Made by a program: the position numbers and the translations under genes. Below are positions 1 through 36,215 of a DNA stretch of 36,215 nt, piece by piece. The DNA comes from Promethearchaeota archaeon. GTDB lineage: Archaea > Asgardarchaeota > Lokiarchaeia > Sigyniarchaeales > SOKP01. The notes below the pieces were generated by a model, which was not told the origin of the DNA, searched no databases, and worked only from the letters and a program-made list of their open reading frames with translations. The stretch spans positions 1-36,215 of the forward strand of contig JAEOTP010000039.1 in NCBI GenBank assembly GCA_016839765.1. Direction: 5' to 3'. Position 1 is the first letter of the stretch. Every line of letters starts with the position of its first letter.

Positions 1-2
1 AG

Positions 3-881
3 GGTGAGATTTTGTATCCTTCAATCGAGTTTCCGGCCTCTATTCATATATTTAAAAGATTAGGGTTTCCTAATAGAAAAATAAATGATCAGAATCATTG
101 TTATGTCATTGAAGATTTTAAAAGTAGCCTTTCAGATAAAACTAAATATATAATACACAGTCATGTTCAATCACTTACTGGTTTTAGACAAAATCTTGAA
201 AAATTGGGAGAATTCTGTAAAAAATATGAACTTCTCAATATAAATAACGCTACACAATCCTTTTGCTCATTTGAAATCGATGTAAAAAAACAGAATATAG
301 ATATGCTTGTTAGTAATGCTTTAAAATGGGGCGCATGTGGTTATGGAGCTGGATTTTTATACATAGATAGTAAATTACTTAGTGACAAAGAAATTCCTTT
401 TTCAAGTTGGCTGAGTGTTGAAAATCCCTTTTCTCTTAATAATGAGAATATAGAAGTTATAAATAAAACAAAATATATGGATACTTTTGGAGGGTGTCCA
501 AATTTTGCAGCTCTTTTATCTTTAAAAGGTAGTTTGGATTTAATTAAAACTCAGATTGGAAAGGGTAACATAAAAACTGGGATTAAAAGAATTCAAGAAC
601 GAATCATTCATTTGACAAATATCTTTGTAGAAGAAATAAAAGAATTTAACTTAAAAATTATTACACCTTTAGATCCTGAATTTAGATCAGGTATAATTAC
701 TATCCAACATGATAGAGCGGAGGAAATATACAGCTCTTTTATTAAAAACAATATTTATGTCACTTTAAAGAGATATCCTAATTCAGAAAAAGACACTCTT
801 CTTAGGTTCGCATTTAATTACTATAATAATGAAGATGATATTAAAAAAGTAATAAAAACACTCAAATTATTAAAAATATGA
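3..881 (+). CDS. Class V aminotransferase / cysteine desulfurase-like PLP enzyme, 5'-truncated by the window edge
   Basis: The frame is open from base 3 (GEILYPSIEFPAS). It has SHVQSLTG, NATQS at the DAxQ position, the PLP lysine in ALKW, GxGxLY and a C-terminal LRFAFNYYNNEDDI. Confidence 0.85.
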   Translation, partial: GEILYPSIEFPASIHIFKRLGFPNRKINDQNHCYVIEDFKSSLSDKTKYIIHSHVQSLTGFRQNLEKLGEFCKKYELLNINNATQSFCSFEIDVKKQNIDMLVSNALKWGACGYGAGFLYIDSKLLSDKEIPFSSWLSVENPFSLNNENIEVINKTKYMDTFGGCPNFAALLSLKGSLDLIKTQIGKGNIKTGIKRIQERIIHLTNIFVEEIKEFNLKIITPLDPEFRSGIITIQHDRAEEIYSSFIKNNIYVTLKRYPNSEKDTLLRFAFNYYNNEDDIKKVIKTLKLLKI

Positions 882-985
882 AGATTTAAAACTGGAATAT
901 ACGGAATTCATTTTTTATTTAAACTTTACTTGAAGTTCATTATTATAATCTATAATTTGAATAATAATATTTTAATTGTAATATT

Positions 986-1006
986 AAATATCCAATAAGG
1001 ATATTT
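986..1006. promoter_or_regulatory. Inverted repeat upstream of aor, candidate operator
   Basis: AAATATCC-AATAA-GGATATTT (8-5-8), ending 26 nt before the aor ATG. Confidence 0.3.
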
Positions 1007-1032
1007 TTTATAAAAACACATGTGGTAATAAT

Positions 1033-2889
1033 ATGGAATTAGGGTATAGAGGAAATATCTTAAGAGTTAATCTTTCAAGTGATAAAATCTCAATTGAACG
1101 GCCAGATGAAATTTTTTATAGGAAGTATATAGGAGGGGAGGGATTTATTGCATATTATCTCCTTAAAGAAGTGCCTAAGGGTGTAAATCCCCTTAATTAC
1201 AAAAACAATTTAATTTTCGCTAATGGTCCTTTAACTGGAACTAGTATTCCTTGTACTGGAAGAAATAGTATAGGCGCAAAATCTCCATTGACTGGGGGGT
1301 TTGGAGAATCTGAAGTAGGTGGATATTGGGGAGCTGAGTTGAAGCATGCTGGATTTGATGCGGTGATAGTTGAAGGAAAAGCTAATAAACCAGTATATCT
1401 CTCCATCCAAGATGAAGAAATTGAGATTAGAGATGCCAGCCACTTATGGGGAAAATCTACTGGAGAGACACAAAAAGATATCATTCGAGAACTTGATGAT
1501 AAATATATCCGTGTAGCTTGCATTGGTGTTGCTGCTGAAAATTTAGTAAAATATGCTTGTATCATAAATGATTATAGAAATGCAGCAGGACGAACAGGAA
1601 TGGGAGCTGTTATGGGTTCAAAAAATTTAAAGGCGATAGCTGTTAGAGGACATAATAAACCAAAAGTAAATAATAAAGAAAAGTTACGGGCAATTTTAAA
1701 AGAGAGTTATGAAACATTTAAAGAATATAGCCAATTTTTTACTTTTGGAACTGGAGGAAATCGAATGGAAGAATTTGCATTATCAGGTAATCTTCCTACG
1801 AGAAATTTTAGGGATGGAGAATTTAAATACGCAAAAGAAATAGATCCTGCTATTATTAGTGAAAAAATTAATTTAGGAAGAGATACTTGTTATGCTTGCC
1901 CCATTCGATGCAAAAAAGTTGTAAACATTTCTAATCCAATTAATATTGATCCTTTATATGGGGGGCCAGAATATGAAACTATCGCTGCATTTGGTTCTAA
2001 TTGTGGTACAAATGATATAGTAGCAATATCCAAAGCAAATGAAATCTGTAATAAAACTTCATTAGATACAATTTCAGCAGGAGTAGCTATTAGTTTTGCA
2101 ATGGAATGTTATGAAAATAAAATATTAACTGACGAAGATACTAATGGATTAAAACTAAATTTTGGTAACAGTCAAGCTATGTTATCTTTATTGGAAAAGA
2201 TTGTAAATCGTGAAGGACTAGGTGATATTCTTGCTGAAGGTGTTAAAAAAGCTGCTGAAAAAATTGGAAAAAACTCCCAAAAGTTTGCAATTCATGTAAA
2301 AGGTCAAGAAGTTCCCATGCATGAACCACGTCTAAAGCAAGGAATGGGTATTGGTTATGCTCTATCACCAACTGGTGCTGAACATATGGCTAATCTACAT
2401 GATACAGCAATAGCTAACAAGGAGCGAATAAAAAACTTCGCTTCTTTTAATATATTCGACGCACTTACTTTAGATGACTTAAGTGCTAAAAAAGTCAAAT
2501 CAGTAATATCCTTTACTAATTGGCGTGTTGTTGAAAATTCACTCCTTTTCTGCTTCTTTAGTCCATATACAATGAACCAAGAAAATAATTTATTAAAAAC
2601 TGTTACGGGTTGGGATACATCTACTTGGGAATTAATGAAATATGGAGAGAGAATAACAACTATGGCTAGAGCTTTTAATATACGAGAAGGATTTAATAAA
2701 AATGATGATTGGTTACCAGAGAGGTTTTTTGAGCCGCATACAACAGGTGCATTAGCAGAAAAGCCAATAAATTCAGACAAATTTAAGAATGCAAGAGACA
2801 TTTATTACAAAATGATGGGATGGACAGAAGATGGTATACCAACTAAAATGAAGCTTGAAGAACTAGACATCGAATGGGTAAAAACCTAA
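1033..2889 (+). CDS. aor: Tungsten-dependent aldehyde:ferredoxin oxidoreductase family protein
   Basis: GYRGNILRVNLS, KSPLTGG, AAGRTGMGAVMGSKNLKAI, CYACPIRC, GPEYET, DTIS and a C-terminal YYKMMGW-GIP. 618 aa. Confidence 0.95.
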   Translation: MELGYRGNILRVNLSSDKISIERPDEIFYRKYIGGEGFIAYYLLKEVPKGVNPLNYKNNLIFANGPLTGTSIPCTGRNSIGAKSPLTGGFGESEVGGYWGAELKHAGFDAVIVEGKANKPVYLSIQDEEIEIRDASHLWGKSTGETQKDIIRELDDKYIRVACIGVAAENLVKYACIINDYRNAAGRTGMGAVMGSKNLKAIAVRGHNKPKVNNKEKLRAILKESYETFKEYSQFFTFGTGGNRMEEFALSGNLPTRNFRDGEFKYAKEIDPAIISEKINLGRDTCYACPIRCKKVVNISNPINIDPLYGGPEYETIAAFGSNCGTNDIVAISKANEICNKTSLDTISAGVAISFAMECYENKILTDEDTNGLKLNFGNSQAMLSLLEKIVNREGLGDILAEGVKKAAEKIGKNSQKFAIHVKGQEVPMHEPRLKQGMGIGYALSPTGAEHMANLHDTAIANKERIKNFASFNIFDALTLDDLSAKKVKSVISFTNWRVVENSLLFCFFSPYTMNQENNLLKTVTGWDTSTWELMKYGERITTMARAFNIREGFNKNDDWLPERFFEPHTTGALAEKPINSDKFKNARDIYYKMMGWTEDGIPTKMKLEELDIEWVKT

Positions 2890-2901
2890 TATATTTATCT
2901 C

Positions 2902-3330
2902 TTAAGCTTTATATAAGCCAATAATTTCAGCTGATTCTAATGTATGTTCTTTAACTTTACTTATAAAATTATTTTTGGTTATACCTTCTAGATTTTCAAT
3001 ATCCAGAGCATAAATTCTAAAGAAATATCTGTGGGTACCACTAGGGGGCGCTGGCCCACCATAACCAACTTTTCCATAGTCATTTTTAACTTCAATTCCA
3101 GGAACGGGGCCTCCTTGAGGAATCTCAGTTGTATTGGCAGATATATTATGCACTAACCAATGTATCCAATCCCCTACAGGTGCATCGGGGTCATTACATG
3201 AAATTGCAAAACTTTTTGTTCCACTTGGAATATTTTCCCATTTTAAATGAGGAGAAATATTCCCTCCACGATAAGAAAATTTTTTATCCATTAACTCATT
3301 GTGTTGAAAATCATCACTTAATAGTTTCAC
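2902..3330 (-). CDS. YbhB/YbcL family (PEBP / Raf kinase inhibitor-like) protein
   Basis: NISPHLKW, DPDAP, WIHW, GYGGPAPPSGTHRYFF. GTG start. Confidence 0.95.
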   Translation of the reverse strand: MKLLSDDFQHNELMDKKFSYRGGNISPHLKWENIPSGTKSFAISCNDPDAPVGDWIHWLVHNISANTTEIPQGGPVPGIEVKNDYGKVGYGGPAPPSGTHRYFFRIYALDIENLEGITKNNFISKVKEHTLESAEIIGLYKA

Positions 3331-3490
3331 AAGACTAAATTATAACAATTTTATATATAACTATTACGATAAATCCAAAGATTATACTAATATATAAATA
3401 GACGTGCCTTTACTTCACTTATAGAGGTATATAAAATCATATTTACAGAAGAGTAGTATAGCAAAACTTACGTTATCAAAGGTTAGCTTT

Positions 3491-6334
3491 ATGATCACTG
3501 ATGAGAAAGACATTGAAAATCTTGAAACGCAACTTCAGCTTTTTATGGATACAGTAGATGATTTAATATTCATTGTAGATACATCAGATGTACTTAGATT
3601 AGAGTATGTTAATAACTGCACTTTTTTATATAAATTAGGATATTCTTCTGTTGATTTAATAGGAGAACCATTTCTTAGTATTATACCTCCAGAGGATATT
3701 AAAAAGGCTATAAGAGTCCTAAAGAAAGGATCTGAATTCCCTGATCGTGTTCAAGAGATTAAGGTCAAAAATTCCAAAGGAGTGTTAGTATGGGTCGAAA
3801 TAAAGTCAAAAAAGTTTAAACTAGAAGACAATTCTAAGAAATATTTTGTAATTTTGAAGGATATTTCAAGAAGAAAAACTTTAGAAGATAAACTAAGAAT
3901 TAATGAAGAACGATTTAAAAAGATCACAGAAACGATTCCAGAGATAAGATTTTGGAAGCTCTTTAATCCAAAAAAGTATGAAGAAGCCCTCCAAAGCTCC
4001 TATGAAATGCTGGAAATGGTAATGGAAAACATCCCGCAATATATTTTTTGGAAAGACACAGATTTGAATTATCAAGGGTGTAACGAAAATTATGCTAAGC
4101 TAGTAGGAATTGATGATCCTGAGAATATAATTAATAAAAAAGATAAGGATCTTCCTTGGACTCCGAAAGAAATAATAGAAATTCAATTGCAAGAAAAAGA
4201 GATCATAAAATCTGAAAAACCTGAATTTCATATTATTAATTCTTGGATTTTAAAGGATGGAAAAGAAATTTGGTTAGATATAAATAGAATACCTTTATAT
4301 GATTCAGAAGGAAAGGTTGTTGGAATATTAGTTACATCTGAGGATGTTACTGAAAGAATTTTAGCAGAAAAATTAAAAGATTTAGCAGCAAAAAAATTAA
4401 AAGAATCGGAAGAAAAATATCGTTATCTAATTGAAAGTTCACCCTATTCAATTTTAGTTTTTAATATGAAAGGAAAGATAATCGATATTAATTCTACTAC
4501 TGAAAAACTATTTGGATATAAAAAGGAGGAGATAAAAGGAAGATCCTATGAAGAACTTCCACTATATCCTCCTGAAATTTTTTCTATTATGAATAAAAAA
4601 TTTCTAAAATTATACAAAGGAGAGGAAATTGAACCAACTGATCTTCAAGTCTATAGGAAAGATGGAAAGATGTCGTGGGTAAAGGCAGAATTTACATTGA
4701 TTAAATTACGAGGAGAAACTTGTTTCCAAGCAATCGCTCAAGATATAACAGATAAGAAAGAAACAGAAGCAAAATACCGTGATCTATTAGAAACATCTAC
4801 AGTAGGGATTTTAGAAATTGATTTGATAAATCGAAATATTTCATATATTAATCCAAAATTATTAGAAATCATAGAATATGAGACAATTGAAGCTGTAAAC
4901 CAAGATTTATTTGATAAAGTAATTCATCCTGATGATGTGAAAAAACTTTTTAGATCAACTGAGGATAGGGATTTAGAATTCAGAATTAAGACTAAAGATG
5001 ATAAAATAAAGTGGTTACAAGGAAAAAAAACCAACCAACATGATGAAAAAGGCAATTTAATAAGTTTCCGGCTATGGTTAGAGGATGTTTCAGAGAAAAA
5101 AATGTATGAAAAATTAATTTATGAATTAAATATAGACTTCCTTAGTTTTTCCACGGATATTCAACAAAATATAATCTCATTACTTAAAACATGTCATCAA
5201 TTAATCAATGGTAAATTGGCTATATACATTAACAAAAGCACTCATAAAAATGAAGAGCAGTACAGAGTCATTTCATCTTTAGGAGACATTTTTACATATA
5301 GTAAAAAAGAACTTGAAGAAAATCCTTTTATCCTTGAACTATTTAAAGAAGAACATGATTTTCCACAAACTTATTACAGTATAGATGAAGCTGATTATGT
5401 GAAAACAGATGAATTATTTAAAAAAAATAAAATTAAAGCATGTTATGGTAAATTAGTTAAATCTGGAGAAGCGTTTAGTGATGCTCTCTGTGTCTTATAT
5501 CAAAATAATCCAATACTTACTAATCAAGACAAATTAGTCTTGTTTTTAATTGGTGATGCCATTGAAATTGAAAAAAGAAGATGGGAGGTACAACAACACT
5601 TAGAAGAACAAATTAGGAAGCTAAGTGAAATAGATAAATTGAAAACGGATTTATTATCAAGAACATCGCATGAATTGAAAACCCCTTTAATTTCTATTAA
5701 GGGATTTACAGAACTTTTGTTAAACCTTCATAAAAGTAAACTAGATCCAGAAGTCCTTTCAATTCTAGAAGAAATTAAGGAAGGAAGTAAACGTCTTGAA
5801 AATTATGTTAACGCTATAGTAGAAAGCTCCCAATTAGATCAAGGATTATTAAAATTGAATCCTTCAAAAGAAGATTTATCAGCACTTATAAATTACTGTG
5901 TAGCTCAATTAAAAGGTACAGCAAAATTAAGAAAACAGAAAATTAATGTGAATATTGATGAAAATTTAGAAACAACTTTTGATAAGGAAAGAATTTATGA
6001 AGTAATTTCTAATCTATTGATAAATGCTATAAAATATACTCCAATAGGAGGCGACATTGAGGTTCAATCTGATGAAAAAGATGGTTATTATATAATCTCT
6101 ATAAAAGATAATGGAATAGGTATAACAGAGCGCGAAAAGAAACAACTATTTACTAAATTTGGTAAAATTGAACGATATGGACAAGGATGGGACGTAGGTA
6201 TCGAAGGAACGGGTTTAGGTTTATACATTTCAAAAGAAATCGTAGAATTACACGGTGGTAAAATATGGGCGGAATCTGAAGGCAGAAATAAAGGAAGTAC
6301 TTTTCATTTTTCACTCCCAATATTTAAGATTTAA
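3491..6334 (+). CDS. Cytoplasmic multi-PAS sensor histidine kinase
   Basis: About four PAS/PAC repeats (ending DISRRK, DVTER, DITDKK, DVSEKK) and a GAF-like segment. H-box SHELKTPL, N-box NLLINAIKYT, G1 DNGIG, G2 GTGLGL. No TM helices. Confidence 0.95.
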   Translation: MITDEKDIENLETQLQLFMDTVDDLIFIVDTSDVLRLEYVNNCTFLYKLGYSSVDLIGEPFLSIIPPEDIKKAIRVLKKGSEFPDRVQEIKVKNSKGVLVWVEIKSKKFKLEDNSKKYFVILKDISRRKTLEDKLRINEERFKKITETIPEIRFWKLFNPKKYEEALQSSYEMLEMVMENIPQYIFWKDTDLNYQGCNENYAKLVGIDDPENIINKKDKDLPWTPKEIIEIQLQEKEIIKSEKPEFHIINSWILKDGKEIWLDINRIPLYDSEGKVVGILVTSEDVTERILAEKLKDLAAKKLKESEEKYRYLIESSPYSILVFNMKGKIIDINSTTEKLFGYKKEEIKGRSYEELPLYPPEIFSIMNKKFLKLYKGEEIEPTDLQVYRKDGKMSWVKAEFTLIKLRGETCFQAIAQDITDKKETEAKYRDLLETSTVGILEIDLINRNISYINPKLLEIIEYETIEAVNQDLFDKVIHPDDVKKLFRSTEDRDLEFRIKTKDDKIKWLQGKKTNQHDEKGNLISFRLWLEDVSEKKMYEKLIYELNIDFLSFSTDIQQNIISLLKTCHQLINGKLAIYINKSTHKNEEQYRVISSLGDIFTYSKKELEENPFILELFKEEHDFPQTYYSIDEADYVKTDELFKKNKIKACYGKLVKSGEAFSDALCVLYQNNPILTNQDKLVLFLIGDAIEIEKRRWEVQQHLEEQIRKLSEIDKLKTDLLSRTSHELKTPLISIKGFTELLLNLHKSKLDPEVLSILEEIKEGSKRLENYVNAIVESSQLDQGLLKLNPSKEDLSALINYCVAQLKGTAKLRKQKINVNIDENLETTFDKERIYEVISNLLINAIKYTPIGGDIEVQSDEKDGYYIISIKDNGIGITEREKKQLFTKFGKIERYGQGWDVGIEGTGLGLYISKEIVELHGGKIWAESEGRNKGSTFHFSLPIFKI

Positions 6335-6384
6335 GTTTTAATTTTAGAATATTGAAAATCAAACTTAAGAAAAGATTTAATCTA

Positions 6385-7062
6385 TTACAAATTTTGGCCT
6401 ATTCCATAATAGATCATAAAACCAAAAAGAATAACGATTAATGAGATAACATCCCAGAGCAACTTAAACAGAGAATTTTGCCAAGTGTTTCGTAAAATTA
6501 AACCATAGAATATAAATACCATTCCTATACATCCAGATATAAAAAGCCTTAATTTTTTTTTAAGTATTTTATCTTTAAATACCTTCAATAATTTTAAGGA
6601 AAGAAAAATATTTGGGAATAAGATAAAAAATGTAAAAAATAAATAGACTATTATAAGAAAATTCCAACTATATAAAGGTATTCCATCAATAATTTTGATT
6701 CCCTCAGGAAAAATCAGTAATAAAAAAAGGATAACGGCATAAGAAATAATAATTAGAATCTGTAATTTAATTGTAAAATTTACATAAAGTAGGTTAATCA
6801 TAAATGTCACAAGAAAAACCATTCCAAATATCAATAAATAAGCAGCAATAAAATAAATAAAAAATCCAACATTTGATGTGCTAAGAGGTACAAATATTAT
6901 ATTAAACAAAAGACCAGTTGCTGGAATGATATAGAATAGGCTTAATGTGAAAGTGGATTTATTGAAGTTTCTTTTCAATAGTTTGAATGCTAAATAATAA
7001 AATAAGATTATAATAAACGAATTGGGAATTAAAACAAAAGAAAATCTCATCCAATCGATCAT
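6385..7062 (-). CDS. Stand-alone 7-transmembrane protein resembling HisKA_7TM/7TMR sensor domains
   Basis: Seven hydrophobic segments in 225 aa, with basic cytoplasmic loops (KLLKRN, KDKILKKKLR). The family assignment rests on topology only. Confidence 0.75.
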   Translation of the reverse strand: MIDWMRFSFVLIPNSFIIILFYYLAFKLLKRNFNKSTFTLSLFYIIPATGLLFNIIFVPLSTSNVGFFIYFIAAYLLIFGMVFLVTFMINLLYVNFTIKLQILIIISYAVILFLLLIFPEGIKIIDGIPLYSWNFLIIVYLFFTFFILFPNIFLSLKLLKVFKDKILKKKLRLFISGCIGMVFIFYGLILRNTWQNSLFKLLWDVISLIVILFGFMIYYGIGQNL

Positions 7063-7235
7063 TGATTTAACATAAACTTCCCTAAATTTAACTTTTTTTA
7101 TTAATAATTAAACTAAATTATTTCTAAACATCACTTTATATATAAACACAATATCGAATTTGTAAATATAAATTATTAAGATATCTTAGCATATTCTCTT
7201 TGAGGAAATTTAAGTATTTAATAAAGAAATTTTTG

Positions 7236-8087
7236 TTATAAGCTAAAATCGAATAATTTCATATCAAAATAGTCATATGCAATCACGTTTGGTGCTAAAA
7301 TCATTTTTTTAATCTTTAAAATTCCTGAGAAAATAACTTCAATAGCAATATACGAGGCTGTAATCCGAACTATTGGCGCAAAAGACCTTAAAGTCAACTT
7401 TCCCGTAAGCATTCCTTCTACAGTATGTTTTTCTCTATCGAATCGATTCCTGATATTTGGAAAATTTAATAATGTTTTAAAAAATTGATTTTTTAGATTT
7501 TGTTCATTCTTATCTAATTTTTTCATTTCATTAATACTTAAATTATGAGTATCAAATCCGTAACATGTTTCATAATCAATATTATCAGGAGTAAACCACC
7601 AAGCCCAAAGATAAGGAATGCACCATGATTCTAACATTGGAATTCCTCTTTCAAGACAAGCTCTTGAGATAAGAATAGAGGCTAATGGATCATCTAAAAG
7701 CAGTGTTACAATTTCAACATCTTCAAGAATTTGGGAAATATTACTTGCATTCACTTCATAAAACTTTTTAATTTGTACATTTGGATTAATTTTTTTTATT
7801 AAATCTTCAATAACATCAACTTTATACTTTCCAAGATCATCTCGCGTGCAAGATTGTCTATTCAAATTAGATTCTTCAAATTTATCATTATCACATATTA
7901 CAATGTGTTCAAAACCAGATCTAACTAATTGTTCTGCTAATGGACCTCCCATCCCTCCAGTTCCAAAAATAGTAATAGATGTTTTTCTCAATTTTTCTTG
8001 CTCATCGATGGTTATTATTCCAATATTTCGATTTATATGATTCCAATAAGAATTTGACCAATATTTTAGTTTTTTATTATTAAACAA
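7236..8087 (-). CDS. ThiF-family adenylyltransferase (OxzB/FeeI-like subtype, no Zn motif)
   Basis: RNIG..EQEKL, GTGGMG, DNDKFEESNLNRQ, GKYKV. It lacks the MoeB CxxC pairs. TTG start. Confidence 0.9.
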   Translation of the reverse strand: MFNNKKLKYWSNSYWNHINRNIGIITIDEQEKLRKTSITIFGTGGMGGPLAEQLVRSGFEHIVICDNDKFEESNLNRQSCTRDDLGKYKVDVIEDLIKKINPNVQIKKFYEVNASNISQILEDVEIVTLLLDDPLASILISRACLERGIPMLESWCIPYLWAWWFTPDNIDYETCYGFDTHNLSINEMKKLDKNEQNLKNQFFKTLLNFPNIRNRFDREKHTVEGMLTGKLTLRSFAPIVRITASYIAIEVIFSGILKIKKMILAPNVIAYDYFDMKLFDFSL

Positions 8088-8167
8088 ATTTATTAACCTA
8101 ATATGATAATTTATTTTATATTTATTGATAACTGTTTATTTTATTATAAGAAAATTTTGATTTATAG

Positions 8168-9199
8168 TCATTCTTCATTTAGAATATAATTTAAAATAAC
8201 ATGTGTCCTACAAACTTTACCACCAACATTTTTAGCGAATTTTTCACTTACTTTAAGATCTCCAGCTATAGGACCACCAGCATATCTTATCTTTTTCTCC
8301 CAAGCTTGAAGAGATGTTGCTCCATACATTAATAAACCTAATCTTTTTCCTCTATGTTCTGGTTTTACTGCTAGTGTAAGAGGTATGCATGAATCATAAT
8401 TCCCTTTTTCATCTTTTCTAAAAGGATTTGGTATGAAACATCCACAAGCCACAATTTCATTTGTTGGTTTATATCTAACAAAATAAATCATGAAATTATA
8501 GCCATAATCAAAAACATATTCAGCATAATTATCAAATAAATTAGGATCTCTAGGGGCAACTTGAGCAGATTCAGGTAAATTTTCAAATTGTATCTTTAAA
8601 AAGATTGGTTTTAATCTCATTAATTCATCAAAATCTTCAGGATTAAAATATTCATAATCACTGAAATCTAAATTTTTTATTTCCCATGGATTTATTTTTA
8701 AAAAGTGGCCTTCCCATGTATTTTGTATGTTATATATAGAAAACCCTTTTCTTATAAATATTCTCTGGTATATTGGAGGGTTTACTGGAGCTATTGGGAA
8801 TAAATTAGAAATGCTTTTTTTTTGCATAAATCCCCAACCAAAGATAATACCTGGGATATTAATTGGGCCCTTGATTATTTTAAAATGATTTATTTTTCCA
8901 AAAAGTATCAATTTATCAATAAGATAATTAATCTTTACTGGATTATGATTAATTACTCCGAAATATCCAAAGTATAAAATATCAGGAGTTTTATGGTAAA
9001 CCAATACGATTCCAGTAGGATTTCCGGCTTCTAAAAGTAGAATCGCTTTTGCGTGAAAAGTTTTAAAATCTCTTATCATATATTTATGAAATTCTGGCCA
9101 AATTGGTATATTTGTGCCAATATATAAATTTTTTAAAATATCATTTAAATCATCTAATATTCTTATAGTCAATTCATTTCTCAAGTGTATAAGAGACAT
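8168..9199 (-). CDS. Tandem-GNAT acyltransferase, YghO / bacterial ceramide synthase (bCerS)-like
   Basis: YFGYFG...IKGPIN...PVNPPIYQRIFIRKGF in the N-domain, and the acyl-CoA motif AVKPEHRGKRLG in the C-domain. Confidence 0.75.
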   Translation of the reverse strand: MSLIHLRNELTIRILDDLNDILKNLYIGTNIPIWPEFHKYMIRDFKTFHAKAILLLEAGNPTGIVLVYHKTPDILYFGYFGVINHNPVKINYLIDKLILFGKINHFKIIKGPINIPGIIFGWGFMQKKSISNLFPIAPVNPPIYQRIFIRKGFSIYNIQNTWEGHFLKINPWEIKNLDFSDYEYFNPEDFDELMRLKPIFLKIQFENLPESAQVAPRDPNLFDNYAEYVFDYGYNFMIYFVRYKPTNEIVACGCFIPNPFRKDEKGNYDSCIPLTLAVKPEHRGKRLGLLMYGATSLQAWEKKIRYAGGPIAGDLKVSEKFAKNVGGKVCRTHVILNYILNEE

Positions 9200-9268
9200 T
9201 AATTATCTTCTTTTACATTATTTTTAAAAAAATACACTGCATTACTCTTCAGGAATAAAATTTTGTTA

Positions 9269-10528
9269 CTACTCAAATTTTATTAAAGAATCAAAATAAT
9301 CTCCGTCCATTGATGGTAATGAATTTAAATTATCTAAAAGTTCATTTGTTTCAGGAATTATTTTAATATTCTTATCTATAACTCCTTTAAAGTAATTAAA
9401 AACTATTTTATCTTCAAAGCGATCATTTTCTTTATTATATTTCCAAGAAGGAACATACCCTCTTGGTATAAAACCTGCATTATAAAATAATTTTTGATGA
9501 GAAGGTTTATAAGAAGAGACAAAACATTCGGAGTAATTAAAATCCATATCTTCAATTATTTCTTTTAATTTTTCTATGAATACATATAATTCTTCCAGAT
9601 CTTCAATATTATATTCAATTTTCTCAATATTCTTGCTGTAAGGGTTAAGAAAGAATTTAAAATAAGAATCTTTATTTTTTATGAAAAATCTTATTTTTTG
9701 AAAACCAAATTTATCTTCTTTTGTCTTTCTATCAACTATAACCTTGATATCTTTTATTTTGTTTCTATCAAGTGTAAGTTTAGGATTCTCAACGATAGGA
9801 AGCCCCAATTGATATCTCCTATTCGAATAGCTGTAACAATTTAATACTTGTCTAATAATCTTAGGTTTTTTATCAGATCGATATTCTTTTAACAGGTTTT
9901 TATTGAAGATAATGTGTAATATATCAGATTCAACTTTATTAAAGAAAATATCTTTATTTGGGAGAAAGGCAATTGGTTTCATGCCAATTAACGATGTAAA
10001 AAATTGGGAAATTGCTTCATTAGTACGCATTTCCCCGTACCATAACATGATTTTTTCTTTATATTTTCGCCATAAATATATTATACAACCAATAAACGCC
10101 TTGAAAATATCAATAGTTTTATGATACTGCTTTTTAATCATAAAACCATGAAGAAATGCTCTTTTTTCATTGAATTCCAAATCCGCGCCAAAGCAACCTA
10201 CAATTTCATTTGCTGGTGACTTAAATATAAACCATTCATAATCAGGATGGATAATCATATCTTTTATGGATTCAATATCTTCCAAGTGTTTATAAGGGTA
10301 CGTTCCTCTGTATATTTCTTTAAAAATATTAGCTATTTCTTCCGAATCTTCTGGTTTAGCTAATTCAACTATTGGACATATTTTTTCAGACTTATAGTAG
10401 AAATCTAATTCAAAATCAAGATTTAATATCTTCTTAAGATCTAAATTTGAGAGATATTGAAATTTATCTAAAAACTCATCAACATTAATGATTTCTTTTT
10501 TTTTGAGACTTATGCTATTTGATACCAA
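9269..10528 (-). CDS. Two-domain GNAT-fold N-acyltransferase
   Basis: ELAKPEDSEEIANIFKEIYRGTYPY, EIVGC, GEMRT..ISQ..IGMKPIAFLPN. A second degenerate GNAT ends in AGFIPRGYVP. TTG start after AAGGA. Confidence 0.75.
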   Translation of the reverse strand: MVSNSISLKKKEIINVDEFLDKFQYLSNLDLKKILNLDFELDFYYKSEKICPIVELAKPEDSEEIANIFKEIYRGTYPYKHLEDIESIKDMIIHPDYEWFIFKSPANEIVGCFGADLEFNEKRAFLHGFMIKKQYHKTIDIFKAFIGCIIYLWRKYKEKIMLWYGEMRTNEAISQFFTSLIGMKPIAFLPNKDIFFNKVESDILHIIFNKNLLKEYRSDKKPKIIRQVLNCYSYSNRRYQLGLPIVENPKLTLDRNKIKDIKVIVDRKTKEDKFGFQKIRFFIKNKDSYFKFFLNPYSKNIEKIEYNIEDLEELYVFIEKLKEIIEDMDFNYSECFVSSYKPSHQKLFYNAGFIPRGYVPSWKYNKENDRFEDKIVFNYFKGVIDKNIKIIPETNELLDNLNSLPSMDGDYFDSLIKFE

Positions 10529-10933
10529 ATTTATCCTTTTTTCCTAATTATTAGTAATATTTTTGTTTTTTTTCTTTTTATACTTAATCAAAACTATAGT
10601 AAAGAATTGTTATTTCAACTAGTTAAGATTACTATTTGTAAATATTTAAAATTTATTGTTTAAAATGAATGTTCGTGAAACTTTGACAATATTTTGAATT
10701 TCTTTTCGATCTTAATTTATTGCCCGAAAATCTAACTCATTTTCATAAATTTAATTTGAAAAATAGGAAAATCCTTTTTTCGTAATAACCATCATTATGC
10801 TTAATCAATTAAACCTCTCTCTATGGTCAGATAAAATGTTTTTAAATCATTAAATCTAGAAATCATTTTTCGAAAAAGTTAAAATTATATAAAGGTCCAT
10901 TGATAATTAATATAAAAGGACCATTATATTCTA

Positions 10934-11332
10934 ATGAAAATGCAGTTTAATACTTTCGAATTAGAAAGCCCCCTTAACTACGTTAATGAGTTATTACTTA
11001 AAAAGGAAAATGGTAAAGCTATTAGATACCTCAATAAACTTTTAGATGAAAATCCTTCAAATTATCAAGCTTGGCTCTTACTAGGGATTGCTAAACGTCG
11101 ATTGGGGTATTTAAATGATGCAATTAACTGCTTTACTACAGTTACTGAGCTCAATTCTTCTTTACTTGAAGCGTGGGGTTTATTAACGATTACCTATTTA
11201 GAAAAAAATGAGAGAAGTTTAGCAGAGAAAACTCTCGCGAAAGCAAGTCAATTAAATCCAGAAGATGAGAAAATACAATTTTATCGTGAAAATTTAATTC
11301 GCCTTTATAAAAAGTTTGGTCCCTTTTTCTAG
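10934..11332 (+). CDS. Tetratricopeptide repeat protein
   Basis: TPR consensus repeats: AWLLLGIA..LG...DAINCF, AWGLL...A...LAKASQLNPED. Confidence 0.9.
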   Translation: MKMQFNTFELESPLNYVNELLLKKENGKAIRYLNKLLDENPSNYQAWLLLGIAKRRLGYLNDAINCFTTVTELNSSLLEAWGLLTITYLEKNERSLAEKTLAKASQLNPEDEKIQFYRENLIRLYKKFGPFF

Positions 11333-11333
11333 C

Positions 11334-11591
11334 TTAGTCTTGAAAAAATTCAGGATGGTTTCTTTCAATATTATTTAATGTTGAAACTAAGTGAAATAAC
11401 AATTTTTCATCCCGGTATTCATTAATAGTTTCAGAAAGTCTGTCCAAAATCTCATTTGCGAGCTTAATATCTTCTTTACTGTAGTTATGTGATTTATTCT
11501 TGAAAATTAACTCAAATTCCTCTTCAAACCATCTCAGTTTCTGCTTGAACTCTCTCTTAATATTTTTGTAATCGTCAAAATTTAAATTCAT
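11334..11591 (-). CDS. Small helical hypothetical protein
   Basis: 85 aa, ATG preceded by GAGGAG, protein-like charged helical composition. Confidence 0.8.
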   Translation of the reverse strand: MNLNFDDYKNIKREFKQKLRWFEEEFELIFKNKSHNYSKEDIKLANEILDRLSETINEYRDEKLLFHLVSTLNNIERNHPEFFQD

Positions 11592-11998
11592 ACGTCTCCT
11601 CTAAATACCTCGAAAGGCTATTAAAAAACATATTAATAGGCTAACAATATAATCAAATTTCTTTTATTTAAACCTATTCTGAGTATGGATTTTTCTAATT
11701 AGTAATATGAAAAAAGGGACTTTCATTTTGAAAAATCTAACCAATTTTACTAAACTATCCTTAACCCAAATCTGTTTTAGAAAAAGAATTCTGATAATAT
11801 AGTATATTGGGAGTAAGAATTTTTTTGTCGTTATATTTAATATTTAAGTTTTATTTAGTAACTTTTTCTTTATTCCTTAATTACCATTTTAAGAATTGGA
11901 CTCCGAATTTTTTAAGAAATGATTATTCATTTAAGTATATAAGAAAAAATATTCTAAAAAATCTAATGAATCGTACATGATTCTCTGAAAATGGTGCG

Positions 11999-12217
11999 GT
12001 GGTTTTTATAAAAGAAGGAAATGGTAATTTTGAAAAATTGGAAATTGTTAAAAAGTATTTTGGGCGGATATTTAATGTCTTATCTGAAGAGGTGCGGAAA
12101 AAGTTGTTAAAATTACAATTATCTGAAACCGAATTAAAAGAAATAAAAAAAGAATTAGCATTTTTACCCGAAGAAAAGCAAAAAGAATTTCTAAGAGAAT
12201 TAACGAGGAAAAAATGA
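11999..12217 (+). CDS. Small helical hypothetical protein
   Basis: 72 aa, GTG start, E/K/L-rich amphipathic helices. Confidence 0.7.
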   Translation: MVFIKEGNGNFEKLEIVKKYFGRIFNVLSEEVRKKLLKLQLSETELKEIKKELAFLPEEKQKEFLRELTRKK

Positions 12218-12434
12218 ATTACTTTTTTTCTAATATTTTTTTCAATTAAGGTATTTTTTCAATGTAGAATTATATTGAAAGAATAGAGTTACAAGAATTT
12301 TTCTAATTAAAGAAATAACCTTATAAATAGAATAAATATAAGAATTAGTTCTATCAAATAATTTGATTATCAAACCTTAATGCTAAATTTTTTATTAAAA
12401 ATTTCTTTTCACTTCTTAAGATTATTATATAGAA

Positions 12435-12450
12435 TTGTTTGATCAAACAA
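12435..12450. promoter_or_regulatory. Perfect 16-bp palindrome upstream of hdrC, candidate operator
   Basis: TTGTTTGATCAAACAA, just downstream of TATA-like TTATATAG (12425-12432). Confidence 0.45.
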
Positions 12451-12522
12451 AAAAGTTATTTCTACACTTTTTTACAAATTTGCAAATTGATATCAGAATT
12501 ATTAACGATATTTGAGTAAATA

Positions 12523-13125
12523 ATGAGCGAAAATGTAAATAAATATATTAAACGTAAAGTTTACAAAAAAACGAGTTCAAGAATTGCTCAGAAGTTTGTG
12601 GACGCTGGACTTCAAGAAATAAGAGCATGTATTAATTGTGGAACTTGTACTGGTAGTTGTCCTTCTGGAAGACGTACAGCATATCGAACTCGTTCTGCAA
12701 TTCGTCGCGCATTAACAGGTGACGAATCAGTTTTAAAAGATATTGATATTTGGTTATGCTCAACTTGTTATTATTGCTATGAACGCTGTCCGAGAAATAT
12801 TCCTGTTACTGACATGATTATTAAACTTAGAAATATCGCGGTTGAAGAAGGGTATATTTTAGATTCACATTTCGTATTAGCTAATAATATTTTTTATGCT
12901 ACAGGGCATGGCGTCCCTGCAACAGGTGAAAATAATAAAAAGTGGAGGGATTTAAGGGAATCATATGGTTTACCGCCATTACCACCGACAGTTCATTCAT
13001 ATCCAGAAGCCGTTAAGGAGTGTCAAGAATTGATGAAAGCAGTGGGATTTAAAAAATTAATGGATAATGCGGCAAAATTAAAAGAAGAAAGAGCAAAAGC
13101 TGAGAAAAAAGATAAGGAGGAATAA
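12523..13125 (+). CDS. hdrC: Heterodisulfide reductase subunit C
   Basis: CINCGTCTGSCPSGRRTAYRTR and IWLCSTCYYCYERCPR, giving two [4Fe-4S] motifs of methanogen type. Confidence 0.95.
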   Translation: MSENVNKYIKRKVYKKTSSRIAQKFVDAGLQEIRACINCGTCTGSCPSGRRTAYRTRSAIRRALTGDESVLKDIDIWLCSTCYYCYERCPRNIPVTDMIIKLRNIAVEEGYILDSHFVLANNIFYATGHGVPATGENNKKWRDLRESYGLPPLPPTVHSYPEAVKECQELMKAVGFKKLMDNAAKLKEERAKAEKKDKEE

Positions 13126-13126
13126 T

Positions 13127-14077
13127 ATGAGTGAAGATTATAAATGGCATTATGGATTTTTTTTAGGATGTGTTATTCCTAATCGTTATCCTATGATTGA
13201 AGCTTCAATAAGAAGCGTTTTTGATCATCTTGGAGCGGAAATGTTAGATTTACCCGGTGCATCATGTTGTCCTGCTCCAGGTGTATTTAGAGCATTTCAT
13301 ATTCCAACTTGGCTTGTAATTGCTGCAAGAAACATTTCTATTGCCGAGGAAATTGGAGTAAATCCCATTACAGGTTGTAATGGTTGCTATGGGACTCTCA
13401 GGGACGCGTGGTATGAACTTGAGCATGAATATGAGTTAAAAAAAGAAGTTAATGAATATCTTGCTAAAATTGGACGTACATATAAGGGTAATCTCGAACC
13501 CAAACATGTTGTTCAAGCTTTATACCTTGATATGGGATTAGATCATTTAAAAGATTACATTAAATTTACCTTTTCAGATTTAAAAATAGCCGTGCATTAT
13601 GGTTGTCATATTGTAAAACCTAGTGATAAAAGACCGTGGGATGGCGAATATGAAGTTCCAAGATTTCTTGATGAAATTGTTGAATTAACTGGAGCTAAAA
13701 GCGTTGATTATAAAGATAAATATATGTGTTGTGGAGCTGGTGGAGCAGTCAGAACTGCTGTTAAAGAAGTCGCAGCTGATTTTACACGTGAAAAGTTGAT
13801 GAATATTAGAGAAGTAGGAGCGGATATAATAATAAACTGCTGTCCCTTCTGCCATCTTCAATTAGATCTAGGTCAAGTTGAGGTAAACAACTTCTACGCT
13901 GATATAATTGGGGAACCGTTTAATATTCCTGTAATATATATAACTCAACTTTTAGGAGTGGCATTTGGAATGGATCCTAATCTATTAGGTTTGATCAAGA
14001 ATCATGAATTAACAGGTGTATCACCGTTCATATCAATAGATCCTTTCCTAAACATAATAAAAAATCAATTAATTTAA
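13127..14077 (+). CDS. hdrB: Heterodisulfide reductase subunit B
   Basis: FFLGC, SCCPAPG, CNGC, HYGCH, CCGAGG, CPFCHLQLD (two CCG domains). Confidence 0.95.
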   Translation: MSEDYKWHYGFFLGCVIPNRYPMIEASIRSVFDHLGAEMLDLPGASCCPAPGVFRAFHIPTWLVIAARNISIAEEIGVNPITGCNGCYGTLRDAWYELEHEYELKKEVNEYLAKIGRTYKGNLEPKHVVQALYLDMGLDHLKDYIKFTFSDLKIAVHYGCHIVKPSDKRPWDGEYEVPRFLDEIVELTGAKSVDYKDKYMCCGAGGAVRTAVKEVAADFTREKLMNIREVGADIIINCCPFCHLQLDLGQVEVNNFYADIIGEPFNIPVIYITQLLGVAFGMDPNLLGLIKNHELTGVSPFISIDPFLNIIKNQLI

Positions 14078-14092
14078 TGGGTAAGGTAAAAA

Positions 14093-16114
14093 ATGACTGA
14101 AGCTAAAAAAGAATTGGAAAAAGTAAAAAAAGAAATTGTAGTCACTGGTAATGAAAAACCTCAAGTTGGTGTATACGTATGTGATTGTGGTATCAATATA
14201 GCTGGTGTTGTTTCAGTTCCAGATTTAGTAAAATATGCTGAAACATTACCTGATGTAGCTGTTGCTCGTGAATATAAATTCTTTTGTTCCGATACAGGTC
14301 AAAACATAATTAAAGAAGATATCCAGTCAGGTTTAATTAACAGGGTTGTTGTGGCAGCATGTTCTCCAAGAATGCATGAACCTACATTTAGATTAGTTTG
14401 TAAAGAAGCAGGATTGAATCAATTTTTATTTGAGCAAGCAAATATTAGAGAGCACTCTACATGGGTTCATATGAAGGACCCAGAAGGAGCATTTGAGGCT
14501 GCAAAAGATCTCATTAAAATGTCTGTCGCAAAAGCTAGAGAATTAAAGCCTTTAGAGGTTAAAACTGTTAGTATTGAACCTGCTTGTTTAATTATTGGTG
14601 GTGGAATTGCGGGAATGAATTCTGCCTTAGATTTAGCCACAGAAGGGTATAAAGTTTATTTAGTTGAAAGAACACCCACTATCGGGGGCCATATGGCGCA
14701 ATTAGATAAAACATTTCCTACAATGGATTGTAGTGCCTGTATATTAACTCCAAGAATGGTAGATGTAGCGCGGAACGAGAATATCGAGTTATTGACTTAT
14801 TCAGAAGTAGTAGAAGTAACCGGTTATGTGGGAAATTTTGAAGCAACAATCATGAAAAAACCTCATTATGTTGATCAAGAAGCATGTACAGGTTGCGGAG
14901 TATGTGTAGATTATTGTCCCGTGGTAACTGGCAATGAATTTGATCTTGGTTTAGCTACAAGAAAAGCAATATATATTCCATTTCCTCAGGCAGTTCCTGG
15001 AAAATACACAATAGATATGGATAATTGTATTAAATGTGGGATTTGTGCTAGAGAAGATGTTTGTGAACCGGATGCTATTAGGTATGATGAGGAACCAGAA
15101 TATATGAAAGTAAAGGTAGGAACTATAATCATTGCAACTGGCTGGGATTTATATGATCCTACAGGATTAAAACAATATGGCTATGGTAGATATCCTAATG
15201 TTATTGATGGACTTCAAATGGAACGTTTATTAAGTTCTACAGGTCCTTTAGATGGTAAGCCCACACGTCCATCAGATCTTAAAGCGCCCCATAGTATTGC
15301 CTTTCTGCAATGTGTGGGGAGCAGAAATTTTAGAGAAGGGGGTAATCAGTATTGTTCTAGGGTTTGTTGCATGTACGCTACGAAGCAAGCCAGACAATAT
15401 AAAGAGAAACATCCCGACGCTGATGTATATATATTCTATATGGATGTAAGAGCTTTTGGAAAAGGTTATGAAGAATTTTACGAATCAGCAGGCAAAAACT
15501 ATGGAATTAATTATATAAGAGGAAGAATTGCAGAGGTAAGTGAAGGTGAAGATCATAGTATTATTATCAGAGCCGAAGATACATTACTTCAAGAACCAAT
15601 GGAATTAAAAGTCGATATGTTTGTTCTTTCATGTGGTTTAGAGTCTAGAAGTGATGCAGGAGAGGTTGCCTCTTTAGTCAGAGTTCAAAGATCCTCTGAT
15701 GGTTTTTTTATGGAAGCTCATCCTAAATTAAGACCTGTAGATACTTTGACTGAAGGAATTTTCATAGCGGGTGTTGCGCAAGGTCCAAAAGACATTCCTG
15801 ATTCTGTTGCTCAAGCTAAAGGAGCAGCATCAAGCGCCGCGACATTAATGGCTAAAGGAGAAGTTGAAATGGAACCATTTTTTGCAGTAGTTCGTCCAGA
15901 CCGTTGTATTGGATGTGGTATGTGTGTTGAAAATTGTACTTATGGTGCTATAGAACTAATTGATGATAGACATTTTGGTAAAATTGCATCAATTAACCAA
16001 GCATTATGTAAAGGTTGTGGTGCTTGTTCCGGTAACTGTAGATGCTCTGCAATAGATATTTTCGGCTTCACTGGAGAACAAATATTTTCAATCATAATGG
16101 GGGGTGAACTTTAA
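14093..16114 (+). CDS. hdrA: Heterodisulfide reductase subunit A
   Basis: GVYVCDCGINIAG, ACSPRMHE, GGGIAG, LDKTFPTMDCSAC, CVGSR..YCSRVCC, EAHPKLRP and ferredoxin motifs. Confidence 0.97.
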   Translation: MTEAKKELEKVKKEIVVTGNEKPQVGVYVCDCGINIAGVVSVPDLVKYAETLPDVAVAREYKFFCSDTGQNIIKEDIQSGLINRVVVAACSPRMHEPTFRLVCKEAGLNQFLFEQANIREHSTWVHMKDPEGAFEAAKDLIKMSVAKARELKPLEVKTVSIEPACLIIGGGIAGMNSALDLATEGYKVYLVERTPTIGGHMAQLDKTFPTMDCSACILTPRMVDVARNENIELLTYSEVVEVTGYVGNFEATIMKKPHYVDQEACTGCGVCVDYCPVVTGNEFDLGLATRKAIYIPFPQAVPGKYTIDMDNCIKCGICAREDVCEPDAIRYDEEPEYMKVKVGTIIIATGWDLYDPTGLKQYGYGRYPNVIDGLQMERLLSSTGPLDGKPTRPSDLKAPHSIAFLQCVGSRNFREGGNQYCSRVCCMYATKQARQYKEKHPDADVYIFYMDVRAFGKGYEEFYESAGKNYGINYIRGRIAEVSEGEDHSIIIRAEDTLLQEPMELKVDMFVLSCGLESRSDAGEVASLVRVQRSSDGFFMEAHPKLRPVDTLTEGIFIAGVAQGPKDIPDSVAQAKGAASSAATLMAKGEVEMEPFFAVVRPDRCIGCGMCVENCTYGAIELIDDRHFGKIASINQALCKGCGACSGNCRCSAIDIFGFTGEQIFSIIMGGEL

Positions 16115-16572
16115 TCAGCAAAATACAAACTCAGATAGAGAAATCAGAAAATAAAAAAGAATGGGAACCAAAAATAATTGCATTTTTATGTAATTGGTGC
16201 TCTTATGCCGGTGCTGATCTGGCAGGTGTGAGTCGAATTCAATATCCCTCAAATATTAGAATAGTAAGAGTTCCATGTTCGGGAAGAGTGAATCCTTTTT
16301 TTATAATTAAAAGTTTATTAAGAGGATGGGATGGCGTTGTTGTTTCGGGATGCCATCCAGGTGATTGCCATTATGTTAGTGGAAATTTAGTTGCAAGAAG
16401 ACGGTTCGCCATCTTACAAGATTTATTAAACCTTTTCGGGATAGAGCCCGATCGGGTTACATTCATGTGGTCTTCTGCATCTGAAGGCGATCGATTTGCG
16501 AATTTAATTAAAAAAGTAACAAAGAATATAAAAAGACTTGGACCAAATAAAAAATTTGAATCAACGTGGTGA
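16114..16572 (+). CDS. mvhD: MvhD/FlxD [2Fe-2S] subunit, probable ATC start
   Basis: The frame is open from 16108 and reads ISKIQTQIEKSENKKEWEPKIIAFLCNWCSYAGADLAG...RVPCSGR...GCHPGDCHY. The ORF-track GTG at 16228 omits CNWC. The gene call is secure but the start is inferred. Confidence 0.9.
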   Translation: MSKIQTQIEKSENKKEWEPKIIAFLCNWCSYAGADLAGVSRIQYPSNIRIVRVPCSGRVNPFFIIKSLLRGWDGVVVSGCHPGDCHYVSGNLVARRRFAILQDLLNLFGIEPDRVTFMWSSASEGDRFANLIKKVTKNIKRLGPNKKFESTW

Positions 16573-16577
16573 ATTTA

Positions 16578-17588
16578 ATGGTTATCGAAGATCAAAATAA
16601 AGATATTGAACAATTAATAAGAGATTTAGCTAGAAAGCTACTTAAAGAAAAAGAAGTTGATGTTATTTTGGGATATACAAAAGGTACCATTCCCTTAACT
16701 TCATTACCAATTGTAATAGATAAAGTTGAGGATGTAGATAAATTAATTTGGAATAATTTATGTTATATAAATTTAGCTAAATATTTGGTCCCTCGAATAC
16801 CGACACTTATGAATGAAGAAGGTCAAAAATTAAAAGTTGGAATCGTATCAAAAGGTTGTATCGGTAGGGCTCTAATTCATTTATCGGTTGAGCATCAAAT
16901 CGATCTTGAAAATATAAAAATAATTGGAATTCCCTGTAATGGAATTATAAATAGGAAAAAAATTGAAGATGAAATCGGAGAAAGGGAAATCTTTGAGATC
17001 TCAGTATCCGGTGATAATATCATAATAAAAGGAGAGGATCTCGAACAAACATTACCTTTTAACGAATATTTGAATGATTTGTGTAAAACATGCCAAGTTA
17101 AATCACCGCCAAGTATAGAAAATATATGCGTTGGTGAATGTCTAGAAAACCCTGTTATTGAGGATGATTTCTCAGATATGACAGAGTTTGATTCAAAAAC
17201 TCCTGAAGAAAAATGGGAATACATAAAAAATCTTTTAGATACTTGTACTCGATGTTATGCTTGCAGAGAAGTATGTCCTATGTGCTATTGTAATTTGTGT
17301 TTTGTCGATCAAAATCAACCCGTTTGGTTTGGAAAAACAACAGCTTATTCTGATATCTTCACATTTCATTTAATTCGAGCAATGCATATGGCGGGACGAT
17401 GTGTAGGTTGTGGTGCTTGTAGTAGTGTCTGTCCTATGGGAATTGATTTAAATTTAATAAATAGATCTTTAGAAAAAATTGCAAAAGAAAGGTTTAATTT
17501 TACATCTGGCATTGATCCAGAAGCCTTACCTCCTATGATGGCTTTTGATATGGAGGATGATCAAGAATTTATGATGGAGGAAGATTAA
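16578..17588 (+). CDS. flxC: FlxC-like / FrhB-FdhB-related iron-sulfur protein
   Basis: VDVILGY, KVGIVSKGC, IIGIPC, CKTC, CTRCYACREVCPMCYCNLC, HMAGRCVGCGACSSVCP. ATG at 16578 follows GGTGA. Its position fits the hdr-flx operon. Confidence 0.85.
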   Translation: MVIEDQNKDIEQLIRDLARKLLKEKEVDVILGYTKGTIPLTSLPIVIDKVEDVDKLIWNNLCYINLAKYLVPRIPTLMNEEGQKLKVGIVSKGCIGRALIHLSVEHQIDLENIKIIGIPCNGIINRKKIEDEIGEREIFEISVSGDNIIIKGEDLEQTLPFNEYLNDLCKTCQVKSPPSIENICVGECLENPVIEDDFSDMTEFDSKTPEEKWEYIKNLLDTCTRCYACREVCPMCYCNLCFVDQNQPVWFGKTTAYSDIFTFHLIRAMHMAGRCVGCGACSSVCPMGIDLNLINRSLEKIAKERFNFTSGIDPEALPPMMAFDMEDDQEFMMEED

Positions 17589-17604
17589 AAAGGTGATTTA
17601 AAAA

Positions 17605-18663
17605 ATGGAACAAAAAGTATTAAAAAAAGATCAAATCGTAAAATTATATAATGATTTAGTTAAAGACTATAATTTTTATGCACCGATTAAAGAAAAGAGA
17701 AACATAATTTTTGGAAAAATCACAAATCCAGAAGATATAGTGCTAAATTATTATAATTCTAAGGTTCCACCTAAAGAAATATTATTTCCACAGACGGATA
17801 TTCTTTTTGAATATAAGATTAATGGTAAAGAGATTGAAATTGAAGAACCTAAAAAGTTAGATGAGAAAAATATTATTTTTGGAATAAGACCCTGCGACGC
17901 TCATAGTTTTATTTTATTAATGAATTTTTTCTCTCAAGGGGAATTCAAAGATGAAATAATTATGAATAGAAGAGAAAATACAACTCTGATAGGAATTGGT
18001 TGTAATACTCCAAAAAGCACTTGTTTCTGTACATCAATTGAAGGAAATCCATTTCAAAAGGAGGATATGGATATTTTTTTAGTTGATTTACAAGATAAAT
18101 ATCTCGTTGAGGGAATAAGTGATAAAGGTAAAAAGTTAATTAAAAGACTCTCGTGGCTTACTGATGCAACAAACGCAGATATAGAAATGGCTCAAGAATT
18201 AGGAAAAAAGGCAGAGGAAGCAATTGTAACAAAAATAGATTTAAAGAATATTGATAAAATTTTGGATCCAAATTTTGATCATCAAATATGGAAAGAAGTC
18301 AGTGAAATTTGTATAGGATGTGGAACATGTTCCTTTCTATGCCCAACATGTACTTGTTTTGATGTAATTGATGAAAACGTTCCAAATGAGAATCGTGGAA
18401 GAAGAGTTAGAATATGGGACACCTGTCAATCTTGCCTCTATACATTACATACTAGCGGTCATAATCCACGTAATAGCTGTATAGAAAGGGTTAGAAATAG
18501 GATATTACATAAATTTTGTTATTATCCCGAGAATTATGGTATGTTGGGATGTGTTGGATGTGGTCGATGTGTTCAATTATGCCCTGCTAATAATGATCTT
18601 AGAGCAATAATTGAAAAAATCAATAAAATTGAACAAAAAAAGGAGGAGAAAGTTACTGTCTAA
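17605..18663 (+). CDS. flxB: FlxB / AsrA-like 4Fe-4S protein
   Basis: PPKEILFP, GIRPCDA, C..PKSTCFC, CIGCGTCSFLCPTCTCF, RIWDTC, HKF, CVGCGRCVQLCP. Confidence 0.88.
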   Translation: MEQKVLKKDQIVKLYNDLVKDYNFYAPIKEKRNIIFGKITNPEDIVLNYYNSKVPPKEILFPQTDILFEYKINGKEIEIEEPKKLDEKNIIFGIRPCDAHSFILLMNFFSQGEFKDEIIMNRRENTTLIGIGCNTPKSTCFCTSIEGNPFQKEDMDIFLVDLQDKYLVEGISDKGKKLIKRLSWLTDATNADIEMAQELGKKAEEAIVTKIDLKNIDKILDPNFDHQIWKEVSEICIGCGTCSFLCPTCTCFDVIDENVPNENRGRRVRIWDTCQSCLYTLHTSGHNPRNSCIERVRNRILHKFCYYPENYGMLGCVGCGRCVQLCPANNDLRAIIEKINKIEQKKEEKVTV

Positions 18664-19495
18664 TCCGTATATCCCGATGCTTACAACAGTCAAAGATATT
18701 ATTTCTGAGAATAAAGTAAATGATATAAAAACACTTGAATTAGTTTTCAAGAATGAGGAGGATTATAAAAGTTTTCAATATATACCAGGACAATTTGCGG
18801 AGATAAGTCTTATTGGAAAAGGAGAATGTCCTATAGGGATAGCCTCCTCTCCCACAGAAGTAGGTTCTATTATGTTTACTATAAAAAAGATGGGAACAGT
18901 GACTTCAGGGTTTCATAATTGTGAGGTGGGGGATACGGTTGGTTTAAGAGGACCTTGTGGAAATGGATGGCCAATAGAAGAAATGAAAGGTAAAAATATT
19001 GTTGTAATAGGAGGTGGTTTTGCATTTTCAACACTAAGATCACTAATTATTTATATATTAGACGATAAGCATCGCAAAGACTATAAAAATATAACTGTTG
19101 TTTATGGAAATCGTGATTCAGGAGAGGTACTATATCAGCCAGACTTAGAAGATTGGAAAAAAAGGGATGATATTAATGTGATACTAACTATTGATCGCGA
19201 AGAAGAGGGATGGACTGATAAAGTAGGATTTGTTGCTCCTGTTGTTAAGGAAGTCGCTCCATCTCCCGAGAATGCTATTGCTGTTGTATGTGGTCCTCCC
19301 ATAATGATTAAAACAACTATTGCCGTACTTGAAGAATTAAAATTTAAAGATGAGCAAATTTTAAATTCTTTAGAAATGAGGATGAAATGCGGAATTGGTA
19401 AATGTGGAAGATGTAATATTGGTAATAAATTTGTATGTGTTGATGGCCCAGTTTTTTCTCTGGCAGAACTTAAAGAAATGCCAAGTGAATATTAA
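18656..19495 (+). CDS. flxA: FlxA / AsrB-like FAD/NAD(P)-binding [2Fe-2S] subunit, probable CTG start
   Basis: SNPYIP N-terminus, PGQF, GLRGPCGNGW, GGGFA, VCGPPIM, MKCGIGKCGRC..VCVDGPVF. GGAGG at 18642-18646 precedes the CTG. Confidence 0.88.
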   Translation: MSNPYIPMLTTVKDIISENKVNDIKTLELVFKNEEDYKSFQYIPGQFAEISLIGKGECPIGIASSPTEVGSIMFTIKKMGTVTSGFHNCEVGDTVGLRGPCGNGWPIEEMKGKNIVVIGGGFAFSTLRSLIIYILDDKHRKDYKNITVVYGNRDSGEVLYQPDLEDWKKRDDINVILTIDREEEGWTDKVGFVAPVVKEVAPSPENAIAVVCGPPIMIKTTIAVLEELKFKDEQILNSLEMRMKCGIGKCGRCNIGNKFVCVDGPVFSLAELKEMPSEY

Positions 19496-19546
19496 ATTAA
19501 AAGAATATAATATTCCTTTATTTAAATTTTAAGTATTTATTTTAGC

Positions 19547-22500
19547 CTAATTAGTTCCAATTTTTGCTTTACTCACTTTACCTGGGATTTTCGATTCTCC
19601 AACCTTTTTGATTATTTCTGTAAATTCTGATATGCGTTCTGAGAATTGTTTCCCCTCACTCGCGGAAATTTGATGGATTTGAATTCTTTCTTCTTCAATT
19701 CCAATCATCTTTAATAATTTCTGAAGGTTCTCCAATCGAAGATATGCATTTTCATTCCCACTTATATAGTGACAATCTCCAAGGTGACACCCTGCTATAA
19801 ATACACCATCCGCTCCATCCAAAAATGCCTTTAAAATATAACTCTTAGACATACCTCCTGAGCACATGACTCTAATAATTCTTATATTTGGAGGATACTG
19901 ATATCTACTTACGCCTGCTAGATCGGCACCGGCGTATGAGCACCAATTACAGAGAAATGCGACTATTCTTGGTTCCCAAACCTTTTCTTCCGATTTAACT
20001 GCTTCAGCAATCATTGGTTTTATCTGATCATTTCCAAAATGACTCATAGATATAGCAGAAACCGGACATTCTGCGAAACAAGTTCCACATCCTTTACAAA
20101 GAGCCTTAATTACGTGAGCTTTCTTTATATCATTATTATATAAACCCATTTGTTTAGTAGTCTCGACTAACTCAATGGCGTTATAGGGGCAAATTTCGGC
20201 ACATTGACCACAACCTATACATTTTTCTTCATTAACATTGGAAGTTACACCCTCAGTCTCTAAAAATTCTTTTGATAATATTGTCATTGCTCTAGCTGCT
20301 GCAGACTTCGCTTGAGCTATACTTTCAATTATATTTGCCGGTGCTCGTGCAGTTCCACATAAAAAGATTCCATCTGTTGCGAAATCAGAAGGTCTCAACT
20401 TAACATGAGCTTCTAAGAAGAAATTATCCTCATTAAGAGGGACTTTAAGTAATTTAGCTAACTCACTATTTCCCTCAGGAGCTACAATTCCTGCACTTAA
20501 AACAACCAAATCCGTGTTAAGTTTAATTTCTCCTATATCTGACTTGTTTAGTATAAGTTGTAAGATATTATCTTTTGCAATAACTTTGGGTGGTTGTGTT
20601 TCATCAAATCTAATAAAGAGAATGCCCTTAGCTCTAGCGAGATTATAGTATTTCTCCTTAAAACCATAAGTCCTAATATCACGAAATAAAATGGTAATAT
20701 TAATATCTGGGTTAATCTCTTTTGCTTTTAACGCATTCTTTATTGCTTCTGCACAGCACATCCTACTGCAATAAGGATTTTCTTCGTTTCTAGAACCTAT
20801 ACATTGGATCATAACAATTGATTTCAGTTCCTTTATTTTTTTTTCCTCCATAAAAAGAATTTCTTCGAGTTTTGATTGAGTTATAATTCTCTCATCGTAA
20901 TTAAATAAGAACTCGTTATCTTTAGGAGTATATTCCTCTGTTCCTGTCGCTACAATAATAATTCCATGATTCAAATTCTCTGTTTCATTTTCTCTTTCAG
21001 AAATTATTTCTGTGGTAAAATTACCTAGATAGCCTGTTACGGAATTAATGTTAGCTTCGAGAAAAACATTAATGAATTCATGATTATTGACTCTTTCTAC
21101 TAAATTACTAATTAATTTTTGGACATCATTGTTTTCTAAAGTTTGAAAAATTTTATTTGAGAAACCACCCAACCTATTGCTTTTTTCAACTAAATATGTT
21201 GTATACCCCTGATCTGCTAAATTTAAAGCTGCTGTCATTCCAGCTACACCGCCTCCAATAACCAATCCTTTATTAATTACTTCTACTCTTTGCTCTTGTA
21301 AAGGAACTAAATTTCTTGCTTTTGCGACAGACATTCTAACCAAATCTTTAGCTTTCTGTGTAGCTTCTTCTGGTTCATGCATATGTACCCAGGAACATTG
21401 ATCCCTAATATTTGCTAAATCAAAAAGATATTTATTTAAACCTGCTTCTCTTATTGTTGCTTGGAATAACGGTTCATGCGTTCTAGGCGTGCAAGAAGCA
21501 ACGATTACTCTATTTAGGTTATGTTTCTTTATCTTTTCTTTAATAATCGTTTGGGTATCAGCTGAGCAAGTATATAAGTTTCTTTCAGCATATACTACAT
21601 CTGGTAATTTGCTTGCATATTCAACTACTTCAGGAACATCAACAACACCTCCGATATTAATTCCGCAATGGCAAACAAAAACTCCAATTCGAGGTGGTTC
21701 TCCACTAACATCGATTTCATCATAATATTTCTTTTCAGGAACTAAAGTATTTCTAACATCAGATAGAAGAACATTTACGGCTCCTGCGGTTGCACTAGCT
21801 TCAATAACAGTTTCTGGAATATCCTTGGGTTCTTTAAACGTTCCACATACATAAACACCTGGTCTTGAAGTCTCAATTGGATTAAAATTAGTTGTTTTAC
21901 AGAAGTCATATTCATTTAATCCAACATTTAATTTTTTTGCTAATGCTATAGCGTTTGGATTAGGTTGTAATCCTACAGATAAAATAACCATGTTAAAAAT
22001 TTCTTCAACAATTTCTCCTTCATCAGTTTCGTACCTAATTTTCAAGTCATTGGATTCGGCAATTTCTTTAATACTAGAAATTCTACTTCTAATATACCTT
22101 ATGCCATAATCACTTTTAGCTCGTTCAATGTATTTATCAAAATCTTTTCCGTATGCTCTTATATCCATGCTAAAAATGGTAAGTTCAAGAGTGTTTAAAT
22201 GTTCTTTAGCTATAACAGCTTCTTTTGTAGTATACATACAACACACTGAAGAGCAGTATTCATGATTTATTTTTTTATCTCGAGAACCAACGCATTGCAA
22301 AAATGCTATTTTTTTCGGATGTGTGTTATCCGAAGGACGAATTACTTCTCCCTTAAATGGGCCAGAAGCATTGAGAATACGTTCGAAACCTATACTTGAT
22401 ATAACATTTGGATATTCACCATATCCATAAATATTTCCTATTTTTGGTTCATATTCATCAGATCCAAGGGCTAATATTACAGCCCCAATATTGATAGAGA

Positions 22501-24493
22501 TTATTTCATCAGCTAAATTATGATCAATTGCGTTTGCTTGGCAAGTTCTCACACATTCGAAGCACTCGCAGCAAGATCCACAATTAAGACAGCGGTTTGC
22601 TTCTTTAATAGAAGAATCTTCATCCATAGTGCTAGCAACTTCATTAAAATTATATATCCGTTCTTCGGGTAAACATATTGAGAACTCACCTCTATCTTGA
22701 CACGCTATATTATCAATGTCTTGAATATCAGCAATAGTAACTACATCCTCTACTTTATAATCAGAGATGGTTTCTTTTAAATCGGAAATTTCTTCTCCTT
22801 TTAGATATTTCTCCATCACTATAGCTGCTTTATTTCCTGTCGCTATTGCTTCTATAGCAGAGGCAGCACCAGTGATGATCTCTCCTCCAGCGAAGACACC
22901 AGGGATATTAGTTTCAAAAGTTGTTTGGTCTGCTTCAATATAACCCCATTTATTAATATTTAATTTCTTCTGAGAAGCAGATTCTATTAATGAACAATCT
23001 GATTCTTGTCCTACTGAAATTATTAAAGTATCGATCTTCATCTTGAATTCAGAACCTTCAATTGCGATAGGTCTTCGCCTTCCAGATTCATCAGGTTTAC
23101 CAAGTTTCATTTGCACGCATTCAATTTCAGAAATCTTAACTCCCTTATCACTGGCATCTTTAGTGGGTACGGTTAAAAATTTAAATTCAATGCCCTCTTC
23201 TCTTGCTCTTTTTATTTCTTCCCTTGAAGCAGGCATTTCTTGTTCAGATCGTCTATAAATAATTATTACTTTTTTTGCACCTAATCTTATGGATGAGCGA
23301 GCAACATCCATTGCAACATCTCCTCCGCCAACTACTCCTATAATTTTATCTTTAAGATTAGGTACATTTCTTGATAAATTTAATTCTCTTAGAAAATCAA
23401 CACCATATAATACATCTTCAATATCTTCACATTGAAAATCCATTTTACGACTATTATGAAGGCCTATAGCTATAAAAATAGCTTTATAACCTTGGTTTTT
23501 TAAATCTTCTAAGGTTAAATCAGAACCTACAGGTGTATTGGTTTTTATTTCAACGCCCAGTTTCTTAATATATTCAATATCTCTTTCTAAGATTTCTGGT
23601 GGCAATCTATAATCAGGGATTCCCAGTCTTAGCATTCCACCCGCAACAGGTTCTTTTTCAAAAATTGTCACGGAATACCCACGTTTTGCAAGGTGATAAG
23701 CAACAGTAAGTCCCGTTGGACCTGAACCAATAATAGCAACTTTTTCTTCCTTTTTATCTTCTAAGAATGTGATTTCTTCTTCAAGATTATCCATAACATA
23801 ATCTGCTACAAATCTTTTTAAGCCACAAATATTAATAGGATCATCTATTTCCGCTCTATTACATTCTAATTCACAAAAATGAGGACAAATTCGTCCTATA
23901 ACAGAGGGAAGGGGACATCTCTCTCTAATTAAGTTCAAGGCTTCTTGATAACTTTTTTTGGAGATTAAAGCAACATATCCTTGGGCATTTACATGAGCAG
24001 GACAAGCATCCACGCAGGGAGGAGTTCCTCGTTTTTCTATTTGTACTTTAAATGGTACCGCCTGAGGGAACTGAAGATATATCGCTTTTCTATTATTCAA
24101 TTTCTGATTAAATTCATCAGGAATTTGAACAGGGCACTCTTGAATGCAATCCCCACAACCCGTACATTTATCTTCATAGATATATCTTGTTCTTTTATTA
24201 ATTGTAGCATTAAAATTACCTGCCTTACCTTCCAGATTTATGATATCTGCGTATGTAATCAATTCAATATTTGGATGTCTATCTACAGCAACGAGTTTTG
24301 GGGCTAAAATACACATAGAACAGTCATTTGTTGGGAAAGTTTTATCTAATTGAGCCATAACTCCTCCAATGGATGGTTCCTTCTCAACAAGATAAACCTT
24401 GAGACCAGCATCTGCTAAATCTAATGCTGCTTGACAACCCCCTATTCCTGCTCCAACAATCATTACAGCCCCAACTTTATTCTTTTCGCTCAA
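19547..24493 (-). CDS. HdrL/BamE-type multidomain flavoprotein (HdrA with GltD-like insert, second HdrA, C-terminal MvhD)
   Basis: First HdrA: GAGIGG, FPTNDCSMC. GltD module: PCVDACP, GRICPHFCELEC, GSGPTG, GGGDVAMD, YRRS. Two C(V/I)GSR..YCS..CC motifs and GVFVCHCGINIGG. MvhD: AFLCNWCSYAGAD. TTG start after GGAGG. Confidence 0.92.
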   Translation of the reverse strand: MSEKNKVGAVMIVGAGIGGCQAALDLADAGLKVYLVEKEPSIGGVMAQLDKTFPTNDCSMCILAPKLVAVDRHPNIELITYADIINLEGKAGNFNATINKRTRYIYEDKCTGCGDCIQECPVQIPDEFNQKLNNRKAIYLQFPQAVPFKVQIEKRGTPPCVDACPAHVNAQGYVALISKKSYQEALNLIRERCPLPSVIGRICPHFCELECNRAEIDDPINICGLKRFVADYVMDNLEEEITFLEDKKEEKVAIIGSGPTGLTVAYHLAKRGYSVTIFEKEPVAGGMLRLGIPDYRLPPEILERDIEYIKKLGVEIKTNTPVGSDLTLEDLKNQGYKAIFIAIGLHNSRKMDFQCEDIEDVLYGVDFLRELNLSRNVPNLKDKIIGVVGGGDVAMDVARSSIRLGAKKVIIIYRRSEQEMPASREEIKRAREEGIEFKFLTVPTKDASDKGVKISEIECVQMKLGKPDESGRRRPIAIEGSEFKMKIDTLIISVGQESDCSLIESASQKKLNINKWGYIEADQTTFETNIPGVFAGGEIITGAASAIEAIATGNKAAIVMEKYLKGEEISDLKETISDYKVEDVVTIADIQDIDNIACQDRGEFSICLPEERIYNFNEVASTMDEDSSIKEANRCLNCGSCCECFECVRTCQANAIDHNLADEIISINIGAVILALGSDEYEPKIGNIYGYGEYPNVISSIGFERILNASGPFKGEVIRPSDNTHPKKIAFLQCVGSRDKKINHEYCSSVCCMYTTKEAVIAKEHLNTLELTIFSMDIRAYGKDFDKYIERAKSDYGIRYIRSRISSIKEIAESNDLKIRYETDEGEIVEEIFNMVILSVGLQPNPNAIALAKKLNVGLNEYDFCKTTNFNPIETSRPGVYVCGTFKEPKDIPETVIEASATAGAVNVLLSDVRNTLVPEKKYYDEIDVSGEPPRIGVFVCHCGINIGGVVDVPEVVEYASKLPDVVYAERNLYTCSADTQTIIKEKIKKHNLNRVIVASCTPRTHEPLFQATIREAGLNKYLFDLANIRDQCSWVHMHEPEEATQKAKDLVRMSVAKARNLVPLQEQRVEVINKGLVIGGGVAGMTAALNLADQGYTTYLVEKSNRLGGFSNKIFQTLENNDVQKLISNLVERVNNHEFINVFLEANINSVTGYLGNFTTEIISERENETENLNHGIIIVATGTEEYTPKDNEFLFNYDERIITQSKLEEILFMEEKKIKELKSIVMIQCIGSRNEENPYCSRMCCAEAIKNALKAKEINPDINITILFRDIRTYGFKEKYYNLARAKGILFIRFDETQPPKVIAKDNILQLILNKSDIGEIKLNTDLVVLSAGIVAPEGNSELAKLLKVPLNEDNFFLEAHVKLRPSDFATDGIFLCGTARAPANIIESIAQAKSAAARAMTILSKEFLETEGVTSNVNEEKCIGCGQCAEICPYNAIELVETTKQMGLYNNDIKKAHVIKALCKGCGTCFAECPVSAISMSHFGNDQIKPMIAEAVKSEEKVWEPRIVAFLCNWCSYAGADLAGVSRYQYPPNIRIIRVMCSGGMSKSYILKAFLDGADGVFIAGCHLGDCHYISGNENAYLRLENLQKLLKMIGIEEERIQIHQISASEGKQFSERISEFTEIIKKVGESKIPGKVSKAKIGTN

Positions 24494-24577
24494 TTATATT
24501 CCTCCATTATTGAAAATTTCTTATATTCATACATTTTAAAAAAGATTATATATCATTTTTATTACACCTTGTCGTTC

Positions 24578-25786
24578 CTAAACAAGGAAAAGTAGTTCTC
24601 CAATAAAGTTTGCCAAATCTTTAACTTTAATCTTATTTTTTAAATTTTTGTGTTCCTCATCTAAAGAGGGTTCATTAAGATAACAATCGAAATGGGTTAG
24701 GCACTTCGGACAAGGCACAATTAAATATTCTGCTCCTGTTTCTATTGCTTCATTTATACGATTTTGTCTAAAAGTACGAGTTGATTCATTACATCCCATA
24801 AAAGCCGAAACTCCACAACAATTCGCGTCATCTCTAATATTTTCCATTTCAATTAATTCAACTCCCGGAATTTTCTTAAGTAATTCCCTCGGAGCATCAT
24901 ATAATTTTCCTCCCATACGCCCTAATCGACATGCATCGTGATATGTAACTTTAATTTTAGTTTCTTGGGGAAATCTAACATTTTCAAGGATTTTTTCCTT
25001 TAGAAAAAACTCGGAGAAATGCATAATCTTAAAATTGAAATCTTTTATGACTTTAGGATAATCAAATTTCCATATTCTATATCCTTCAGCACATCCTAAG
25101 ATAATTGTTTTAACACCCGCGTCTCTGTAAAGTTTAACATTATATTCGGCAAGTTTTTTAAACGTATTATTATCCCCTTTACCCCATAAAACATCATGCC
25201 CACAACACTTTTCATTTAATACGACTGGTACTATATTTGCCTCGTTTAATAAACCAATAATAGTTTTTGGTATATTTATATAATTGATATCTGATTTATA
25301 AAAAATAGTGTCCATAATAGGTAAACAACCAATAAAAAATGCAATTTCACCAGAATCTGTTGTTTTTAAAGAAGAATTTTCTAAAAATTCTAATTTATTT
25401 GGATGCAATTTACCATCTGACATAATTTTTGAGATGAGCGGAAATATTTCATCATGGGTCTCACAATGAATGATTTTGTCTATTTGATTTTGATTATGGA
25501 TAGCGATTTTTCTCAATTCTAATATTAATTCTGGAAATCTAACACCAACCTTTTCTTGTGTCATGGGACAATAATTTGAACAAAGACCACAAGTAAGACA
25601 ATCCCATATATTATGTTTCTCTAAAACTTCATTTATTGGTGAAAAAAGTAAATCTACAATTAATTTTTGGGGATAGAAAACATCTATATGAGAAAGTGGA
25701 CATACATTAACACAGCGATTACAATTATAGCAATAATTAGCCATATCATTTATCTTTTTAATTATATCCCCTGAAATGTTGTTCAC
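24578..25786 (-). CDS. HdrD/BamD-like Fe-S oxidoreductase (HdrC-type ferredoxin plus two CCG domains)
   Basis: CYNCNRCVNVCP, CLTCGLCSNYCP, FIGC, EKCCG, YHDACRLGR, CCG, PCPKC. Confidence 0.92.
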   Translation of the reverse strand: MNNISGDIIKKINDMANYCYNCNRCVNVCPLSHIDVFYPQKLIVDLLFSPINEVLEKHNIWDCLTCGLCSNYCPMTQEKVGVRFPELILELRKIAIHNQNQIDKIIHCETHDEIFPLISKIMSDGKLHPNKLEFLENSSLKTTDSGEIAFFIGCLPIMDTIFYKSDINYINIPKTIIGLLNEANIVPVVLNEKCCGHDVLWGKGDNNTFKKLAEYNVKLYRDAGVKTIILGCAEGYRIWKFDYPKVIKDFNFKIMHFSEFFLKEKILENVRFPQETKIKVTYHDACRLGRMGGKLYDAPRELLKKIPGVELIEMENIRDDANCCGVSAFMGCNESTRTFRQNRINEAIETGAEYLIVPCPKCLTHFDCYLNEPSLDEEHKNLKNKIKVKDLANFIGELLFLV

Positions 25787-26002
25787 CCGCTCGATATTAA
25801 TAATCTTTTTCTTAAACGTAGTTATTTTTCTAAGATAAAATTAATTAAATCAAATTCTGTATAAGATAAAATTTGCTCTATTTTTCTAATTTATGGTTTT
25901 CTTTAAAAAGAATTAGTATTAAAAATTAACTCATCACGAATATTTTTTATTTAAATTTATTGAGTTTAAAAAAAAAAGAAACTGGCTTAAAACTAACGAC
26001 TT

Positions 26003-27253
26003 TTACTTCTTCTTTGTTCTTTTATTTTTCTTCTCAATCAATTCTTTTAATTCATCAAGAACTGCTGTCCTCGCCTTTCTAGCCTCCTTGCGTGAAACTA
26101 TTTTTGATGAACTGCTAGTTTTTTGAGAAGTTAATGGATTAGGTGAAGAATATTCTGGAGAGGGCATTGAAGAAGTTAATCCAGTAGTTTTTAAATCTTC
26201 ACCCTCAATTAGTCTAATTCTATTATTTAATTCATTATATTGATCCATTACAACTTCTGATAATCGAATTATTCCATTCAAAGTTGATTCTAAAATTGAT
26301 GCCATTCCTTCTAGTTTATAATCTGATAAGGTAGCAGTTTTTTCCATAGTTTCTTTAAGATATCGTGAAAACTTCGGTTCTTTTGCTAGCAATGAATAGA
26401 TAGAACTTAAATAGATCTCATAATCAAATTTTTTTCTATTTTTGAAAATGCTCTTAATTAAATCTTTTACAACTTCTATATTAAGTAATACTTCTGGATA
26501 ATCTTTTATGTCAGGATCATATTTATGTATAAAAACCAATATGTAAGGTTTTTCTTCAAGTTTTTCGATGTTCTCAATAATTTTCTCGAAATATTTAATA
26601 CTTTCATCAAATTTTTCTGGATCTTGAAGATCAATAACATAAATTATCAAATCGACTTTTAAAAAATATTTCTGAGGATCTTGAAGATAAATTTTTCTAT
26701 ATTCTTGTTGACCACCAAAATCCCATATTATTAATACTAAATCAGGAGTAATAATTTCCTGACGTTCAACTCCTTTTGTTGGATTTAACTTAGCTAAATC
26801 TTTTATTCCAATTTGGCCACCAAATTTCTTTAGTATTGTTGTCTTGCCAGCATTAGCTAACCCAACGACGATAACTTTTTGCTCTTTTTTTAGGTATGAG
26901 ATTGATTCTTCTTTTATTTTATAAATAACCTTACTTATAGTCACTGCTTTTTTTACTTTATCTTCGATTTCTAAATCCGTTTGCAGTATATGCTCAATTT
27001 TTTTCCTAGTTTTATTATCCTTATACAAAATTTCGAAAGGTTTTTCAGGATCCAAAGAAGTAAATTGGCCTATGCTATTAATTTTAAATAACCTACTTAT
27101 TAAATCTACATCAGCATCGCTTAAAAAGTTAAAATTAGAAATAGGAAAAGTTATAACATCTTCAATTGAATCTAATTTATCGAAATTTATTACTTTGGTT
27201 TTATCTAAAAACTTAGAAATTAACTTAATTTTTTCACTCTGCCCTTTTGGCAT
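26003..27253 (-). CDS. Arf/Rag-like small GTPase with N- and C-terminal extensions
   Basis: G1 GLANAGKT, G2 PTKG, G3 WDFGGQ, G4 HKYD, G5 SSI. Confidence 0.92.
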   Translation of the reverse strand: MPKGQSEKIKLISKFLDKTKVINFDKLDSIEDVITFPISNFNFLSDADVDLISRLFKINSIGQFTSLDPEKPFEILYKDNKTRKKIEHILQTDLEIEDKVKKAVTISKVIYKIKEESISYLKKEQKVIVVGLANAGKTTILKKFGGQIGIKDLAKLNPTKGVERQEIITPDLVLIIWDFGGQQEYRKIYLQDPQKYFLKVDLIIYVIDLQDPEKFDESIKYFEKIIENIEKLEEKPYILVFIHKYDPDIKDYPEVLLNIEVVKDLIKSIFKNRKKFDYEIYLSSIYSLLAKEPKFSRYLKETMEKTATLSDYKLEGMASILESTLNGIIRLSEVVMDQYNELNNRIRLIEGEDLKTTGLTSSMPSPEYSSPNPLTSQKTSSSSKIVSRKEARKARTAVLDELKELIEKKNKRTKKK

Positions 27254-27483
27254 TTGTCTTCATTTTAGATATGTAATTTGGAGTTTTCTACTTAATTTTT
27301 ATTTCTTATTTAATAAATTTATTTTTATGTAATATAAAAGAATTGTTAAAAATTTTTTAGATGACTAAAAAACCATTATTTAATTTTTTCAAAAATTACG
27401 AATTTTTGTCATTATCTCATAAGATTAAATCTTAAATAATTAGAAAAAACTATTAGCATTAAGAAAAAAATGGAGTTTTTTAT

Positions 27484-27675
27484 TTGATTCCTAAAAAAAT
27501 TGTAGAAAGATTAGTTAAAACAGACGTTTATATTTATATTCGCCATATTGATAGAGAATTTGGTGGAGTTCTTGACTCAATTACTGATGATGATATAATT
27601 GTATTAAAGGATAAATACAATAACCTAATCTACATTCCATTAGAAATAATTGATGTTATTACTGAAAGACAATAG
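27484..27675 (+). CDS. Small Sm/LSm-like (Hfq-fold) protein
   Basis: 63 aa: a helix followed by VYIYI, EFGGVL, IIVL, LIYIPLEIIDVI, matching the Sm1/Sm2 strand pattern. GGAG then TTG. Confidence 0.65.
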   Translation: MIPKKIVERLVKTDVYIYIRHIDREFGGVLDSITDDDIIVLKDKYNNLIYIPLEIIDVITERQ

Positions 27676-29751
27676 TTATTTTTCCCAATTAGAGTCTAGA
27701 TATTCAAGAATCTTATCAATTTCATGGCTTGGAGGTTTGCACGTTTTATCGATACAGACATATGCAGTAGCTTTATTATCTTTATCATCAAAGAACTGGA
27801 CAAAATTCGAAAATTTGTCGATATCTGGATTTTCTTGTTCCATTTTTCTTAGTAAAAGTACTTTATTTGGCAAATATTCATTTTCAACTGCTTCTAACAT
27901 ATTTAATGTATCTTTTGAATTTGAATTTCCTGCTATGACTAATGAATAAGTAGGGCCAACAGCAAAATCTGCAGCAACCATAAATTGTGTATATGCTAGT
28001 GGAGATGCTTCTAACTTCTCTGAAAAGACTCTGCTTAATATGTCTGCTTTCTCTTCTAATATATGATCTCCTGTAATATAACTTAGACGTAATAAATTTA
28101 ACATAGAAACTGAATTTCCTGATGGTATAGCTCCATCATATATTTCTTTTTGACGAGTTAAGAGTTCTTCATTAGATTCAGATGTAAAATAGAAACCGCC
28201 TATATGATCATCCCAAAAATGTTTTAATAGAAGTTCATTTAATTCTAATGCAATTTCTAAATACTTATTATTAAATGTTGCTTCAAACATTTCAAGTAAG
28301 CCCCAGATAAAAAAAGCATAATCCGTAAGAAAGCCTTCAATTTCAGCATTTCCCTCCCTGTATCGATGCAATAATATTCCATCTTCCTTTTTTAAATTAT
28401 TTATTATAAAATGAGTAGCGTTTTGCGCAATTTTAAGGTATTTTGGCTCTGAAAAAGCTTTTGCTCCTTTTACTAAAGCAGCAATCATTAATCCATTCCA
28501 ATCGGTTAATATTTTATCATCCTTATGGGGGTGTATTCTTTTCTCACGATATTTAAACAACTCTTGACGAATATTATCAAGCTTAAGATGCTGTTCTTCT
28601 TGTTCGATGTCTTGGATTTGATTTAAGTATAAAATATTTTTACCTGTTTTCCTTCCAGTTGCCTCTTCTAAATAATTGCCGGACTCGGTGATATTATATA
28701 TATTCATAATTAGCTCTACTTCTTTTTGTTCAAGAACTTTTTCAAGTTCGGCCCTTGACCAAACATAAAATTTTCCTTCTTCTCCTTCACTATCCGCATC
28801 CTCAGCAGAATAAAAACCACCTTTGGGAGAGACCATATCACGTATTATATATTCGAAAATTTCTTCGGCTGTTTTTTTATAAATTTTTTTTCTTGTTGCT
28901 TGAAATGCTTCAATATAGGCTATAGCAATTAGAGCTTGATCATATAGCATTTTTTCGAAATGTGGAACAAACCAATTTCTATCTGTAGAATATCTGTGAA
29001 TTCCAAAACCAATATGATCATAGATTCCTCCTTTTCTTATCTCTTGTAAAGTTTTTTCAACCATTTCTAATGCGTGTTGCTCTCCAGTGCGTTTCCAATA
29101 ACGTAGTAAAAACATTAAGTTATGGGGTGTGGGAAATTTAGGTCTATCACTAAATCCTCCTTTTTTAGAATCAAATTGTGATGAAAGTTGATTATATGTT
29201 TTCTTTAAAATTTTCTCATTAAATTTATCTCCAGGAGATTCTTGACTTAAATTTTGAAGAGAAAACGTGATTTTTTCAGCTGATTCTAATAACTCATCCT
29301 TATTATTAATCCATAGAGATTTAACTCTTTTAATTAAGTCTATAAGACCAATTCTTCCAAATTTTGACTCTTTAGGGAAATATGTACCTGCAAAAAAGGG
29401 TTTCTTGTCTGGTGTTAATAGAATTGTTAAGGGCCAACCTCCTGAACCTGTCATCATTTGACATACGGTCATATAGATTTTATCTATATCTGGACGCTCT
29501 TCTCTGTCAACCTTGATCGAAATGAATGTTTCGTTCATTAGATCGGCCACATCCTGGCTTTCAAAGCTTTCATGTGCCATAACATGGCACCAATGGCATG
29601 TTGAGTATCCTATTGATAAAAATATTGGTTTTTTTTCTTTTTTTGCTTTTTGAAAAGCCTCTTCTCCCCAAGGATACCAGTCTACTGGATTATTAACATG
29701 TTGAAGTAAATAGGGACTTTTTTCATTTATTAATTTATTCGATTTAATCAA
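27676..29751 (-). CDS. YyaL / SSP411 (SPATA20, DUF255) thioredoxin-domain protein
   Basis: [68 protein letters not shown]. Confidence 0.95.
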
Positions 29752-29896
29752 TTAATCCTTCACCTTGCTAAATAAACAAGAAAATGCATAAATATCAAGA
29801 TAATGCTTATAATTCATTAACTCTTGATTTAAAGAGATTTATTCTGAAAATAAATCTTAAAAAATTTTTAATAAGTTAGAATTTAAACTTAAAAAT

Positions 29897-30451
29897 CTAT
29901 TTATGAGTATCAATTGAAATAAATTCATCTATTTTTTTTCTTTCTGGTCTCTGATGTTCTATGCTTTTTTGCTTATCTAAAAGCAAATTGTTCAACTCTT
30001 TAGAATGTTTCCCAATAATTATTAATGTAATGAGCCTCATCTCTTCTGGAACTCCCAATACTCTTTTTACCGCTTCCTCATTAAATCCTGCAATTGGATG
30101 GGCAACTAAACCTAATTCAGTAGCTCTAAGTATAATAAATCCTGTTGCAATACCAGTATCAAAAAGATAATAATTTCTCTCTCTTATAATGCAATCTAAA
30201 TTTTTATCACTGTAAACTGCTATGATTAGTGAACTTAATTCAACCCACTTGTTTGTTTTTGTTAAAGTGCCATGAATAGATTTTAGCATTTCTTTATCTC
30301 TTACAAAAATGTATCTCCATGGCTGGTTATTAAAACAAGAGGGTGCTAATTGAGCTGATTTTGCTAATTCAGTTATGATCTCATCTGATATTTCTACAGA
30401 TTCAAGAGATCTATAAGCTCTCCTTAAATTAATAGCCTCTTTTACATTCAT
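29897..30451 (-). CDS. Nitroreductase family protein
   Basis: RRAYR, APSCFNNQPW, ATELGL..HPIAGF. Confidence 0.93.
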   Translation of the reverse strand: MNVKEAINLRRAYRSLESVEISDEIITELAKSAQLAPSCFNNQPWRYIFVRDKEMLKSIHGTLTKTNKWVELSSLIIAVYSDKNLDCIIRERNYYLFDTGIATGFIILRATELGLVAHPIAGFNEEAVKRVLGVPEEMRLITLIIIGKHSKELNNLLLDKQKSIEHQRPERKKIDEFISIDTHK

Positions 30452-30520
30452 TTTTCCTACAATAACTTTTATTATATATGCATAAAAAAATTGGAATTTA
30501 AAAAATATTATAATTAAAAT

Positions 30521-31012
30521 TTAAGCTGTAGCTAATAATCCTTCCAAGATATTTTTTACCTCTTCAGGATGACCTTTAACACTAACTTTTGGCCAAGTGT
30601 GTGCGATTTTACCTTCAGGATCTATTAAAAATGTGCTTCTAATTACGCCCACATACGTTTTTCCTCTGAATTTTTTTAAACCCCAAGCTCCATACTTTTT
30701 AAGAATATCTTTATTTTCATCACTGAGTAATGTTACTTTCAGATTTTTATTTGCAATAAAATTAGCATGAGATTTTGGGCTATCAGGGCTAATTCCTATT
30801 ACTTCTGCATCAAGCTCTTGTAATTCAGGCAAAATATTTGTGAAACCTATAGCTTCGGTTGTGCATCCTGGAGTATTGTCTTTAGGATAGAAGTATATTA
30901 TGCGGTATTTACCTTCAAAATCTTTCAGACACACTTTGTTATTTTCTTTGTCTGGAAGACAAAATTCAGGAGCTAAATCACCAATTTTCAATTCTACTTT
31001 TTTATCTGCCAT
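30521..31012 (-). CDS. bcp: Peroxiredoxin, Bcp/PrxQ family
   Basis: YFYPKDNTPGCTTEA, GISPD, RSTFLIDPEG. Confidence 0.95.
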   Translation of the reverse strand: MADKKVELKIGDLAPEFCLPDKENNKVCLKDFEGKYRIIYFYPKDNTPGCTTEAIGFTNILPELQELDAEVIGISPDSPKSHANFIANKNLKVTLLSDENKDILKKYGAWGLKKFRGKTYVGVIRSTFLIDPEGKIAHTWPKVSVKGHPEEVKNILEGLLATA

Positions 31013-31243
31013 TTTATATCAACATTTTATTTCTTCGAAAATTTGTTTGATTTATTAAAATATTTAATTCATTAATTATGTCTATAAATTCAGAAATTTT
31101 AAGATTCATATTAATATCTATTAATGATTTCATCATTTCATTTAGAATTTTAATTTAATCGACCTTAGAATTTAATAAATTATAAAATAAAATAGTAAAT
31201 TAAATCATAATTAAATAAGAATAAAAAAAAGGTTGAAAAAATC

Positions 31244-31846
31244 ATGGAAAGGAAAAGTTTAGGTTTATTTTTAATAGCGTTAGGTATTATTTTTCTAATA
31301 ATTGCACTTATAACAATTTGGACTACAAGCATAAATTGGGATGCTTATTTGCTAATTTTTTCAATACCTTTAGTTATTTTCAGTATATTTACAATATTTT
31401 TTGGGCTTTATCTTATTTTAAAAGAAAAAATAAATCAAAAAGTAAAAGGTTTGCTTTTGATTATCGATGGAATTATTCCAATAATAATATCGATTTATGT
31501 TCTATTAGATGAAAGATTAATCTCCTTTGAATTTGTTAGAAATTTAGTAATATTCCCATTTTTCTTAGTTGGTATATTCTTAATGATTTACGGTTTTTTT
31601 TTAATGTTCTTGGAAGGAGCAATTTCTAAAGAATCAATAAAAATGAAGGTAAGTTGGATTTTAGGTTCAATTTCGACAGTTATTGGTCTTTTAATTGCTA
31701 TATTTTTTATAATTATCGTTATAAATTTCCCTGATCAACCAATAATCTTTTTAATTTCATTACCGTTAATTGGTGGTACTCTTGTTATTTTTGGAATTCA
31801 CCTTATTATTCAAGGATTAAATAAATCGATATCTATAAAAAAATAA
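31244..31846 (+). CDS. Six-TM membrane protein built from three helical-hairpin repeats
   Basis: Six hydrophobic segments with a recurring P..(F/Y)G motif. Confidence 0.8.
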   Translation: MERKSLGLFLIALGIIFLIIALITIWTTSINWDAYLLIFSIPLVIFSIFTIFFGLYLILKEKINQKVKGLLLIIDGIIPIIISIYVLLDERLISFEFVRNLVIFPFFLVGIFLMIYGFFLMFLEGAISKESIKMKVSWILGSISTVIGLLIAIFFIIIVINFPDQPIIFLISLPLIGGTLVIFGIHLIIQGLNKSISIKK

Positions 31847-31902
31847 AAAGAAAAATAATTATTGAATATAAAAATTTGACGCGCGAGGTAATTAAATTAT
31901 CT

Positions 31903-33021
31903 TTAGCTTTCTAATTTTTTCTTTATCACACAATATACTTCCCTTCTCTCACCAATTCCAAAACAAGCATTGCAATTAGTACATAGTGAGGGGGAGAGAT
32001 CGCCGCTTTTCCATCGATCAGCTAAATCAGGTTCGTATATAAAAGGTCTACTCAATGATATAAAATCTGCAATTTTTTCTTCTAATAAATTATCTGCTGA
32101 TATAGGGTTTCTTATACCGCCCATAAGAATCAATGGACAATCTTTCATTATTGGCTTGAGCGCTTTAGCGTTTGGTAAATAGTAAGTTCCATCATCAGGT
32201 GAACTAAAATTTACGCTTGGAAATGATTTATTATTGGTTATCCTTAAACTTGTACGCCCAGAGGTGGGTTCAATAGCATCAAAACCTATTTCTACTAAAC
32301 GTTTAGCGATATCTACTCCCTCTTCTAAATCTAGACCCTTTCCCTTCCCTAAAAAATCTTGAGTAATTAGTTTAATTGTTATTGGAAATGCTTTTCCTAA
32401 ATTATCCCTGATCTGATTGTAAATATCAATAACAATTTTTAATCGGTTAAGAGTAGAACCCCCATATTCATCATTTCGTCTATTTGTAAATGGAGAAATA
32501 AAGTCACTCAATAAGTAAGCATGTCCTGCGTGCAATTGTATCATGTCATAACCACACTCATAAGCTCTGAAACCTGCCTCAGCAAATTTCCTTGTTATTT
32601 CTTTAATTTCTTCATTTTTCAATTCTCGACAAATTTTTTTTGTTAGGGGATCTCTAATTGGTGATGGACCAACGGTTTCTAATTTACGACTTATGGCATT
32701 ATTACCTGTATGCCCTATTTGAGCAGCCACCTTAACATCTGAATATTCGTGAATAGAATTTACTAATTTTTTTTGTCCAGGTATATACGAATCATCATAA
32801 ATTCTTGTCATGCGAGTGGTTTGAGCTCCTATTGGATCCACGGCAATATATCCAGTTATTATTAATCCGATACCTCCCTTTGCTAATTCATCATAGAATT
32901 CGATAAGCGAATCAGTTACATAACCATCCTCAGTTGCTCTTGATTCCCAAGTAGCTGAACGAACAAGCCGATTTTTAATATTTACTTCACCAATTTTACC
33001 TGGACTAAAAAGATATTTCAA
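31903..33021 (-). CDS. NADH:flavin oxidoreductase (Old Yellow Enzyme family)
   Basis: KNRLVRSAT, GLIITG, QIGHTG, QLHAGHAYLLSDFISPFTNRRNDEYGGS, LSRPFIYEPDL, and a C-terminal C..CNAC..C. Confidence 0.95.
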   Translation of the reverse strand: MKYLFSPGKIGEVNIKNRLVRSATWESRATEDGYVTDSLIEFYDELAKGGIGLIITGYIAVDPIGAQTTRMTRIYDDSYIPGQKKLVNSIHEYSDVKVAAQIGHTGNNAISRKLETVGPSPIRDPLTKKICRELKNEEIKEITRKFAEAGFRAYECGYDMIQLHAGHAYLLSDFISPFTNRRNDEYGGSTLNRLKIVIDIYNQIRDNLGKAFPITIKLITQDFLGKGKGLDLEEGVDIAKRLVEIGFDAIEPTSGRTSLRITNNKSFPSVNFSSPDDGTYYLPNAKALKPIMKDCPLILMGGIRNPISADNLLEEKIADFISLSRPFIYEPDLADRWKSGDLSPSLCTNCNACFGIGERREVYCVIKKKLES

Positions 33022-33046
33022 TTCTATAATAATCTCCTCCTAATTA

Positions 33047-34534
33047 TTATGGATCATTTCTAAATGGATGTCGTGCACTTTCTGCGTTCTCGATACCATC
33101 ATCTACAGAGGGTAAACCTTCCATTGCTTTTCGAATCGCATTGCGAGTTGCTTTATAATTATTAATAAATATTCTTTTTCTTGCGCTAGCACTTGGATGC
33201 ACAAACACATTTACGATTATCACAATATCATCTGCTAATTCTTTAGGAAGAATTCCATCTTCAACACATTGCATTACTGCCTTCGCTATTGCTGCTTGAG
33301 CAGGTCCATATGTTAAACTGGCATGCCGAAGTGATATTGGACGAACTGTAGGAATCATAATTGTAGGTGGTTTTACTTGCATATTAGGTTCAAGTATGAC
33401 TTGAAGTCCTTCCCGTCCTTCTTCTGGATTTGTTAAAGCTTGAGCATATGCATTTCCCACAGGACCATCTTTCCTACCAATTAGAAGATCAATATGTGCA
33501 AGTTCAACACGATTACCTACAAGCGATTCCCCTACTTTTAAATCAAAATCTGTGATTTTTTCTGGTGTAATTCCAACAGCATAGAATCGGCTTGTAAGTG
33601 GCTTTTCTCCAAATTCAAACTTTAATTCTGTCTTTTGAATTAAACCTAACTTTTCAAGCTCAACTCGTAACTCATCTTTTATTTCATAAGAAAGCGTATC
33701 ACCTAAAACAATTGGTTGTCGGGTTTTACCTACTGGAACTTTCATCATATTTAAACAAGATTTAACGCCTAGTGCTCCTGAATTTATTAAAAGTCTTGCT
33801 AATTTTTGAACTCGCTTTTGAAGTATCTGTGCTTCTTCTAAACGATTATTTTTTACATGTTCATATATTTCTAGCCAAATTTTAGGGAATACATTTGCAG
33901 AACCTAGAATGCATCCAGCGGCACCTCCCGCTAAGGCACCCAAGACATTCTCATCCCATCCAATCATGACTGAAATTTTATCACTAACTTTTTCTAATAA
34001 GGCAGAAAAATATTTATAATCTCCACTAGAATCTTTTATAGCTACAATATTTTCGATATCTACCAGATCTTCAACCACTGTCCATGGTAGCTCTACTCCA
34101 GTACAGACTGGAATATTATATAGCACAATAGGAATTTCTGTTTTTTCTGCTATTGTAAAATAGTGATCGTAAAGACCTTTAGCTTTAGGTTTTAAATAAT
34201 AAGGAGTAACAATTAATACAGCATCCGCTCCAATATCTGTTGCTGCTTTAGTTGCATCGACTACTAATTTAGTGCCAGTTTCTCCTGTACCTGCAATAAC
34301 AGGAACCCTGCCATTAGTTTCATCTACAACGATCTCTATTACTTTTAATCTTTCTTCAAAAGTCATATTAACAAATTCTCCGGTTGTTCCAGAAGGCACT
34401 AAACCTGTCACCCCTTGTTCAATTAGATGATTAACTAAATTCCTCAACATATCCTCATTAATTGACTCATCTTTATTGAAAGGTGTAACCATAGCTGGCA
34501 TAACTCCAGTTGGACGAAAATCAAACTTTCCCAT
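33047..34534 (-). CDS. fae: Fusion of a DapA/DHDPS-family class I aldolase and formaldehyde-activating enzyme
   Basis: N-domain: VTPF, GTTGE, PYY, LYNIP, IKDSSG. C-domain (about 33047-33544): VGESLVG..ELAHIDLLIG..GPVG, VKP.T, GPAQAAIAKAV..GILP, NNYKAT..AI.KAM, HPF. Confidence 0.92.
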   Translation of the reverse strand: MGKFDFRPTGVMPAMVTPFNKDESINEDMLRNLVNHLIEQGVTGLVPSGTTGEFVNMTFEERLKVIEIVVDETNGRVPVIAGTGETGTKLVVDATKAATDIGADAVLIVTPYYLKPKAKGLYDHYFTIAEKTEIPIVLYNIPVCTGVELPWTVVEDLVDIENIVAIKDSSGDYKYFSALLEKVSDKISVMIGWDENVLGALAGGAAGCILGSANVFPKIWLEIYEHVKNNRLEEAQILQKRVQKLARLLINSGALGVKSCLNMMKVPVGKTRQPIVLGDTLSYEIKDELRVELEKLGLIQKTELKFEFGEKPLTSRFYAVGITPEKITDFDLKVGESLVGNRVELAHIDLLIGRKDGPVGNAYAQALTNPEEGREGLQVILEPNMQVKPPTIMIPTVRPISLRHASLTYGPAQAAIAKAVMQCVEDGILPKELADDIVIIVNVFVHPSASARKRIFINNYKATRNAIRKAMEGLPSVDDGIENAESARHPFRNDP

Positions 34535-34555
34535 TTTATTTTTAGCCTCTTAATG

Positions 34556-35842
34556 TTATATTGATTTATGCAAATTATTTGCTGCAATAAAACTTAACCC
34601 TTTTTCAGTAAGAGCTTTAGCTGTGTGATTAACTGCTCTGTATCTATCAAGATGGTTTATACGTAGAAAATCCCATAATCCTGCTTTCATTAGTTCTTCT
34701 TTAGACAAAAAATATTCAAGAATATCTGTAGGGTGTTCTCTACTTTCCTCAACCTCTATATCTCCACCCTCGTGTTTAGCACTTATATTTTTAACTTTTT
34801 CTGCTAATTCTAATAATTCATCCCTCCGATCATAAGGTTGTCTTACTATACTCTTCCAAGTCTCGGTTATATGATGTTCTAATCTAACCACATCTTCAAA
34901 ATCAAAATTTTTACGAATATATGATGATAATTCAATAGTTTCATTATTAACCGAATTAGCAAGATTAAAGCCTATGAGAGGACTTGAGCCATCTTCGCGA
35001 GCAAACAATTTTGCAGTTAATAAAGTCCAAAGACAAGAATAGGGATTATCATTGCCCATATAAACACTAATCTTGAATTCGTTATTAATTCCTAATTTAT
35101 AAATGAAATATCCAAGTAAAACAGTGCCAGGATTTACGTTAAGCACTTGTTTTATTCCATAATTAGTATAGTAATAGAGAAATTCATCGATCCATTTTAA
35201 AGCAAAATCATTAGGTTGCCCCACACCACCAAAATATCCGGTTATGGTTTCAGGTCCACCTAAATGCACATTTACAGGAAGTCCATCTGGTCCTGGAGCA
35301 GTTCCTTTTGTATCTAATGTCTCAACCCACGTAGAGCCAATAATTTGCATTGCTGCAGCCATGGCAATTAAATCTCCATCTTTCTCCTGTTCCTTCATAT
35401 TTCTAACCCGAATAATCCTTCCAGGAACTAATTGTTGAGTATCAATGGCATCTTTAACAATTGCAATAAGAAATGGAAAATATTGACAGGCAGATAACTC
35501 TAAAGTAACTGCAAAATCCTCTCTGAATTTCATTTCTGATGCTTTCTCTCCAAGAATTTTCTTTCGATATTCAGGTATACTGATAAAAGCATTAATATCT
35601 CTCTGATTAATTAGCCATTCAAGATCTTTTATATAATTTGGATTTACTTTTTCTAGTTTTTGCATTAAATTTTCGACTTTACCAGCCTCTTCAGCTTTTC
35701 TATTGATTTCTTCTATACCACCATATTTATCTAGCAATTCTAAAAGATTAGTAATTAATGGATTACTCTCATCTAAAAGAAAAGCATTAACTGCCTTTAA
35801 GGCCTTATCTGAAATTTCAAGCTTTTTCCTCAAATCTTTCAT
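34556..35842 (-). CDS. Enzyme-like hypothetical protein (428 aa)
   Basis: Long ORF with motif-like segments: ELSACQYFP, ETLDTKG, NVHLGGPETITGYFGG, EHHITE, SAKHEG. Function not recognised. Confidence 0.85.
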   Translation of the reverse strand: MKDLRKKLEISDKALKAVNAFLLDESNPLITNLLELLDKYGGIEEINRKAEEAGKVENLMQKLEKVNPNYIKDLEWLINQRDINAFISIPEYRKKILGEKASEMKFREDFAVTLELSACQYFPFLIAIVKDAIDTQQLVPGRIIRVRNMKEQEKDGDLIAMAAAMQIIGSTWVETLDTKGTAPGPDGLPVNVHLGGPETITGYFGGVGQPNDFALKWIDEFLYYYTNYGIKQVLNVNPGTVLLGYFIYKLGINNEFKISVYMGNDNPYSCLWTLLTAKLFAREDGSSPLIGFNLANSVNNETIELSSYIRKNFDFEDVVRLEHHITETWKSIVRQPYDRRDELLELAEKVKNISAKHEGGDIEVEESREHPTDILEYFLSKEELMKAGLWDFLRINHLDRYRAVNHTAKALTEKGLSFIAANNLHKSI

Positions 35843-35877
35843 ATTTTATTATTACCTTTATGTTTTAACTACACTTA

Positions 35878-35918
35878 GAAATATTCTACCCATGGTATTC
35901 CCATGCATCTAATATTTC
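35878..35918 (-). promoter_or_regulatory. Symmetric 41-nt hairpin / inverted repeat in the probable leader of the fae operon
   Basis: GAAATATT-ctacc-CATGG-tattc-CCATG-catct-AATATTTC on the + strand. Confidence 0.4.
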
Positions 35919-36045
35919 AAAAAGAGACCATAAATGTAATATTGGATTCACTTTATTTTAAATTTATTTGAAATCCATCAAAAGTTTTAATTACAATTCG
36001 AAATATCATAACTATATCAGAAATAGTAAGAGTAGATCCTTGAAA

Positions 36046-36215
36046 ATGTTCAAATATAAAGTATCAATTTTGGGAACCGGCTTTATAGGATTGTGTTCAG
36101 CGGCTTGTTTTGCGAATAAAGATATAAAAGTTTTAGCCTCAACCCATAATGAAAAAAAGGCAGCTATGATTAATGAGGGAAAAGCCCCCTTTTATGAAGC
36201 TGGTTTACAGGAAAT
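36046..36215 (+). CDS. UDP-glucose/GDP-mannose dehydrogenase family protein, 3'-truncated (missing from the ORF track)
   Basis: Manual translation: MFKYKVSILGTGFIGLCSAACFANKDIKVLASTHNEKKAAMINEGKAPFYEAGLQE. It has the GxGxxG and P.YE.GL motifs. An alternative TTG start lies at 36040. Confidence 0.9.
   Translation, partial: MFKYKVSILGTGFIGLCSAACFANKDIKVLASTHNEKKAAMINEGKAPFYEAGLQE

Follow-up and report, generated by a model that had tools for sequence, protein, structure and literature searches.

The window analysed here is the whole 36,215-nucleotide stretch of contig JAEOTP010000039.1 (assembly GCA_016839765.1), from a Promethearchaeota archaeon of the Lokiarchaeia. On the reverse strand it carries a gene that joins a DapA-like class I aldolase domain to a formaldehyde-activating enzyme (Fae) domain, flanked by an unannotated gene (gene X) and a flavin oxidoreductase gene (Table 1). 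Both profile matches exceed their cut-offs within one frame, which upholds the original prediction of a continuous aldolase-Fae reading frame. The Pfam DHDPS match has an E-value of 8.7e-77 and the Pfam Fae match 4.9e-56 (model positions 1–158 of 159). The NCBIfam profile dapA (TIGR00674) scores 247 bits against a cut-off of 206, and fae (TIGR03126) scores 188 bits against a cut-off of 118 (model 2–160 of 160). The motifs GTTGE, LYNIPVCTG, KDSSG and AHIDL are all found as they had been described. The AlphaFold model contains two folded domains (mean pLDDT 88), and superposition of its aldolase half with DHDPS structures gives a deviation of about 1.5 A.

Table 1. Features of the aldolase-Fae locus (window coordinates).
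Feature	Coordinates	Strand	Remarks
DapA-like aldolase-Fae fusion gene	33047..34534	(-)	495 aa, one uninterrupted ORF
Class I (Schiff-base) aldolase domain	33656..34513	(-)	residues 8-293
Fae domain	33062..33535	(-)	residues 334-491
Gene X, unannotated TIM-barrel protein, 428 aa	34556..35842	(-)	same strand, 21 bp upstream of the fusion
Old-yellow-enzyme-type flavin oxidoreductase	31903..33021	(-)	Pfam Oxidored_FMN; 25 bp downstream of the fusion

The fusion is a real, old and conserved gene. Homologues with 72–98% identity are present at 80 loci from other genomes, mostly labelled Promethearchaeota or Promethearchaeia (Lokiarchaeia), and the fusion is present at 20 of 20 distant Asgard loci (44–54% identity). 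This conservation across many genomes rules out an artefact or a one-off gene. Full-length fusions are also found in the Asgard families f2, f9, f11, f14, f15, f18, f20, f23 and f29 and at two bacterial metagenome loci. The Fae domain went undetected in 61 genomes from a single bacterial phylum, a result that is counted as uninformative. A contig labelled 'Candidatus Nanopelagicaceae bacterium' (L052) carries the fusion at 86% identity in the Lokiarchaeia gene order and is probably a mislabelled archaeal bin. The closest relatives of the fusion are named 4-hydroxy-tetrahydrodipicolinate synthase in the databases, because the fusion exceeds the TIGR00674 cut-off. For the fusion, the name DapA is a misannotation.

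In the aldolase half, residues T50, T51, Y113, Y139 and K167 (Schiff-base Lys, catalytic Tyr, relay Tyr and Thr-Thr loop) are present in 121 of 121 close homologues. Arg138 of DHDPS binds aspartate semialdehyde (ASA). Its position is occupied by Cys144 in all 121 close homologues and by Cys, Val, Leu, Thr or Ala in distant members. The close homologues share a signature of their own, consisting of W193-D194-E195, S212 and R247, and the GWDE motif is one that we take to resemble polyol-binding aldolases such as NAL. The subfamily profiles all score below their cut-offs (NAL 189 of 281 bits, KDG aldolase 113 of 390, HpaI 189 of 397 and KdgD 114 of 374). The top PDB matches are DHDPS, and identity to DapA reaches up to 39%. 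The fusion thus shares its fold and its pyruvate-activating residues with DapA (EC 4.3.3.7) but differs in the missing ASA-binding Arg, in the GWDE, LxSAN and R247 signatures, in the absence of a dap context and in the added Fae domain.

The genome also contains a separate, canonical dapA (YNVPSRTG) in an operon with dapB on contig C40, adjoined by lysA- and dapF-like genes. Together with the Cys at the DHDPS Arg position, this gives good support to the earlier proposal that the fusion is not the lysine DapA. The aldolase half of the fusion is 32% identical to the genome's own DapA. A small tree, weakly supported at its deep nodes, places the genome's DapA apart from the fusions, grouped on a long branch with a bacterial DapA-like protein.

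In the Fae half, His22, Asp24 and Gln88 correspond to H347, D349 and Q413, which all 121 close homologues keep; single-copy fusions also retain the HPF arm at the C-terminus. In the alignment with Fae of M. extorquens, NKVT is replaced by PTVR, such that Lys71 becomes Thr396 and Thr73 becomes Arg398. Thr396 is fixed in all 121 close homologues, the Thr73 position varies (R/K398), and Lys is kept at the Lys71 position only in members of family f29. Four new residues (R454, N458, N459 and R468) are invariant in the Fae domain of the fusion. Fae condenses formaldehyde with H4MPT, and Lys71 and Thr73 are presumably substrate-binding positions. Because both are replaced, this domain may have changed in its activity or in its specificity for the pterin. 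The description of this domain as complete therefore stands for its length and for the His of AHIDL but not for these two positions.

The host genome encodes Ftr, Mtd and Mch above the profile cut-offs, so methylene-H4MPT has a downstream route. It also encodes a canonical Fae-Hps (NCBIfam NF009833). Like archaeal Fae-Hps, the fusion joins a Fae domain to an aldolase that is predicted to handle formaldehyde, and would likewise link a carbon-carbon reaction to H4MPT. Unlike Fae-Hps, its partner is a class I barrel of the DHDPS family, the hexulose-6-phosphate synthase domain is absent, the order is reversed with Fae at the C-terminus, and Lys71 of Fae is replaced. NF009833 matches the fusion over the Fae part only (152 bits, cut-off 274), and DHDPS and Fae are the only domains found.

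Tandem aldolase-Fae paralogues occur in three Asgard families and in bacteria (L101, L102, L104, L105, L137 and L139). In these pairs, in archaea and bacteria alike, the long copy keeps the His, the Asp and the C-terminal arm and loses GPxQ, while the short copy shows the reverse. The aldolase site is intact in both copies. This pattern suggests that one inter-subunit Fae site is split over two genes, and such a site would still be under selection.

Gene X is present at 78 of 81 fusion loci, and the three exceptions are cut by contig ends. Among genomes of the host family, which are related and hence not independent, 43 contain both X and the fusion, two contain the fusion only (both at contig edges), three contain X only and 21 contain neither. 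The protein has no match in Pfam or NCBIfam, and sequence searches of an atlas and the PDB returned nothing. Its predicted fold is a TIM barrel (pLDDT 94). Fold searches returned generic barrels only, none standing out, with the U32 protein Mk0906 tied among many (Z 11.1). In other Asgard families, a 315-aa U32-like gene takes the position of X beside the fusion. This short partner matches Pfam U32 weakly and matches X in a profile comparison (probability 92%, E 5.8e-7). On this profile match, X appears to be a remote U32-like relative. In the U32 members UbiU and UbiV, conserved cysteines hold a 4Fe-4S cluster. Neither partner family has Cys at any position that is invariant or nearly so.

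The short U32-like relatives adjoin acid-sugar dehydratases, lactonases and sugar dehydrogenases. One adjoins an aldehyde dehydrogenase that is closest to alpha-ketoglutaric semialdehyde dehydrogenase, and a broken copy precedes dmpFG. Enzymes in such positions usually hydrate or dehydrate a 2-oxo acid at C4. Lactate-utilisation genes and DhaKL, which are also among the neighbours, fit an aldolase instead. The neighbours are thus compatible with a dehydratase or an aldolase, and the chemistry of X is not narrowed by this context. The 315-aa family annotated as 'U32 peptidase', which lacks conserved cysteines and is found in bacterial clusters for acid-sugar catabolism (L110, L112, L237 and L239–L243), is probably a misannotated 2-keto-3-deoxy-acid dehydratase or aldolase. 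An Enterobacter plasmid (L111:8901-20909) carries a U32-like gene in what looks like a biosynthetic cluster, together with genes for a phosphotransferase, an aminotransferase and two redox enzymes that contain iron.

The predicted complex of X and the fusion has a score of 0.00, which counts neither way. In one metatranscriptome, three short contigs fall on X and the fusion, too few for statements on expression or co-transcription. At the 16 bacterial X loci searched for riboswitches, the operon showed none, and a scan for promoters and terminators gave a result at chance level.

Where the fusion is absent, X has other neighbours. At 48 of the bacterial metagenome X loci, a PanB-like gene is found no more than 1 kb from X; at two, X is followed by a tandem aldolase-Fae pair, and no locus has both. 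Of the remaining loci, 22 are too short and nine contain neither. Recurrent neighbours at bacterial X loci are folD, fhs and fdhD. The X-linked PanB-like gene exceeds the panB cut-off (294 against 208 bits). Compared with ordinary PanB, it has three fixed changes (V to L, I/V to L and V to I, each in 37 of 37 sequences), on strands that, by comparison with E. coli PanB, presumably line the keto-acid pocket. An amino-acid dehydrogenase of the ELFV family adjoins the PanB-like gene and X in five bacterial loci. In the host family, this dehydrogenase is present in 20 of 20 X-positive and 8 of 21 X-negative genomes, strictly by genus; given this genus-bound pattern, its co-occurrence with X is a hint only.

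In the Asgard families f7 and f24, Fae matches are absent (0 of 31 and 0 of 22 genomes) and X is common (24 of 31 and 20 of 22). In all 13 loci fetched, one of which belongs to a third family, f26, a class I/II aminotransferase comes after X. In nine of the 13, homoserine dehydrogenase (Hom) and aldehyde:ferredoxin oxidoreductase (AOR) come next. Aspartate-semialdehyde dehydrogenase (Asd) was not found in 19 of 20 f7 and f24 genomes, including a single-contig one. Hom is thus left without its usual substrate source, which favours homoserine oxidation. The simplest reading of Hom and AOR in these families is the conversion of homoserine to aspartate semialdehyde and then to aspartate, and the X-aminotransferase-Hom-AOR operon (L244–L253 and L261–L263) is a candidate for this oxidation route. 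In some of these loci a PatB-type C-S lyase is next. A similar Hom lies beside an NAD-type aldehyde dehydrogenase in another genome, one without X. In two Fae-less genomes of the host's order, a stand-alone and very divergent 348-aa gene of the DHDPS family precedes X (L264:6778-7824 and L265:6085-7131).

[quoted passage not shown] HOB is chosen because it is at once the keto acid of homoserine, the product of pyruvate hydroxymethylation and the aldol of pyruvate and formaldehyde. Its identity as this aldol and as the keto acid of homoserine is described in the literature (PMC8879981, PMC7918591).

In the preferred reading, which is given a probability of about 0.6, the fusion would interconvert HOB plus a pterin with pyruvate plus methylene-pterin, as an analogue of PanB that channels formaldehyde. 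The domain anatomy, the conservation, the DapA paralogy and the gene linkages are observed, and the substrate, the channelling, the reaction of X and the direction are inferred. The carrier would be a tetrahydropterin, H4MPT in the host. The aldolase domain would break or make the C3-C4 bond of HOB through a Schiff base on Lys167, and the Fae domain would condense the formaldehyde with the pterin or release it. The net reaction would be a PanB-like hydroxymethyl transfer built from unrelated parts. Trapping of formaldehyde would pull HOB cleavage forward. X would act in the same pathway and most likely form HOB from a 4-substituted 2-oxobutanoate. If X works by eliminating a substituent at C4 and adding water, HOB would, among proteinogenic amino acids, most obviously derive from methionine by way of its keto acid; as the substrate of X this keto acid is the best single guess, at about one chance in three.

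The original prediction had proposed the interconversion of HOB with pyruvate and formaldehyde, coupled to H4MPT. The alternative neighbours of X and the Ftr, Mtd and Mch of the host speak for this proposal, which is still inference, and the substitutions at Lys71 and Thr73 of Fae speak against it. Three further points weigh against HOB: the genome already contains a canonical Fae-Hps and a canonical panB, the GWDE likeness to NAL-type aldolases could mean a larger aldehyde, and the sugar-acid clusters of the short U32-like relatives fit a dehydratase or an aldolase.

The proposed net reaction resembles that of PanB (EC 2.1.2.11), in which a 2-oxo acid and methylene-pterin are interconverted with a hydroxymethyl-2-oxo acid, and a PanB-like paralogue replaces the fusion beside X in bacteria. 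Unlike PanB, the fusion has an unrelated sequence, with a Schiff base and a separate Fae site rather than one metal-dependent site, its carrier is probably H4MPT instead of THF, and its 2-oxo acid pyruvate instead of ketoisovalerate. The PanB family profile PF02548 has no match on the fusion, and the claim is one of PanB-like action and not of membership. The fusion was also considered as a stand-in for PanB of the CoA pathway. This was rejected, as an ordinary panB is present in the host genome (contig C25) and in 239 of 301 Asgard genomes searched. In an experimental study, PanB of P. putida partly rescued a homoserine auxotroph as an HOB aldolase and DapA of E. coli did not (bioRxiv 10.1101/2025.02.17.638773).

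The same chemistry could also run biosynthetically, from pyruvate and methylene-H4MPT through HOB to homoserine, in place of the aspartate route. This is possible but fairly unlikely. Across the host family, presence of the fusion is anti-correlated with presence of Hom (29 genomes with the fusion only, 16 with both, 19 with Hom only and five with neither; Fisher p 0.0009, with kin genomes that are not independent). In other fusion-bearing families, Hom is found in 3 of 77 (f9), 0 of 19 (f14), 0 of 3 (f15), 0 of 3 (f23) and 0 of 10 (f29) genomes. A ThrC-like protein with a C-terminal extension is present in the host and lies near X in family f9, and ThrC-like genes are retained in f7 and f24 genomes. 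AOR can run reductively on acids when given low-potential ferredoxin. However, Hom in the host family sits in an ACT-hom-thrC(-thrH) operon, and the whole operon is lost with it; operon-type ThrC is kept in 3 of 29 fusion-only genomes. Replacement of Hom by the fusion in an otherwise intact threonine pathway is weakened accordingly and holds only weakly.

Searches of the host genome found no Hom, ThrH, ThrB, MetX or operon-type ThrC. The host thus has no recognisable use for homoserine, apart from the ThrC-like protein, which is just under the cut-off. This protein does not track the module (15 of 20 genomes with X and 11 of 21 without) and was rejected as a module partner. Ask and Asd are present in the host, so Hom alone would suffice to make homoserine. 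Within the HOB reading, breakdown is slightly favoured, at odds of roughly three to two over synthesis. On a separate contig (C82; L212:550-2616), an ECF S-component-like gene lies beside the ThrC-like enzyme with the C-terminal extension, and in family f9 the same pair also stands beside X.

The parallel with the synthetic homoserine cycle that had been drawn for this locus is consequently weaker where it concerns an assimilation route, given the homoserine and threonine genes missing from the genome. The HOB aldolases of that cycle (RhmA/YfaU and GarL) resemble the proposal in that they interconvert pyruvate and formaldehyde with HOB, which is then transaminated to homoserine. Theirs are promiscuous activities on free formaldehyde in engineered hosts (PMC8879981, bioRxiv 10.1101/2025.02.17.638773), and HOB is described as non-native in that work (PMC8879981). 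Unlike these aldolases, the fusion is predicted to be a natural enzyme dedicated to this reaction and coupled to a pterin carrier.

It is distinctly unlikely that the Fae domain has become a scaffold or a regulatory ligand-binding domain and that the aldolase cleaves another 4-hydroxy-2-oxo acid, such as 4-hydroxy-2-oxoglutarate or a 2-keto-3-deoxy sugar acid, in a reaction free of formaldehyde. The fixed K71T change, the variable T73 position and the new invariant residues R454, N458, N459 and R468 are consistent with this, as are the sugar-acid clusters of the partner's relatives and the one Fae-less genome group that pairs X with a stand-alone divergent gene of the DHDPS family. Single-copy fusions nevertheless keep H347, D349, Q413 and the HPF arm, the complementary retention of motifs in the tandem pairs suggests one shared site under selection, and the replacement of the fusion by a PanB-like enzyme at other loci speaks for a reaction with a C1 carrier.

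A PanB-like hydroxymethyl transfer on a different 2-oxo acid, for example between ketoisovalerate and ketopantoate or between 2-oxobutanoate and 4-hydroxy-3-methyl-2-oxobutanoate, is improbable. It would agree with the bacterial counterpart of the fusion, which scores above the panB cut-off. Against it stand the ordinary panB of the host and of most Asgard genomes searched, the aminotransferase-Hom-AOR alternative, which fits unbranched HOB only, and the usual donor of DHDPS-family enzymes, which is pyruvate. Least probable by far is a second dihydrodipicolinate synthase for lysine with an appended Fae domain: the TIGR00674 score, the best PDB matches and the database names agree with it, but Arg138 is missing in every homologue examined, no dap gene is among the conserved neighbours at 81 loci, the genome already has its canonical dapA-dapB operon and the small tree, with poorly supported deep nodes, places the genome's DapA apart from the fusions.

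If HOB is the substrate, X and its three interchangeable neighbours may form a natural HOB pathway that is widespread in anaerobic sediment archaea and bacteria. As a whole this is tentative, at somewhat less than even odds. In such a pathway, an amino acid, possibly methionine with loss of methanethiol, would be converted to HOB by a new barrel family. HOB would then be split by the fusion to yield pyruvate and methylene-H4MPT, split by the PanB paralogue to yield pyruvate and methylene-THF, or oxidised via homoserine to aspartate. In the literature that could be searched, no natural HOB pathway is described, and the proposed reaction has so far been described in engineered microbes only. The same search, with most subscription papers outside its coverage, returned no account of the aldolase-Fae architecture. 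The parts of the fusion are known individually.

Such a pathway would make HOB a natural node at which amino-acid carbon meets one-carbon metabolism on H4MPT and THF, both in Asgard archaea and in bacteria of sediments. Two large barrel families without names and a subgroup of PanB would gain a pathway. A widespread DapA misannotation would also be corrected, one that affects how metabolism is reconstructed for the prokaryotes most closely related to eukaryotes. In the reverse direction, the fusion would provide a natural step of C1-to-C4 assimilation that needs no ATP, and for engineered C1 assimilation it would offer a dedicated HOB aldolase that channels formaldehyde.

The window also holds other genes. 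The Old-yellow-enzyme-type gene is beside the fusion in 7 of 81 loci and is probably not a core member of the module. At about 55 of 81 Lokiarchaeia loci, the fusion is followed by peroxiredoxin, nitroreductase and DUF255 genes (window 27676-31012), which were not seen beside it in distant families; this block looks like local synteny. A 416-aa small GTPase (window 26003-27253) has its best Pfam matches to Gtr1/RagA and Arf and carries an N-terminal extension, as is typical of Asgard archaea. A 1648-aa HdrA-like flavoprotein (window 19547-25786) is fused to an MvhD/FlpD domain and adjoins a CCG/Fe-S protein. Further Hdr-like genes lie at 12523-16114, and an AOR gene at 1033-2889.

Elsewhere in the genome, a 675-aa protein (contig C22; L003:61-2088) has an N-terminal domain of degenerate DHDPS-like type, and its C-terminal part is kinase-like by eye. 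On contig C96 (L268:1489-4157), a PLP enzyme of Cys/Met metabolism, which scores below all specific cut-offs, directly follows a gene that by eye resembles the MttB-family methyltransferases.
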